Program-made: the position numbers and the translations under genes
IMG/VR virus record: IMGVR_UViG_3300017700_000931
Span: 128,001 to 192,000 of that record
Reading direction: 5' to 3' (one strand)
DNA length: 64,000 nucleotides
From: a virus
Lineage: Duplodnaviria; Caudoviricetes
The notes under the pieces: model-generated
What the model saw: the letters and a program-made list of their open reading frames with translations, nothing else
What the model was told of the DNA's origin: nothing
The model's database searches: none
Shown: piece by piece, positions 1-64,000 of the stretch
Layout: each line of letters opens with the position of its first letter
Numbering within the stretch: the stretch's first letter is position 1

Positions 1-53
1 GCGTATTTCATGTAGACGGTAATATCTGATAGGATTCTTGTCGAAATATCCAT
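1..53 (-). CDS. 5' end of a probable ribonucleotide reductase (class II/NrdJ-type N-terminus); runs off the window
   Basis: Manual translation gives MDISTRILSDITVYMKYA, which resembles the start of phage/Bacteroidota adenosylcobalamin-type RNRs; only 17 full codons are visible. Confidence 0.5.
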   Translation of the reverse strand, partial: MDISTRILSDITVYMKY

Positions 54-81
54 AGTAATTATTAGTATTTATTCTTAATTA

Positions 82-1482
82 TTATTGACCTTCTTTTTTC
101 TTGATTTCTGTCAGTGCATCCAGTACAAAGTTAACCCTATCTTGGTCTCTCTCTTTTTTAATTTCTTTCGTCTCAAGGAATGTCCTTCCTGTTTTTTTGG
201 TAACGTCGATTTGAATTCTACTATTGTCGAATGTAATATCCTCGAATATAATTCCATCTTTACCAAACCTAGATTTAAGAATGGCCATATTTGCAGTTCC
301 ATTCTCTTTTTGTTCTAATGTCTTAGCTACTGATACAATAAAATGGCCGATTTGACCTTTCTTTATTGAACCACCAATCATTGTTGAATCAACTGTGTCT
401 GCACCAATTGAACTTCTATTCCCTTGAATAGCGGTCCAACCAGCGATATCTAATTCTGAAAGCATGCTTTCAAATTCACGCATAACATTTCCTTCACCTA
501 CGTTAACGTCGTCAACATGTCTTGATGGCCTAATGCAATCAATGTAATCCACTAAAACTATATCTGGTTTAAACCCTTGAGCTATTAGCTTTCTAATATA
601 CTGTTTAATCATCGGTATGGTCGTACCGTCACTTGGGAACTTCTTTAATTTTAAAATTCCAATTTCTTCTTTTTTATCTTTCGCAATTTGAAGAATTTCT
701 TCTTTATTATCACTTAATTCGTTTAATGTAAATTTACCATTTGCCCAACAGGTCAAATGTTTTCTTTGGATAACCTTTGCATTATCCTCAAAGAATATTT
801 GTAATACATTTTTACCAACATTTTTACCAGTATTAGCTATCTTAGTAATTAATGTGGTTTTACCAACACCAAATGGTGCCAGAATGATACCTAATTCACC
901 TTTAGATAATCCACCATCCATAACCTCATCTAACCCATTAATACCTGTTGGTATTGGTTTTCTGAAATCATCAGATAAGACATCCGTAAGATTTTCAAAG
1001 ACATCCATTCCATCATCTTTGTTATTTCCAATTTCAAGAGCTTTTTTTAATAACTCTTCAATTTGGTCATAATCATCCAAATTACCTTTATCGATAATTT
1101 TTTGGATGAGCTTCATTGATTTCTTTAATTCCTGTTGTTTACAGAAATTCATCGCAATGTTTTGAACTTTAGGACTATCCTTTAATTCAGCATTTTTTAT
1201 TTTATTAATTTGTGTTTTTATGAAACCAATCGTGAACTCATTATTTATTTTTTCAACCAACCTAAATTCCAGACTGGATACGTCTGGAATTATTTCTTCG
1301 GTTTCATAAGCTTCTTTGATTTCATTGACTATTAACCTTAAGTGTTCGTCTTCAAAATAGTTTGGGTTAACAATATCCATAATACTGTTAGCAAATCTAT
1401 CGTCCGTTAGGAATTGTTGGATTAATCTTACTTGATAATCCAACCCTAAATATCCGAAATTTTCTTTATCTAATTTGTTCAT
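82..1482 (-). CDS. dnaB: Replicative DNA helicase, DnaB / T4 gp41-like
   Basis: Walker A APFGVGKT, Walker B VLVDYID, arginine finger KSRFG, SF4 layout. Confidence 0.95.
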   Translation of the reverse strand: MNKLDKENFGYLGLDYQVRLIQQFLTDDRFANSIMDIVNPNYFEDEHLRLIVNEIKEAYETEEIIPDVSSLEFRLVEKINNEFTIGFIKTQINKIKNAELKDSPKVQNIAMNFCKQQELKKSMKLIQKIIDKGNLDDYDQIEELLKKALEIGNNKDDGMDVFENLTDVLSDDFRKPIPTGINGLDEVMDGGLSKGELGIILAPFGVGKTTLITKIANTGKNVGKNVLQIFFEDNAKVIQRKHLTCWANGKFTLNELSDNKEEILQIAKDKKEEIGILKLKKFPSDGTTIPMIKQYIRKLIAQGFKPDIVLVDYIDCIRPSRHVDDVNVGEGNVMREFESMLSELDIAGWTAIQGNRSSIGADTVDSTMIGGSIKKGQIGHFIVSVAKTLEQKENGTANMAILKSRFGKDGIIFEDITFDNSRIQIDVTKKTGRTFLETKEIKKERDQDRVNFVLDALTEIKKKEGQ

Positions 1483-1517
1483 TTTTACTAAAACCCTTGT
1501 TTTAAATAAATATCAAA

Positions 1518-2033
1518 TTATGCCTCAAAATGATAAGGTGCTACCTCATATTTTAGTGAAATCTCACCATACGTATCAGTATAGGACTTTTTGCTTAAAT
1601 TTTGTCTAATTTCGGCAATAATTTCTGGAATAATATCTTTGATATTTACTTGATATCTTACCTTTGGTGGGAATACATTTCCACTGAACAATGTTTCACC
1701 AATTACAACACCATCTACTCTGATTTGGAAGCCAAAATCATCTTTTTTATCGTAAATATCTTTACGATTAATTTCATCTAATGTTTGAGGAGAATATGGT
1801 TTATAGTAACCCCACAAATATTCTCTAGATTTGTCTTGTAAATATTTTGGGATTAGCCCAAGCATACCAAAATCAGTATTGTTGGTTCCGGCTATTTTAT
1901 CAATCAATTCTTTTAACTCCATAGAGTTTTTAGAATCCTCATTGTAGTTACGAATGTCAAAATACCTCTGACAAATAATATTACCATTAATTAATAGTAA
2001 AAATTCAAATCTTTGTTTTTCAATCTTTTTCAT
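1518..2033 (-). CDS. Hypothetical protein (171 aa) between RNase H and helicase
   Basis: Full ORF packed in the replication operon; no motif recognised. Confidence 0.85.
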   Translation of the reverse strand: MKKIEKQRFEFLLLINGNIICQRYFDIRNYNEDSKNSMELKELIDKIAGTNNTDFGMLGLIPKYLQDKSREYLWGYYKPYSPQTLDEINRKDIYDKKDDFGFQIRVDGVVIGETLFSGNVFPPKVRYQVNIKDIIPEIIAEIRQNLSKKSYTDTYGEISLKYEVAPYHFEA

Positions 2034-2036
2034 ACT

Positions 2037-3122
2037 TTAGTTGTTTTCATTAATAATTGTTTTGTTTTCACGGTCTATCAGTTTTTTAAATGGTAATAGG
2101 AATTCAATCCCTATATTCCCAACTTTAACATCAATTCCATCTCTTTTCATTTTTATGTAAGCTTCTTTTATTCCTCTACCATCAGGGTCAATATCTGATT
2201 CCATTAAATTAGTAATCTTCTCGATTGCATTTTGGGTCATCATCGGAATTGATAAATCCACTAAAGATTTATTTCTTTCGTATAATTTCATACCCATTTT
2301 TATGTCAATTTTACCCTCTTTATCAGTCGTAATACCTTCAATTAAATTAGTTAGGGCTTGGAGCGGTTTCTTCTTATTTGCCACCCTTTCATCTTGAATT
2401 ATTTGAGCTTGTTCTAATATTTCTTGCAAAGTTACGGGTCTCTGAGCAATTTGTGGGAAGTTATTCAATAAAGTTTTTTCCTTAACACCCTTCACCCCTC
2501 TAATTGAATCACTTGAATCACCAGATATTGTTTTAATTAAAACTAAATTTTCCAAATGATGACCAAATTGTTGTTGGTAATTGTAAGTTGTGACGTAGGT
2601 CCTCAAATCAACTAAATACACTTGGGTGTCGTTGTTAACTAATTGACACAAATCTCTATCATTAGTCACGATTGTAACTTTATCATTAGCTTTTTTCGCT
2701 TTACAATAAAAGGCTATGAAATCATCACCTTCAACGATGTCCTCGTTTCTAATTTGCCTAACAAATAAATCTTCAAGATATTGTTGAATTTTTGCTCTTT
2801 CTATGATTTGATTTTCATCATCTGGTTGTGTACCATTAACGTAATCCTTACCTCTATCACTTTTATAATCAGGATATATTTCATATCTCAATTTTCCAGA
2901 GAATTTTCCATCCCAGAAAACAAAAACTCTGTGATAGATATTTTCGTTAAGTAATTTTCTTAATATTGTGAGGAATTGATAAATACCACCTATATGTTGT
3001 CCGGCACTATTGAACTCATCTTTAGCACCGTGGTAACCTATTTTAAATAAAGCATTACCGTCGACAACTAAGGTATTTGTATTTTCAATTTTAATCCCAT
3101 TTTTGGGAGGTCTTCTATTCAT
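2037..3122 (-). CDS. rnh: 5'-3' exonuclease / T4 RNase H-like flap endonuclease
   Basis: LVVDGN, VFWDG, EGDD, TNDRDLCQL and GDSSDSIRGVKG (H3TH) motifs of the FEN/PolI N-terminal family. Confidence 0.93.
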   Translation of the reverse strand: MNRRPPKNGIKIENTNTLVVDGNALFKIGYHGAKDEFNSAGQHIGGIYQFLTILRKLLNENIYHRVFVFWDGKFSGKLRYEIYPDYKSDRGKDYVNGTQPDDENQIIERAKIQQYLEDLFVRQIRNEDIVEGDDFIAFYCKAKKANDKVTIVTNDRDLCQLVNNDTQVYLVDLRTYVTTYNYQQQFGHHLENLVLIKTISGDSSDSIRGVKGVKEKTLLNNFPQIAQRPVTLQEILEQAQIIQDERVANKKKPLQALTNLIEGITTDKEGKIDIKMGMKLYERNKSLVDLSIPMMTQNAIEKITNLMESDIDPDGRGIKEAYIKMKRDGIDVKVGNIGIEFLLPFKKLIDRENKTIINENN

Positions 3123-3174
3123 TTCATCTTTATTAGATGGTTAAACAATCTATTTTTTAATAATACCCGAAGTA

Positions 3175-4290
3175 TTATTCATCACCTTCATGTAGGTCAT
3201 CACCCTCCATCACACCAGCTTCTTCAAGATATGTGACTTCAGCATCATATGGCACATTTAACATATCATGAATGAATTTTCTATGTTCAGTTTTGTATTC
3301 TTCAATTTCACTTGGATTAACATACCCGTGTGGGGTTGAAGCAATAACACCACTTCTTTCAATACCAGTGATATGGTTTTTTTCACATCTAATTTTTGCT
3401 TCAGTACCGAACTGAATATCTTGGTTCAATGATTTTGCCTTCAATTTAGTTGTTCCATGGGTTAAAATACCACCCAAGTGAACAATGATTCTTGAATTGA
3501 AGAACATGAATTCACCACCCTTGTGTTTAATAACAGTCCCATTCATACTATCCAACCAAATCTTTTGAACACAAATTAATGTGTTAATATATGGTGAATC
3601 TTCAGCTCTACTTGCTGGAATTTTGAAGTTAACAATTGCTTGAAACGCTCCCATAGCTCCAGCATTCCACATATTATTACTAGAATTTGATAACGCTGAT
3701 TTATAACAGTTCAAAGTTCCAATTGAATCCCAAAGGAAACACATATTATAAGGGAATTTACCATCCTCTTGTAATTGAATCATCTCACTTATGAATAATG
3801 CTACATCCTCTATCACTGGTTCGTTTCTAGTAGGTTTAGTCATCATTTTACTCTCTTGATGATTATAATTTTTATACTTTCTGTATAAATCTTGATTTCG
3901 TACTAGCAAGAAACCATCAGGTTTAGTCACAATTTCACCAGTTTTTTCATCAGTTTCTTCTTTGAATTTTACACCGATTTGTTTAGCGTGTGTCCATGAC
4001 CAGTTACCTTCTGTTTCTATTACGATTGGGAAGTCACCTATCTTTTGTGCTCCAGCAATTGCTTCATAAAATGCAGTTGATTTCCCAGTGTTAGAATAAC
4101 CCCTTACAAGGTTCACATAACCCCTAGCAAATCCGGGTAATTTAAGTGCATCATGCCAAGCTTTTGATAATGGTATCCATGATAGTGGTTTATCTTTTGG
4201 TGTTGAGTCAATACCTTGTTCAGTTAAAAAACTTTCTAAATCGAAATCATCTTTTTTAATAATTTTTTTTGGTGCTTGTTTTTTTGACAT
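3175..4290 (-). CDS. recA: RecA / UvsX-like recombinase
   Basis: Walker A GYSNTGKST, IETEG, Walker B FLWDSIG, IKHKGG and KIRCEKN segments. Confidence 0.9.
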   Translation of the reverse strand: MSKKQAPKKIIKKDDFDLESFLTEQGIDSTPKDKPLSWIPLSKAWHDALKLPGFARGYVNLVRGYSNTGKSTAFYEAIAGAQKIGDFPIVIETEGNWSWTHAKQIGVKFKEETDEKTGEIVTKPDGFLLVRNQDLYRKYKNYNHQESKMMTKPTRNEPVIEDVALFISEMIQLQEDGKFPYNMCFLWDSIGTLNCYKSALSNSSNNMWNAGAMGAFQAIVNFKIPASRAEDSPYINTLICVQKIWLDSMNGTVIKHKGGEFMFFNSRIIVHLGGILTHGTTKLKAKSLNQDIQFGTEAKIRCEKNHITGIERSGVIASTPHGYVNPSEIEEYKTEHRKFIHDMLNVPYDAEVTYLEEAGVMEGDDLHEGDE

Positions 4291-4333
4291 GGTTTATTGG
4301 TTAAATTTTAGTTATTTTTATATTAATATAAAA

Positions 4334-4416
4334 TGGTGAAAGGAAGCTGTAAGGATTACACTTATCTTCTAACGATAGCCTCTACATGGTCGCCTTGCCA
4401 GTAGCTATTATCACCA
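4334..4416. ncRNA. Candidate structured RNA (three-way junction) in the recA leader
   Basis: GC-richer island in AT-rich flanks; closing stem TGGTGA/TCACCA, arm GAAG..TGTAA/TTACA..CTTC, arm ATAGC-TAC-TGG/CCA-GTA-GCTAT. Confidence 0.4.
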
Positions 4417-4443
4417 CTATATAATAATAGTTAATTTTTAGAC

Positions 4444-4480
4444 AAAAAAATTTGGGTGAGCAAATAAACTCACCCAAATT
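4444..4480 (-). terminator. Intrinsic terminator after ssb
   Basis: 12-bp stem AATTTGGGTGAG/CTCACCCAAATT, 8-nt loop, T tract on the minus strand. Confidence 0.85.
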
Positions 4481-4491
4481 AATTTTAATTC

Positions 4492-5388
4492 TTAGAAAGG
4501 TAGGTCGTCTTCAACTTCTGTTGAAGGGTCAACACTTTCTTCTGTTTCAGCTGGTAATTCTGTTGATGCATCAGCACCAATTGTTAATTCTGATTCTTCA
4601 TCACTTGTGATGTCTTTATCAGTCAATGTGTTTTTATCCACCCATTCACCACCTTCACCAGAAGCATTTTTCTTCCAAGTTGGTTCTCCACCTTTAACAA
4701 TAATTTCAAGGTAAGAATATGGTTTTACTGAATAAACAGTTTCCCAAGTTCTATCATCATTCATCCAATTGTTGATTGTTTCTTCATCAGAATGTAATGG
4801 TGAAGGGTCACCTTGAACAATAGAGTTAACTGTTGGTCTGTTGTTTTGGTCTCTAGCGATAGTGATAATTAAATCTCTACCATTCTTTGGGTCCATAATA
4901 TTTGGTGCCGCAGAATCAGATATTGCCATAACTACACCAGCGATTTTATCAAAAATACCAGTTTTTCTATAGTCATGATTGAATCTCCAGAATTTTGGAC
5001 CTTCATCTTCGTGTGCTCTGTCAATTACTTTGACAACGTACATTTTTCTTGCGGAATAATTTTGTGCTAATTTTTTGTCATTTGCATCACCAGTTGCTAA
5101 TAGTGCTGCTCTAGCTTCACAGAATGGACAATCTTCATCTTTTTCATGTTTTGGACAAACAAAAGTTTTCCATTGACCATTTACTTGAGCCTTGTGACCC
5201 ATTACTTCAACAAATGGTGTTTCATTTTCTCCAACCGGAAGAATTCTAATTCTTTTAGTTATTGATTTTACACCGTCTGGTAAGAATGTTGTGAAATACT
5301 GTTTTAGTCTTTCATCATTTGTCATTTTTTTCGAAGCCTTGCTTGTGTTGTTGTTTTCGTACTGTTTTAAAATTGCATTTAAACTCAT
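4492..5388 (-). CDS. ssb: Single-stranded DNA-binding protein, T4 gp32-like
   Basis: IRILP, Zn-site CPKH..CPFC, YVVKVIDR, acidic tail ending DDLPF; adjacent to recA. Confidence 0.9.
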   Translation of the reverse strand: MSLNAILKQYENNNTSKASKKMTNDERLKQYFTTFLPDGVKSITKRIRILPVGENETPFVEVMGHKAQVNGQWKTFVCPKHEKDEDCPFCEARAALLATGDANDKKLAQNYSARKMYVVKVIDRAHEDEGPKFWRFNHDYRKTGIFDKIAGVVMAISDSAAPNIMDPKNGRDLIITIARDQNNRPTVNSIVQGDPSPLHSDEETINNWMNDDRTWETVYSVKPYSYLEIIVKGGEPTWKKNASGEGGEWVDKNTLTDKDITSDEESELTIGADASTELPAETEESVDPSTEVEDDLPF

Positions 5389-5469
5389 TTTGTTTTTTGT
5401 TTTTAGATTTACTATGTTATTATTTATTTTGCTTTTTTGTTCTTTTTCAAGTATAACTTATATGAATCA

Positions 5470-5497
5470 ATTATAATAAAAAGTCTGTAAAAGTCAA
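5470..5497 (-). promoter_or_regulatory. Sigma70-consensus-like promoter upstream of ssb
   Basis: Minus strand TTGACT-N16-TATAAT. Confidence 0.55.
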
Positions 5498-5607
5498 GTG
5501 ATTTATGGTTTTTTTTACACTTTTTTTTACTATTAAAACGTGAACAAATATTTCTACAAAATAACCGTATTTTTTTCAATTCTACAAGGGTGTTTTAAAA
5601 ATAATAC

Positions 5608-5642
5608 AAAAAAAAAGCGTAATCGAAATGACTACGCTTTTT
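5608..5642 (-). terminator. Intrinsic terminator
   Basis: Minus strand GCGTAGTC-ATTTC-GATTACGC stem followed by T9. Confidence 0.8.
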
Positions 5643-5661
5643 AATTTTCTAAAATTTTAAT

Positions 5662-6471
5662 TTAATAAATATCTTCTTCCTCGAATTCATTTGTATCGTT
5701 AAAACTAGTTTTAACAGAAGATTCATTATAGTCACTATTGACTTCATCTTGAGTTAAAGAATATACTTTAGGTTCCTCTTCTTTTTTCTTACCATTAACA
5801 CCCATTACATCATATTGACCTTCTTTTTCAGCCCAAAAATCAGTTAATTTTAAATTATAAGGATAAGAATCTAGAGACCTCATTTCAATTTTTTCCTCTG
5901 GTGTTGGGGCTCTTTTTTCTAATTCATTCTCCAAATTATCAATTTTAGCCGTAATTCCATCCATAGAATTCAATTTACCATCTAAGGTGTCAAGCATGCT
6001 CATTAGACTATCTAATTTTTGGTTAGCCATGTCAGCACTAGCTTTCGCTTCTTCAGTACCTTGTACCAATTCAGTAACATCAAGTTCCACTTCATCCTCA
6101 ACTGGTTCCATTTCTGCCCCACCATCGAGTCCGGCCATATCATCAACAGCATCCATACCATCAACTGGTGGTTCTTCAGTACCACCCATATCGTCCATTT
6201 CTGTACCATCAAGACCACCCATGTCATCACCAAGACCCATATCAGTATCATCACCTTCAAGGTCGGTCATATCTGCTCCACCAGATGCAGTTTGTGAATC
6301 ATCAGCCGGAAGTTCTTCGTCTTCTTCACCTTCCTCACCAAGAATAAGATTATCTGTATCATCATATACATCCATCTCATCTTCCTCACCAATATAAAAA
6401 TCATATTCGTTGATTTGCTTGAATCTGGCTAATTCCTCATTTAGAAGTTTTTGGTTAAATTTCTTATTCAT
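5662..6471 (-). CDS. Highly acidic, low-complexity protein with a C-terminal coiled coil (possible scaffold/internal head protein)
   Basis: D/E/G/M-rich DDMGG-like repeats, heptad region LDSLMSMLDTLDGKLNSMDGITAKIDNLENEL. Confidence 0.8.
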   Translation of the reverse strand: MNKKFNQKLLNEELARFKQINEYDFYIGEEDEMDVYDDTDNLILGEEGEEDEELPADDSQTASGGADMTDLEGDDTDMGLGDDMGGLDGTEMDDMGGTEEPPVDGMDAVDDMAGLDGGAEMEPVEDEVELDVTELVQGTEEAKASADMANQKLDSLMSMLDTLDGKLNSMDGITAKIDNLENELEKRAPTPEEKIEMRSLDSYPYNLKLTDFWAEKEGQYDVMGVNGKKKEEEPKVYSLTQDEVNSDYNESSVKTSFNDTNEFEEEDIY

Positions 6472-6475
6472 TGGA

Positions 6476-6655
6476 TTATGTTAATAATTCTCTGCCGTCT
6501 TGAGTAACGACTTTTTTATTTATTCTTTCAACTAGGCTTTTATCTGTTTTGATAATACACTCATCACCAGAACAATCCATTTCAGGTTGTACTTGGCTTT
6601 CTAAAAAGGAGTCCAAAGATTTTTCTAATTTCTTTTTGTTTTTATCATCTTTCAT
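6476..6655 (-). CDS. Small hypothetical protein (59 aa), absent from the ORF track
   Basis: MKDDKNKKKLEKSLDSFLESQVQPEMDCSGDECIIKTDKSLVERINKKVVTQDGRELLT; fills the gap and has TATTTAT upstream. Confidence 0.75.
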   Translation of the reverse strand: MKDDKNKKKLEKSLDSFLESQVQPEMDCSGDECIIKTDKSLVERINKKVVTQDGRELLT

Positions 6656-6702
6656 AACATTCGTTTTTAAATCATTGTTATTTAATAATAAATATTAGGA
6701 TA

Positions 6703-7107
6703 TTAGGGAAAAATACGCTTAATCCTATAAATAGTAAGTTCTCCGTTATTATTGAGTATTAAACTATTCTGATACTTTTCCCAATCAATAATGTGTTTCT
6801 TATAATCAATATTACCAATTTCTAATTCAGTTTCGGATTCAATCAGCTTATTCAACGCATTAATCGTATAGATAGCGGTCCCTTTTTTATGAATAAGGAT
6901 TGCATTAGGGAAATAGTGTTTTAAATCGAGTTTTTTACCATCTTTAAGAGTCAATTTAAATGTTACAATGATTTTTGATTCATCATCAATATTCTGGAAA
7001 AAGAATACCTTATCTTTGGTAACGTTAAATTTATTTTCTAGATAATTTAAGAACCATTCCAGTCTTTCTGGAAAAATAAATGAGGCTAATAAGATTGTTT
7101 TATCCAT
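6703..7107 (-). CDS. Hypothetical protein (134 aa)
   Basis: Full ORF overlapping the upstream stop codon. Confidence 0.8.
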   Translation of the reverse strand: MDKTILLASFIFPERLEWFLNYLENKFNVTKDKVFFFQNIDDESKIIVTFKLTLKDGKKLDLKHYFPNAILIHKKGTAIYTINALNKLIESETELEIGNIDYKKHIIDWEKYQNSLILNNNGELTIYRIKRIFP

Positions 7108-7702
7108 GTTTATTTATTGAATACAAAAATGGTATGTATCTGGGTTGATTATCCAACCTCTCCAAATGGTTTTTGTATTCAATAAATATTTCAATTCCTT
7201 CCAAAAATACTTTGGACATAGACTTTATCTGAGATATGATTTTATTATCATTAATGCCTAAATAACTAATGAGTTTTAAATCAATACCAAAAATAATATT
7301 ATCACCAAAAATGTATAACATTTTTTTTTCAGTAAGATAGCAAATTGGTTCATTTAATGACCTTATCTTAGTTATGATTTTCTTGATTTTGGTAGTTTTA
7401 AATTGTATTGGGTCAACAAAAATATATTTTATCGTTTTAATTGCATTATCAAAACAATAATCCATGAATTTATTGATATCGATTAAATAATATTTTTTTT
7501 GTTCGTCTTTAGTGAATGTCCAATGTATTCCATCTACTTCTCGTGATGAAAAATCTAAATTATCACCAAATTGTTTCTTCACTAAATCATAACCGACAAT
7601 AAGAGTTGGGATTCCTTGGATAACGTTATCCAAGGAATCTACCATATTAAACTCTTCACCAAGATTTAAATTAGTGTTTGAAACAATATTACCAATCTTC
7701 AT
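7100..7702 (-). CDS. Hypothetical protein (200 aa)
   Basis: Full ORF with a Bacteroidota-type promoter directly upstream. Confidence 0.8.
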   Translation of the reverse strand: MKIGNIVSNTNLNLGEEFNMVDSLDNVIQGIPTLIVGYDLVKKQFGDNLDFSSREVDGIHWTFTKDEQKKYYLIDINKFMDYCFDNAIKTIKYIFVDPIQFKTTKIKKIITKIRSLNEPICYLTEKKMLYIFGDNIIFGIDLKLISYLGINDNKIISQIKSMSKVFLEGIEIFIEYKNHLERLDNQPRYIPFLYSINKHG

Positions 7703-7706
7703 GGTA

Positions 7707-7737
7707 CAAAGATACTGAATTAAATCTTATATTCAAA
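7707..7737 (-). promoter_or_regulatory. Bacteroidota primary-sigma promoter
   Basis: Minus strand TTTG-N19-TATCTTTG matches the -33/-7 consensus TTTG-N19-21-TAnnTTTG. Confidence 0.65.
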
Positions 7738-7740
7738 GAC

Positions 7741-10700
7741 TTACACGATATAGTCCTTAATCCTAGAATCTTTATTCACATTAAATCCATTTGCATTCAA
7801 TGATTGAACTACATCAGTTATGTATTTGTTCGTTGAATTTTCACTAGGTGGTGCATACGTATACATGAATTGTTCAATAGTCATAGGAACCTTCTTACCA
7901 GCAATATTTCTAACACTTTGTGGCACCCCATATTTATTTTGGAATACTGTATCATTACCATTAGTTTTTGTTGCCGGATATCCACCATTAGACCATTGTA
8001 TGATTTTTTTCTCAACCAAAGCTCTAGTTCCAGTTTCCACCGAACTAAATTTAGCAAATGTTGGGCTCGATGCGGTCTCTAACGTAACATTCGGGTCAAT
8101 ATCTTTAAAATTAGTACCTGCTAGGTTTCCGGGGTTGTTGTTTCTTCTAGGTCTTGCATTCACATCTTTACTACCAAAACCTTCTTTTTGTGCAATAATC
8201 ATGGCTAATTGATGAACCATAGTTCCTTTATTATAACCCAACCCAACCAAAACCTCTGGTAATGTAGATAAATGGCCTACTGAACCAGCATCCGTTGGTC
8301 TAGTTTGTATTGTTTCATTACATACCATGAAACCATTTGCTTCATCGTCAGCAATTCTATCAGGTAAGTTAAATTGTAAATGGAAATGGTGGTGGTGACC
8401 ATCAGATTCTCTAACAATACCATCACTTCTATATTTATCCCTATTTTTATACTCAGTTTTAAAATATTGTTGAAGCACTGGGTCATTGAACCAAATCGCT
8501 TTAAATGGTTTATTCTTTTTCCATGCCGGATTTTTCAACGCTTCGTCTAAAATTAATTCCAACAATTGTTTTGTTGCTTCCCTATCGTATTTAGGATTTA
8601 AAGGTGTTGATGAACCATTTTTTGGGACATAATTACCACCAGAATCTTGTTTGTATTCAGCATAAACTTCAGTACTAGAATTTTCTTTATCAGTCCTAAC
8701 TTGTCTAATATCCGCTTCCAATCCATTTCTATGACCACTAGCGTGTCCCGCTTGTCTACCACCACCTTCTTTTGAAAAGTCATTATAATACAACGTATCA
8801 CCATTGGCTTTATCTTTATTAATGGTATACCATTGTTCACCAATAGATTCTATAAACTTACCGATTTCTGGTAAAGTATAATTCACAATATTACCACTCG
8901 ATAATTTATCAGTACTTTGTACTTTAATACCAATACCATTACTAGCTACAGCATAAGCAATACAACCAGCATATCCGGGCGCATCTTTACCACCTTTACG
9001 TGATGTAGTATTTCCACCACCTCCAGTTGTATTCACACTATCAACTGAATTACTTGATGATACTTCACCCAAATCAACACCATCAAATTCAACTTCGGAT
9101 AATGAACCAATTAAATTCATAAACACCGTAGATTTTTTTATCATAGGTGTTTTAGTTGCTCTAACCCTAACACCTTTGAAATTTGTGCTCATATGGTTAG
9201 GTTTAATCGTGTGCTTAACATGAATAATAGTATAAGCTCCAGCAAACATCGGTACGTTATCCAATTGGAAGTACATGAATGGTTGAATTTGAGCATTCCC
9301 TAATGAATCAATTACAGCACTATAAGACCTAGTTCTCCATACATTAAATAAGTTTTGACCAGCAGCTGATGGGTTATTTGGGCCACCTTTAGATGCTATT
9401 TCATCAATAATTTGTAATGATTCATCGGTTTCTGTAAATTCTTGTTGGTCAAGTTTAAAGTTTTTAAACATACTTTGATTCGAATCACCATAAGCTACCC
9501 TGAATGCAGGTATAATTGTACTACCTGATGTAAAATCTTCCGGCATACCAATATAATCATCCGTTATTTGGAAACCATCATCTTTATGTTTACTTTCAGT
9601 ACCAAGATTCAAATTTTTAGACCTCTCACCAATGTACATACAAATAAATTGTGGACCACTTGCAGTACTTGAAACATTAAATGGTTCTGGTTTAAATGCA
9701 GCTTGTACAGCATCTTCACTATTATAATTTATAAATGTTGGTAGTGGAATAAAATCGAAATTATTATCCGCTAATGTTCTGGCTAAATAATCATACATAC
9801 CAATATTATAATCCTCAATCATTTCGATAACCATGGCTATTGGGTTCACTAAGAATGAATCTCCAATGTCATTATATGCTCTATCGATGAATCTAAATGT
9901 ATCAATTAAATTAGTGCATTCTTCATCGTCAGTGCTATCTGGTGCTGGTGTTCCGCACAGTTCTAATTCACACCTAGAACCTGGTATCCACTTATCATAA
10001 ATTGATTTAATATTCTTGTATAAATTTAACTTAATGTCGTCAGCATCAATAGAATTGAATAACTCACGTTTAATACTTGTTTCCTCATCATCTAGTGTTT
10101 GTTTATCTTCAGTAACCAATCTTTGGTATTCTTCTGAAAACGCCAAAACATAATTAAGTAATTTATCTTGACTAAATCTAAATGGATGTGACGGTGAATC
10201 AACTTCTTGACCATTTTCAGCATTAGCCGCCCAAAGCCTCCAACTAGAATTAGCAACAATTCTCGTATCCAAAAAGAAACTAAATAAATCATTTTGAACA
10301 TTATTATCAGCACTACTATCTCTCATTTCAACAAAAAAGTTGAATGGAGTTCCATATCTTGCTTCCTTAGCAATTAATTTTGCATTAGCCGCTTTCGTAG
10401 CTATTGGTGCAGCAGATGCTGCAACACTAAGATATTGTTTTATTACTTGAGCTGGATGTGAAGTTAAACCTTGTAATAATTGAACTTCTGACCATTTAAT
10501 ATCCGGCGCAATAACAATATAGTTATCTGGTAATGCTGGATTTAATGGACTAGATGCCTCAGTGAATAAATTATTTGCATCATTAACTAATCTCTCACCC
10601 ATGGTTAACCACGCATTTATTCTTTCATCCTCAGTAACATTTGGTTTAAAAATTTCTAATTTATTTGCTAATAATCTAAATTTAGATTCATTACCATTAA

Positions 10701-13700
10701 CACCTTCTGTCCAAGCAAGAAATTCATCAATGAATACTTTTGCGACTGAATCAGGTAATCTTGTTAATGTTCTTTCTAATGGAATATACTTACGTTTTCC
10801 TTCAAATATTAAATTAATTGGACCATTAATTGGGTCAAATAAATCATTCAATGCATCTCTATCTACAACAAATCCCATAATTTCATTTGTTGCAACATTC
10901 GGTAATAAATACTCAGCCTTTGTTGGTGGTATTTGTCCTTCAGCATTTGGTATTAAAGAATACCCAGAATCGCTCACCCATTTTAGTGGGTCAGTTGCAG
11001 AACGGTACCTCCAAAGTAATGCACCAACAAATAATATCCACGGATATGGTGTTTTAATAAATCCAGCCCTTTGTGTAAAGAATAATTGGATTGTTTTTGT
11101 GAATAAACCAGTACCTCTTGATGCTTGACCAGTTCCTGAATCCACTTCCTCATCTGGACCTGCAACCTCATCGAAAATACTAAATAAACCTTCCCATGAA
11201 TTACCATATAGACCCCACCAGCCATCAATATCATAAGATAGTCCATCAAATGGAATGGAGTGTAAAAATAAAAATGCTTTGGCCTTATCATCTAATTGTT
11301 GATAATATAAATCACTACCAAATATTGGGAAGATGTGAGTTGTATTTCTAGTAAGTGCATCTTCAGTACCAGTTGCACTAGATTGATTGTATAATTCAAA
11401 ACCTAAATAAGTACAAGCAACATTCCTAACACCATCACGATAATCACTTAAAACACGCTTAGTGCTACCCCAATATTCATCCTTTCTATGTTCTTCAAAT
11501 AAATTTCTTTGTTGACTAACACCAAATGCAACGCCATTCATATTTTGATAAACACCATTCACTTTTTTAATATCGTAAATACTAGGTTGTTCACTTAAAT
11601 CAGCATTAATACTTCTTGCGGCACCAAAGCAAGGTCTATCACTACTTGTGTTAGAATAAAATAATAATTCTACTGGCGCAACTTCACTATTACCAATATA
11701 TTTTCCTTCTGGCATTTTAGCATAGAAAAATTCGTGGGTTTTCCATGCACCACCAAACATACTACTGTATAATGAAAAATTAGTAATTAAATCCGAAATA
11801 TTCGTTAAATCAATTACATTATCTTTAACTGGAATAGTTTCCAATATTGCTTCAGAATAATCAGGAAATCTACCATTTGGTGGATTATAATCTTGGTTTT
11901 TAATGATTCTAACTGTCGTTGCACCATCATCCGGTTTAGCTTTACCAGCTGTTGTATTACCACCTAAATAACTACCAAAGAAAACATATCCATTATCTCT
12001 AAGTGCTATTCTATCGGAATTATTGGCATAATTTGCACTATCTAATGTAGCTGGTAATCCATCCTTGGTGATTAATTTATTACCTGTGAAAAATGTCTTA
12101 TCATTTTCAGCACTTGAAAGAGGTAAATACCAAACAACTTGTGAACCAAATATTGGTGAACTAACAATTGCATTATCATTAGCTGGTGATAATGCTGGAA
12201 TGTATTTGTAATCAACTAAGGTTGTTTGGCCATAAGTATTTTCTAATTCAGGACCAGTAAGACCAACTAAACCTAAAGGTAGACTAACCGCAATTATCGC
12301 AATATCAAATAAGATATTACTAACACTGGCTTGCTCAAAGGTATAACTACCAAATATTTTATTTTTATTGAAAAAACTAGCATTATTAATCCATTTATCA
12401 TAACCAGTACTAGTTGTTGTATAACCCGCTTTAGTTAGGATATCATTTGCCATAGAATTGGCATCACCGCCATAATTGTAAGCAATATTATGTCGTATTG
12501 CAACAGTATCAATATTATTAAAAGCATTATTTGCTTCTAATTTAGCGATTGCTTTAACCTCATCCAATGTGAAACCTTCAGTCTCACTTAATCCGGCGTG
12601 ATATGAATAACCTAAAGCTATTGTTGCTCTAAGTAACATATGTCTAATTATTTCATCAGGGTCATTTGAATTTTTAAATGCTGCCCATGGATTAACAAAT
12701 CCGGTCATAATTGTTGTATCAAACGGATTGATTGGGAACCAGAATTCTTCACCGTATTCTAACGCTTCTAATAATTCATTATCCTTTTTCTTAGCGTTTA
12801 TAAGACCTTCTAATAATTGTTCAATGAAATCTACCTCCGGCATGCTTGGAGCTTTGGTACCTATCCATTTATCTTCATATGCACCGAAACCACCACTACT
12901 TTTATCATAATTCTTTTCTTTGTAATCTGGGAATGGTAAAACTTCATTTATGTCACCAGTATCATCACTATCAGTTCCACCGTCTTTTAATTCATAAACC
13001 CTATCAGTCGTTAAATTTCTAAATTGACTTTTCCTTACCTTATCACTAATATTTTGTTGTACTTCTCCAGCAACTTCTTTTATACATTTCATGAAGATGT
13101 GTACGTGCTCAGTTAAAAGTCTAACCATATTTTTTATGGTTGGGCTGAATTTAATTGTAACCGGATTTCCATTTTCATCTAATGTTGTAACTTGAAAAAT
13201 AGTTTCTATTTTATCAACCAATTCATTGGATAATAATTCTTTTGTTTTTTTTGAGTAATTAGTCAATCTAACACCAACATCATTCAATTCATCTAAAGCA
13301 TATCTCAAATCAATATAACCTAATTCAGTGCTATCAGCAATTTTACTACCCAATAATTCAATATCGAATCTAAAATCTTCATAATATTCTGCACTTTTTT
13401 CTGATATAGAACGAACTGTTCTAAGTTGGTAAATAACTGGATTGCCGAATGAATCTTCAGTGGTAAATGTTTTACCATTATTACTAATATATTGACCAAT
13501 TTCAATTGCTGAAGTAAAATCAATTCTTCTAATTTCATAATCACTGTTTTTACCAGCTTCTATTCTATATGAATCAGAATTGACCGAAAATTCAGGATAT
13601 TCTGTGTTGAATGCTATTACCTTATCAACAAATAATTTGTTGAAATCTTGCGTGATAGCACGAGTAATATTATCTAAATTTATTTTATTAGTAGGTTTTC

Positions 13701-14610
13701 TAAACATCACAAATCCACCTTTATAAAGTAGATTCATCGATTCATTAGTGGTTACATCTCTTTCATTACCGATGTTTCTCAAGAATTTTCTAATATCTTC
13801 TTTAAGTGCATCAACTTTAATGATTCCGGCTTCTGATTTTGCTAATTGTTGAATTCTTTCATCACTGTGTTTCAACTTTTCAATTTCAGTATTCAATGTT
13901 TTAATCTTTTCGTTAAATTCATTCATACCAAAAAAAGCTTGCGGTGGGTCATAACTAGCAAATTTTACCTTAGCAGCAGCAATTTTATCCCTAGCGATAT
14001 CTGTTTCAGCAATACCTCTAAGATAACCCATCAACATATCAGCTAAGAACGCATAAGTATACCCGATGAAATCACATTGAATTTCAAAATTACCAGTAGT
14101 ATCATTTAATTTACCACTAAATTTGGTTAAATGTAAACAATATTTAACTGCTTTACCATAATAGCCTTTAATTGTTAATTCAAATATTGGGTACGGCATA
14201 TTAAAAAATACACTATAAGGTGATTCATTACCCATTTCAAATAACTTACCTCTAATATCAGTAAAATCAATTGTAACCATGGGTGCGTATGAGGTGTTAA
14301 AATCAATATCAATTGATGTAATACCTAGTGTTTCTAAATCAGGATTTGCTTGATTAAATTTAGTGTTTATTTCAGTATAATGTGTGGTAAGTTCATTCCT
14401 ACCATCACCATCAGTATCCGTTCCTTTAAGAAATTTAATTGGTATTTTAGTACCACCCTTTTGAAAACCAGTAACTTTTTCTGAATCATCACGATTAATT
14501 GCTGACCTATCTTTTTTTGTTGTAACTAATTCAACAAAAATACTTAAATCTTCGTGATTTATTACATCTTGACCCTTTGGATTTGGGTCAACGAGTTTCA
14601 TTCTACCCAT
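7741..14610 (-). CDS. Giant baseplate hub / tail-associated lysin (gp27/gpD-like hub plus MepA-like peptidase and lysozyme-like C-terminal domains)
   Basis: gpD-like LGNAQIQPFMYFQL..GAYTIIHVKHTI; LAS peptidase HRNGLEAD (H-x6-D) and HHFH; C-terminal NNNPGNL...YAPPSEN; tail-module position. Confidence 0.8.
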   Translation of the reverse strand: MGRMKLVDPNPKGQDVINHEDLSIFVELVTTKKDRSAINRDDSEKVTGFQKGGTKIPIKFLKGTDTDGDGRNELTTHYTEINTKFNQANPDLETLGITSIDIDFNTSYAPMVTIDFTDIRGKLFEMGNESPYSVFFNMPYPIFELTIKGYYGKAVKYCLHLTKFSGKLNDTTGNFEIQCDFIGYTYAFLADMLMGYLRGIAETDIARDKIAAAKVKFASYDPPQAFFGMNEFNEKIKTLNTEIEKLKHSDERIQQLAKSEAGIIKVDALKEDIRKFLRNIGNERDVTTNESMNLLYKGGFVMFRKPTNKINLDNITRAITQDFNKLFVDKVIAFNTEYPEFSVNSDSYRIEAGKNSDYEIRRIDFTSAIEIGQYISNNGKTFTTEDSFGNPVIYQLRTVRSISEKSAEYYEDFRFDIELLGSKIADSTELGYIDLRYALDELNDVGVRLTNYSKKTKELLSNELVDKIETIFQVTTLDENGNPVTIKFSPTIKNMVRLLTEHVHIFMKCIKEVAGEVQQNISDKVRKSQFRNLTTDRVYELKDGGTDSDDTGDINEVLPFPDYKEKNYDKSSGGFGAYEDKWIGTKAPSMPEVDFIEQLLEGLINAKKKDNELLEALEYGEEFWFPINPFDTTIMTGFVNPWAAFKNSNDPDEIIRHMLLRATIALGYSYHAGLSETEGFTLDEVKAIAKLEANNAFNNIDTVAIRHNIAYNYGGDANSMANDILTKAGYTTTSTGYDKWINNASFFNKNKIFGSYTFEQASVSNILFDIAIIAVSLPLGLVGLTGPELENTYGQTTLVDYKYIPALSPANDNAIVSSPIFGSQVVWYLPLSSAENDKTFFTGNKLITKDGLPATLDSANYANNSDRIALRDNGYVFFGSYLGGNTTAGKAKPDDGATTVRIIKNQDYNPPNGRFPDYSEAILETIPVKDNVIDLTNISDLITNFSLYSSMFGGAWKTHEFFYAKMPEGKYIGNSEVAPVELLFYSNTSSDRPCFGAARSINADLSEQPSIYDIKKVNGVYQNMNGVAFGVSQQRNLFEEHRKDEYWGSTKRVLSDYRDGVRNVACTYLGFELYNQSSATGTEDALTRNTTHIFPIFGSDLYYQQLDDKAKAFLFLHSIPFDGLSYDIDGWWGLYGNSWEGLFSIFDEVAGPDEEVDSGTGQASRGTGLFTKTIQLFFTQRAGFIKTPYPWILFVGALLWRYRSATDPLKWVSDSGYSLIPNAEGQIPPTKAEYLLPNVATNEIMGFVVDRDALNDLFDPINGPINLIFEGKRKYIPLERTLTRLPDSVAKVFIDEFLAWTEGVNGNESKFRLLANKLEIFKPNVTEDERINAWLTMGERLVNDANNLFTEASSPLNPALPDNYIVIAPDIKWSEVQLLQGLTSHPAQVIKQYLSVAASAAPIATKAANAKLIAKEARYGTPFNFFVEMRDSSADNNVQNDLFSFFLDTRIVANSSWRLWAANAENGQEVDSPSHPFRFSQDKLLNYVLAFSEEYQRLVTEDKQTLDDEETSIKRELFNSIDADDIKLNLYKNIKSIYDKWIPGSRCELELCGTPAPDSTDDEECTNLIDTFRFIDRAYNDIGDSFLVNPIAMVIEMIEDYNIGMYDYLARTLADNNFDFIPLPTFINYNSEDAVQAAFKPEPFNVSSTASGPQFICMYIGERSKNLNLGTESKHKDDGFQITDDYIGMPEDFTSGSTIIPAFRVAYGDSNQSMFKNFKLDQQEFTETDESLQIIDEIASKGGPNNPSAAGQNLFNVWRTRSYSAVIDSLGNAQIQPFMYFQLDNVPMFAGAYTIIHVKHTIKPNHMSTNFKGVRVRATKTPMIKKSTVFMNLIGSLSEVEFDGVDLGEVSSSNSVDSVNTTGGGGNTTSRKGGKDAPGYAGCIAYAVASNGIGIKVQSTDKLSSGNIVNYTLPEIGKFIESIGEQWYTINKDKANGDTLYYNDFSKEGGGRQAGHASGHRNGLEADIRQVRTDKENSSTEVYAEYKQDSGGNYVPKNGSSTPLNPKYDREATKQLLELILDEALKNPAWKKNKPFKAIWFNDPVLQQYFKTEYKNRDKYRSDGIVRESDGHHHHFHLQFNLPDRIADDEANGFMVCNETIQTRPTDAGSVGHLSTLPEVLVGLGYNKGTMVHQLAMIIAQKEGFGSKDVNARPRRNNNPGNLAGTNFKDIDPNVTLETASSPTFAKFSSVETGTRALVEKKIIQWSNGGYPATKTNGNDTVFQNKYGVPQSVRNIAGKKVPMTIEQFMYTYAPPSENSTNKYITDVVQSLNANGFNVNKDSRIKDYIV

Positions 14611-14625
14611 AATATTTTTTTATAA

Positions 14626-14946
14626 CTATTCTCCGTAGAGTAATATATGTCTTTCAACTTCTTTATTATACCTATCAATCGCATCTTTAAATGGAAATGG
14701 TATCCTTATAACTTCACCGTTTGGAATCTCCCATTCCAAACCACCAAATTTTGGATTCGCTACCATTATTAACCAACCATGATATGGGTTACCATAATAC
14801 TCTTGTGACAATTTGTCAAGTCTTGTGTGACCTAATTTATAAACAACTGATTTATCTTCACCACTTGTGTTAATTATGATACCCGGTATCGGTCTGATAC
14901 TCCCATTCTCTTTAAACCTTTGATATCTATCGTAATATTCAGCCAT
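14626..14946 (-). CDS. LysM-like baseplate wedge protein (T4 gp53 / P2 gpX-like)
   Basis: TRLDKLSQEYYGNPYHGWLIMVANP...IPNGEVIRIP. Confidence 0.8.
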   Translation of the reverse strand: MAEYYDRYQRFKENGSIRPIPGIIINTSGEDKSVVYKLGHTRLDKLSQEYYGNPYHGWLIMVANPKFGGLEWEIPNGEVIRIPFPFKDAIDRYNKEVERHILLYGE

Positions 14947-14960
14947 TATTATTTAATTTT

Positions 14961-17900
14961 TTAAACATTTAATTTTGGTGCACTATCACCCCATCGTTCC
15001 CATCCGGTATTAATTATTTCAATATTTGTTTTACACATTGGTGTTCCACCAACATAAATTGATAAATGATATTTACCTTCGGTTAATCCTACAACACCTT
15101 GTCCATTAACTAATCCTTCCTGACCAATTGTTATCCCACCATTTATTAATGAAAATTGTCTCAGTTTCGTATCTGCAACAACAAGTTCTTCATAATGGAA
15201 TGGTGTTGTTATACCATCAAGTGATATTTTTACACCAGCATTAAAATATGCATTAACTTCATCATCACTTGGGATGAATTGACCATCAGAATCAAGGAAA
15301 TTAACACTTGCTGCTTCAATTAATACAGTCCAAGATTGTTTATCCTTATTAGCATGTGGCCTAGTCAATACATGTTTGAAACCTGTAATTGTTAATTCTT
15401 GTGTATTAGAACCTTCTTCATCAGTTTGAACAGATGAAGTTTCAATTTCTGACCTCACCTCTTGATTAACTTCATCTTGAGGTAAATTACTAATTCCAGA
15501 TGATAAACCATAAATATTATTAAATCCTTCAGGTGGATTATCAAAATTATTTGGGTTAGCACCATTTACTAAAACGTAGTCTCTAGGATTACCATTCGCA
15601 TCAACATCAGTAGGTCCAGCTTTTTTGATATGGTCAGCTCTTTCATCGTAAATTTCAGTATTCGCAAAGAAATTAAATGATACAGCGTTTTGTAATCTAT
15701 TTATTGGTCCTTGTAAACTAGAACCACCAATAAATTTGAATGACATATCAACAGTACATATCATTGGTTGAACACCAACACCTTCTGGATTTAAATCCCA
15801 AACTAATGGGTCAAAAGAAAATGATATGTTATCAATAATAATTTTACTATGGTAGAAATCACCCACACGTAAAATACATACTGGTGGTGTTCCAAAAGCT
15901 AAATTAGTTGGTACACCTTCCCTGATTGTTGGTCCTTGTCTTGTACATTGTTGAAGGAAATTTAATCTAGAGTTAAATCCTTCTGGTGTAATAGAATGGA
16001 ATGCTGGGTGAAAATATTTCACTTTCTCTTTTATTGAAGAATAAATAAATTTATCCTCTTGTTCAATCTTTTGAAAATAACTACATTCATTAAAATATCT
16101 TTTTCTGATATCTAATGATAAATCAGCAACAGGTTGTTGAACAATTGGTGGTGCCGCAGCAGCTAATTTTTCATCTAATATTGGGTCGTAAGTAAATGAT
16201 ACTTGTGTGAATCTAGATTGTTTTTTACAAATAGTATCAACCTCACCAATAACACTACCATCAGGATTTATAACTTTAGCCGGACAACCAGTATTACCTT
16301 CACCACGAATAAATTCAAATCTACTATCAACAATAGGGTCACCAGCCAATTTCAAAAGTGTTCTTAACGTATTAGCAACATGTTCGGCTCTATCATTTGA
16401 TAATCTTTGATTCGCATCAGCAGCTTCAGTTTGACCATCTTGACTAGCCCAACCACTTAAACTAACTCTACATGCTGGACATTTTTTGATTAAATATTCA
16501 ACTAGTGTTGGGAGATATGCGTTACCTTGCCACCCATCAAATGTTTGACCATCTAAAATTATTTTTTGACCTTGTGGACAATTACCACTAAGACAACTAT
16601 TCAAACCAAAATCTGTATTATCAGGATATGGATGAATACTACCATTAATGGCTGTTGTAATATAACCTTCATCAGCCATAATAGAGCCCACACCAACACC
16701 GTCACCATTTTCATAGTTAGTAGGAACAGATGTTACATCATTAGGGAAATAAACCTTAAATGGGTCTGGTGGAATTTGTGGTTGTACTTCAACTTCTGGA
16801 ACTTTAATTGCAGTAGATACCTCAATAACATCCTTTTCGACTTGAGTCATCTTACTACCAACAATAGAATCTAAATCCATACAACCAGCAGCTATACTAG
16901 CAAATACTTCATCACTAGCACCTGCATCTCTCAAATCATTAATGTATGTTGCATGGTCAATAATCATTTGCCATTGTAATGTTCCGGTTCTCTCTGTATT
17001 ATTGTAAGTATACATAGGTTCTCCTCTACCAATGAAATTAGTTGTATCCCAATTCACACTAGAATTATCAGTGAAATTCATACCATATGGTGGAAACCAC
17101 ATAATCCTACCACGAGTACCAGTCATTGGGTCGCCCGGACCTTTTTCACAATTAGGTAAAAATGGTTGAAATCCATTCCATGCTAAGTTTTCGATTGAAA
17201 ACATGAAACGTTTTATTTTTGTTTCTTTGAAATCATCCGCAAAATCACCATCACCAACAATTGGTGCTATTCTAACAAATCCGTTATCATCTAATACAGA
17301 ATTGTGAATATTATTCCTTATTGTTGAGCCAGCATTACTATGTAATCCAGAATTTTTTTGTAAATCAAGTACTTGACTATATCTATCAAATGTTGTCCAC
17401 GTTCTACAGAAAATATCTTCACTAGTTAAATTTTCTGCACTAGCATTTGGTTGTAAGGCTGTTTGGGTAAGCACACCACTACCTTTTGAAATATGATTGA
17501 AATAAACTGAATTTTGAATTTCACTTTTAACTTGACCACCAACAGCTCTACCAGAGGTTAGTGTTCTCATTTTGTTGGTTTTAAATAATTGTTGTGTTTT
17601 ATACAATAAACTTTTTGGTTCAGTGAATTTATCAGTAGGGAATATTCTTTTACCAGGTTTGTTGTTATTATTATCACCCCAAATATATTTGTTTACAAAA
17701 CTTCCATCTTCCCCGTATTCAAACACATTGTCATTAGGTCCAATACCAAAATCATTTGCAAATGACCCATCAATTTCTGATGTTATCTTACCATAAGTGT
17801 TTTCAAATTGAGTTTCATTAATAGCGTTTACTGCATCAATAGTGAAAGCCGGATTAGGAATGCCATTTATAAATGGCTCATTAGCACTATTCACAACTGG

Positions 17901-18968
17901 TGGGGCCGTATTCAATAAATCTAGGATTCTACCTCTTTCAGCTGATTCAAAAGCATATAATTGACCATTAGTTCCTGTATCACCCTTAACTACGCTAAGT
18001 TTTTTTCTACTATCATCAATCGTTGGTTTATATTTGTTCTGATTAAGATTATTAATCATAGCAAGCACTTGACCAACACCAGTGTTAGCCACCATAGAAT
18101 TAACTCGACTGATATTATCAATCGGGTTTTCTGATGAGAAAATTGATGATGATTGGTCTAACAAACTCACTGGTGCTTGAAAACCTAAAACCTTAGCACC
18201 AAAGTCTATTACGTTACTTAGTTGTCCCTTCGTTACTGTAATACTGTAGTTCGGAACATAAATATTATTACCTTGTAGAAGACTAAGTGGATTCAAATTT
18301 ATACTTCCAAGAGTTTCTTGAATTAAACCAAAGGCCGCATTATAACCAAAATGTTTTACTAATTGAGCATCAGCAATACTACCTAATTGAGAATCATTTC
18401 CAACAACACCAAGTTGTTGTGATACACCACCTAGGTTTACTGCATTCAACACAGTATCAAGGGTTCTTTGAGCTAAAGATTCTTTGAAATTATATACTCC
18501 ACCAGCAGTCGTAGACACCGATACAGTATTCAAATTTACCTTGTATAATAAATCCGCATCGAAATATTTGTTTTTCAACATTTGTTTTCTAGCGTCATCA
18601 GAATCAACATTAAATGGTGATGTAGGATTTTCCGAACCAATATTTTGTTGATAACTTAGTGGTTGTGTGCCCACTGGAAGGTTACCAATATTAATAATTG
18701 TATTTGTATTAATATCAATAACTTCATTACCATCCATTGATTTATATGGATTGGATAGAAGGTTTAAATCCCTATAAAATTGACCGTTAGTTACAATATT
18801 TTGAGATGCCTGAACAGCAACCGGAAGAGTTTCAATCTGTGCTTGTTGTCCAAGACCTACAGCCAATGAAGCTAAACCACTATTAGTTATTGAATCTGAT
18901 AAAATCAGATTCTTATTCAATAACCAATCTCTTAAATTTGGTGAAATATCGTTTATTCCATTTGGCAT
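14961..18968 (-). CDS. Baseplate / tube-initiator protein with an inserted OmpA-like domain
   Basis: Tube-fold segments RIMWFPPYG..WDTTNFIGRGEPMYTYNNTER and PPVCILRVGDFYHSKIII; OmpA-like VSLSGWAS..NQRLSNDRA. Confidence 0.7.
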   Translation of the reverse strand: MPNGINDISPNLRDWLLNKNLILSDSITNSGLASLAVGLGQQAQIETLPVAVQASQNIVTNGQFYRDLNLLSNPYKSMDGNEVIDINTNTIINIGNLPVGTQPLSYQQNIGSENPTSPFNVDSDDARKQMLKNKYFDADLLYKVNLNTVSVSTTAGGVYNFKESLAQRTLDTVLNAVNLGGVSQQLGVVGNDSQLGSIADAQLVKHFGYNAAFGLIQETLGSINLNPLSLLQGNNIYVPNYSITVTKGQLSNVIDFGAKVLGFQAPVSLLDQSSSIFSSENPIDNISRVNSMVANTGVGQVLAMINNLNQNKYKPTIDDSRKKLSVVKGDTGTNGQLYAFESAERGRILDLLNTAPPVVNSANEPFINGIPNPAFTIDAVNAINETQFENTYGKITSEIDGSFANDFGIGPNDNVFEYGEDGSFVNKYIWGDNNNNKPGKRIFPTDKFTEPKSLLYKTQQLFKTNKMRTLTSGRAVGGQVKSEIQNSVYFNHISKGSGVLTQTALQPNASAENLTSEDIFCRTWTTFDRYSQVLDLQKNSGLHSNAGSTIRNNIHNSVLDDNGFVRIAPIVGDGDFADDFKETKIKRFMFSIENLAWNGFQPFLPNCEKGPGDPMTGTRGRIMWFPPYGMNFTDNSSVNWDTTNFIGRGEPMYTYNNTERTGTLQWQMIIDHATYINDLRDAGASDEVFASIAAGCMDLDSIVGSKMTQVEKDVIEVSTAIKVPEVEVQPQIPPDPFKVYFPNDVTSVPTNYENGDGVGVGSIMADEGYITTAINGSIHPYPDNTDFGLNSCLSGNCPQGQKIILDGQTFDGWQGNAYLPTLVEYLIKKCPACRVSLSGWASQDGQTEAADANQRLSNDRAEHVANTLRTLLKLAGDPIVDSRFEFIRGEGNTGCPAKVINPDGSVIGEVDTICKKQSRFTQVSFTYDPILDEKLAAAAPPIVQQPVADLSLDIRKRYFNECSYFQKIEQEDKFIYSSIKEKVKYFHPAFHSITPEGFNSRLNFLQQCTRQGPTIREGVPTNLAFGTPPVCILRVGDFYHSKIIIDNISFSFDPLVWDLNPEGVGVQPMICTVDMSFKFIGGSSLQGPINRLQNAVSFNFFANTEIYDERADHIKKAGPTDVDANGNPRDYVLVNGANPNNFDNPPEGFNNIYGLSSGISNLPQDEVNQEVRSEIETSSVQTDEEGSNTQELTITGFKHVLTRPHANKDKQSWTVLIEAASVNFLDSDGQFIPSDDEVNAYFNAGVKISLDGITTPFHYEELVVADTKLRQFSLINGGITIGQEGLVNGQGVVGLTEGKYHLSIYVGGTPMCKTNIEIINTGWERWGDSAPKLNV

Positions 18969-19176
18969 ACTTAATCATTTCTATATAAATACCAATCTAA
19001 CAAGTTTTTGATTAAAATAAATAGGAGAAGTTGAAAACGATATATATAATCATAGTTATAATAACTGTTATTATAATAATAGATTAATATTACATATTAA
19101 TTATATATAAAAAACTAAATTTTTCATACATATGCAAGCTTTTTTTGAATTATTTTCAATATTTCTTACGAATCCC

Positions 19177-21756
19177 TTATTTTGCTGGGTTTGGATTTAA
19201 TTTTCCTCCACCAATTGCTTTTCTAATTTCTTCGGTAATTACTTTACTCAAATTTCTCATTAGGATTGGGTCACTTAAATCGATAGAACCAGAAGCACCA
19301 TCTCCAACCAGCTCAATTTTACCATTTATCGTTAATGGACTAAATGAAATATTTGAAGTACCCCCACCTTTTGTGGCTCCGCCTAAAGCTTTATCAACTG
19401 GACCATCTTTTTTGACTGCCATAACATCATCAGCTGGACTAATCCCAATCGGGGCTTGTCCGCTTCGCATAATAACGTCATCATAGCTATCAATATTTGA
19501 TATTTGTTTGTTTTTATCTTCAAAATTTAATTCTTTATAAGCACCATAACCACCCCCAAGTAGTCCTCCAATTAGTGCCCCCCAAGGGCCAAACATAGCA
19601 CCCATACCAGCACCTTGCATTGCTGAACTACCTATTCCAAGTGCTTTACCACCTGCACTATCAGGGTCATCCATACCACTTCTAAGATAATCCATACCCA
19701 TTCCTCCGGCCATACCCAATAAGCCTAAGCCCATGTTACCCATGCCGCCCATACCACCTTTTAAGCCACCCCACATTTTTCCACCAATACCTTTACCTTG
19801 TATACCAGCACCTCTGAAACCATTTTTTGCACCACTAAATGGGTTACCCATACCCATCATGTTACCCATGCCTCCACGTCCGAACATACCACGACGGCCA
19901 CCACCTCCGGGTCCACCCATACCTCCACCAATTGATGCACCCATATTAAATCCAACGGCCAATGCTTTACCATTTGCTACCCATTGTAGGTATTTAAATA
20001 ATCCCATACCACCAATAACCGAAATTAATGATGTGATTGGATTGTCGGCAACAAATTCAGCAATTGTAGTCGCAACTTTTGTGATTCCTTTCAACGCCTT
20101 TCCAATTGTAGTACCAATAGTTTTAGCTGATTCAAATAATTTATCGAATCCACCGCTTTTTTGAGCCCATTCCATGAAATCGGCCATTGGTTCTTTTAAA
20201 CCCTCGGAAAGACCATTTAAAATCGGAAATAACAGTGTTTTAAAAGTATTTTGTAAGTTCTGCCAAGTCTCATCAAAAGTTTGTGCTTGTTTTGCTCTTT
20301 CTTTTAATGAAGCTTTTTCATCCTTCATTTTTTTTATATCAGCATCCGTCAATGTTTTTATGTTTTTATTTTGACCATCAACATTTGCTTCCCATTGTTT
20401 TGTAATATCATTGAATGTTGCAATAGATGAAATGAATTCAATATTCTCATCATCTGTAACTCCCATACCAACATTCATTTCGATTTGTTGTATCTTAGCT
20501 GTTTCTCTAGACATTTCAGCTAATTTATCAGCACTAATTCCAGTAATATCAGCAATTTCTTTAATCCTATCAAAACCAAGACCGGATATTTCAAATTGAC
20601 CAGTTTCTTCATTGAATTTAGAAAATTCTTTTGTTGCCTCCCCAATATCTTTAGCAAAGGCTTCAAAATCATTTCTAGCTTTAAACATTAATTGGAAAGG
20701 GTCACCTAATTTAGCGAATTCACCACCCATTGTTTGTAATCTTGCAGCCATTTCAACCGCACCTTCTGGACGGAATACTTTATCTGCCATACTTGCAATC
20801 CCTTCCATATCCAAATGCATCTTTGCAGCTGCTGCCGCAAGTTTAACCATACCTTTAACACCATCCTTGAAGTGGAATCGATTAGCTAATTGCATATTTT
20901 TCTTTAAATTATTGGTAACTGCAACAGAATTTACACCCATTTTAGTAGATAAATTCATCATTTCTTCAATGATATTTTTAGTACCAATTGCTGATATACC
21001 GAAACTATCCATATTTGCTGCCATTTCAGCGGCACCATCAGCACCAAGCATAGTACCTTTGGATATTTCGGCCATGGCCTCTAATCCTTGTTGGCTTAAA
21101 ATTACACCTCTACCAATTTGTTCAGAATAAGACCCTTGCATTTTAGCTAAATCAGCAGCACTAACTCCTAATTGTTGTGTTGTTCCAGCGGCCTTATATA
21201 AATTCATTCTAAAGGCATCAGATTGCTTATTAAGAATACCCATGCTTTGTTCAGTAAGTTGAACAGCCTTCATTTCTTTAATTAATTCTTTAGAAATACC
21301 CTTTGCGGATTTGAATAATCCGACAGCACTCCTACCGATGGTTACAAATGATGCGGAAATTAAATTAGAAGAATTTGCTGATTCAGATAATATCGCAGCA
21401 TTTTCTTGTAATACAGCAGTTTTTTGTTTAGCGTATTTTAAACCTTCTTTTCTAGCAGCGATTTCTTTTTCTAATGCTCTAAGTTCAGCTTCGACTAGGG
21501 TTTTGTTTTTTCCTTGAAGTTTGCCGGATTTAGCTAAAAGTTCTTTTTTCTTCTTTTCTCTATCCTCAATTTCAGCCAATAACTTAGCTTCTTGCTGCCT
21601 TATATGCTGCAAGTTCTTAGCTACTTCTCTGATATCTTTTATGATAGAATTATATCCTTTAAGACCATCTGTTGCTCTACTTTGCAACTCAATTAATCTT
21701 TGATATTTTGCTTCTAACTCATTAAAATCATCTATGTTAAAACTTTCATTAGCCAT
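19177..21756 (-). CDS. Tail tape measure protein
   Basis: Coiled-coil N-terminus, Ala/Gly/Met-rich helices, hydrophobic segments; lies between chaperones and baseplate genes. Confidence 0.8.
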   Translation of the reverse strand: MANESFNIDDFNELEAKYQRLIELQSRATDGLKGYNSIIKDIREVAKNLQHIRQQEAKLLAEIEDREKKKKELLAKSGKLQGKNKTLVEAELRALEKEIAARKEGLKYAKQKTAVLQENAAILSESANSSNLISASFVTIGRSAVGLFKSAKGISKELIKEMKAVQLTEQSMGILNKQSDAFRMNLYKAAGTTQQLGVSAADLAKMQGSYSEQIGRGVILSQQGLEAMAEISKGTMLGADGAAEMAANMDSFGISAIGTKNIIEEMMNLSTKMGVNSVAVTNNLKKNMQLANRFHFKDGVKGMVKLAAAAAKMHLDMEGIASMADKVFRPEGAVEMAARLQTMGGEFAKLGDPFQLMFKARNDFEAFAKDIGEATKEFSKFNEETGQFEISGLGFDRIKEIADITGISADKLAEMSRETAKIQQIEMNVGMGVTDDENIEFISSIATFNDITKQWEANVDGQNKNIKTLTDADIKKMKDEKASLKERAKQAQTFDETWQNLQNTFKTLLFPILNGLSEGLKEPMADFMEWAQKSGGFDKLFESAKTIGTTIGKALKGITKVATTIAEFVADNPITSLISVIGGMGLFKYLQWVANGKALAVGFNMGASIGGGMGGPGGGGRRGMFGRGGMGNMMGMGNPFSGAKNGFRGAGIQGKGIGGKMWGGLKGGMGGMGNMGLGLLGMAGGMGMDYLRSGMDDPDSAGGKALGIGSSAMQGAGMGAMFGPWGALIGGLLGGGYGAYKELNFEDKNKQISNIDSYDDVIMRSGQAPIGISPADDVMAVKKDGPVDKALGGATKGGGTSNISFSPLTINGKIELVGDGASGSIDLSDPILMRNLSKVITEEIRKAIGGGKLNPNPAK

Positions 21757-21758
21757 TA

Positions 21759-22988
21759 TTAACCTAAATCAATTAATTTTATTTTACCTCTACCAACGAC
21801 TTCACGTTGTGGTTCATTATTGATTAATTTCACGAATTCAATTGTTGCCTCATAAGTTTTATCATCAAGCTTATTTCCTAATTTAACATACATGGATTCT
21901 CTTCTGTTATCAGCAGTTCTTTTGATTACTTTATCCTTGGTAAATTTCCCAACATAAGTCTTACCGTTAGTGAAATTAAAACGATACTCAGGTCTAATAT
22001 CCGGCCCCTCATATGAGAATTTTACATTTTTACCTTTTTGAACTTTACTTGATAAACCAAGTGAAGCTAATTTTTTTTCTAATGGAATAATACCCTTAGC
22101 TTTATTTCGACCCAAAATTCGGTCTAATAAACTAGGATTCTTAAACATCATACTTCTCATTGCTGGTGATTGCATAATATCACTAACCGAAAATTCTGGT
22201 TCATCTCTGTATTGACCCATATTTTCAATACTGAAAACATTTTTGATATATTCTTTTGAAATATTTCCACTATCAACATCTTTTAATTTCACAACTAGAT
22301 TTATCCCTTCAGATGTAGCTTCAATAGATTCAGGCCCAAAATAAAAATAAGAATTATCTAAACGTTGATAATGTGATGCATCAGCACCCACAAAATCAAT
22401 TGGACTCGCCTTTAATAAAGTATCTGTAACCTTTTCCACATGTAGCGTAATACTAGTAATGGTGTTTTTAGCAATAGAATCCTTATCTTTACCACTAGTA
22501 ATTAATTTACCAGTTTTTATTTCCATAACTTCACCTTCAGTGAAACCCTTAAATGAATTGATGATTTCGGTTTTTCTTTCTTCAAAATCAGCATGTACTT
22601 TTGATTGTGTTTTCGCTTGTGGTTCCGGTCTACCTTGACTAGGTGAAACACCACTAACGATTTCATCACCTCTTTTAATAACTATTGAATAAACACCATT
22701 GATTGTTGGTCCTTTAATGGTTCTTTTTGTTCTACCATCATCACCAATAACTAATCTATGTGTTGTAAGATTTGCACCATCAAAAGAATTATTAGTAAAC
22801 ACATAATATTCACCTTCCCATTCAAATGTTACTTGATTACCAAATTTATTAATAATTCTAGCACTATAAACTTGTTTACCTGTTTTAACAACCATAGTAT
22901 CACCTTTTTTGATTTTACTAAATGCGTCTTGGTAAGTAGCTTCTGTGATTAACTCTTTCAATGTTATATGTTCAACTCTCAATTTCAT
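21759..22988 (-). CDS. Hypothetical protein (409 aa), possible internal virion protein
   Basis: Full ORF; N-terminus MKLRVEHITLKELITE; TATTTAT upstream. Confidence 0.8.
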   Translation of the reverse strand: MKLRVEHITLKELITEATYQDAFSKIKKGDTMVVKTGKQVYSARIINKFGNQVTFEWEGEYYVFTNNSFDGANLTTHRLVIGDDGRTKRTIKGPTINGVYSIVIKRGDEIVSGVSPSQGRPEPQAKTQSKVHADFEERKTEIINSFKGFTEGEVMEIKTGKLITSGKDKDSIAKNTITSITLHVEKVTDTLLKASPIDFVGADASHYQRLDNSYFYFGPESIEATSEGINLVVKLKDVDSGNISKEYIKNVFSIENMGQYRDEPEFSVSDIMQSPAMRSMMFKNPSLLDRILGRNKAKGIIPLEKKLASLGLSSKVQKGKNVKFSYEGPDIRPEYRFNFTNGKTYVGKFTKDKVIKRTADNRRESMYVKLGNKLDDKTYEATIEFVKLINNEPQREVVGRGKIKLIDLG

Positions 22989-23021
22989 ACCGTACTTTAG
23001 TAATAAATATCAAAATATAAC

Positions 23022-23050
23022 AAAAATCCCTCTTTATTGTGGAGGGATTT
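23022..23050 (-). terminator. Intrinsic terminator overlapping the stop of the gp51-like ORF
   Basis: AAATCCCTC/GAGGGATTT 9-bp stem followed by T-rich sequence on the minus strand. Confidence 0.6.
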
Positions 23051-23255
23051 GTTTATTTCTCATTTGTGATTTTAATGCCTCACCAGATATTGTTTTTGTT
23101 CGGGTTCCTTTTCCGCCGGATGATTTTTGTTTTTTCATTTCATCCATTCGCTCTTTTTGTTGGTCCATTTCATCCTTAAACATTTCAATATAGAATCTTC
23201 TTTCATATACTGGCATATCCATTACATCTCGATACGTAAACTTTAAATGTTTCAT
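23034..23255 (-). CDS. Tail/baseplate assembly chaperone C-terminal part (T4 gp51-like); frame open upstream across the slippery run
   Basis: KHLKFTYRDVMDMPVYERRFYI pattern; directly follows the gp26-like gene. Confidence 0.7.
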   Translation of the reverse strand: MKHLKFTYRDVMDMPVYERRFYIEMFKDEMDQQKERMDEMKKQKSSGGKGTRTKTISGEALKSQMRNKQIPPQ

Positions 23256-23292
23256 ACAGATGTAAATTTCTTGTAAAAATGGTCGCTTATAA

Positions 23293-24414
23293 TTATAAGT
23301 TAGGCCAAAAAAACTTGAAGTTAACGGGAAGAAAGGTTTTTAATGACCCACCCCCCGGAGTCTCAATCTCAAGTTTCATATCAATTCCACTTTCAATTCC
23401 ATCAATATATTTTTTTATTGCGTTTGAATCACCAACTCTCATTGTTTGAACAAAATCTTTAATCCATGCTCTATCCCTAATTTCATTGACTTCAATGATT
23501 TGTTTTTCTAAAGTATATGTTACTGTATCAACATTTTCATCACCAGCCTTTAACATTTCAGAAACGTGATTTTCAATATCCTCAACATCACCAATAGTTA
23601 ATAATTTTATTTTCAATTTTGCTTTAGTTAATGGTAATGTAAAATCAATCAAACCTTCTTTATCAGTATCAATAGTTAATGGAATTGTTTTCAATTCAGA
23701 TAAATCAACAATATGTTCAAATGGTTCGGCAGTTTTAGGGTCAAACACTGTAATTGGATATTCGTGGCCATAACCTGTCGCCCTAAGCCAAATCATAATA
23801 GCGTTTCTATCTCCAACATGTAAATCTTTATATCTTAATTCAGTATCAAGCATTTTTCTATTGAATAATATTTCTAAGAATTCACCACTATCCATTAAAT
23901 TTGGATTTGTTAAAATATTTTCGTCTGCCGCAGTCAAATAAGCCACTTTAATTGACTTTTTCTTACCCTTATACAACTTACCACCAGATGGTAAAGGAAT
24001 TACGTCATAAGAAGCATTAATTTGTGGTTGACTTATTGTATAATATTTATCATAGCTTTCAGGCGCACTTTCTGGCATATCATAACCGGATGGTGAAATT
24101 GGTGGTTGTACTGGTGGTACAACTGGTGGTGTAACAATTTTTGTTGGAGCTTTTTGATTCATCATTTTTGCTCTTTCAATATCTAATAAATCTGCCCTAT
24201 CTCTTTGAATCTGAAGAAGTCTTTCTCTTTCAGCAATTTGTTGTTCTGTTTTCAAGCGCATCGCCTCAGCCGCAGCTTGTTCATTTATTGATACTTCATT
24301 ATTAAATTTAATTTGAGTTTCTTTTTCAAATTGATTTGCTATTTCAGCACCTGTTGCGTTAGCAGCAGCAATCTCTTCCAATGTTGGAAGTACTCGTGGT
24401 TTATTTTCTGACAT
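23293..24414 (-). CDS. Tail/baseplate hub assembly chaperone (T4 gp26-like)
   Basis: IPLPSGGKLY, YLTAADENILT, GDRNAIMIWLR, ends NFKFFWPNL; follows the tube gene. Confidence 0.8.
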   Translation of the reverse strand: MSENKPRVLPTLEEIAAANATGAEIANQFEKETQIKFNNEVSINEQAAAEAMRLKTEQQIAERERLLQIQRDRADLLDIERAKMMNQKAPTKIVTPPVVPPVQPPISPSGYDMPESAPESYDKYYTISQPQINASYDVIPLPSGGKLYKGKKKSIKVAYLTAADENILTNPNLMDSGEFLEILFNRKMLDTELRYKDLHVGDRNAIMIWLRATGYGHEYPITVFDPKTAEPFEHIVDLSELKTIPLTIDTDKEGLIDFTLPLTKAKLKIKLLTIGDVEDIENHVSEMLKAGDENVDTVTYTLEKQIIEVNEIRDRAWIKDFVQTMRVGDSNAIKKYIDGIESGIDMKLEIETPGGGSLKTFLPVNFKFFWPNL

Positions 24415-24488
24415 AATGTAAAAACTTTACTTAATTGTTATCTTTCTAATCTATTATATAAATAGTCATAGTAAAGTTTTCTAAAAAT

Positions 24489-24520
24489 AAAAAAGGACGT
24501 ACAATTTGTACGTCCTTTTT
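24489..24520 (-). terminator. Intrinsic terminator after the tail tube gene
   Basis: GGACGTAC/GTACGTCC stem flanked by A and T tracts. Confidence 0.85.
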
Positions 24521-24539
24521 ATAATTTTTTATGTTAATA

Positions 24540-25028
24540 TTAGAATACTAGGATTGCTCTGTCGAATCTCAAATCTACAGTGATATCTGCGATTGAGTCA
24601 TCGTCCATTGCTAAGTCACCAAACTGAACGTTTGTTGTCATGGTACCTTGTAATACCCATTTTTCAATAACTACTCCAGTTGGGTCAAGCATTTCCACTT
24701 CAACATCTTTCTTGTATCCAGCGGCATAACCTTGTCTACCAGTAATAGATTCTGAGTGTAATCTGACCCATTCCATGATTGCTTGTGCAGCAGATGGACC
24801 AATAGGGTCTCTAAATGTAACAGTAATTGGCTCCCAAGTAAATCTACCAATTACCCAAGTTGATGTGTTAAGAAATGGAATCTCAACCTCATTTTGTGTA
24901 ATTGATGGTCTAGAAGCACTTTGTAGCCACCATTCTTGAATACCCAAATCAGATGGGAATCTAATCAACCAACGATTCTTTTTCTTTGGTTCATACGGTA
25001 CGGGCATTTTCATTAACAAATCAGCCAT
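24540..25028 (-). CDS. Tail tube protein (T4 gp19-like)
   Basis: EPKKKNRW, SASRPSI, GRFTWEPITVTFRD, YKKDVEVEMLDPTG, WVLQG. Confidence 0.92.
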   Translation of the reverse strand: MADLLMKMPVPYEPKKKNRWLIRFPSDLGIQEWWLQSASRPSITQNEVEIPFLNTSTWVIGRFTWEPITVTFRDPIGPSAAQAIMEWVRLHSESITGRQGYAAGYKKDVEVEMLDPTGVVIEKWVLQGTMTTNVQFGDLAMDDDSIADITVDLRFDRAILVF

Positions 25029-25133
25029 TTTAATTAAATTTTAAAGTTCTCTTTATTTAATTATAAATATGCTGAAATGTGTTTTTTTCTAAAAAAAATT
25101 TTATTTAGTTAATTTTGATATCAAAAAGTGAAA

Positions 25134-25877
25134 TTAAATTGCTCTTTTTATAATATTATTTGGATTAGATGTGTCATAAATGACAAAATGTATATCTGGA
25201 TACTTTGGTTTTAGTGCTTTATTGATGAAATCTTTTATTGTATTGATGTTTCTTTGGTCATCGTCACTAATACCAATACTGAATTTACCATCAAATTCAA
25301 ACTCACTAGCCACATTAATTCTATGTTCTACGTATAAATCTAATGCTAATACTTTGCGTAATTCTATTGAATCAACAACATCTAATTCTTTTAATTGTGG
25401 GAAGTTCATCTCAGATGATGTTACTGGACTAATTATTTGTTTAGATAAATAGTTATTAAGGTCACCAACATTTTCTAACATCATATTCAATTCGTAATCC
25501 AAAAAAGTTTTACCTATAATCATAATGATTCCGGCTCTAATAACATCAATAGATTGACCTCTGGCAGTAATAATTGAAAAATCATTACCATATATTAAAC
25601 ATTCCTTGAATTTACTAAAAGATGGGCCATATGCTTTATCATTTAAAGCTTTATTTAGGTCAGTTATAAATTGTTGGTTATTGGAGAAATTTAAATATGG
25701 GTCAGCCACCCCGATTGGATATCGATATTCTGGATTTTTCCTAATTTCTGCATAGTCTTTGGTTGAAATTTCAATAATCTCCCACGACTCCCCAATTAGT
25801 TTCTCCATTATCATGGTAGTTGGCATATGAATGATATTATCATCCCAATCAAATACGTAAATTCTTTTATTTTTCAT
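25134..25877 (-). CDS. HAD-superfamily phosphatase-like protein (likely start 25877 rather than 25928)
   Basis: Motif I VFDWDD, motif II ITARG, motif IV ISDDD; TATATTTG promoter box at 25898-25905 lies inside the longer ORF call. Confidence 0.7.
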   Translation of the reverse strand: MKNKRIYVFDWDDNIIHMPTTMIMEKLIGESWEIIEISTKDYAEIRKNPEYRYPIGVADPYLNFSNNQQFITDLNKALNDKAYGPSFSKFKECLIYGNDFSIITARGQSIDVIRAGIIMIIGKTFLDYELNMMLENVGDLNNYLSKQIISPVTSSEMNFPQLKELDVVDSIELRKVLALDLYVEHRINVASEFEFDGKFSIGISDDDQRNINTIKDFINKALKPKYPDIHFVIYDTSNPNNIIKRAI

Positions 25878-25897
25878 ATAAAATGTTGTCGAATTAA

Positions 25898-25905
25898 CAA
25901 ATATA
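25898..25905 (-). promoter_or_regulatory. Bacteroidota -7 promoter box
   Basis: Minus strand TATATTTG (TAnnTTTG) with ATTG 20 nt upstream. Confidence 0.5.
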
Positions 25906-25931
25906 TTGAAAATAAATGTGATACACAATGA

Positions 25932-27029
25932 TTATTGGTCAAAAACACAATCCATAGGGGTTGTGGAACCATCATCCTTTTTAATTTTAAGTTTTTTACA
26001 CTTAGTTTTAGCACCACTAGTGTAGTGCATACGAACAGTTTTATTAGTTGAAGTAGTTATCTTAACCAATTCATATTGGTGCCTTTCAATAACTTGTGGT
26101 GCCGTTTCACCACCCTTAACTTCCTCATCGAATACAACAACTAATCTGATTGTAACATATCGATATGGTGCAGTTTTAATTCTAGCTTCAACTCTATCAC
26201 CCTTAGACATTCCGGGCTCAAATAAATTAGGCCCACTATTTGGTTTAGTAGTCGTACTGAATTTTGCGTCAGTTAAATCAAGTGTCATCATGAAATTTTC
26301 AACACTTTGTGCTCTTAATAATGATAATTGTTCGTTACCCATTTTTATTGGTTCAGTATCTGTTGATGATTCAATGAATACACCAATGATTTTACCACCA
26401 GCAAGCTTTATATCATTCACAACTATAGAAATAGAGTCCATAGTTGAAACACTCAAATCAAATGTACCTGTGTTGAAAAAATTATCTGACGACCATTTAA
26501 AATCAATGGTATCTTGTACGATAACGCTTGAACCTTTTGGAAGAATTGTGTCTCTCGTTATGATTACATCACTAATTGCATATCCTTGGCTTAATCTAGT
26601 TCTAAGGACTGATGGACTAGTTGTTCTTTGAGTATCGGTAGTATATGAAACCTTATCCTTTTTTTTATTTTTAGCATCGAGATAAGCAATCGTAGATTTA
26701 ATTCTTTCAGCATTTTGTTGAATTAACTCTCCGGCATTGGGCATCTTATTATCTATCCTATCAATTAATTTATTTAATTGGGTGGTATCAGATAATACAT
26801 TATTAACTTTTTGAATAATTTCTTGATTTGTTAAAGAGTTTTGTGCGATTGCTTTATTTTGACCAGTTAATGTCACACCAGCTAACATTAATAAACTCAA
26901 GGCAATTTCTTTAAAACCCTCTTCAATAACACCTTCAGTCAAAAGTTCATTTAATGCTGCTTCATCTTCATTTATTTGATGAGCAATTATCTTCAGTTGT
27001 TTTTCAGTTATGATTAATTTTTTTGCCAT
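25932..27029 (-). CDS. Membrane/secreted OmpA-like (peptidoglycan-binding) domain protein
   Basis: Hydrophobic IALSLLMLAGVTLTG; FNTGTFDL...IESSTD..NEQLSLLRAQSV...RYVTI OmpA_C pattern. Confidence 0.65.
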   Translation of the reverse strand: MAKKLIITEKQLKIIAHQINEDEAALNELLTEGVIEEGFKEIALSLLMLAGVTLTGQNKAIAQNSLTNQEIIQKVNNVLSDTTQLNKLIDRIDNKMPNAGELIQQNAERIKSTIAYLDAKNKKKDKVSYTTDTQRTTSPSVLRTRLSQGYAISDVIITRDTILPKGSSVIVQDTIDFKWSSDNFFNTGTFDLSVSTMDSISIVVNDIKLAGGKIIGVFIESSTDTEPIKMGNEQLSLLRAQSVENFMMTLDLTDAKFSTTTKPNSGPNLFEPGMSKGDRVEARIKTAPYRYVTIRLVVVFDEEVKGGETAPQVIERHQYELVKITTSTNKTVRMHYTSGAKTKCKKLKIKKDDGSTTPMDCVFDQ

Positions 27030-27061
27030 TATAGTCTTTTAATTATAAATATTTCATTAAC

Positions 27062-27089
27062 AAAGAAAGGGACCCACTGGGTCCCTTTC
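27062..27089 (-). terminator. Intrinsic terminator after the sheath gene
   Basis: GAAAGGGACCC/GGGTCCCTTTC 11-bp stem. Confidence 0.8.
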
Positions 27090-27107
27090 CTATTATAAAT
27101 TATATTT

Positions 27108-29948
27108 TTAGATGTCATCAAAACTTGCACCTGTGTTCATAATGTTGAACTCTACGCAAATGAATTCTAATGCTCTTGTTGGTTTAATAAAGATTCTACC
27201 ACAAAGTTCATTTCTATCAATTGCTTCTGGGTCATCATCCAACACAACTCTAAAGTCTGTTAAACCTCTCTCACTTCTGATATTATCTAGAATTGGATTA
27301 ACTAATGACAAGAATTGGTTTCTAACAATATCATCATTTTGTTCAAATAACAATCTAATTGATACAGCAGAAATTAATTTTCTTGCTTGTAATAACAATC
27401 TTCTAACGTTAATTCTATCCAAAGCAGATTCCTTAACTTGAAGAGTTTTGTTACCCCAGATTTTAATACCCTCAGATGCAAATGTAGCAATTGGATTAAT
27501 CCTACCATCATAAAGTGTATCTCTATCTTGAAGAGTTAATTTAACCCTAGATTTAACAGCATTAACGTCACCTCTTTGAACACCAGCAGCAGCAAACCAA
27601 GGGAATGCAATATTATCAGTCAATGCAATGTTTCTAACAACGTCTCTTGTAGGTGGTAACCAAACAAGAACATTATTTTCAGCATCTTGAACTTGAATCC
27701 AAGGCCAGAATGTTGCAGTATAGTTACTATCAAAAGCTCCGTCAATATTATCAACAGCATCTTCTGCGGTCATCACACCACCACCAGTATCTGTATCTGG
27801 AAGTGTTGCGATATAAATTGAATCCGCTCTTTCTGTTTCAATCATTTCGATTGCTTCTTCAATTAAGTTTGTGTGGTCAATCATATCGATACCCGGAGTA
27901 GCAAACACATTAATGTTAATTGCTTCAGGATTAGCGAATGTTCTAAGACCTTCAAAGTATGCGTAGTAATCAGAACTAATTCCGTTTTCACCGTTAGTAA
28001 GTGCTCTGTTTGAGAACACACCATTAGTAAGACCTAAAGCACCTTTTGAACCATTGATTGTGTAAGCATCTTGGTTTGTTCTTCTAGTTCTGTAGATATC
28101 CCAACCATCGAAACCACCATAAGGTGCAAATGTAAATTTACGTGCATAAACTTTTTCATAATCAGTTCCAGCAAGGTCAAAATCATTTTTGAATTCAGCA
28201 TTACCTGTTTCAAATTCAAATATTGGAGAATAAGTACCACCAGTAAGGTTGATTACTATTTCAACATTGTCAATTGTAACAGCACTAGCTTCGATATCCA
28301 TGTGGAAACCTTTAGTTAATCCAGTCCAAATATCTACTGTCGTACTATCTGGTTTACCTTTATAGTCAAAGAAATCTTGGTCGATACCAACGATATCAGA
28401 AAGACCCAAATAAGCTTTTCTTTTTTTCTCAAAAATACCATAAGTTTTTTTGTAATTGATAGTTGGATTTTCAACTGATGTGTTACCGTTTTCAGAATAA
28501 TCTCTGATTGGGAAACCAACGAAACCAGCTGGGAATGCATCACTACCATCACTATCTTCATCAATTTCAACTAACACATAATTTGAGTTAGAAACATATT
28601 GACCATCTAATGTACCAATTCTTCTACCAACAAATCTATCTGATGTTGGGTCCATTGTACATCTTGAGAATTTCTCAAGAATAACCGGATTAGCATCTGT
28701 ATCAGCATAACTTCTGATTTCAACATCAAATAATTTATCATCTGGTTTGATGTTTGTGATTGAAATTTTAAATTCTCTATTTGCAGTATTACCATCAGAG
28801 ATTGTCCAAAGTCTGAATAATCTCAAAACTTTATTACCTCTAACCTCAGATACAACATAAGGTGTAACCGCTGGTTGATATTCTACTTTATAATCATCGA
28901 AGGTATTTCCATACTCAATCAATGTCATATTAATACCTCTGACTTTTTCTTCTGTGATAAAATCTTCAAGCATGTTTTCATAAATCTCTTCGACATATAA
29001 TGCAGTAGTGTTATCTTGTGCAGATGTACCCAATACTCTAGTAATATAGTTTTTCTTAGTTCTATCGAATGATAATGAATAATTAAATGCGCCTTGGAAA
29101 TAAGATGTACCAGTAATGCTGAATGCACCTAATGGTGATTCTTGTGCTGTTTGACCAGTACTTGCAATACCAATTGTACCACCACTACAATCAAAGAATA
29201 ATGTTTCAGTACCATCATATCTACCTCTTGACCTGATTAATGCAACAATTTTGTTTTCAACGTCTGAGTAACAAGTACCAGAATAATGAATTGTAGTACC
29301 AGTTGTACTACCTGTTACGTTACCACCGGATGTACCAGCTGAATTAACATAAACAGTAAATGATGCACCAGTAAATGCACATCCAGTTTCAGAAATTTTA
29401 TCAAATACTGGATTATAAGTCGCAGTATCACCAGTTGAAGCTGTTGTTAAGAAATTAAGGTTTACAAATCCATCATCATATAATTGTTGAATCAATGAGT
29501 CAGTTATCACAACATTTGTAAGTGTTCCAGCAGTTGTTGCGGTATAAGTGATGAATGGGTTTTTATTAACCGTACCAGTAGTTGCACCACTTGTTGTTGG
29601 GTCTAATGCAGCATCAAGTGTGATACCCCACGCTTGGCCAGCATCATAACCAGAGAATCCTAGGATTCTTGATACGAATAATTGATTTGATTGTGACAAA
29701 TATGATTTAGCAATGTATGGTAATTCATACATTGGAGCCCCAGTATCTTTAACTTTTTTTGCATTCAATCCACCGAAAAATGCTTTAAACTCGTCGTAGT
29801 TACTAACGAAAATTGGTTGGAATGCTGGACCTTTTGTAGTCTCACCAACCAAACCTAAAGTTGTTACACCAACGTTACGAGTTACGAATGATAAATCCCT
29901 CTCTGAGGTATAAACACCGGGACTAACGAATACTCTTTCTGAAGCCAT
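27108..29948 (-). CDS. Tail sheath protein (T4 gp18-like)
   Basis: VSPGVYTSERD N-terminus; PWFAAAGVQRG, GIKIWGNKTL, RINVRRL, FIKPTRALEFI C-terminus. Confidence 0.96.
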   Translation of the reverse strand: MASERVFVSPGVYTSERDLSFVTRNVGVTTLGLVGETTKGPAFQPIFVSNYDEFKAFFGGLNAKKVKDTGAPMYELPYIAKSYLSQSNQLFVSRILGFSGYDAGQAWGITLDAALDPTTSGATTGTVNKNPFITYTATTAGTLTNVVITDSLIQQLYDDGFVNLNFLTTASTGDTATYNPVFDKISETGCAFTGASFTVYVNSAGTSGGNVTGSTTGTTIHYSGTCYSDVENKIVALIRSRGRYDGTETLFFDCSGGTIGIASTGQTAQESPLGAFSITGTSYFQGAFNYSLSFDRTKKNYITRVLGTSAQDNTTALYVEEIYENMLEDFITEEKVRGINMTLIEYGNTFDDYKVEYQPAVTPYVVSEVRGNKVLRLFRLWTISDGNTANREFKISITNIKPDDKLFDVEIRSYADTDANPVILEKFSRCTMDPTSDRFVGRRIGTLDGQYVSNSNYVLVEIDEDSDGSDAFPAGFVGFPIRDYSENGNTSVENPTINYKKTYGIFEKKRKAYLGLSDIVGIDQDFFDYKGKPDSTTVDIWTGLTKGFHMDIEASAVTIDNVEIVINLTGGTYSPIFEFETGNAEFKNDFDLAGTDYEKVYARKFTFAPYGGFDGWDIYRTRRTNQDAYTINGSKGALGLTNGVFSNRALTNGENGISSDYYAYFEGLRTFANPEAININVFATPGIDMIDHTNLIEEAIEMIETERADSIYIATLPDTDTGGGVMTAEDAVDNIDGAFDSNYTATFWPWIQVQDAENNVLVWLPPTRDVVRNIALTDNIAFPWFAAAGVQRGDVNAVKSRVKLTLQDRDTLYDGRINPIATFASEGIKIWGNKTLQVKESALDRINVRRLLLQARKLISAVSIRLLFEQNDDIVRNQFLSLVNPILDNIRSERGLTDFRVVLDDDPEAIDRNELCGRIFIKPTRALEFICVEFNIMNTGASFDDI

Positions 29949-30021
29949 TTATTTTTTATTTTTAAGCTATATTATTTTCTATTCTTTCTAATAAATATAT
30001 TAGAAATATGGAAAAGAATTT

Positions 30022-30077
30022 TTATGGAGTATTCTACTCCATAATTAGTATGACTTTTTTCTGCTTTTCGTCATACT
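30022..30077. promoter_or_regulatory. Two inverted repeats (candidate operators) between the sheath and RHH genes
   Basis: TTATGGAGTA-TTC-TACTCCATAA (30022-30044) and AGTATGAC-N15-GTCATACT (30047-30077). Confidence 0.55.
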
Positions 30078-30098
30078 TATATAGAAAACCTTTAAATA

Positions 30099-30257
30099 AT
30101 GGCGATAAAACGAACTAAAAACCTAAAAATTACTCCAGCAACACACAAAATTTTAAAAGATTATTGTGAAGATAATGGATTAAAAATGTTTGCATTTATT
30201 GAAAAATTAATCAAAGAAAAATGTATTAAACCAAAAGATATTTATGGTGATACATAA
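30099..30257 (+). CDS. Ribbon-helix-helix DNA-binding protein (52 aa), absent from the ORF track
   Basis: MAIKRTKNLKITPATHKILKDYCEDNGLKMFAFIEKLIKEKCIKPKDIYGDT: beta-strand KNLKI, helix, G turn, helix. Confidence 0.7.
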   Translation: MAIKRTKNLKITPATHKILKDYCEDNGLKMFAFIEKLIKEKCIKPKDIYGDT

Positions 30258-30258
30258 A

Positions 30259-30414
30259 TCAATTAACAAATACCGAGCTAGTTTCTCCACCAGACGATTC
30301 AGTAAAATCATAATCATTACCATTCAAAGAGTATGAACTAATGACACCACCAGCTGGTGGTGTCGGTAATTCTAATAAAAATTCAGTCACATCAAATACT
30401 ATATCATCTATCAT
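30259..30414 (-). CDS. Small hypothetical protein (51 aa), absent from the ORF track
   Basis: MIDDIVFDVTEFLLELPTPPAGGVISSYSLNGNDYDFTESSGGETSSVFVN; starts 1 nt after the upstream stop. Confidence 0.6.
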   Translation of the reverse strand: MIDDIVFDVTEFLLELPTPPAGGVISSYSLNGNDYDFTESSGGETSSVFVN

Positions 30415-30415
30415 A

Positions 30416-32530
30416 TTATGCTTGCGTTAATAATGCTCTAATTCTTATTCCATTTGGTAATGATGTTGCAGTATATCTGATGTAATTAGATATTGAATCA
30501 GCTGTATCATCCCATGCTAACCAATTTGAACCACCATCACTAGAATATTCAAAAGTTCCTTCTGATGAAACTAATATGGTATCGTCTAACACTAAAGCAC
30601 CGGATACGGCATTATAAAGTCTAATCCTCAAATCAGGGATATTCCCACCCCAAGTAGTACCTTGTCTGTAAGCAAATATTCTATTTGTTACCGATGAATT
30701 ACCAACACTAGGCTCATAATGACTATCAGTTGTATTATCTTCATAAGTAAATGTTAATCCCATAATTCTAGCTGGAATACATGTAGTACCTAATATTTTA
30801 AATGTAAACATAAATTGAATATCAGAACCACTCACACCAGTTAAATCACCATAATCATCAAGTTCAGTCCACCCACCAGAATTATCTGAAATACCAGCCG
30901 TTCTATAAAACATTTTGAATGGTTCTGTTGGTAGTGAAAATGTATCAGTTCCTAATCTACTCAAATGTTTAACAGTCACACTATATAATTTATTTGAATC
31001 ACTAATATCAAATGATGGAGTAATTAACATTTGATTATTAGTAATTGCATAAGTCTGGTGAGCCCCAATAGGTAAGGTATAAACTTGATTTATAGCAGCA
31101 GTAGCTCCTACTCTAGCTAAATATAAAATACCTGCTTCTGACCATATTGAAAATGGTGATACTAAAATAGCTGGGTGTGGAACACCGCCTGAATCAGATA
31201 ATGTTTGGTCTAATTGTTTATCATCATTTAAAAAAATATGATTCATTGGGGTCGAAATAGTATTATATTCTGTAACATAACTTCTAATACCTGCGGCACC
31301 AGTTGATGTTATAATTAATCTATCAATGCCATCAGATATCTCACACGATGACATACCAGCACCAGCTAAATAGGTACCAGCCCCACCGGGTGGAATTTCA
31401 ACCATAACATCACTTTGCCATGAAGTTGACCCAGCAGTAATAGCACTTATCGCTGCTCTGTAAATCCTAGTAGTTGTAACAAAATATAATGAACTAACAC
31501 CAGACCCCGGCCCATGGGCCAATGTCCCGACTCTACCATTATTAGCTTGTGAAATAACACCAGTAACGGCTTGGTTACCAGTTTTAATTGTATTTGTTGT
31601 AGTATCTTTTCCAGACGCTAATGTTAATGCTTTTCTAAAATTATATACAAAAACCTTAACCGTAGCAACATCTAAAACGTAGGTGGAATGGTCTATCCAA
31701 CTAACCATAGGTGCTAAAGCCGCACCACATGCTGCTGTGTTAGTCACAACAGCGGCATCTGCCAACCAGTATACTGCTCTAATGTTATCAGTACCAACGG
31801 CAGCAGGTATTGTTGTACCTACCGATGTAAATATTTCTGGTCTAATACCTTTTGCCACAAATAAACCACCATTTGCAGCAGTAGCATTAGTTGTTGTTGT
31901 TATCAATATAATATCTTCAATAACATAAGGTGTTCCAGCTGCAATCGTACCAGCTGTTGCTGTTAACGTAATTGATGTATTTCCACCAACAGCTGATATT
32001 TCATACCAAGTATTTATTTGTGTTGGGTCTGTTGCCCCGAACCCAATTCTACAACCAATTGACATTCTATCAGTTGTCCAAGAACTACCAGAACCAGTAA
32101 CAGCTGTTCCAGATACCTCAACAGTACCAGTAGTATACAATTCTCTTGAAACTCTGAAGCCCCTAATAGTATGGTTTGTTGCGGTTGGGAATGTTAAGGT
32201 TACAAAACCCTTCCAGTTGAACTCCGAGGTTTCTTTATTATATTCATACATAATAATTCTTCTCGTTGGTGCCGCAGCTAAGTTATCAGCTAAAAAGACC
32301 AAATCAATAGTATCGGAAAAAGAAATAACGTGTGGATATACTCCGGGTATTGCGGTAGATTGTTCAAATGGTCTAGCCATACCAATCCTTGCTGGACCAG
32401 CATAAATATCTTCATTAGTAGCACCTGAATATTGTTTAATTAACGTACCTAAATTGGTAACAGTTGAATTATAAGTTGTTATACCAGTTGTTGGTCCATT
32501 GAACCTAAAATTTACACCTTTTATTGCCAT
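30416..32530 (-). CDS. Virion structural / fibre-associated beta-rich protein (704 aa)
   Basis: T/G/A/S-rich beta composition; located among fibre genes. Confidence 0.6.
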   Translation of the reverse strand: MAIKGVNFRFNGPTTGITTYNSTVTNLGTLIKQYSGATNEDIYAGPARIGMARPFEQSTAIPGVYPHVISFSDTIDLVFLADNLAAAPTRRIIMYEYNKETSEFNWKGFVTLTFPTATNHTIRGFRVSRELYTTGTVEVSGTAVTGSGSSWTTDRMSIGCRIGFGATDPTQINTWYEISAVGGNTSITLTATAGTIAAGTPYVIEDIILITTTTNATAANGGLFVAKGIRPEIFTSVGTTIPAAVGTDNIRAVYWLADAAVVTNTAACGAALAPMVSWIDHSTYVLDVATVKVFVYNFRKALTLASGKDTTTNTIKTGNQAVTGVISQANNGRVGTLAHGPGSGVSSLYFVTTTRIYRAAISAITAGSTSWQSDVMVEIPPGGAGTYLAGAGMSSCEISDGIDRLIITSTGAAGIRSYVTEYNTISTPMNHIFLNDDKQLDQTLSDSGGVPHPAILVSPFSIWSEAGILYLARVGATAAINQVYTLPIGAHQTYAITNNQMLITPSFDISDSNKLYSVTVKHLSRLGTDTFSLPTEPFKMFYRTAGISDNSGGWTELDDYGDLTGVSGSDIQFMFTFKILGTTCIPARIMGLTFTYEDNTTDSHYEPSVGNSSVTNRIFAYRQGTTWGGNIPDLRIRLYNAVSGALVLDDTILVSSEGTFEYSSDGGSNWLAWDDTADSISNYIRYTATSLPNGIRIRALLTQA

Positions 32531-32531
32531 T

Positions 32532-33149
32532 TTAATTTTTTATAACTTTTATTATTAGATTAATTCTTGAAACAGTTGTTGCACTAACAACATTAAATGC
32601 AACTACATCATTTGTAAAGAGTGAAGTCGACCAAGAAGTTAATGTATTGTCTGAATTAATTTGTTGTGAATTTAATCTTGGTTTTTCAGTACCTGTGATG
32701 GTATTTACTATTGTTGGTATACTAGGTCCAGTTGATTTCCAAACATCAACCATACAATCACCAGTAGTATTACCAATAATATCCCACCCAATAATTGTGG
32801 CATTATATGGCATTACAACGAAACCTTTAACACCATTTGTCAAAACAGAACCTGAACCATCAACAGTAATACCAAAAGTACCTGTCATACCAGTGATGTT
32901 AGAGCCATCACCATAAATTGTTGTTGCTGAAAGTGTTGGTACAAATAAAGTACCAGTCATAGTGTCACCAGTTCTAGACACTCTGTCCCAACCTATTGGT
33001 AATATCGAGTTTGAAGTAGTACCGGATGTATATAATTTAACGTCAGCTGTATTTAAGGCCATTTCCCCTAATAGTAAATCACCATTAATTGGTACCTTAC
33101 CAGCAACATTCGAACGTTTCCAAAGAAACGTATTTGACCTATTTGACAT
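32532..33149 (-). CDS. Short tail-fibre-like protein
   Basis: N-terminal GKVP..LLLGEMALNTADVKLY fibre-attachment-type motif; GDTMTGTL shaft repeat. Confidence 0.6.
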   Translation of the reverse strand: MSNRSNTFLWKRSNVAGKVPINGDLLLGEMALNTADVKLYTSGTTSNSILPIGWDRVSRTGDTMTGTLFVPTLSATTIYGDGSNITGMTGTFGITVDGSGSVLTNGVKGFVVMPYNATIIGWDIIGNTTGDCMVDVWKSTGPSIPTIVNTITGTEKPRLNSQQINSDNTLTSWSTSLFTNDVVAFNVVSATTVSRINLIIKVIKN

Positions 33150-33237
33150 ATATATGACCTATTTTACTACGCTCTATAAAGAGCTGAAATTATTTGGGTT
33201 ATAAAACCCTTTTTTTGTTTTTAAAAATAAAAAATGA

Positions 33238-34371
33238 TTAATAACTACCACCATCTAAGGTATCGAATTCTGCTAACAGTCTAACCCCATTTGGTGTTGT
33301 AGTATTAGTACTTCTAATAACAATATCATGCAATTGTGTAACCCAACCCCTATTTGCAAAGCCAGTTGGCCCTGAGTATTCACTGATATCAGGAATTTGT
33401 GAACCAGTCAGACCAGTGAAACCATTCATTGCTCTAATATCTAAAGTAACATCACCATTTAATACACCATTACCATCTTGAATAGTAAATCCGGCACCGA
33501 TAGAACTTGATGTTGTATCACCAGTAGGATTATAATTAAGAATAATATTATTATCTTCCACATAAAGTTGACCAGTTGATGCAGTAATTGCATTACCAAA
33601 GATAGTTAAATTACCATGAATTGTAACATCACCCGTACCCGGAGTACCGACAGAACCACCAGAACCGACAGTTAAACCACCAGTTCCAACGAACGCATTT
33701 CCAGATGCAGAAGTATTAATATTACCAGTGGTTAATGTATTCGTACCCGCATTATATTCAAATCCAGATTCATCAGTTAATAAACCACCAGTACCAGCAT
33801 ATACAACTCTTCCGGCAGTTAAATTAGATACGGTTAACCCTGTGAGTGTATTAATTAGTATACTTAAATTTGATAAACCTTCATTTTGTCTTATTGTCAA
33901 TGTGTTATTAGTGAAAGTAAACCCAGTAACATATGAATCAGTAATACCAGTGATAGTAACATTTGGTTTACCTTGGTTCAACCTTAGAGTGATATTGTTA
34001 GTTAAATTATTATAAGTACCACCCGTTAAATATGAATCAACACTAACGATTGAACTTATGTCTGCTAATACGAATCCATTTGTTGTTCCAGATAGAAATT
34101 TGCCTATCAATCCAGCACCACTTGTGTCCTCATATTGTGTGATTCTATTTCTAAGTCTTAAATTATATAGATTTGACCCTACTTCAAAAAAACTTGCAGT
34201 TGCCCCAGTACCAGCTGGTGTCCACTCATCAGTTGATGTAGTGACACCAGAATACCATACAATCCCCTCCGCTGTATTTACTATTGGTTCACCAGCAAAT
34301 AATGTTGTTGGCAATGGTCTATTCACTATATCACTATTCCTTGTTATATGAGTAGTATTTCTTATTGCCAT
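33238..34371 (-). CDS. Tail-fibre-like protein
   Basis: N-terminal LFAGEPIVNTAEGIVW (same class as the neighbour), DSYLTGGTY/DSYVTGFTF repeats, VEDNNIILN. Confidence 0.6.
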   Translation of the reverse strand: MAIRNTTHITRNSDIVNRPLPTTLFAGEPIVNTAEGIVWYSGVTTSTDEWTPAGTGATASFFEVGSNLYNLRLRNRITQYEDTSGAGLIGKFLSGTTNGFVLADISSIVSVDSYLTGGTYNNLTNNITLRLNQGKPNVTITGITDSYVTGFTFTNNTLTIRQNEGLSNLSILINTLTGLTVSNLTAGRVVYAGTGGLLTDESGFEYNAGTNTLTTGNINTSASGNAFVGTGGLTVGSGGSVGTPGTGDVTIHGNLTIFGNAITASTGQLYVEDNNIILNYNPTGDTTSSSIGAGFTIQDGNGVLNGDVTLDIRAMNGFTGLTGSQIPDISEYSGPTGFANRGWVTQLHDIVIRSTNTTTPNGVRLLAEFDTLDGGSY

Positions 34372-34404
34372 GTTTTCTTTTTTTAATAAATATTAGTTTA
34401 TCGA

Positions 34405-34806
34405 TTAATATCCGCCCCCGAATAAAATATCATTTTGAAGTATTGAATTATTAGCTGTTATTTGCCTAGTATTACCAGAAGAATCAAGACCTAAGTCAAG
34501 CATTGGTGTTTCAACTCTAGTTTGAGCTACCCAAACACTGGTTGTACCGCTGACTGAATTTAATTCTCTAAATCTTCTAATATTATTACCAATATTAATC
34601 GTATTATCAGTAATTGGTAATAAATCAGTATTGAATATTGTTGCTCCACTAGTTAATAGTATTTCGGTATCACCACTACAACTTTCAACTTTATTAGTAT
34701 AAACAACCGTACATGCAGATACGACTGGTGAACCACCAGTTATTGAAAGAGGTTCGATTATGAACGTCTTATTTATGTTAGTTGTATTATTACCTCCGCA
34801 GCTCAT
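34405..34806 (-). CDS. Small virion/fibre-associated protein
   Basis: DLLPITDNTINIG..RRFREL fibre-type motif; in the structural operon. Confidence 0.55.
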   Translation of the reverse strand: MSCGGNNTTNINKTFIIEPLSITGGSPVVSACTVVYTNKVESCSGDTEILLTSGATIFNTDLLPITDNTINIGNNIRRFRELNSVSGTTSVWVAQTRVETPMLDLGLDSSGNTRQITANNSILQNDILFGGGY

Positions 34807-35844
34807 TTATATCAAATTTCCTGTTAGTGAAAAACTACCAGTATTGTTAAAATCTTTCGTTATATGAATATAAATAACATCCCCTGATGTTACAACAAAT
34901 GGGGCAGTCACATCAGACCCATTAACCTTAATCACAATATTCGTAATATTTGTAATATTAATAAGGTTTGTGAATCTAATATCATATTCAGCATCAATAG
35001 TAAGAGTAGTTTCAGCCATAGGTTTGAAAACAAAACTATAGTTCACAATATTTGTATCCCTATCACATGTTACTCTTACCCTAGGTTTTAAATTAGATTC
35101 AAGTAGTTCTGTAACCAATAAAGCTCTATTGAGTGTTGGAACCACTTCAAAGTCGTCTTCATCTAATAAATAACCCAATAATTTCATTTCGAATAATTGA
35201 ACATAAAATCTTCTGTTTTCAAAATCATCAACAGGACTTTCATCACCTCTACTCTCAAAATGAACTGGCATTGGATGTCCATTGGGTGAAATATAATGTT
35301 GTCTAGATTGAAATTTTTTTTGTACGATTTTATCTAATTTATTTAAATCTCTCATTCGATTACAAAATAATCTAATTTCGTATGTAACATCAACAGATGT
35401 CGGTTGTGGTATTTTGTATAAATCGATTCCTTTTCTACCACTTTCAAATGTTGGTACCTTAACGTAAGTATAACTTCTTCTACCTTGAGGTATGTTCCAA
35501 TTTCCAGCTTGATTAGTACCAACCTGAACATCCGGTTTTCTAACAATCGTAATAAATGGTAATTTAATATCTTTAAACTCATCTGAGTGTTGCCATGTTT
35601 TACTAAATTCTGACCACCTTTGAATTGTTAAGAAAATGACTGGCACCTTCTCACCATCAATAACAATCATTAAATCCTTATCAACAAAATCGATGAATGA
35701 TTTATCCATATCTTCGAATCCAACCCCCCTAGGTAAAAAAGTACCTTGATTGGCTATATCATCCAATAATTCTTGTCTTCTTTCAGGACCAACTTTTTGT
35801 TTGGTTATCTTAATATTTTTTAAAAATCCTTTTGGTAATGGCAT
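34807..35844 (-). CDS. Tail completion / sheath terminator (T4 gp15-like)
   Basis: LPFITIVR and PQPTSVDVTYEIRL; adjacent to the neck gene. Confidence 0.65.
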   Translation of the reverse strand: MPLPKGFLKNIKITKQKVGPERRQELLDDIANQGTFLPRGVGFEDMDKSFIDFVDKDLMIVIDGEKVPVIFLTIQRWSEFSKTWQHSDEFKDIKLPFITIVRKPDVQVGTNQAGNWNIPQGRRSYTYVKVPTFESGRKGIDLYKIPQPTSVDVTYEIRLFCNRMRDLNKLDKIVQKKFQSRQHYISPNGHPMPVHFESRGDESPVDDFENRRFYVQLFEMKLLGYLLDEDDFEVVPTLNRALLVTELLESNLKPRVRVTCDRDTNIVNYSFVFKPMAETTLTIDAEYDIRFTNLINITNITNIVIKVNGSDVTAPFVVTSGDVIYIHITKDFNNTGSFSLTGNLI

Positions 35845-35856
35845 AATTTACTGAGA

Positions 35857-36381
35857 TTAAATTCCACGAAATTCTGATGGGTCAGTTGGTGCACAAACAA
35901 CAGTCCTAAATGCCCCCTTATAACCCATAATAGTATGTTTGTTATCATAGTTCTTTCTTCCGTCGTTTACCACCACGAAATATCTAATCTCAGTTTCTGT
36001 TACAGGATAACCAATGTAATCCCCAAAGCTTATGTCTGTATCAAATTCACCTAATTGCTCTTCATAGATACCGAAGGTGAATTGACCATCTTGTAAATAC
36101 CTAAGACTTCCGGCAGTTTGGTTATATGTTTTATTATCCGGTGCAGCCATTATAGGTACAACTCTTAATTCAATTGGTGGGAAATATCTAATATCATCTT
36201 TACCAGCTTCACCATAAAGGTCATCTGAAGCAGTTTGTTCTCTATCAACCCTATAAAGGATAACCATGAAATTACCATCACCCTCAATAGCTTCTCTACC
36301 CATTTCAATTTCTAACCTGAAATCTTCATGACCAAAAAATTTATTAATCCTCGTAATTGGTATTTTCTTCTCCCCTGACAT
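35857..36381 (-). CDS. Neck / head-closure protein (T4 gp14-like)
   Basis: LYRVD...DDLYGE...FPPIEL, FGDYIGY; neck-module position. Confidence 0.6.
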   Translation of the reverse strand: MSGEKKIPITRINKFFGHEDFRLEIEMGREAIEGDGNFMVILYRVDREQTASDDLYGEAGKDDIRYFPPIELRVVPIMAAPDNKTYNQTAGSLRYLQDGQFTFGIYEEQLGEFDTDISFGDYIGYPVTETEIRYFVVVNDGRKNYDNKHTIMGYKGAFRTVVCAPTDPSEFRGI

Positions 36382-36429
36382 AGTCTTTTTTAGATAAATA
36401 TTTGTTATATTATAAATAACATCGAACTA

Positions 36430-36458
36430 TTGATTTTTATCTTTAAAATCATTATAAT
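36430..36458 (+). promoter_or_regulatory. Sigma70-consensus-like promoter for the SNF2 helicase
   Basis: TTGATT-N17-TATAAT. Confidence 0.55.
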
Positions 36459-36494
36459 TAAATAAATAACGAAAGAATTAAAAATCTGTGTATT

Positions 36495-38333
36495 GTGATA
36501 GATTTGAATGACCTTAAAAGTCGGTCAGCAATAAATCTTCTAAATGAGTACAATGGGAAAAACCCATATTTACGAAAATTGAAGCTTGAATACTTGAATA
36601 ATAAGAATCTTAGATTAACTGAGAATCAAACAAGGTATATTGTAGACTTCCATGATAAAGAACCAGAATTAATCAATAAAGTGGTTAATATTACTCAATT
36701 TTTGGGTGAAGAGTTGAAAAAACAAAATGATTTAACCTTTACCCCAGAAAGGATATTAGTTGAATTTATGTTAGCTGATACTGAAAAAACATTTCATGTT
36801 TATGGTAAATTGAAAAGAAATCAGCCAAAATCAAAATCTTATTGGTTACCAAAAACACAAGTTCTAGATGACCCATATCATGAGGAAATAAATATTGATG
36901 TAGATTTCGATAAATGGACCAGCATTGATAAGCAAAAAAGAAAACCATTTGAACACCAAAAAAGTGGTGTTAAATTCTTACTATCTAAAAATGGTTGCAT
37001 ATTAGCAGATGATATGGGTCTAGGAAAGACTTATACAGCTATTATGGCCGCATTAGAAAGCAATGTGGAACGTATCCTTATAGTTTGTCCATCTGCGGTT
37101 AAAATCAACTGGGAGAGAGAAATTAATGATTTTGACGATAACACAACAATTGTTAATGGAAAAAAATGGAATAGAAGTAAATTCACTATCATAAATTATG
37201 ATATTTTAAAAAACTTCCATACCATTGGTGATGCAAAAACTGATGCTGACGGTCATATTATTGAGTTCAATAGGGAATTAGTTAATTCTAAATTCGATTT
37301 GGTGATTATTGATGAGGCACATTATTTAAAAAATCACAAAAGTATTCGTGGTGAAATCATGGTAGACTTATGTGTGAAACATAATGTCGAAAAGGTTTGG
37401 TTACTAACCGGAACCCCCATTGCTAATAGGCCAATGGATTTTTATAATTTATTAAAATTAATCAAAGCTCCAATTGCTGATAACTGGAAATTCTTTGCAC
37501 AAAGGTATTGTGATGGAAAAAGATTTTACAAAACAGTTAGGGGTAGAAAACGTCAAATATGGCTTACCGATGGTGCATCCAATCTAGAGGAATTATCAAT
37601 TAAAACTAGAAATATTATCCTAAGAAGGAAAAAAGAGGATGTTTTGGATATGCCGGATAAAACCGTCGGAACAATTTATCAAGAATTGGATAAAAAGGGA
37701 TTGAAAAAATATGAAGACCTCTGGGAAGAGTATTTGGAAAAACGTATTGAGGAAAAGAAAAGAGGAACACCGGATAAAGATTTGGTTGAATTAATTCTTT
37801 TAAGAAAATTTATTGCTCTAGAAGCAATACCATACACTATAGAGTTAGCTGAAAACGCTGTTGAGCAAGGTCAAAAGGTGATAATATTCACAAGCTTTAC
37901 TGATGAATTAAATGAATTAGCAAATCATTTTGGTACTAAGTGTGTTGTTCATAATGGACCTATGTCTCAAGTAGCGAAACAAAATAGTGTTGATTCATTT
38001 CAAAATAATCCGAACATACAATATTTTATTGGTAACATTAGGTCTGCTGGGGTTGGTATTACTTTAACTGCTGCAAACTATGTTATATTTAATTCATTTG
38101 ATTGGGTACCCGGAAACAATGAACAAGCTGAAGACCGTGCATACCGTATTGGTCAAAAGAATAATGTTACTGTGAAATACCAATTATTTAAAGATACCAT
38201 CAGTACAAAAATGTGGTGGACTCTAAATAAGAAAAAAGATATCATTTCAACAATCATCGGTGAGAAAGAAATGGATGAAGCTGAAATTGAAAGAAGAATA
38301 ATAGATGAATCAATTAAAATCGATGAAGACTAA
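36495..38333 (+). CDS. SNF2/SWI2-family helicase (annealing-helicase-like)
   Basis: LADDMGLGKT, DEAH, LLTGTP, N..QAEDRAYRIGQ; GTG start. Confidence 0.93.
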   Translation: MIDLNDLKSRSAINLLNEYNGKNPYLRKLKLEYLNNKNLRLTENQTRYIVDFHDKEPELINKVVNITQFLGEELKKQNDLTFTPERILVEFMLADTEKTFHVYGKLKRNQPKSKSYWLPKTQVLDDPYHEEINIDVDFDKWTSIDKQKRKPFEHQKSGVKFLLSKNGCILADDMGLGKTYTAIMAALESNVERILIVCPSAVKINWEREINDFDDNTTIVNGKKWNRSKFTIINYDILKNFHTIGDAKTDADGHIIEFNRELVNSKFDLVIIDEAHYLKNHKSIRGEIMVDLCVKHNVEKVWLLTGTPIANRPMDFYNLLKLIKAPIADNWKFFAQRYCDGKRFYKTVRGRKRQIWLTDGASNLEELSIKTRNIILRRKKEDVLDMPDKTVGTIYQELDKKGLKKYEDLWEEYLEKRIEEKKRGTPDKDLVELILLRKFIALEAIPYTIELAENAVEQGQKVIIFTSFTDELNELANHFGTKCVVHNGPMSQVAKQNSVDSFQNNPNIQYFIGNIRSAGVGITLTAANYVIFNSFDWVPGNNEQAEDRAYRIGQKNNVTVKYQLFKDTISTKMWWTLNKKKDIISTIIGEKEMDEAEIERRIIDESIKIDED

Positions 38334-38589
38334 AGTTTATACAATACCGAAATGTCCATACTGCTCTAAATTGAAGACCTTATTGGATGAAATGAACATA
38401 GAATATGAAACAATTGATGTTTCATTAGATGAACATGAAGAAGAATTTAAAAAATTGATGGAGATATCAGGAAGTGATTCTGTCCCAATGATTACTGTTG
38501 GAGTTAATCTATTAGCCCCAGATGTGAATTTTTCATCAATAGACCAAGCAGCTAAATTAATTAAGTACATTCTAGAAAACGAATCTTAA
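38323..38589 (+). CDS. grx: Glutaredoxin (likely start 38323)
   Basis: CPYC active site, SVPMI cis-Pro motif. Confidence 0.9.
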   Translation: MKTKVYTIPKCPYCSKLKTLLDEMNIEYETIDVSLDEHEEEFKKLMEISGSDSVPMITVGVNLLAPDVNFSSIDQAAKLIKYILENES

Positions 38590-38882
38590 ACAGCGTCTTC
38601 GTATCCGGTTGAATAATCATTCATTAGACTTTGCAGATGAGAAATGATTGTTGGTTCAGTTACCTCAAATGAACTACTAGTGTCACTTGGTCTACCTAAC
38701 ATTTCTTTAATGGCCTCTAATCGTTGTCTAATCTCAGGATTATCACAATATTGTATTGCCATTTCCATTTCTCGATAAGCATCAAATAAGTGATTGGCGG
38801 CTTTATTAATAATACCGTATGTCACTGTTTGCCTCTTATGAAGTTCAAGTTTTTCTTTTATCAATCTCTTAGTTTCCATCAT
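38586..38882 (-). CDS. Hypothetical protein (98 aa)
   Basis: Full ORF; helical; N-terminus METKRLIKE. Confidence 0.7.
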   Translation of the reverse strand: MMETKRLIKEKLELHKRQTVTYGIINKAANHLFDAYREMEMAIQYCDNPEIRQRLEAIKEMLGRPSDTSSSFEVTEPTIISHLQSLMNDYSTGYEDAV

Positions 38883-38913
38883 TAATAAATATTTATAAAA
38901 AAAGGAAAGAACT

Positions 38914-40059
38914 ATGGGCGTAAATACTGAAGATAAAGATAAAATATTCAGACAGTTTAGACATTCAATGGGGTCACCCCACAGAATGGTTGAATTAGAT
39001 GATGACCAATTAAGTACGTTTCTTGAAATTGCAATTGAAGATTATGCTCAATATGTTCAAGAATGGTTGATTGAACATCAATGGCAATCATTATTAGGTC
39101 AAAATATTGATACAATTGATATGGCATTCGCAATGAGTGTTAGAAATTTCGATTTCATGACCCAATATACTTATGCTTATTCCAAACAAGTTGGATTACA
39201 AGCTAGGGGTCCTTGGGAACTTAAAAAAGATTACATTGATATTGAACTTGGTCGTCAGGTTTATCAAATTCCAGCTGGAAGAGAAGTGAATGAAGTTTTA
39301 TGGTTGACACCAGGTTCGGTAGACCATGCATTATATGCACATTACGGTGGTTTTGATGCTGGTTTTGGTGGTGGATATGCACAAATTGGTAGTGGTACAG
39401 GAATGGGAGCTCAAGGTGGTATGGGCGGAATGGGTGGTTATTACATTGCACCTGCATTCGATATTTTATTAACTGCTGCTGACATGAATTTAAAAAATAG
39501 AATGTTAAGAAGTGATTTAGTATATAAATTAACTGCCGGACCAGATGGAACTAGATTATTACATTTATTGAGTACTCCGGGTTCTAAATTAACATTTGGT
39601 AATGGTGGAGCCCATGGTGGTAGTGCAGTCGGTTTACAAGGCTGTAAAGTTTGGTATTTTTATTATGATACTAGTGGGAACACAAATGAATGTAGATTAG
39701 ATAACCCTGATATTATCAAATTGCCTAACGAAGTTCCATTATCTAAATTAGATTTTTCTGAATTTAATGAACCAACAAAAACATTAGTTAGACAATTATT
39801 TATGGCAAACGCTAAAATTGCGTTAGGTAGGACCAGAGGTAAATTTGGTGGTGTTGTTGGGCCACCAGAAGCTGAGAGAACAATGGATTATGAATCATTG
39901 TTGTCTGAAGGTAATGACGAAAAGAAAGCAGTGTTGGAAAGACTAGATGAGCGATTAGCTAGGTTAAGTACTGAGAAACAAATAGAAAGAGCTGCTAAAG
40001 AATCTGAAGATTTAAATAGACACTTAAAATTTAGACCATTAGGTTTTTATTTCAAATAA
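38914..40059 (+). CDS. Neck / head-tail adaptor protein (T4 gp13-like)
   Basis: MGSPHRMVELDDDQL..LEIA, GRQVYQIP, LGRTRGKFGG...MDYESLLSEG. Confidence 0.8.
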   Translation: MGVNTEDKDKIFRQFRHSMGSPHRMVELDDDQLSTFLEIAIEDYAQYVQEWLIEHQWQSLLGQNIDTIDMAFAMSVRNFDFMTQYTYAYSKQVGLQARGPWELKKDYIDIELGRQVYQIPAGREVNEVLWLTPGSVDHALYAHYGGFDAGFGGGYAQIGSGTGMGAQGGMGGMGGYYIAPAFDILLTAADMNLKNRMLRSDLVYKLTAGPDGTRLLHLLSTPGSKLTFGNGGAHGGSAVGLQGCKVWYFYYDTSGNTNECRLDNPDIIKLPNEVPLSKLDFSEFNEPTKTLVRQLFMANAKIALGRTRGKFGGVVGPPEAERTMDYESLLSEGNDEKKAVLERLDERLARLSTEKQIERAAKESEDLNRHLKFRPLGFYFK

Positions 40060-40089
40060 AAAAGGAGGCAAATATTTGCCTCCTTTTTT
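40058..40089. terminator. Bidirectional terminator between convergent gp13-like and polB genes
   Basis: AAAAAGGAGGCAAA-TA-TTTGCCTCCTTTTT. Confidence 0.85.
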
Positions 40090-40090
40090 G

Positions 40091-43000
40091 TTAGAAATTC
40101 CATTCATCATCTTCATCAGTATCATCCGATGTTTTATTTTTCTCCTCTAATTCTTCCTTTTCAATTGCATCAACAACATCACGATTAGCACCACTCTTCA
40201 TAGCAATTGACGCTCTGCTTTCTGTTGCCTCAGCATTTTCTAATTGAAGCTCTAATACCTTCTCCGGTTCATTTGGGACATTAATTTTCTGTGACTCAAT
40301 ATAAGCATTCATCTTATCTTTATCACCACCGAATTGATTTGAACATGGACACACACCATCCCATTCTGGAGAACAACATAATTTTTCAGTACATGTTGGA
40401 TTGAATCTTTCTTCTTTAGTATCAATATCTGATGCATTTAATGTTTCCCAAACATCATATTTGGTAACACCTCTTTTTAATTTAACAAATGCTTCAGGAT
40501 GTGCAGCATAATATTCTGCCCTAAGTTTAGCATTCTCCTCATATTTGAATAAATCACCAAGATTACAAAGATAGATATCCCACTTAATTGAAATGAAAGA
40601 AGGACCGTGTTCTGAGTGATTACCAACTTCAGCAATAGCTAAAACATTTTTAGGTAAAATACCAACATTTTTTAATTCTTCTAATTCTTCAATTTCTAAT
40701 CGTTTAAATATATCATCCAGACGATTTTTTTCCTCCTTAATACCATCAATTCTAGCTTGTCGCATTCTCTCTTTCCAATCTAGCTCAATGGATATCCATT
40801 TTTCTTCAGACATATCATTGGGAACTAAACCAACACTTGACCAAAATTTGATTTCTTTATCGTCCATTATCATAAGGTCTTCATATGAGTCTTGGTCACT
40901 TTCTTCAAATGGAGTTCCAGAATGCATTACACATTGTTTGTGTGTATACTGACTTCGTGGTTGTAATGTCCATTCTAAATCAGCAGCTTTAACACCTTTA
41001 ATTTTTATTTTTTCAACACTAATAAGAATTTTATCTCTGATTTCTGGTGAGAAACAAACCAGTAATGAATGTATTCTTGTGTTGAAAGCCTCCAAATATT
41101 TTGGTACATTGTATTCGTCAGTTGTTAAATCTGGATTTTTTTCAATCTGGTCAGCAGGTATTAATTTACAATTCAAATCGATTACTTTTTTACCAGTTTC
41201 TTTATTTGTGTTTGTCTTAATATCACCGTGTGATTTAACATTTCCAGTGTTCACATAATAAATTACATCACCAATATCAACATGCAAATTATGTTTAATA
41301 GCTAATTCCATGTGTGCTTGTCTAGCCTTGCTAGCTCCGGCTTTATTCTTAGCTTTAAGATAAATGTTATTATAGTCAACAATACTTTGTTTCACTTTTT
41401 TCTTAGTAGCAATTTTTACCAAAGGTATTCTACAATTATAAATGTCTTCAACATATTTGTAGTAAAGTTCAATGAAATCATAACCATTACCTTCAAGCAA
41501 CATTTTTATGCCCTTATCAATGAATTCTTCGATATAAATTGGCATCGCTTTAGACTTAATTGAGTTACCAACTAATTTCACTTTACCATTAATCATATTG
41601 GCATAATTTTTACGTCGGAAATTGATTGTAGCTTCACATACGGCATCAATATCTAACCCCATTCTACCAATTAGGTACTCTTCATTAAATTCAGCTAACA
41701 CCGCTTTAAGGCCAGTCAATTCTTCACCCGCTTCAAATCGTTCAGTTTTCCAATGGTTAGCCTTACAAATATATTTTATTTCATCAATATTATCTGGAAT
41801 TGAAAAGTTAAAACCATCGGTATCACCAACTAAAGGTTGGAATCCGTGCTTTTCTGTAAAATGCTTAACCATTAATCGTAGATATTGTCTACCACGACAA
41901 GTAATTTCTTCAGCTGAATTGGTATCACCCCAGTTAAATAAATAAGGGGCACCAAATGAACCAAAGAAAGAGTTGGCAAGAATCTTAAGTGGTAATTGTT
42001 TCTTATCGTAATCTGAAGCAAGTCGTTTATGTTTATCAATAGTCGCTTCTAATTTTGAAACTTCTTCACCTGATAAATTACTTCTAGATTCTTCAAGTTC
42101 CTTGGTTAATTTCTTTACCAAATCCTCTTCATCACCAGTTAAAAATTTAAATTTATCACGAGTATCAACAACATAAGTTAATAAACCTTCCATTACACCA
42201 GAAATATCTAATTTAGGAAAAATACCATGTGTAATTTGTGTTTTAGGATAAAGTGCGGCGTAATCGAATTTAACAACATTCTTGGCCCAACCTACCCTAA
42301 GTAATCTAGCAAGACCACCAGTAAATTCTCTTTTCGGTTCAAAATCAGGAATCGCTAATTTATTTTCATATGACCAAGCCATCATAATTAATTTCCACGT
42401 ACCAGCAGTACCCATCGTAGAACTTCTCATGTATGAGGTTGGGATTAACTTAGATAATAAAAAGGATGCTTGATTATAAATCGCATCTACTTGTTCGGTT
42501 TCCCATAAATCGTCTAATAAATAGCGTTGTACGATATAATCACCTTTAACTTGGGTATAATCACCCGAATTCACTTTTTCAATATGTTGTTCATTTTCTG
42601 AATCTAATTCAAACCAATCACCATCTGAATCATTTAGGTAAAAAATACCTTCACTAGCCCATGTTGTGTGTAATTTATCACCATCAACATAAACACGATT
42701 TTTCTTTGCTACTTTTGAAAATTTAGTAATATATTTCAAACCAGCTTTTTTGATATCTGAATTGATTGCTTGAGCTTTACGAACAGCATGAATAATATCT
42801 AGAATATTATAACCCCACATGAAGGTTTGTTCGAAGTGTTCTGTTTCTTGACCTAATTTTAAGGTTGAGCCTTTTCTAAAAATACTAATTTTTGAATTTA
42901 ATGTTTTAGCCAGTGATTCGATATTCAAGTATAAAACCTCACATCTCTTATAGAAATAATCCCAGTCAAAGTTTTCAGAGTTATACCCAGTAATTGTATC

Positions 43001-43693
43001 CGGTTTTAAATCATCAATTATTTGAAAAAATTCTTTAATTGCTTCACGTTCTGAATCTCTTTTTTCTTGTTCAGTATTACCTCTAACCTCAATAACCCTC
43101 TCAAAACCTCTATTATCTTTGACCCCAATTTGGAAGATTGGATGCCTACGTGCATCCAATCCTAGGGTTTCAATATCGAACTGTAATCTATGGATATCAT
43201 TGTAATCATTCATACCCTTAAACAATCTTTTACCCGTTTGAATAAAGAATTGTTCTTCTGGTCTTAAAGCCATGAATAATCGCTCTTGGTCACCACCGTA
43301 TATATTTACACCACCATATTTGAAGAAGTTGATTAAATCATTTGGTGTCCCATCACACGTTGCAATGTATTTAAAACCCCTTGACATTCTTTGAGGTTCT
43401 TCATTATTTGCATTTGCAGTACTTAATGATTTAATTGTAATATTATGCTTAGCCATAGCTTTTCTTCTATCGGCTTTATTACCATTATACAATCTACTAG
43501 CAACCTCTTCTTTCAACCAAATAAATGGTTTGTATTTGTGTTTTTCGATGTATTTACCTTGTTCTGGGTCATTAATAATAAGTGAAACCTTATTATCATC
43601 ATAGGGAGCCTCGATTGCAACAATATACTTTTGTGGGTCGTGTCCTTCGAGGAATCGTTCGATTACTGAATCGTTAACTCTTTCTTGTGGCAT
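40091..43693 (-). CDS. polB: Family B DNA polymerase with 3'-5' exonuclease
   Basis: ExoI FDIET, ExoII GYNSENFD, motif A DYAALYP, motif B KILANSFFG, motif C GDTDG. Confidence 0.93.
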   Translation of the reverse strand: MPQERVNDSVIERFLEGHDPQKYIVAIEAPYDDNKVSLIINDPEQGKYIEKHKYKPFIWLKEEVASRLYNGNKADRRKAMAKHNITIKSLSTANANNEEPQRMSRGFKYIATCDGTPNDLINFFKYGGVNIYGGDQERLFMALRPEEQFFIQTGKRLFKGMNDYNDIHRLQFDIETLGLDARRHPIFQIGVKDNRGFERVIEVRGNTEQEKRDSEREAIKEFFQIIDDLKPDTITGYNSENFDWDYFYKRCEVLYLNIESLAKTLNSKISIFRKGSTLKLGQETEHFEQTFMWGYNILDIIHAVRKAQAINSDIKKAGLKYITKFSKVAKKNRVYVDGDKLHTTWASEGIFYLNDSDGDWFELDSENEQHIEKVNSGDYTQVKGDYIVQRYLLDDLWETEQVDAIYNQASFLLSKLIPTSYMRSSTMGTAGTWKLIMMAWSYENKLAIPDFEPKREFTGGLARLLRVGWAKNVVKFDYAALYPKTQITHGIFPKLDISGVMEGLLTYVVDTRDKFKFLTGDEEDLVKKLTKELEESRSNLSGEEVSKLEATIDKHKRLASDYDKKQLPLKILANSFFGSFGAPYLFNWGDTNSAEEITCRGRQYLRLMVKHFTEKHGFQPLVGDTDGFNFSIPDNIDEIKYICKANHWKTERFEAGEELTGLKAVLAEFNEEYLIGRMGLDIDAVCEATINFRRKNYANMINGKVKLVGNSIKSKAMPIYIEEFIDKGIKMLLEGNGYDFIELYYKYVEDIYNCRIPLVKIATKKKVKQSIVDYNNIYLKAKNKAGASKARQAHMELAIKHNLHVDIGDVIYYVNTGNVKSHGDIKTNTNKETGKKVIDLNCKLIPADQIEKNPDLTTDEYNVPKYLEAFNTRIHSLLVCFSPEIRDKILISVEKIKIKGVKAADLEWTLQPRSQYTHKQCVMHSGTPFEESDQDSYEDLMIMDDKEIKFWSSVGLVPNDMSEEKWISIELDWKERMRQARIDGIKEEKNRLDDIFKRLEIEELEELKNVGILPKNVLAIAEVGNHSEHGPSFISIKWDIYLCNLGDLFKYEENAKLRAEYYAAHPEAFVKLKRGVTKYDVWETLNASDIDTKEERFNPTCTEKLCCSPEWDGVCPCSNQFGGDKDKMNAYIESQKINVPNEPEKVLELQLENAEATESRASIAMKSGANRDVVDAIEKEELEEKNKTSDDTDEDDEWNF

Positions 43694-43772
43694 AAATTAT
43701 TTTTTGATAAGCCTATTCATTAAAGCTTAAGCAAAAAAACAATAAAAAAATCTAATCCACAAGACTTTATAA

Positions 43773-44147
43773 TTATTTTTTTATCGAACCGTCCAAAACA
43801 TGAACGAATAATTCTTCCCTAATTGGTACTATAAGTGTACCAGAACCATCCAAGAATTCGATAATAAATTGTGCTGCATAGGTACCAGCGGTTTTTGTCT
43901 CTTTTTGTGTGAATTGGTAACCTAAGTAATATTCTTCAACCTCTAAATCACTTGCTGGTTCTTTGAATATACATAATGCTGGCTTTTTACCAACCTTCTT
44001 GATTCCGGTTACCACATCAGCCATAGAGAAATATATGTTTGAATTTTGAATTAATTCATGAAAATGTTTATAATCATTACGACCATCCTTGATTAATTCA
44101 AGTTTTAGTATTGGAAGTGTTGAGTTTTGATTAATAAAGAAGTCCAT
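43773..44147 (-). CDS. Small Ig-like virion protein (BppU-N-like)
   Basis: STLPILKLEL...YQFTQKETKTAGTYAAQFIIEF..GTLIVP. Confidence 0.5.
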   Translation of the reverse strand: MDFFINQNSTLPILKLELIKDGRNDYKHFHELIQNSNIYFSMADVVTGIKKVGKKPALCIFKEPASDLEVEEYYLGYQFTQKETKTAGTYAAQFIIEFLDGSGTLIVPIREELFVHVLDGSIKK

Positions 44148-44167
44148 AGTCTTTTTTATAATAAATA

Positions 44168-44989
44168 TCAGACCCTAACCAAATCGTTGACCCAAGTGAA
44201 CCTATGATTGATTTTTTCTATAATATGTTTTGGTAATTTTACATCATGTTTTACATACTTAAGTGAACCCTCAACAATAGTGTGTGGAAATTTAAAATTA
44301 TAAACACTATCCAACTCTACCGTTGTTTGTTTTAAATCAGTAAAATTATTTGCATCATATTGAAATCTTTCTTCACCAATAAAATCATGAATTTTATTAA
44401 GTGTTTCTTGAGGTTTATATGTTAAATCAGAGTAATTTATAATTAAAATTCTATTAGCATAACCCATTTCGAATGCATCGTTTAATAACCATACTGGTCT
44501 GGCAACAATACCAGAATCATTTATAAAATTATCGACTCTAGCACTTAGGGTTGATAAATCAACTCCAGATATTTCATCTAAATTTTCTAATAAAATAGTT
44601 TTTTGGTGATGTTTTTCGATACTACTAACGATATCAACTGGGTCCCTGTAGGTCCAAATCACCTTAGTATCATTATGTCCTAATATTGCATCCAACAATG
44701 GTAAATTATTGGACCAACCCCGACATTTATCAAAAACAACATCCTTATCGTGATAGAATCCATCAATAAAACCCTTAAGACCACATCGCATATTTTCATA
44801 TTGATTTAGTCTATCATTTGATTTGAATGTTGGATTGTGTGAAAAGGTTGTTCGCATGTTACCTAAAACATCTATAACCGGAGATGTTGCCGTTGCATGA
44901 AATCTAGGATTCATGTTAAGTAAATTACACAAAAGCGTTGAACCACTACGTGGCATTCCAGAGATTAAATTTAATTTGTTCATGAACAA
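44168..44989 (-). CDS. PAPS-dependent sulfotransferase
   Basis: 5'-PSB loop SGMPRSGSTLL, 3'-PB YRDPVDIVSS. Confidence 0.9.
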   Translation of the reverse strand: MFMNKLNLISGMPRSGSTLLCNLLNMNPRFHATATSPVIDVLGNMRTTFSHNPTFKSNDRLNQYENMRCGLKGFIDGFYHDKDVVFDKCRGWSNNLPLLDAILGHNDTKVIWTYRDPVDIVSSIEKHHQKTILLENLDEISGVDLSTLSARVDNFINDSGIVARPVWLLNDAFEMGYANRILIINYSDLTYKPQETLNKIHDFIGEERFQYDANNFTDLKQTTVELDSVYNFKFPHTIVEGSLKYVKHDVKLPKHIIEKINHRFTWVNDLVRV

Positions 44990-45027
44990 TTATATGAATA
45001 AATTAAAAAATGGAAATATCTTAATAA

Positions 45028-48000
45028 TTAAAATGCGTAGCTCCAAGCAATCCTACCCCAACCAGTATTTGTTTTTTGATACCAATAATCATCATCCCAA
45101 GCAACAGAACCAATATTACCAGCAGTATCGCCGGAACCAGTAGGTGTATATGATTGTTCAAGTCTAAATTGAGTACTTCCAGTAACACCATTAACATGTA
45201 ACATATCAGTTGGGGTAAGGGTACCAAAACCACTATCTCCACCATCCGTTATAATAGCATAATTTTCATTATTACTTACGTTAGTTGCCTTGAAATAACC
45301 AGATACATTAGTTACACCGGACCCAACCGCTGAAGCGTCTGAATAAATACCATATACAGTTTCAGCACTTACGGTAGAGACGTAACTAACCTCAAAACGC
45401 ATACCGTAAGAATTAGCATTTTCTATATTAGTACTTTGAGAAATATTAGCATATATAGCTCTACGGTCATCAGCTAAGGTAGCACCAACATTACCCCAAA
45501 CACCAGCAACAAAATCACTAGGAGTTACCGCATCACCACCATTAGCACTACCGTACACACCCACTGAATAAGTAGACCCGTTCCTAGCAGAAAAATATCC
45601 ACCATAATTTTGGGAGTACCCATTAATTCCAGAATTTCCATAAAAAGACCTACCAATTCCAGTTCCACCACCAGTAACATCAGACCAAATACCGTTATAG
45701 TTAGAACTACTAGTACCACCTTGTGCCAATATTGCATATCCATTATTAGCTAAGTTGGTACTTGATATATTTATAGCACCATCTAATCCACTACCAGCAG
45801 TGATATATATTCTATCACCTGAATTTGGTGCCACATTCACCCCAATACGGCCATTATCTTTAATTGTTAATAAATTATCTACAGTCGCACCCTCAACTTT
45901 GAATGCTATACCAGTAAAAGTATCACCAGTTGCCTTAGCATGAACTAATGCGGTAGGTGCAGTAATATTAAATCCAGATTTACCTGCATAGTGATTTATA
46001 GTATCAGCACCTTGTTGGTAAAATCCATAATCATTAGCACCAAGTGTGTTAGCTTGTAAAAGAACACCATATGTGTTTGTAACCGTTGGGGATGTAACGT
46101 TAACGGGGGTTCTAACCAGAACCCCAATCATATTTGAAATAGTTCCAGATAAATTTTCTTGGTATGAAACATCCAACCCACCTAGTAAACTAATGTTACC
46201 AGCTTGATACTGTACTCTTGCTGAATAAGCGAAAGCATTGGTGATATTAGCATTACCAATATTATAAATTTGTGATTCTGTACCATACATATAATTAATA
46301 CTACCAGTTCCATCATTCCTTGTTTGGTAATAAGAGCTATGTAAATAACCCAAATTAAATGCACTTGATTTATATATACGAGATACAAATGTATTTGCGG
46401 TGTTACTATTATTAGAAGTATTATTATATGTTTGGTCGAATACAACTGTGTTTGTATAATCTGCACTAGTTGTGACATCAACACGTAATCTAGCTGCATT
46501 TGCGAAACCACCAGCAAGTGTGTTTATACCGATACACAAACCACCATCATCAGTTATTCTAGCTAACTCTGTTGGAGTACCATTTTGCCATATTTGAGCA
46601 CTTGTATTCGTTGTTGTACCCGTACTTCTCACATGTAATGTTGCATCCGGTATTGTTAGATTTGTGGGTAAACCAATACCAACACGTCTATTATCACCAT
46701 TAATCAACATGGCTAAGGTACCACTAGTGTTGAAGTTATTATCCCAACCAGTCGAAAACGTCATAGTACCAGTTGATTCAATAAGTGATATATCATTAGC
46801 ACTGGTTGCTCTCATACTAATACCACTTCCATTCCTATCAGCATGGAAACCAGTATATGTTGCTGAATTACTAAATTGTACTAATCTATTGCCTATATGA
46901 TTTAAATAATTAGATGATGTACCAAAAACTGATTCAGCCCCATTTTTGGTGAATTCAGTATATCCATCATCTCTAACACTAATTAATTCAGTTGTTTGAT
47001 TTCTTACTTTAAATGTATGATTACCACTACCTGTTGTGGAACCATTAATCGTAACTGGCGAACAACCGTAAATATCTGTAACATATAAATCACTAATACA
47101 TGATGCTGATGTATTTCCAGTAAATGTAAATGAACTTGCTGCTTTATATTTAACTGTACCATCTGCTGCCCTAACTAATACTTGGGTTAAAGCATTATCA
47201 TTATCCGGCACATTATTTAAATTTAATGTAGGAACATAAACAGTATTATTTGAAGTACCACTAATATTATTACCACCTATTACAACTGCATTACCACTAG
47301 CATAATTGTTTAAACCACCTATGATTGCAGAATAGTAACCGTTATTAATTGTGTGATTTCTACCACCAATAATTGCTGAATAATAACCACCACCTTGGAT
47401 TGAACTATGCTTACCACCAAGTATTACTGATTGTAATGTTGAAATGGAATTATAACCACCACCACCAATAAATGAATGTGCCGCATAAGCACCACCACTA
47501 ATTATGTTTTTATATCCACCAACGATTGCTGAATTTTGTGTGGTAGCTGAATTTCCATAAGTACCACTATAACCAGCATAGAATCCACCACCACCAATGA
47601 ATGAACCAATACCACTAGCTAAATTTCTAGTACCACCAGCAATCGATGAATAATTTCCAGAAGTGGTATTCCCCAATCCACCACCAATTGCTGAATAATT
47701 TCCAGTCACTGAATTTTGTGTACCCCCAACAATTATGCTACCATAACCATTGATTGTGTTATAGAATCCACCACCAATAAAACTTTTGCTCCCACCATTC
47801 AATATTGTATTATTATTACCACCAACGATTGAAGATACATAACCATTATTTAGGTTATATAAACCACCAACAATTACGTTATAAGTATTACCACTAATGG
47901 TGTTATGGGCACCACCACCAATGAATGCCCTATAACCAGCTAATATTCTATTATCTATACCACCAACGATTGCGGATTCATTATTTGTTACTAAATTAAG

Positions 48001-48495
48001 TCTACCACTACCAATAAATGAATAATCACCACTAACAACGTTTTGATTACCACCACCGATAACACCATTAACTGATGTCACTGAATTACTACCACCACCA
48101 CCAATAAATGCATAGCTTCCAGAGGCGATGTTAAATCCACCACCAGCAATAGTAGTATAGGTACCACTAGCATTGTTACCACCAAGTGCTGGTTGTATTC
48201 CAGTAGCTCCAGAATAAACATATGGAGATATACCTCCACCAGTATTAAAAACTGACCAATCAGTAAAATCAAATAACCAAGGTTCTTGATTTAATTTATA
48301 ATAATCAGTACCACCGGATACACCAACCACCATACCAGCAATTCTTCTATCTTCAGTGATGTTATCTAAGTCTGCTAATGTATCAACATTCCTAAAACCA
48401 TCACGCATATACCTTGCATCGATAATTGCATATGTATCACCAGTTGATGTTGGTGCAAATTCACCAGTCGCTTGTACAGTTCCGTTTATTGCCAT
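45028..48495 (-). CDS. Long tail fibre / adhesin with about 14-aa GGxxN beta-roll repeats
   Basis: About 20 repeats such as FIGGGxxN and SAIVGG; repeated GIG..P...LHV shaft motifs; C-terminal WDDDYWYQKTNTGW. Confidence 0.8.
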   Translation of the reverse strand: MAINGTVQATGEFAPTSTGDTYAIIDARYMRDGFRNVDTLADLDNITEDRRIAGMVVGVSGGTDYYKLNQEPWLFDFTDWSVFNTGGGISPYVYSGATGIQPALGGNNASGTYTTIAGGGFNIASGSYAFIGGGGSNSVTSVNGVIGGGNQNVVSGDYSFIGSGRLNLVTNNESAIVGGIDNRILAGYRAFIGGGAHNTISGNTYNVIVGGLYNLNNGYVSSIVGGNNNTILNGGSKSFIGGGFYNTINGYGSIIVGGTQNSVTGNYSAIGGGLGNTTSGNYSSIAGGTRNLASGIGSFIGGGGFYAGYSGTYGNSATTQNSAIVGGYKNIISGGAYAAHSFIGGGGYNSISTLQSVILGGKHSSIQGGGYYSAIIGGRNHTINNGYYSAIIGGLNNYASGNAVVIGGNNISGTSNNTVYVPTLNLNNVPDNDNALTQVLVRAADGTVKYKAASSFTFTGNTSASCISDLYVTDIYGCSPVTINGSTTGSGNHTFKVRNQTTELISVRDDGYTEFTKNGAESVFGTSSNYLNHIGNRLVQFSNSATYTGFHADRNGSGISMRATSANDISLIESTGTMTFSTGWDNNFNTSGTLAMLINGDNRRVGIGLPTNLTIPDATLHVRSTGTTTNTSAQIWQNGTPTELARITDDGGLCIGINTLAGGFANAARLRVDVTTSADYTNTVVFDQTYNNTSNNSNTANTFVSRIYKSSAFNLGYLHSSYYQTRNDGTGSINYMYGTESQIYNIGNANITNAFAYSARVQYQAGNISLLGGLDVSYQENLSGTISNMIGVLVRTPVNVTSPTVTNTYGVLLQANTLGANDYGFYQQGADTINHYAGKSGFNITAPTALVHAKATGDTFTGIAFKVEGATVDNLLTIKDNGRIGVNVAPNSGDRIYITAGSGLDGAINISSTNLANNGYAILAQGGTSSSNYNGIWSDVTGGGTGIGRSFYGNSGINGYSQNYGGYFSARNGSTYSVGVYGSANGGDAVTPSDFVAGVWGNVGATLADDRRAIYANISQSTNIENANSYGMRFEVSYVSTVSAETVYGIYSDASAVGSGVTNVSGYFKATNVSNNENYAIITDGGDSGFGTLTPTDMLHVNGVTGSTQFRLEQSYTPTGSGDTAGNIGSVAWDDDYWYQKTNTGWGRIAWSYAF

Positions 48496-48512
48496 TTTTT
48501 ATATTTTTATAA

Positions 48513-49928
48513 TTAAGTCGTGATTATAGAGATGGTACCACCCAAAGTATTTTTAGTCCTGTAAACATCGTAGGTTATAGGAATACCAAAGGCATTAGTA
48601 ACAACTACTTGTTGTGTATAGTAACCATTATTGAGTATTGTATAACCATCATCAATACCAGCCATAGCTACAGTTAAATTAGTTGAAGCATCTCTGAATA
48701 AAGTTGGGTTAGTTAATGCTACTGGAATACAAATATATTTGTAATTACCAGCACCTAAAGCATACGTTGCATTAGCAGTCGTTGCTAAATTGGTACTGGT
48801 TAAACCAGTAATATTACTCGCAGTTAAAGCAGTTAATGCACTGGTTCCGTAGTATATTCTATTATACCAGTTAACAACGAAATTTCTTGTAAATGTCGCA
48901 TTATTAGTATTCTTAGCTGAAATTTGCCAAGTTTGAGTACCAGCAACCGTCCTAGTTACACTTGGTATTGATATAACTTCAGAACCATCATTTGCAATAC
49001 CACTAGATGGTGTATTGATAAATGCACCAGTATTGATGTTTTTAATTTTAACTGAGTTTGCTTGGATATTCCCACTAAATGTCGTTGCCCAAGTAAATGT
49101 CCTAGGACCACCTAAAATACTAGCCCCAATTTCTAAACTAGTAGATTGGGCACTTATAAGGAATGAACTAAAAGCTGGATTCAAATATGGATATAATAAA
49201 GCATTCCACATTTCTTGCATTGTTACACCACTAAAACTACTACCAGCTAAAATACCACCAATTGTTGTTGGTGTTGGTGCCGGATTAGTATACAATAATG
49301 TACTTGATGAGGTTGGGTCCGTATCAAATACTTGCATTGAATCACCATTATAAACCATGAAATAAGTGATTCCGGTGGTTAACCCACTAGGTACTGGACC
49401 CTCCAAACCATTTTCTGTTGGTACAAATAAATCTAAAATACCATTTCCGTCAATATTAATTGTTGTTGCGGTAGTTATGTTTGTATCATCAAACATAATA
49501 GCATATACAACATTTGTTAAATAACCACCAGTAATGGTAGGGTCAGCAACACCAATATAATTGTCTGCTGTACTTGCCGTAACATTTACATATTGATTAA
49601 AAGAAGGTGTACCGAATCCTAAATTAGTCGTGACACTAAAACCATCGTTTCTACTCAGAACTAATGTTGCACCACTCATAGTAGCACCAGTAACAAATGT
49701 ATCTCCAGCTGAAACAATTCCACTAAGGTCTAAATCGATAGATGTACCATCGACTTTATACAATGTAAGTGTTGTACCAGAAGTATCACCAGTATACACT
49801 AAATTACCCTTAAGATTTATGAAGTTATTATCTAAATCAGTATGTGATAATACCGACCCTAGATTAATATCAGTAAATTGCCCTGAAAATGGACTGTTTT
49901 TGCTTCTAAGAATTAATTTATAGCTCAT
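48513..49928 (-). CDS. Virion structural / fibre-base protein
   Basis: LSHTDLDNNFINL N-terminus, DTFVTGAT repeat, Ig-like beta C-terminus. Confidence 0.6.
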   Translation of the reverse strand: MSYKLILRSKNSPFSGQFTDINLGSVLSHTDLDNNFINLKGNLVYTGDTSGTTLTLYKVDGTSIDLDLSGIVSAGDTFVTGATMSGATLVLSRNDGFSVTTNLGFGTPSFNQYVNVTASTADNYIGVADPTITGGYLTNVVYAIMFDDTNITTATTINIDGNGILDLFVPTENGLEGPVPSGLTTGITYFMVYNGDSMQVFDTDPTSSSTLLYTNPAPTPTTIGGILAGSSFSGVTMQEMWNALLYPYLNPAFSSFLISAQSTSLEIGASILGGPRTFTWATTFSGNIQANSVKIKNINTGAFINTPSSGIANDGSEVISIPSVTRTVAGTQTWQISAKNTNNATFTRNFVVNWYNRIYYGTSALTALTASNITGLTSTNLATTANATYALGAGNYKYICIPVALTNPTLFRDASTNLTVAMAGIDDGYTILNNGYYTQQVVVTNAFGIPITYDVYRTKNTLGGTISIITT

Positions 49929-49965
49929 TTGTTTACTAGTTTATCTATAAATAGTTCTAGATAAG

Positions 49966-49993
49966 AAAAAAAGGTCTCAGTGAGACCTTTTTT
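49966..49993 (-). terminator. Intrinsic terminator
   Basis: GGTCTC-AGT-GAGACC flanked by A7 and T6 tracts. Confidence 0.7.
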
Positions 49994-49996
49994 CAA

Positions 49997-51805
49997 TTAA
50001 ATAGCTGAACAACCACTACATGTTCCATACCTATCACACTCTTCAGCACAATTAGCTTTTAATTCACACCAATTTAAATCACAAATGTGAAATCTAAATT
50101 GAGAAATACTACCAATGAATGTACCTGCAAAATTTTCTTGAATACATAATCCTAAATCATCTGGGTCTTGACCATCAAAAGTCATCGATTCTAATAATCC
50201 TTGAGAACCACCACCTAAGCTGATGTTATAAGGAACACCAACCTGTTTCTTCCAGTGTTCACCATTCGCAATCCCCAATCGTCTAGCAATAAATTCATCG
50301 AATTCAGCAACATGTTTGAGTCTACAATTCACATAAAACATTAATTTACCTTGTCTTGAGCCCTTAGTTTCTAATTCACACTCATCATACGTATCATTAG
50401 CTACAAATCTAACTGAAATGTTAGTCCAAACATTATCACTCACCATACCACTTGCTGAAAACGATTCTTCAATAGAACAACCGGACACATAAGTATCACC
50501 TGAGCATACACCACTAACCGTCAAAAGTCGGTAACCAATACTACCATCATCTTTAATAATGAAAGCCATTGCATTATCAACAACATCAAGTCGCCAATCT
50601 AATTCGGTTACTTCTACAGAATCACCAGAATAATTACATGCTAAAGTTGGTGTCGATGCTGTATCACCACAAGGAGAACAACCTCTACCGTTTGCTCTAT
50701 GATAAATTAGGAATGGATTTCTAAAATCAGTTTGTACCATTTGTGTACTAGTAACAAAAATACTATTACCAGTAAAACTGCAAGTGGTATATCTACCAAA
50801 TCTGTCTCCAACGGTATTACAAATAGTATCACATTCGAATGTTGATGCTGATGTCACACCAGTTGTACAACCAGTATTTATGTTAGTATTTCCTGTAGAA
50901 CCACAAGGTTGACAAGATGAATCTCTCGCCCTACCATAAATTAAAAATTGATTAGTAATTTCAGTAATGGTTATTAATGGTGGATTTAGTGGAAATGGTA
51001 ATCCACTCACATCATCCCAGATACAAAGGTCAATTTCTTTTGGAATCGTACACCATTCAGTTGCACCGGATGTGCATGCTGATGTACTACCAGTATTCAA
51101 CCCTTCAAACTGATTCCAGAATTTATTCTCAGCCCTAGTCCCTAAATAAAAAAATATTCCTTTATTTTCTGGATACAAATCATTCAGAGTAGTCCCAGTT
51201 GTTCCACTACAAATATCATCTGACTTATTTAACCAAAATTCAGCAACCCAAGCCTTCGGTACTCTATTCGGTAATACCTCATAAGAATTACCATCTAATT
51301 TATAAAATCCTTGGTAAAAACCACCACATAAATTCATGTAATCACCAACGGCACCAGAAAAAGAAACATGCTCCATTGGATAAACATAATTTCCTGTCAT
51401 ACCAGTTACTCGATTTAAAATTAGTCTTGTATCTCCAGATACAATTACAAGTGTTGAGCCAGTTAATGCAGATAATAGTGCTTGATTAGTTGTATCACCA
51501 GATAATTTATTATAAGTGATTAATCCATTATCAATACCTGTTAAACCAATGGTATTTAATGTGTAACCAGTATTTGTTGCACCAGTCCATGATGTTAGGC
51601 TATAAATGGTATCTGCTGATGTAGAGCCGCTAGAATATATATCACCATCATTAAAATCATAATGCACTACAAGACAATCAGCAACCAAGCCAGTATTTTG
51701 TGCTGAACAAGATTCATCTTTCCCTAAATAAAAATCATAGTATTCACTATCACTCAATCTAAGCTCTAATTTTTTTGCATTAAAATTTAAAATATTACCA
51801 GCCAT
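49997..51805 (-). CDS. Cys-rich virion protein with a LamG/concanavalin A-like domain
   Basis: WTNISVRF, GKLMFYVN, ISLGGG, FIGSISQFRF LamG-like strands; many Cys. Confidence 0.55.
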   Translation of the reverse strand: MAGNILNFNAKKLELRLSDSEYYDFYLGKDESCSAQNTGLVADCLVVHYDFNDGDIYSSGSTSADTIYSLTSWTGATNTGYTLNTIGLTGIDNGLITYNKLSGDTTNQALLSALTGSTLVIVSGDTRLILNRVTGMTGNYVYPMEHVSFSGAVGDYMNLCGGFYQGFYKLDGNSYEVLPNRVPKAWVAEFWLNKSDDICSGTTGTTLNDLYPENKGIFFYLGTRAENKFWNQFEGLNTGSTSACTSGATEWCTIPKEIDLCIWDDVSGLPFPLNPPLITITEITNQFLIYGRARDSSCQPCGSTGNTNINTGCTTGVTSASTFECDTICNTVGDRFGRYTTCSFTGNSIFVTSTQMVQTDFRNPFLIYHRANGRGCSPCGDTASTPTLACNYSGDSVEVTELDWRLDVVDNAMAFIIKDDGSIGYRLLTVSGVCSGDTYVSGCSIEESFSASGMVSDNVWTNISVRFVANDTYDECELETKGSRQGKLMFYVNCRLKHVAEFDEFIARRLGIANGEHWKKQVGVPYNISLGGGSQGLLESMTFDGQDPDDLGLCIQENFAGTFIGSISQFRFHICDLNWCELKANCAEECDRYGTCSGCSAI

Positions 51806-51809
51806 TTAA

Positions 51810-53930
51810 TTAAAATTTTTCTAGACCAGTCCTTCTCCAACCAGTATTTGTTTTTATGTAAACATAATCATCATCCCAAACAACATCTCCAACTAATCCA
51901 ATTTTATCGCTAGAAGAAATTGGTGAAAATTCAGGTAGTGTTAATTGACTCGTAGTCAAAGAAGGTCCGACAACCCATCTACCATTTTCATCTATCTTAA
52001 TGAAAGAATCAGTATTATTGTTGACACCATTTTTTACTGAAATACCACCACCGACAGATGTTTCATGAGTACCACCAAAATTCAATTCAATAGTATTATC
52101 TTCAGCTGCAATCGTTTGTGTTTCTAATACTGTATTTGTAATAATAACATCACCAGAACTCAGCTCTTTAATAGCTTCAACTAACCATGGGATTATTTCA
52201 GTATAACTAAGATTTAACATACCATCACCCTTAGACCTAAATTTAACGATTTCTGGTATTATTTTTTGTACTTCTTGGGCGATAAATCCATATCTAAGAC
52301 CAGAACCCATATTTGATTCTTCGGTATATTCAAATGAAACACCCCTAATATTCTTAATAGATTCTAATGCATTTGACAATCCATTAATATTTTTCTTAAG
52401 TCTAGCATCAGAAGTACCAGCAACAATTTTTCCATTAACATCGGTCGCAATTGGGTCTGTTGATGTCAAGCCATCAATAATTAAATCTGGAACATATACC
52501 ATATTACTAAAAGCTCCAGTAAAACCAACACCACCAATAATCACAGTATCACTAAGTCCAGAATTAATTGTTGAACCAGAACTACCGATTATTACATTTC
52601 TAGAACCAGCATTAATTAAGTTGGTGTCACCACCAACTATAGCCGAACTAGATGAACCAAGAATCGTATTTGAAGAACCACCAATTAGTGATGCTGATGC
52701 ACCACTTATGAATCCACTATCAGAACCCCCGATAAATGAACCAGAAGAATCACCAGCACCATCATTAATCAAATTACTACTACCACCAACAATAATTGAT
52801 GTGTTAGAATCAATAGCATTATTATCACCACCAATAATAAATGATTTTGACCCACCAGATAAAACATGGTCAAAACCACCAATAATACCACTATATGTTG
52901 TTGACCCACTAATAATATTAAACGACCCGCCTAGTAAAATAGAATGGGTCGAACCAGATGCAATCAAAAAATCAGAACCACCTAAAATTGCAGAATAATT
53001 AGCATTAGCTTCTGAATCCATAAATGTTGAAGAAGAATGATTAAATGCTGCAATACCTTTAGCTTTTGTATAATAAGGTGAAACTGACTTACCACCAGAA
53101 AATGTAGCTGCACCTAAAGCTTGTGTTCTGGTACCAATTGCTGTTGCGGTATCACCAGTAGCTAAGGTAGCACCACCAAATGATGTAGAATATCTACCAC
53201 TACTAGTAGTTCCACTACCCCATGCGACTGAATATAAATTACTAGCTGTAGAACCATGATTTTTAGCTGAAATGGCATTAGTACCAGTACCTGCTGACCA
53301 TAATGTAGTACCGCCAGTAATGCCTGACACAGGAGCATAATAAACATCACCATCATTATTTAATGCAGTTAAAACGTATCCTGTTTGTGCTCCATTGGTA
53401 ACAATCAAACGATTAGTTTTATGTATTCCTTTGACTTCTGACCAAATAGTTCTACCAGTAAAATCTAAAGTACCTGCACTAAGATAAAAAACATCATCCG
53501 AAACAACTGAACCAGTAAATATACCCGGAGAAGTTTCAGTAATTGCTGTTACAATTATATCAAATGTAATTCCAGTATAATTTAGATATGACACATTACC
53601 ATCAAGTGTTTGTGAATTATCACCTACCCAAACATAACCACTATTTTGTGTTATTGCACTAGTCGAATCTGTAATAGCTGAAAAAACATTTTGAGCTATA
53701 TTCATACTAGGGTGACCAAATGTGAATACCGTTGTACCAGTATTTCCAGAAAAATTACTAACGATATTGATAATAGTACTGGTTGTTGCTGAAGTAGTTG
53801 AATCAGGTCCAGATGTTAGAGCACTAAAAGGTACACCAAACTCAGTAATACCACCTAAATTATGGTATTCTCTCTCCGGTAGACGATGTTGTCTATTATC
53901 TTGAAAGTTAATTTTTGTGGTAAAAGGCAT
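51810..53930 (-). CDS. Tail fibre/spike with beta-roll repeats and a peptidase S74 intramolecular chaperone
   Basis: IxGGxxN repeats; SDARLKKN...GFIAQEV...LSYTEIIPWLVEAIKEL. Confidence 0.85.
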   Translation of the reverse strand: MPFTTKINFQDNRQHRLPEREYHNLGGITEFGVPFSALTSGPDSTTSATTSTIINIVSNFSGNTGTTVFTFGHPSMNIAQNVFSAITDSTSAITQNSGYVWVGDNSQTLDGNVSYLNYTGITFDIIVTAITETSPGIFTGSVVSDDVFYLSAGTLDFTGRTIWSEVKGIHKTNRLIVTNGAQTGYVLTALNNDGDVYYAPVSGITGGTTLWSAGTGTNAISAKNHGSTASNLYSVAWGSGTTSSGRYSTSFGGATLATGDTATAIGTRTQALGAATFSGGKSVSPYYTKAKGIAAFNHSSSTFMDSEANANYSAILGGSDFLIASGSTHSILLGGSFNIISGSTTYSGIIGGFDHVLSGGSKSFIIGGDNNAIDSNTSIIVGGSSNLINDGAGDSSGSFIGGSDSGFISGASASLIGGSSNTILGSSSSAIVGGDTNLINAGSRNVIIGSSGSTINSGLSDTVIIGGVGFTGAFSNMVYVPDLIIDGLTSTDPIATDVNGKIVAGTSDARLKKNINGLSNALESIKNIRGVSFEYTEESNMGSGLRYGFIAQEVQKIIPEIVKFRSKGDGMLNLSYTEIIPWLVEAIKELSSGDVIITNTVLETQTIAAEDNTIELNFGGTHETSVGGGISVKNGVNNNTDSFIKIDENGRWVVGPSLTTSQLTLPEFSPISSSDKIGLVGDVVWDDDYVYIKTNTGWRRTGLEKF

Positions 53931-53989
53931 AATTTGTGTTTTTTAATAAATATTGCAAACTCAGGTATATTTATAGTAAAGTAATATTT

Positions 53990-54565
53990 ATGGCTACGAT
54001 TAAAAAAAAGGATTTAAATAAGTACAAGGCGAAATCACCTAAACCAAAAAAAATTGATTTGGATGAATTAGTAGATGCTGATGGTTCACCTATTGAAGGC
54101 GACCGTAATCCGGTTAATAATAGTGAAATTGAAACGGCTCCACAACAGACAACTGATGATTTTGCTAATTCTGCCATTCAACCAAATCGTTATTTTTATG
54201 GGTTGGGTGGAACTGCTTATAGTCATGGGCAACATATACAAGCCGAATCGGAAAAAAATAGAGTTGCTGAGGAGAAAATGAAAAAAATCATTGAGGACCT
54301 TACAAATAAATCCGGTGACCGTGAAATGGTTAAACGATATAAGGATAATGATGTGAATAGAAATGAAATTCCTGATTTAGAAGAATTATCAACAAAATAT
54401 CAAAAACCCATCGTTGCTAAAAAAGCACAAGAACTTTTAAAAACATTTGAAATGAACCAGTTAACTGGTGAAGAAATTGGGATTGTAATTAATTATATTT
54501 TAACCAATATTAATATAGCTGATATCCCGATGGATTACAAATCATTATTAAGAAAAAGTATCTAA
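53990..54565 (+). CDS. Hypothetical protein (likely start 53990)
   Basis: ATG at 53990 follows TATTTAT; the ORF-track extension to 53936 overlaps divergent regulatory DNA. Confidence 0.75.
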   Translation: MATIKKKDLNKYKAKSPKPKKIDLDELVDADGSPIEGDRNPVNNSEIETAPQQTTDDFANSAIQPNRYFYGLGGTAYSHGQHIQAESEKNRVAEEKMKKIIEDLTNKSGDREMVKRYKDNDVNRNEIPDLEELSTKYQKPIVAKKAQELLKTFEMNQLTGEEIGIVINYILTNINIADIPMDYKSLLRKSI

Positions 54566-55020
54566 TGCCAAATTTAGATTTAAAAAAACAAGAATTTAAA
54601 GTTAACGATAGTTTAGTTAAAGATTACTTTGGTGGTAATACTAGTGTTTCCTATGAGTATATGAATAAAGTCAAATCAGAATTAACAAATAAATCTGATA
54701 AGAATCCTAACGATATCAAAGCATTAAAGTGGCTTGAAAAAACACTTAAAACCAAAATAGATGCTGTTGACGCACCAAAGCGAATAATTATGCAAACTGA
54801 TGGTCAGGGTGGTAAAGCTGGAGGTAATGCTTATAAAGACACTCACCAAAAGGATAAAGCAAACGCTGACCCAACAAGGGTCAGAATGCCTAAAATCCAT
54901 AAGGGTAAAGTTAGTCGACAAATAATGACAAATAAAGTACAATATGAATCAGTATCTGATGAAATAACTGAAATCAACTATTTAATAGAGTACATGAATA
55001 ACAACAAAAAACAATTATAA
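54565..55020 (+). CDS. Hypothetical basic protein (151 aa)
   Basis: Start overlaps the upstream stop (TAATG). Confidence 0.8.
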   Translation: MPNLDLKKQEFKVNDSLVKDYFGGNTSVSYEYMNKVKSELTNKSDKNPNDIKALKWLEKTLKTKIDAVDAPKRIIMQTDGQGGKAGGNAYKDTHQKDKANADPTRVRMPKIHKGKVSRQIMTNKVQYESVSDEITEINYLIEYMNNNKKQL

Positions 55021-55022
55021 TT

Positions 55023-55340
55023 ATGGCAAGTAATAAATTAGAAGAAGCGGCACTACAACAAAGAAGTGCGTTAATCCCATTAAACACTTATAACCATGCA
55101 TCACCAAATAATGAGTACTCTGGACAACATCCAAATGCTTTAGGTGATGGGGACAAAAAAGGAAAAGGAACTGGTATCTTTTTGGATATCTTTAACGGTG
55201 GTGGTGATTATGATATCAATGGTAATCCAAATGTTGCTGGTTCTGGTAGAATCAAAAACATAGCTATTAATCAATACAATGGTGATAATGGTTATCAACA
55301 CCCAGATACATCTGGAAATGTTGGTCAAGTAGTAATATAA
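55023..55340 (+). CDS. Hypothetical Gly/Asn-rich protein (105 aa)
   Basis: Full ORF in the operon. Confidence 0.75.
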   Translation: MASNKLEEAALQQRSALIPLNTYNHASPNNEYSGQHPNALGDGDKKGKGTGIFLDIFNGGGDYDINGNPNVAGSGRIKNIAINQYNGDNGYQHPDTSGNVGQVVI

Positions 55341-55348
55341 TTTTATAA

Positions 55349-55732
55349 GTGAAGCTTTACAAAATATATAAAGAGCTTATAATGGAAAACACAGCACGTA
55401 ACTCCATTATTGATGCAATCGATAAACATTATCGTGTGTCAATATACTATATGGGTGATGACAATACTGCGGCTGGTAAGAGAACTATTGAAGTTTATGC
55501 TTATGGAATGTCCATAGGCGGAAACCAAGTAATAAGAGCTTATCAAATTTTTGGTGATACCAAAACTATTATTCCGCAATGGAAATTATTTAGGGTTGAT
55601 AGAATTTCAAGATGGGAACCACAAAACTTTACGTTTTATAAACCCATTTCAGAAAGGGACCCAACGATTCCAAAGTATAATCCAAATGGTGACGGTAGTA
55701 TGGTAGGTACTGTTTATAATGCAAAATTTTAA
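55349..55732 (+). CDS. Stand-alone WYL-domain protein
   Basis: AIDKHYRVSIYY..GKRTIEVYAYG..VIRAYQ..WKLFRVDRI. Confidence 0.8.
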   Translation: MKLYKIYKELIMENTARNSIIDAIDKHYRVSIYYMGDDNTAAGKRTIEVYAYGMSIGGNQVIRAYQIFGDTKTIIPQWKLFRVDRISRWEPQNFTFYKPISERDPTIPKYNPNGDGSMVGTVYNAKF

Positions 55733-55743
55733 AAACAAATGTT

Positions 55744-56349
55744 ATGAATAATCCAGCACCAGTAGATGCAAGTAGACTTAAGGGTATGTTAAAAGGAGCC
55801 AAAGCTCTTATGGATAAGGTAGAAACAGGAAATTATCAAACAGGTAATGTAAATATTGATACTTCAATCACCGGAGACCAATTAGTCGAATCAGTACATG
55901 GAAACCAAGGTATGGGTGGAGAAAATACCACAAATGTAGCACCAAAAATTGTTGGTGGCCAACCTATTTATAAAAACTTAGAAACATCTAGAATGCCTAA
56001 GAGTATAAAAGAAGCCATGCTTAAACAGCCGATACCACAAATGTCAATGGCTAATAATACATTTACATTGGATGATGTTAGTGATTTGATTGAAAAACCA
56101 TTACCTAGAACTACACCAGTAACAAAACGACCACAAATTTTAGAAACACGCCAACCAATTTCACAAGTTAACGACACTTTTACGGTTAGTGAAACTGCGT
56201 TAAGAGGAATCATTCAAGATGTTGTTAACAAACAATTACTAGAATTCATGAGCGAAACTTTTGCCAAAAAATTGACTGAAGAAGCAATCAAAAAAACAAT
56301 TAATACTCTTATAAAAGAGGGAAAGATATCAACCAAGAAAAGGGTTTAA
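55744..56349 (+). CDS. Hypothetical protein (201 aa)
   Basis: Full ORF, last gene before a terminator. Confidence 0.8.
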   Translation: MNNPAPVDASRLKGMLKGAKALMDKVETGNYQTGNVNIDTSITGDQLVESVHGNQGMGGENTTNVAPKIVGGQPIYKNLETSRMPKSIKEAMLKQPIPQMSMANNTFTLDDVSDLIEKPLPRTTPVTKRPQILETRQPISQVNDTFTVSETALRGIIQDVVNKQLLEFMSETFAKKLTEEAIKKTINTLIKEGKISTKKRV

Positions 56350-56374
56350 TACTTAATCTAACTAACAGAATTTG

Positions 56375-56405
56375 AAAAGGTCCACATATTATGTGGACCT
56401 TTTTT
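56375..56405 (+). terminator. Intrinsic terminator closing the WYL operon
   Basis: AAAAGGTCCACAT-ATT-ATGTGGACCTTTT plus T tract. Confidence 0.85.
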
Positions 56406-56406
56406 A

Positions 56407-56434
56407 TTTACTAATAATTTTAAAGCATTATAAT
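56407..56434 (+). promoter_or_regulatory. Sigma70-consensus-like promoter for the GT/nucleotide block
   Basis: TTTACT-N16-TATAAT; shares CATTATAATTAAA with the SNF2 promoter. Confidence 0.5.
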
Positions 56435-56453
56435 TAAACCAAAAAGTTTTATT

Positions 56454-57698
56454 ATGAGCAAAATTAAAGTTTTAGTAGTACCATCAGACCGAACAGGTGT
56501 AAGTTTTTTTAGAAGTACCAAACCACACATTTATTTGGAACAAATGTATCCAGAAGAATTTCATATTGATATTGAGTATTCTCCACAATTGAATAATGAT
56601 GAATGGTTAAAGCAGTATGATATTATTCATTATCATAGAACCCTTGGTCCATACGAAGAAATGGCTAAGCTAAATGAAAGATTGAAAAATCTAGGTATTG
56701 TGAGTATTATGGATTTAGATGATTATTGGTCTCCGGGCCAACATCACCCAGCATATTTAATAATCAAAAATAATAAAATATCTGATAAGATTATCAGCAA
56801 TTTAAAAACTGCTGAGTATGTTACAACAACCACTGATATTTTTGCTAAAGAAATATCAAAATTCAATAAGAATGTTTCAGTATTTCCGAATGGAATCGAC
56901 CCGAATGAAAAACAATTCATTCCAAACCCAGAGGCTTCAGAAAGAATTAGAATTGGTTGGCTAGGTGGGTCATCTCACTTAAAAGATTTAGAACTATTGA
57001 ACGGGCTTGTTAGTAAGCTTAAAGGTGATGGGTTGATTGATAAAATTCAATTTGTACTTTGTGGTTTTGACCTTAGAGGTAAAGTAACAATGCTTAATGA
57101 AAAAACTGGTGAACAAACCAGTAGAGATATCTTACCAAAAGAAAGTGTTTGGTATAAATACGAACAAATTTTTACCAACAACTATACTACTGTTAGCCCT
57201 GAATACAAAGAACACTTACTTAGATTTACTAAAGAAGAATTCGAGGGTATTCAAAATGAACCATATAGAAGGGTTTGGACTAAACCTATCAGCAGCTATG
57301 CTTCAAATTATAATTTATTTGATATTTCTTTGGCACCGCTTGAAGAGAATGTTTTTAATAAAATGAAAAGTCAATTAAAAATAATTGAAGCCGGATTCCA
57401 TAAGAAGGCAGTGATTGCCCAAGATTTTGGTCCGTATCAAATTGATATGATTAATGCCTACCAGAAGGCTACTGGTAAGAATGAAGAACCAAAATTCAAT
57501 GAAAATGCTAATGGTTACTTAGTTGAATCAGCTAAGAATCATAAACAATGGTATCAATATTTGAAAAAATTGATACAAAATCCTGAGCAAATTAAATTGT
57601 TAAGTGATAATCTTCATAAGACTATCTCTCAAACATATTCGCTTAAAAAAATTAGTGAAGATAGAAGAAATTTCTATCAATCACTTGTGAAGAAATAA
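56454..57698 (+). CDS. GT-B fold glycosyltransferase (GT4-like)
   Basis: MDLDDYW, VFPNGID, IGWLGG, DISLAPL...KSQLKIIEAG. Confidence 0.88.
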   Translation: MSKIKVLVVPSDRTGVSFFRSTKPHIYLEQMYPEEFHIDIEYSPQLNNDEWLKQYDIIHYHRTLGPYEEMAKLNERLKNLGIVSIMDLDDYWSPGQHHPAYLIIKNNKISDKIISNLKTAEYVTTTTDIFAKEISKFNKNVSVFPNGIDPNEKQFIPNPEASERIRIGWLGGSSHLKDLELLNGLVSKLKGDGLIDKIQFVLCGFDLRGKVTMLNEKTGEQTSRDILPKESVWYKYEQIFTNNYTTVSPEYKEHLLRFTKEEFEGIQNEPYRRVWTKPISSYASNYNLFDISLAPLEENVFNKMKSQLKIIEAGFHKKAVIAQDFGPYQIDMINAYQKATGKNEEPKFNENANGYLVESAKNHKQWYQYLKKLIQNPEQIKLLSDNLHKTISQTYSLKKISEDRRNFYQSLVKK

Positions 57699-57702
57699 AA
57701 AA

Positions 57703-58164
57703 TTGTGTAATTTCGTAAAAGTAATGAAAAAATTGTTTATTAATATTGGTGCGTGGTTTAAAAAAATCTTTAATTGGAAAACCAAGGAAGTAGTCAATAC
57801 TAAAATTGAAGTTGAGGTTAAAGTTAAAGAAAAATCTCGTGAAGAATTGTTATTTGATGAACTAAAAAGAAGAGATTTTTTTAAGGGTTCTATTACCAGA
57901 AAACAACTAAATGAAGATTTAGCCAAAAGTGCTAAAAAGCTTAATGATTATAGGGATTCGCAGAATGCGATTAAAGGGTTTAATAAACCTAGTCCAGCTT
58001 TAAAAGGAAAGCTTAATGGTGAAATGGCTAAAGATATAACCACAATTAAGAGACAAGAAATCAGAACTAATAAAAGGGATGAAAACAAATCAACAACACA
58101 CTCAGATTATAATCTAGATGTTGATATCGATACATTTGGCCTTTTGAATAACGATAATGATTAA
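57703..58164 (+). CDS. Hypothetical protein (start possibly 57724)
   Basis: Full ORF; amphipathic N-terminus, Lys-rich. Confidence 0.7.
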   Translation: MCNFVKVMKKLFINIGAWFKKIFNWKTKEVVNTKIEVEVKVKEKSREELLFDELKRRDFFKGSITRKQLNEDLAKSAKKLNDYRDSQNAIKGFNKPSPALKGKLNGEMAKDITTIKRQEIRTNKRDENKSTTHSDYNLDVDIDTFGLLNNDND

Positions 58165-58173
58165 ATTTACACA

Positions 58174-58734
58174 ATGTCTATTACAAAAGAACAAGCAATT
58201 AAAAATGCTAAAAAGTATTTCTCCACCGGAGAAAAATACGGTTTCATGACCGAAAAATTACAAAATTTATTGGGGGTCGAATTTATTGGTGCACCAGCAT
58301 CAACTAGAACTGATTTACATAATGCCTATGAGGGTGGATTAATTGAGCATTTATTGTTAGTAACAAAATATGCAGTATCTTTAAATGGAATTTTACCAGA
58401 AGCATTACAAGTTGATATGAATTCCTTAGTTAAGGTTTGTTGTCTACACCAAATTGGTAAAGCAAAACAATATGTGCCGAAGGTTTCAAAATGGCACAAT
58501 GACCAAGGAATTATGTATGACTTTAATGATAACCAAATCTCTATGAGAGTAGGAGAAAGGTCAGCATTTTATGCTTTAGATTGTGGTGTCACTCTAACTG
58601 AAGATGAATTTCAAGCTATTGTTAATCATGATAAAGGTGATGAAGACAAACAATCTAAATGGCATTCAAATCCATTAGCTATTATTCTTAAACAAGCTAA
58701 TGAATTAGCTATCATGGAAGAAAAAAGCAAATAA
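58174..58734 (+). CDS. HD-domain protein (YhaM-like) with HD changed to HQ
   Basis: [11 protein letters not shown]...CCLHQIGK...IVNHD. Confidence 0.75.
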
Positions 58735-59312
58735 TGGCATCAGAAACTGAAAATCGTTTAAGGGATAAATTGTTTGAAGCCTTAGACCCAAACAACTCAT
58801 ATAGTTATGATGACTTTACAGAAGAATTTGGGTCTTTGAAAATGGAAAATTCAAATTTCATGAAAATACAGATAAAATTCACAAATAAATCTAAGAATGA
58901 AGACCCAAATTATGCAACTGATGGTGCATCTGGTTTTGACTTGAGAGCAAATTTAGATTCCCCACTAACACTTCCAGTTGGTGGTAGGGCATTAGTTCCT
59001 ACTGGTTTATTTTTTGAGTTACCACCAAATTTTGAAATACAAGTAAGACCTAGAAGTGGCTTAGCTTTAAAAAAAGGTGTTACTGTATTAAATTCCCCCG
59101 GAACTGTTGATGCAGATTATAGGGGTGAAATTGGTGTAGTATTGATTAATCATGGACAAGAACCATTTGTAATTGAAAATGGTGAAAGAATTGCACAAGC
59201 AGTTATCTCCACAGTCATATCCAAAAATGTTATTAATCTTAATAGGGTTGATGAAATATCAACTGACACAACAAGAGGTGATGGTGGTTTTGGTTCAACA
59301 GGTATAAAATAA
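58734..59312 (+). CDS. dut: Trimeric dUTPase
   Basis: [37 protein letters not shown] motifs. Confidence 0.97.
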
Positions 59313-59316
59313 AATT

Positions 59317-59481
59317 ATGGAAACATCAATTCATTTATTAAGTCAATCTCAACCAATTGTTTATACTAATGTAAAAAATTGTTATACAAAAGATGGGATG
59401 TATTGTGTTTATCAAAATGATGGTAAAGTAATCAAGTACCCAATGGTCAATATATTCAGAGTAGAAGAATCATACAAATAA
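59317..59481 (+). CDS. Small hypothetical protein (54 aa), absent from the ORF track
   Basis: METSIHLLSQSQPIVYTNVKNCYTKDGMYCVYQNDGKVIKYPMVNIFRVEESYK; fills the gap exactly. Confidence 0.7.
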   Translation: METSIHLLSQSQPIVYTNVKNCYTKDGMYCVYQNDGKVIKYPMVNIFRVEESYK

Positions 59482-59488
59482 AAAAATT

Positions 59489-60520
59489 ATGAGCGATATA
59501 AAATTTGATTTAAACGATATTTTAATCAAACCAGTGGCGATAAGCAATATTTCATCGAGAGCTGAAATAAACCCATTCACTGCGAGTGGGTTTTTGCCTT
59601 TAATAACAGCTCCTATGGATACTGTTATTGATGTTAGAAATCAAGATGTATTTGTTAAGAATAAAATAATACCATGCCAAAGTAGAGGTGTTGAATCTGG
59701 GCCGGATGGATTTACATCTTATTCATTAAGTGAGTTCATCGAAAAATTCCTAGACAATGGTAAAATTGCAGTCACATCAAAAATTCTAATTGATATGGCC
59801 AATGGTCATATGTCAATATTACACCAAACAATAAAAAAAGCTAAAGACATTTATGGTGATGAAATGATTTTAATGGCTGGAAACGTCGCTAATGCAACAA
59901 CATATATGTTGTTATCTGAGGCTGGTGCTGATTATGTTAGAGTTGGTATTGGAAACGGTGGTGGTTGTTTGACAACACAGCAGTTAGGTGTTGGCTACCC
60001 AATGGGTTCATTAATTGAAGAGTGTTATTACGCTTCCATGAATTTAGACAACCCAGCTAAAATTGTTGCTGATGGTGGTATGAAGGATTATTCCGATATA
60101 ATTAAAGCCTTAGCGTTAGGTGCTGACTACGTAATGATTGGTAGTATTTTGAATAAGGCACTTGAAAGTGCATCTCATTCTTATATAGAAAATACTAATT
60201 TAGCTGGTGGTGCTTGGGAAAAAATTGATGATATTAAAGCTGAAACACTTTTTAACCGAGGAAGAGACGTTTATAAAAAATTTAGGGGTATGTCAACTAA
60301 AGAAGTTCAAATCAATTGGGGTGTTTTAAATCCAAAAACTTCAGAAGGTGTTGTTAAATATCAAAAAATTGAATACACTATAGCCGGATGGGTTGAAAAT
60401 TTTGAATCCTATCTTAGGTCAGCCATGAGTTATACAAATTCTAAAACTTTAAAGAATTTTTGTGGTGAAGTTGATTTGATTCGAATAACTGAACAAGCTT
60501 ATAATCGATTTAAAAAATAA
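59489..60520 (+). CDS. guaC: GMP reductase / IMP dehydrogenase family enzyme, no CBS domains
   Basis: DLNDILI, APMDTV, IDMANGH, GIGNGGGCLT (catalytic Cys), VADGG, FRGMST, SEGV, LRSAMSY; GMSx/SEG flap is closer to GMPR. Confidence 0.8.
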   Translation: MSDIKFDLNDILIKPVAISNISSRAEINPFTASGFLPLITAPMDTVIDVRNQDVFVKNKIIPCQSRGVESGPDGFTSYSLSEFIEKFLDNGKIAVTSKILIDMANGHMSILHQTIKKAKDIYGDEMILMAGNVANATTYMLLSEAGADYVRVGIGNGGGCLTTQQLGVGYPMGSLIEECYYASMNLDNPAKIVADGGMKDYSDIIKALALGADYVMIGSILNKALESASHSYIENTNLAGGAWEKIDDIKAETLFNRGRDVYKKFRGMSTKEVQINWGVLNPKTSEGVVKYQKIEYTIAGWVENFESYLRSAMSYTNSKTLKNFCGEVDLIRITEQAYNRFKK

Positions 60521-60702
60521 TGAATATTCAAGCTGCATTACATGATTTATTAGCTAAGCACGAATCTAGGCTTAAACAATTGTTAATTGAGGTTGTAATG
60601 GGTAACTATTATGACGGATGGAGCTTGAATGGTATTAGAAACGAAATAGTAATTTTAGAAAAACAAATAATTGAAATTAAAAAAGACTTAAAAATATGGT
60701 AA
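60520..60702 (+). CDS. Small hypothetical protein (60 aa)
   Basis: Translationally coupled to both neighbours. Confidence 0.6.
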   Translation: MNIQAALHDLLAKHESRLKQLLIEVVMGNYYDGWSLNGIRNEIVILEKQIIEIKKDLKIW

Positions 60703-61814
60703 CAGTAATTTATTGTACACGAGAATCAAAACCAAGTCACACTGAACACATTATTAAGTCATCAGGCTTACATAAATCAATCGAGGTGATTGAAATTATT
60801 AATAATGGTGAATCACTAACCAAGGCGTATAATCGTGGCTTAAAACAAGCTAAAAATGATATTGTAGTTTTTTGTCATGATGATATTACTATCGAAACCA
60901 AGCAATGGGGTAATAAATTAATCAAACAATTTGATGAAAATCCAGAATATGGTATAATCGGTATCGCTGGTTCTAAGTATATGTCAACTACTGGTAGATG
61001 GTGGGATGATAGAAAAACCATGTATGGTAGAGTTAAACATACGCATGAAGGTAAAACTTGGCTATCAGCATATAGTGGTGACCAAGGAAATAAGCTTGAA
61101 GAGATGGTTAATATTGATGGATTATTTTTTGCTATTGATAAAAAAAGAATCACCAAAGATTTTGATGAATCAGTAGAAGGATTCCATTTTTATGATGTAG
61201 ACTTTTCATTTCAAAACCATTTATCCGGTGTTAAAATTGGTGTAACTACTAAAATTTTGGTTAATCACCAATCGATTGGTGCTACAAATGAACAATGGGA
61301 AGATAATAGAAAAATATTTGCTGAAAAATATAAAGACACATTACCAAAAAGGGTTATTGAAAGATTTGAAAACACAAGAAAACTTAAGGTAATGTTACCA
61401 CACGTTAATGGTGAAAACTCTTTGGAATCAGTAATTAAATTAGGTGTTGAGTTAACTAAAATGGATTGTATGGTTGCCGTTATAGCTAACTTTGATGCTA
61501 AAAATTATTTAGCATCAAAAAGACAAGGTATTAGACCGTTCACCTTACAAGAACCGCCTAGTTTTAGATTAGGTGATGGAAAATTTACGATGCAAACACA
61601 AAAGGGCCCAATCGTATCAGAACCGAATCGTTTATACAAAATTAGTCAATCAGAATATGATGTTATCTTTACAACTAACGCTGATTTATTAAATTCATAC
61701 AAAAATATGTATCCTGAGTGTAAATTTGTTGATGTAAACGCTGAAGAATTTATAGAGATGGATAAAAACCCGATAAATTATAAAGAATTGTTTATCAAAA
61801 CATATAATGCATAA
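60696..61814 (+). CDS. GT-A (GT2-like) glycosyltransferase with a C-terminal extra domain
   Basis: AYNRGL..AKNDIVVFCHDD, FHFYDVDFS, LVNHQS. Confidence 0.85.
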   Translation: MVTVIYCTRESKPSHTEHIIKSSGLHKSIEVIEIINNGESLTKAYNRGLKQAKNDIVVFCHDDITIETKQWGNKLIKQFDENPEYGIIGIAGSKYMSTTGRWWDDRKTMYGRVKHTHEGKTWLSAYSGDQGNKLEEMVNIDGLFFAIDKKRITKDFDESVEGFHFYDVDFSFQNHLSGVKIGVTTKILVNHQSIGATNEQWEDNRKIFAEKYKDTLPKRVIERFENTRKLKVMLPHVNGENSLESVIKLGVELTKMDCMVAVIANFDAKNYLASKRQGIRPFTLQEPPSFRLGDGKFTMQTQKGPIVSEPNRLYKISQSEYDVIFTTNADLLNSYKNMYPECKFVDVNAEEFIEMDKNPINYKELFIKTYNA

Positions 61815-62445
61815 ACCATTAATTAACATATTAACAAGAACATCAAATAGGCCAAATGCGTTTGAGCTAAATAGAAATACTATTTTGAGTCAAACATATG
61901 ATAATATTAATCAAATCGTATGTGTTGATGATGATGTTAGTGAAAATTATGTTAAAAATCATGGTGTTACTTATATTAAAATTGATAGAGAAAATTTGAT
62001 AAAATCAGATACCTCTGTCAACCCAAACACTGGAAAATATTCACCACACAATTTATATTTTAATCCACTAATGGCCGAAGTTAAAGACGGTTGGATTATG
62101 ATTCTTGATGATGACGACCGTTTAAGTAATATAAACGTTATTAGCAAGATTGTTGATAAGATTGAGGATGAGGATACCATGGTGATTTGGCAAATGAGAT
62201 TCCCAAACCATCAAGCAATACCTTCAACAGACACAATAAATCTACCACCACGGTTAGGTAATATTGGTTCACCATGCTTCTTATTTCATAGCAAACATTT
62301 AGGTGATATAAAATGGGATGGATGGAAATGCGGTGATTTTAGATTCATCGAAAAAATTTATAATAAAATACCGAAAAAAGTAACCATTCCAGAAACACTG
62401 GTAGTAATTGGACAAATCGGTGATGGAAACAGAACAGATTTATGA
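61807..62445 (+). CDS. GT2 glycosyltransferase
   Basis: INILTRT, IVCVDD, WIMILDDDD, CGDFRFI. Confidence 0.85.
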   Translation: MHKPLINILTRTSNRPNAFELNRNTILSQTYDNINQIVCVDDDVSENYVKNHGVTYIKIDRENLIKSDTSVNPNTGKYSPHNLYFNPLMAEVKDGWIMILDDDDRLSNINVISKIVDKIEDEDTMVIWQMRFPNHQAIPSTDTINLPPRLGNIGSPCFLFHSKHLGDIKWDGWKCGDFRFIEKIYNKIPKKVTIPETLVVIGQIGDGNRTDL

Positions 62446-63173
62446 TATCAGTAATTTTAAATGTATATAAAAGACCATATAGTTTGGAGGACCAAATAAA
62501 CGCAATTAAATCTCAATCAATTGAGATTAAAAGTGAAGATATTCATGTTTGGTATAACCTACCGGATGAGGAAATAGAACAATTCTTACCTAGCGATAAA
62601 AAAATCAAAACCTATAGGTGTAATTATAACACCAAATTTTTTGGTAGATTTACAATTCCATTATTGTGTAAAACAAAATACGTTGCAATATTTGATGATG
62701 ATATCATCGCTGGAAAATATTGGTTTGAAAACTGCATTCGTACTATAGAAAAAGAAGATGCTATTTTAGGTGGGAGTGGTGTTGTTTTGCAAGGAGATAA
62801 ATACGTTCCTAATTATAAAGTGGGTTGGAATGGAAATAAAAGCGATGTTGCAACTGAGGTAGATTTGGTAGGTCATGCTTGGTTTTTCAAGCAAGAATAT
62901 GGTAAGTTTATGTTCGAAGAAGAACCACCTTCATGGGATAATGGTGAAGATATGTTTTTATCATACATAGCACAAAAACATGGTATTAAAACTATAGTAC
63001 CGCCACACCCAATAAATGATGTTGAAATGTGGTCTAATGTACCAGCTAGAGACAAAAATATGGGTAATGATGCAGCTGCATCATGGTTAAATAATAAAAA
63101 TCATTATGCTGAAAGAAATTCAATAGTTACAAAACTAATTGAAAGGGGTTGGCTAAGAGTAACAAAAAAGTAA
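62442..63173 (+). CDS. GT-A fold glycosyltransferase
   Basis: VILNVYKRP, VAIFDDD, VDLVGH, GEDMFLS. Confidence 0.8.
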   Translation: MISVILNVYKRPYSLEDQINAIKSQSIEIKSEDIHVWYNLPDEEIEQFLPSDKKIKTYRCNYNTKFFGRFTIPLLCKTKYVAIFDDDIIAGKYWFENCIRTIEKEDAILGGSGVVLQGDKYVPNYKVGWNGNKSDVATEVDLVGHAWFFKQEYGKFMFEEEPPSWDNGEDMFLSYIAQKHGIKTIVPPHPINDVEMWSNVPARDKNMGNDAAASWLNNKNHYAERNSIVTKLIERGWLRVTKK

Positions 63174-63928
63174 TGAAAACATTTGAAGGACATTTTAAAA
63201 TGCTATTAGATAAACTGAAGGCCGGAGAGCACTTCGGTTATTGTCGTTTTTCTGATGGTGAATTAAGAATAATGCAGAATCTAGAATTAGTATTAGCAGC
63301 TGACCATTTCAAAATCGGTGATAAAAAAACTGGTGGTAGTTATGCTGAAGAAGACCATAAACACTTTGACCCAAAACAACATCAATTTTTTCATGAAAAA
63401 TTAATGGAATCATATCGTTTTAAAAAGGATAATTATTTTGTTGGGTTAAGTTGTCGTTGTTGTGTTGGTGAAGCTGATTTCAAACAAATGTTGGAATGGT
63501 ATGATGGCGATGTAAATAGCGATAATTTGACTTGGTCAAATTTATTTTTGAATGGTAATTACAACAGATTCATTAGTGAATTTTTACCAGAATTAAAAAA
63601 TAAAAAAATTGTTTATGTTGTAAATGAAAATGCTGATTTATCAGGGTTACCATTTGATGTGGTAAAAGATTTTAGAGTTGGTAAAAATTGCATCATAAAT
63701 AACTATGGATTGATTGACGAGATGAAAAAATGGATGGATGAAAATGAAATAAAAGACCATGTATTTTTATTTTCCGCATCCAGTTTAAGCAATTTTATGG
63801 TTCATCAATTATTTGATTATAATGATAAAAACACATACATTGATATTGGAACCACATTGAATCCATATATTGGTATGAAAGCAAGACGTGGATATCACAC
63901 AGGAAACAAAAAAATATGTATATGGTAA
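63173..63928 (+). CDS. GT-D fold (DUF1792-like) glycosyltransferase (likely start 63173)
   Basis: YCRFSDGE near the N-terminus and IDIG near the C-terminus. Confidence 0.6.
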   Translation: MKTFEGHFKMLLDKLKAGEHFGYCRFSDGELRIMQNLELVLAADHFKIGDKKTGGSYAEEDHKHFDPKQHQFFHEKLMESYRFKKDNYFVGLSCRCCVGEADFKQMLEWYDGDVNSDNLTWSNLFLNGNYNRFISEFLPELKNKKIVYVVNENADLSGLPFDVVKDFRVGKNCIINNYGLIDEMKKWMDENEIKDHVFLFSASSLSNFMVHQLFDYNDKNTYIDIGTTLNPYIGMKARRGYHTGNKKICIW

Positions 63929-64000
63929 CATTAGAATTAGTCGAGAACGAAGAAAAATATTATGAATTTATTAGATTGTTAAGAATACATCCAGAAAATA
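63922..64000 (+). CDS. 5' end of the next gene, running off the window
   Basis: MVTLELVENEEKYYEFIRLLRIHPEN; start overlaps the upstream stop. Confidence 0.55.
   Translation, partial: MVTLELVENEEKYYEFIRLLRIHPEN

Follow-up and report, generated by a model that had tools for sequence, protein, structure and literature searches.

A predicted OmpA-fold domain nested in the tube-type core of a tube-initiator-like baseplate protein from an uncultured jumbo myophage

P0001 and the known tube initiators

The closest described counterparts of the protein considered here are the tube initiators Pvc7, Afp7 and Alg7 of contractile injection systems, together with the T4 set of gp48, gp54 and the LysM-bearing gp53, in which the tail tube is begun by a tube-type barrel seated on the hub, a small α/β accessory domain of a fold known for peptidoglycan binding is present, and the gene lies within the baseplate hub module. 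A related arrangement is found in the "evolved" Dit of siphophages, in which carbohydrate-binding modules (CBMs) are inserted in the tail-tip ring protein; these insertions have CBM folds, sit in the galectin domain and belong to phages with Gram-positive hosts and non-contractile tails. Canonical OmpA_C domains, including those of the T6SS proteins TagL and TssL, are periplasmic anchors of cellular machines. The LysM-like domains of tube initiators make contact with sheath-initiator as well as wedge proteins, and they stabilise the interface between baseplate and trunk (PMC12546770; PMC10966104).

P0001, a protein of 1335 aa, belongs to the baseplate of an uncultured, T4-like jumbo myophage with a genome of 362 kb. 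It is encoded on the minus strand of the window, that is, the whole stretch of 64,000 nucleotides that was analysed, and is organized as follows (coordinates in the window).

14961–18968, minus strand: P0001 gene, an open reading frame for a tube-initiator-like protein with a nested OmpA-fold domain; more than 1000 homologs; 1,672 clusters at 50% identity
17244–18968, minus strand: N-terminal region, aa 1–575, conserved in the family alignment
16869–17216, minus strand: first half of the tube-type fold, aa 585–700, β-strands with the motifs FSIENLAW, GRIMWFPPY and IGRGEP (conservation, AF2 and VIA)
16179–16766, minus strand: OmpA-fold domain, aa 735–930 (AF2 pLDDT >90, Foldseek, VIA and profile-to-PDB search)
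16524–16736, minus strand: β-rich subdomain of about 70 aa, aa 745–815, nested in the loop after β1 of the OmpA fold (DSSP and conservation)
16443–16454, minus strand: GWAS, aa 839–842, counterpart of GHTD, with Ser842 at the Asp position (profile alignment to 5wtp)
16386–16412, minus strand: NQRLSNDRA, aa 853–861, with Asn853 and Arg860 at the positions of the Asn and Arg that contact peptidoglycan (profile alignment; triad from PMC7192894)
15639–16106, minus strand: second half of the tube-type fold, aa 955–1110, with the motifs TPEGFNSR, CILRVGDFYH and NPEGVGVQPM (conservation, AF2 and VIA)
14964–15638, minus strand: variable C-terminal region, aa 1111–1335, sparsely occupied and poorly conserved in the alignment of the family

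P0001 resembles the known tube initiators that carry an accessory domain of a wall-binding fold. Whereas the accessory domain of Pvc7, Afp7 and Alg7 is a LysM-like domain appended to the C-terminus, that of P0001 is of the OmpA_C type and lies inside the barrel. P0001 is also four to six times larger than the known tube initiators and has an N-terminal region of about 580 aa of unassigned fold. The AF2 model of aa 1–584 is poor (mean pLDDT 57.5), so that this part was left out of the fold searches, and aa 1–575 gave no sequence match in Pfam, PHROG or the PDB. In contrast to the evolved Dit, P0001 carries an OmpA fold rather than a CBM and belongs to a contractile-tail phage; in contrast to the canonical OmpA_C domains, its insert is part of a virion protein.

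The gene stands in a tail module whose order on the minus strand is sheath, tube, a gp26-like protein, two open reading frames (409 and 859 aa), P0001, a LysM-like protein of 106 aa and a hub protein of 2289 aa; the same order occurs at locus L085. The two genes that follow P0001 are the following.

14626–14946, minus strand: P0379, 106 aa, probably a LysM-like baseplate glue protein of the gp53/gpX type, directly downstream of P0001 (phrog_7145, Pfam Phage_gp53)
7741–14610, minus strand: protein of 2289 aa, taken for a hub from its position, carrying a pair of wall-hydrolase domains close to the C-terminus (Pfam and PHROG)

P0379 matches phrog_7145, "baseplate wedge subunit", with an E-value of 3.6e-6 and Pfam Phage_gp53 below threshold (E 0.044). 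In each of the 71 related loci whose sequence extends far enough downstream, a gene for a probable LysM-like protein comes directly after the P0001 homolog. The LysM-like motif sits on a separate protein encoded by the adjoining gene, unlike in the LysM-bearing tube initiators; a LysM search gave no match in P0001 or in the genome. The idea that the OmpA domain substitutes for an absent LysM glue was dropped once this 106-aa protein was found, and a 373-aa neighbour considered as gp48/gp54 was likewise set aside, its PF12322 match being to a gp26-type family. The sequence-only reading had placed cell-wall hydrolases on a neighbouring hub, and this agrees with the domains of the 2289-aa protein: Peptidase_M74 (Pfam; 26.3 bits against a cut-off of 25) at aa 1882–2084 and an endolysin/transglycosylase-like domain (phrog_873 endolysin, E 7e-10) at aa 2142–2270.

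Fold of the nested domain and of the surrounding core

According to structure prediction, the segment between the two halves of the core is a domain of the OmpA_C fold, and the match is beyond chance. An OmpA_C-like insert had been proposed from the motifs VYFPND (aa 739–744), SLSGWASQDG (aa 836–845), NQRLSNDRA and RFTQVSF (aa 919–925) and from several cysteines, all of which are present, the cysteines being six in number (residues 792, 797, 830, 833, 895 and 914). The range first given for it, 16190–16762, corresponds to aa 736–927, but its edges lie 1–2 nt off the codon boundaries, so that a literal translation is out of frame. Structure prediction had been suggested as a check, and it bears out the fold: aa 735–930 are modelled with the strand and helix order expected of an OmpA_C-like domain. 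With VIA the insert aligns to 3td3_A over 117 of 120 residues (Z 10.8, rmsd 2.7 Å), its OmpA-like matches spanning Z 8–10.8; among the Foldseek matches listed all are OmpA-like, most with a probability of 1.0. A profile built from 82 homologs recovers 33 PDB sequences, nearly all of proteins with OmpA-like domains, the best being 6u83 (E 4e-4).

It could be argued that the OmpA likeness is fortuitous or over-read, and that the segment is a mere linker joining two unrelated conserved regions. P0001 itself stays below the 27.2-bit cut-off of Pfam OmpA (PF00691), with 16.7 bits (E 0.0094) for the protein and 21.1 bits in a six-frame search of the genome; a PDB search with its single sequence is insignificant (best E 0.45), and Z values of 6–9, as obtained for the tube fold, lie in a range in which unrelated matches occur. 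This explanation is nevertheless very improbable in view of the high pLDDT, the near-complete coverage of a solved OmpA-like domain, the dozens of OmpA-like matches with almost no others among them, and a motif order that is that of the OmpA family. Relatives of P0001, moreover, exceed the Pfam cut-off: many homologs have a precomputed PF00691 match above it, and the equivalent segment of a distant relative, L026, scores 30.7 bits. A protein-atlas look-up of the OmpA domain returned weak leads to hypothetical proteins of Bacteroidota (score ≤0.90). Separately, the proposal that two OmpA-like domains in the window are recent paralogs was rejected (BLASTP E 0.98).

The conserved core around the insert is predicted to be a tail-tube-type β-barrel of the tube-initiator or Dit kind. 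In agreement with the earlier suggestion that the insert splits such a fold, the VIA matches span both flanking halves and omit the insert: more than 20 tube-fold chains from independent baseplate and tail entries align over model residues 8–508 in this same split manner, with Z values of 5.9–9.0 that are moderate and are to be read together with a core pLDDT of 70–85. They include a P1 chain (Z 9.0), Pvc7 (9qgl_7A, Z 8.2) and A-1(L) gp18 (8kea_P, Z 7.6), as well as pyocin, Mu and Dit proteins, among the last the Dit of phage p2 (2wzp_P, Z 6.7); a BFVD search likewise returned CIS tube proteins ("CIS tube protein N-terminal domain") among its matches. In the AF2 model, strands occupy residues 590–594, 621–638 and 658–670 of the first half and 1030–1054 and 1069–1080 of the second, the OmpA domain being inserted in a helical stretch between these strand-rich halves, both of which are among the most conserved blocks of the family. 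Neither the whole of P0001 nor aa 575–1115 matches any tube, initiator or Dit family in Pfam or PHROG, and an hhalign comparison of the P0001 family with the tube protein of the same phage gave nothing. Because these sequence routes were all negative, the assignment of the tube fold rests on predicted structure and gene context. The wide structure search listed 50 entries, none of them from T4; a relationship to gp48/gp54 may nevertheless exist.

All clusters of the P0001 family are metagenomic, with no known cultured relative, and a tblastn search of 50,697 GenBank phage records gave no match to the whole protein or to its best-conserved block. When the presence of the insert was followed across relatives, as the sequence-only reading had advised, it was found in nearly all of the approximately 1,700 clusters, and it is ancestral in the family. 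A search of viral and metagenome contigs with P0249, one of the proteins that lack the insert, retrieved two loci, and both of these carry it. It has been lost at least three times, within one clade, and one clade has degenerate OmpA domains without the Arg; these losses and degenerate forms indicate that the domain is dispensable.

The ligand pocket and its surroundings

Peptidoglycan contact in OmpA-like domains was assessed by the triad Asp/Asn/Arg (Asp576, Asn584 and Arg591 in PorE; Asp271 and Arg286 in AbOmpA), which was defined in the solved PorE complex, where Asp576 contacts the DAP amine (PMC7192894). The replacement of GHTD by GWAS, already noticed in the sequence, is borne out by the profile alignment, which puts the family's "GyaS" on the GHTD of 5wtp. 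Ser842, at the position of the canonical Asp, is Ser in 82/82 sequences of the family alignment; among 150 motif instances from 186 relatives, 137 have Ser and none has Asp at this position. The other two members of the triad are largely kept, Asn853 in 79 and Arg860 in 81 of the 82 sequences, and the corresponding side chains in about 80% or more of the members in the scan of 186 relatives. Because the triad Asp is missing, the domain has the OmpA fold but falls outside the canonical DAP-binding subgroup.

Around Ser842, Asn853 and Arg860, the residues N743, D744, N790, K916 and R919 are invariant. The invariant positions of the domain, at the ends of β1 and β2 and the starts of the long helix and β4, are the ones by which peptidoglycan is surrounded in solved complexes of such domains. 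The ligand pocket appears to be retained but remodelled relative to the canonical site. The motif order, the Asn and the Arg are shared with canonical OmpA_C domains (A. baumannii OmpA 3td3/3td5, Pal, MotB/PomB, PorE 6top, TagL 5m38 and the TssL extension 6aeo); the differences, apart from Ser for the triad Asp, are a loop from G-x-A-S to the Asn that is 3 residues longer, the subdomain after β1, and a CxxC ahead of β2 that is conserved in 76/82 sequences. The same GYAS variant occurs in a bacterial OmpA-like domain, FopA1 (6u83). Domain 3 of Treponema pallidum Tp0624 likewise combines an OmpA fold with a retained Arg and a missing acidic residue, replaced there by Ala and not by Ser. Tp0624, the one tested precedent for a loss of this Asp, has a pocket that also differs in a displaced loop and a more bulky floor, and it showed no DAP binding (PMC5104382).

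The nested subdomain is itself well predicted (DSSP strands at model residues 187–238, pLDDT 85–95) and has its own invariant residues in the 82-sequence alignment, namely Y752/E753, D783 and G788-L789-N790; it also contains Cys792 and Cys797. In relatives of about 1750 aa, a WD40 propeller occupies its site. We infer from topology how the pocket is placed with respect to the ring. Since the loop on the pocket side accepts lineage-specific insertions, up to a WD40 propeller of 400 aa, the pocket face is argued to be exposed to solvent.

Possible roles of the nested domain

On our preferred reading, held at slightly less than even confidence, the pocket may bind part of the host cell wall, or else an envelope ligand that is closely associated with the wall. 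The wall ligand would be the murein stem peptide, bound in a non-canonical mode. The bound pocket would keep the tube tip and the hub at the cell wall, while the M74 endopeptidase and the lysozyme-like domain of the hub would open it. Support for wall binding comes from the location of the gene in a tail module with sheath, tube, gp26-like and LysM-like proteins and hub hydrolases, and from the invariance of the positions lining the pocket with the Asn and Arg mostly kept. It is weakened by the family-wide absence of the Asp that contacts the DAP amine, taken together with the behaviour of Tp0624, by the degenerate or lost domains of some lineages, and by the function of glue between proteins that accessory domains have in the known tube initiators. 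The invariant residues at the surface might just as well belong to a protein interface, and a ring built of six subunits of 150 kDa each may be too large to follow the tube into the periplasm.

The role of the LysM-like domain as glue in other contractile tube initiators (PMC12546770) makes a purely structural role a serious rival. By analogy with the LysM-like domains of Pvc7/Afp7/Alg7 and T4 gp53, which have such a tying role, the OmpA domain would have lost wall binding and would only connect the ring of tube-initiator subunits with proteins of the wedge, the sheath initiator or the hub, a plausible if tentative alternative. This would fit the disappearance of the canonical Asp throughout the family, the failure of an Asp-less OmpA-like domain to bind DAP, and the loss of the Arg or of the entire insert in some lineages. 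However, the glue role is probably already filled by the LysM-like protein that is always encoded next door, a 400-aa WD40 insertion beside the pocket is hard to place in a buried interface, and the Asn and Arg of the triad are nearly invariant in most of the family. The WD40 propeller, as a protein-binding platform at the same spot in relatives, speaks for a third explanation, in which the remodelled pocket binds a target other than murein. The target could come from the host envelope, as a glycan or a protein of the outer membrane or periplasm, or from the phage, as the tape measure or an ejected protein. The non-canonical chemistry of a pocket with Ser for Asp, and a conserved subdomain flanking it with its own invariant Y752, E753, D783 and N790, point in the same direction. 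Such a target is nonetheless unlikely, as nothing points to any specific alternative, the neighbouring genes are all directed at the wall, and the retained Asn and Arg fit a carboxylate-bearing ligand such as the stem peptide.

Extending wall binding to the whole family, so that a large clade of uncultured jumbo myophages would use a remodelled OmpA pocket in the first ring of the tail tube for wall anchoring or recognition during penetration, beside a hub with two murein hydrolases and with a WD40 extension in some lineages, is possible but rather doubtful. It would amount to a periplasmic "second receptor" mechanism, and we know of no phage for which one has been demonstrated. With this domain, the tube-initiator class has a second wall-binding fold that is unrelated to LysM and differently placed, and that is shared by about 1,700 clusters of proteins from environmental jumbo phages. 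Wall binding by the pocket would show that a contractile tail is able to fasten its tube tip to murein; the penetration model would gain a step, and the domain would be a new compact wall-binding module. If it serves as glue only, it would be a clean example of a ligand-binding fold recruited into assembly, for which the lineages without the insert or without the Arg would be natural controls.

Fold of the insert and of the flanking core

Taken by itself, the sequence of the 1335-aa baseplate protein (the target) points only weakly to an OmpA-like domain, because it reaches 16.7 bits with Pfam OmpA, whose cut-off is 27.2, and the best phmmer match in the PDB is FopA1 (E 0.45), but the family-level evidence is strong. 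An 82-member profile matched 33 PDB sequences, nearly all of which are proteins with OmpA-like domains, and in the AF2 model of aa 575-1115, computed from the 82-member family alignment, aa about 735-930 reach pLDDT values above 90. The modelled elements run in the order beta1, nested subdomain, alpha1, beta2, long alpha2, beta3, beta4. All PDB matches listed by Foldseek are OmpA-like (PorE, MotB, Pal, YfiB, TagL, OmpA), and a Foldseek-independent structure search aligned 117/120 residues with A. baumannii OmpA (3td3_A; Z 10.8, rmsd 2.7 Å) and found 14 more OmpA-like chains at Z 8 or more. The OmpA fold of the insert, proposed in the sequence-only reading, is thus established at the level that a prediction allows, and it is very improbable that the resemblance is an artefact, even with the low scores of the target alone. 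The four motifs quoted in that reading all occur, at aa 739-744, 836-845, 853-861 and 919-925; the interval that it gave, 16190-16762, denotes aa 736-927, although it is out of register by 1-2 nt.

A second class of matches in the Foldseek-independent search spans model residues about 8-508, covering both flanks and skipping the insert. This class includes a 158-residue chain of the P1 tail-baseplate (Z 9.0), Pvc7 of PlPVC1 (Z 8.2) and the tube initiator gp18 of A-1(L), aligned over its barrel domain (Z 7.6), as well as proteins of phiCD508, diffocin, Streptomyces CIS, phi812, AlgoCIS, pyocin R2, Mu, Milano, Pa193 and Pam3, and the Dit proteins of p2 and 80alpha. Searching BFVD also matched proteins annotated as "CIS tube protein N-terminal domain". 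The Z values are individually moderate, the pLDDT of the core is 70-85 and none of the sequence methods used confirms the tube fold; however, because more than 20 independent baseplate or tail structures agree and the gene position fits, the predicted tube-type fold of the flanking halves is well supported. The earlier proposal that the OmpA segment splits two tube-fold halves therefore agrees with these alignments.

The N-terminal ~580 aa (aa 1-575; window 17244-18968, minus strand) are conserved, with many invariant residues. No family or PDB entry matches this region, AF2 models it poorly (pLDDT 57.5), and it may fold only inside the assembled baseplate.

Tail module and genomic setting

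The window, which is low in G+C, belongs to a virus record of 362,532 bp that has direct repeats at its termini. The replication genes in the window are of T4-like type (gp32, a 5'-3' exonuclease and a weak match to RecA/UvsX), and the contractile-tail module lies on the minus strand of the window.

Genes of the tail module
27108-29948, minus: sheath, 946 aa
25932-27029, minus: second OmpA-domain protein, 365 aa (PF00691 32.2 bits, above cut-off), between the sheath and tube genes
24540-25028, minus: tube, 162 aa
23293-24414, minus: gp26-type protein (PF12322)
Between the gp26-type protein and the target, minus: two ORFs
14961-18968, minus: target, 1335 aa, after the two ORFs
14626-14946, minus: LysM-like protein, 106 aa, directly downstream of the target
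7741-14610, minus: 2289-aa protein with Peptidase_M74 (aa 1882-2084; 26.3 bits), then an endolysin/transglycosylase-like domain (aa 2142-2270; phrog_873, E 7e-10)

The wall hydrolases anticipated in the neighbouring hub are present in the 2289-aa protein, which is hub-like by position and carries both hydrolase domains on a single chain. The 106-aa protein matches phrog_7145 "baseplate wedge subunit" (E 3.6e-6) and, marginally, Pfam Phage_gp53 (E 0.044). Its sequence has a LysM-like pattern, and LysM has no Pfam match anywhere in the phage genome. It is probably a glue protein of the gp53/gpX type that partners the target.

The 365-aa protein and the insert are not recent paralogs (BLASTP E 0.98). 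A canonical OmpA domain (PF00691 82.8 bits; locus L082, G000:C1:19915-20202 of the phage's own genome) forms part of a 637-aa open frame outside the window; the phage therefore encodes three OmpA-fold proteins.

Distribution and evolution of the insert

Searching 1.84 billion representatives with phmmer (E of 0.001 or better) gave 1,672 related clusters. The target has more than 1000 homologs. The OmpA segment is retained in 118 of the best 120 homologs, and many have a precomputed PF00691 match. The family comes from metagenomes or uncultured viruses throughout, on contigs of up to 380 kb and labelled only "hypothetical", "OmpA-like" or "WD40"; a search of GenBank phages gave no match. The partial member P0183 bears the NCBI label of a Promethearchaeota MAG and most likely stems from a phage contig that ended up in the bin of an archaeal genome.

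Comparison across relatives, which had been suggested as a check, showed 180-650 aa between the core halves in 321/327 members. Even in distant relatives without an HMM match, the G-F/S-A-S, LSxxR and RRV motifs can still be recognised, or else the Pfam score lies above or close to its cut-off. The longest relatives (P0063, P0074, P0077, P0080, P0089 and others; about 1720-1810 aa) carry a WD40 propeller of ~400 aa in the OmpA loop after beta1, the site of the 70-aa subdomain of the target. These proteins are nested at three levels: a propeller within an OmpA domain within a tube fold.

The OmpA domain is absent from six members (P0217, P0249, P0256, P0272, P0309 and P0369), in which only 67-119 aa separate the halves. 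In a tree built from the core halves, they occupy three or four separate positions within one clade, whose remaining members have minimal, partly degenerate OmpA domains. Because the same site and the same Ser-type motif are found in both major clades, the insert is ancestral and was lost in the short forms; it is a discrete, dispensable module.

Ligand pocket and possible role

In the PorE-muropeptide complex, the side chains of Asp576, Asn584 and Arg591, which correspond to the GHTD, N..LS and LS..RA motifs conserved in OmpA, Pal and PomB, hydrogen-bond the ligand (PMC7192894). In the phage family, Asn is kept in 79/82 and Arg in 81/82, and Ser takes the place of Asp in 82/82; a motif search of 186 distinct relatives found Ser there 137 times and Asp never. 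The Asp replacement noticed as GWAS is thus this protein's version of a motif, G-Y/F/S/W-A-S, that runs through the whole family, and the insert has the OmpA_C fold but not the canonical Asp. Further invariant residues, N743 and D744 (end of beta1), N790 (nested subdomain), and K916 and R919 (start of beta4), would, from the topology, cluster round the canonical pocket. The segment has six cysteines, including a CxxC at aa 830/833 (window 16470-16481, minus strand) just before beta2, kept in 76/82 relatives, and two in the beta3-beta4 loop; these four could form a disulfide or a metal site.

Canonical binding is argued against by the OmpA-like domain of Tp0624, in which Asp is changed to Ala and no DAP binding was seen by ITC or soaking, although that domain also differs in the pocket loop and pocket floor (PMC5104382). 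The GYAS variant is shared with a cellular domain, Francisella FopA1 (6u83), whose wall binding is assumed and not demonstrated (PMC9342783). A pocket directed at a non-murein ligand seems unlikely.

Full-text searches of the literature yielded no description of a phage baseplate or tube initiator that contains an OmpA-fold domain. The nearest known counterpart is the tube initiator bearing a LysM-like domain, from which the target differs in accessory-domain fold, internal position, protein size and the coexistence of a separate LysM-like protein. The LysM-like domain of Pvc7, Afp7 and Alg7 contacts wedge and sheath-initiator proteins and is also found in T4 gp53 and the pyocin glue protein (PMC12546770), and likewise in A-1(L) gp16 (PMC10966104). 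By this structural precedent the insert might be purely an adaptor, a serious alternative that we consider somewhat less probable. Four points speak against it: the protein directly downstream resembles LysM-type glue; the glue role seems to be filled already, because a small LysM-like protein follows the target gene in 71/71 related loci (spacing -46 to +55 nt); a 400-aa propeller can be accommodated in the loop next to the pocket, implying that this face is exposed; and strong constraint acts on two of the three residues that contact the ligand. For these reasons we tentatively prefer the reading that the pocket is remodelled and binds the wall or envelope. The analysis shows the architecture and the fold only, and we infer ring stoichiometry, orientation and binding; the remodelled OmpA pocket of the baseplate protein would bind the wall or envelope, acting alongside the hub hydrolases.
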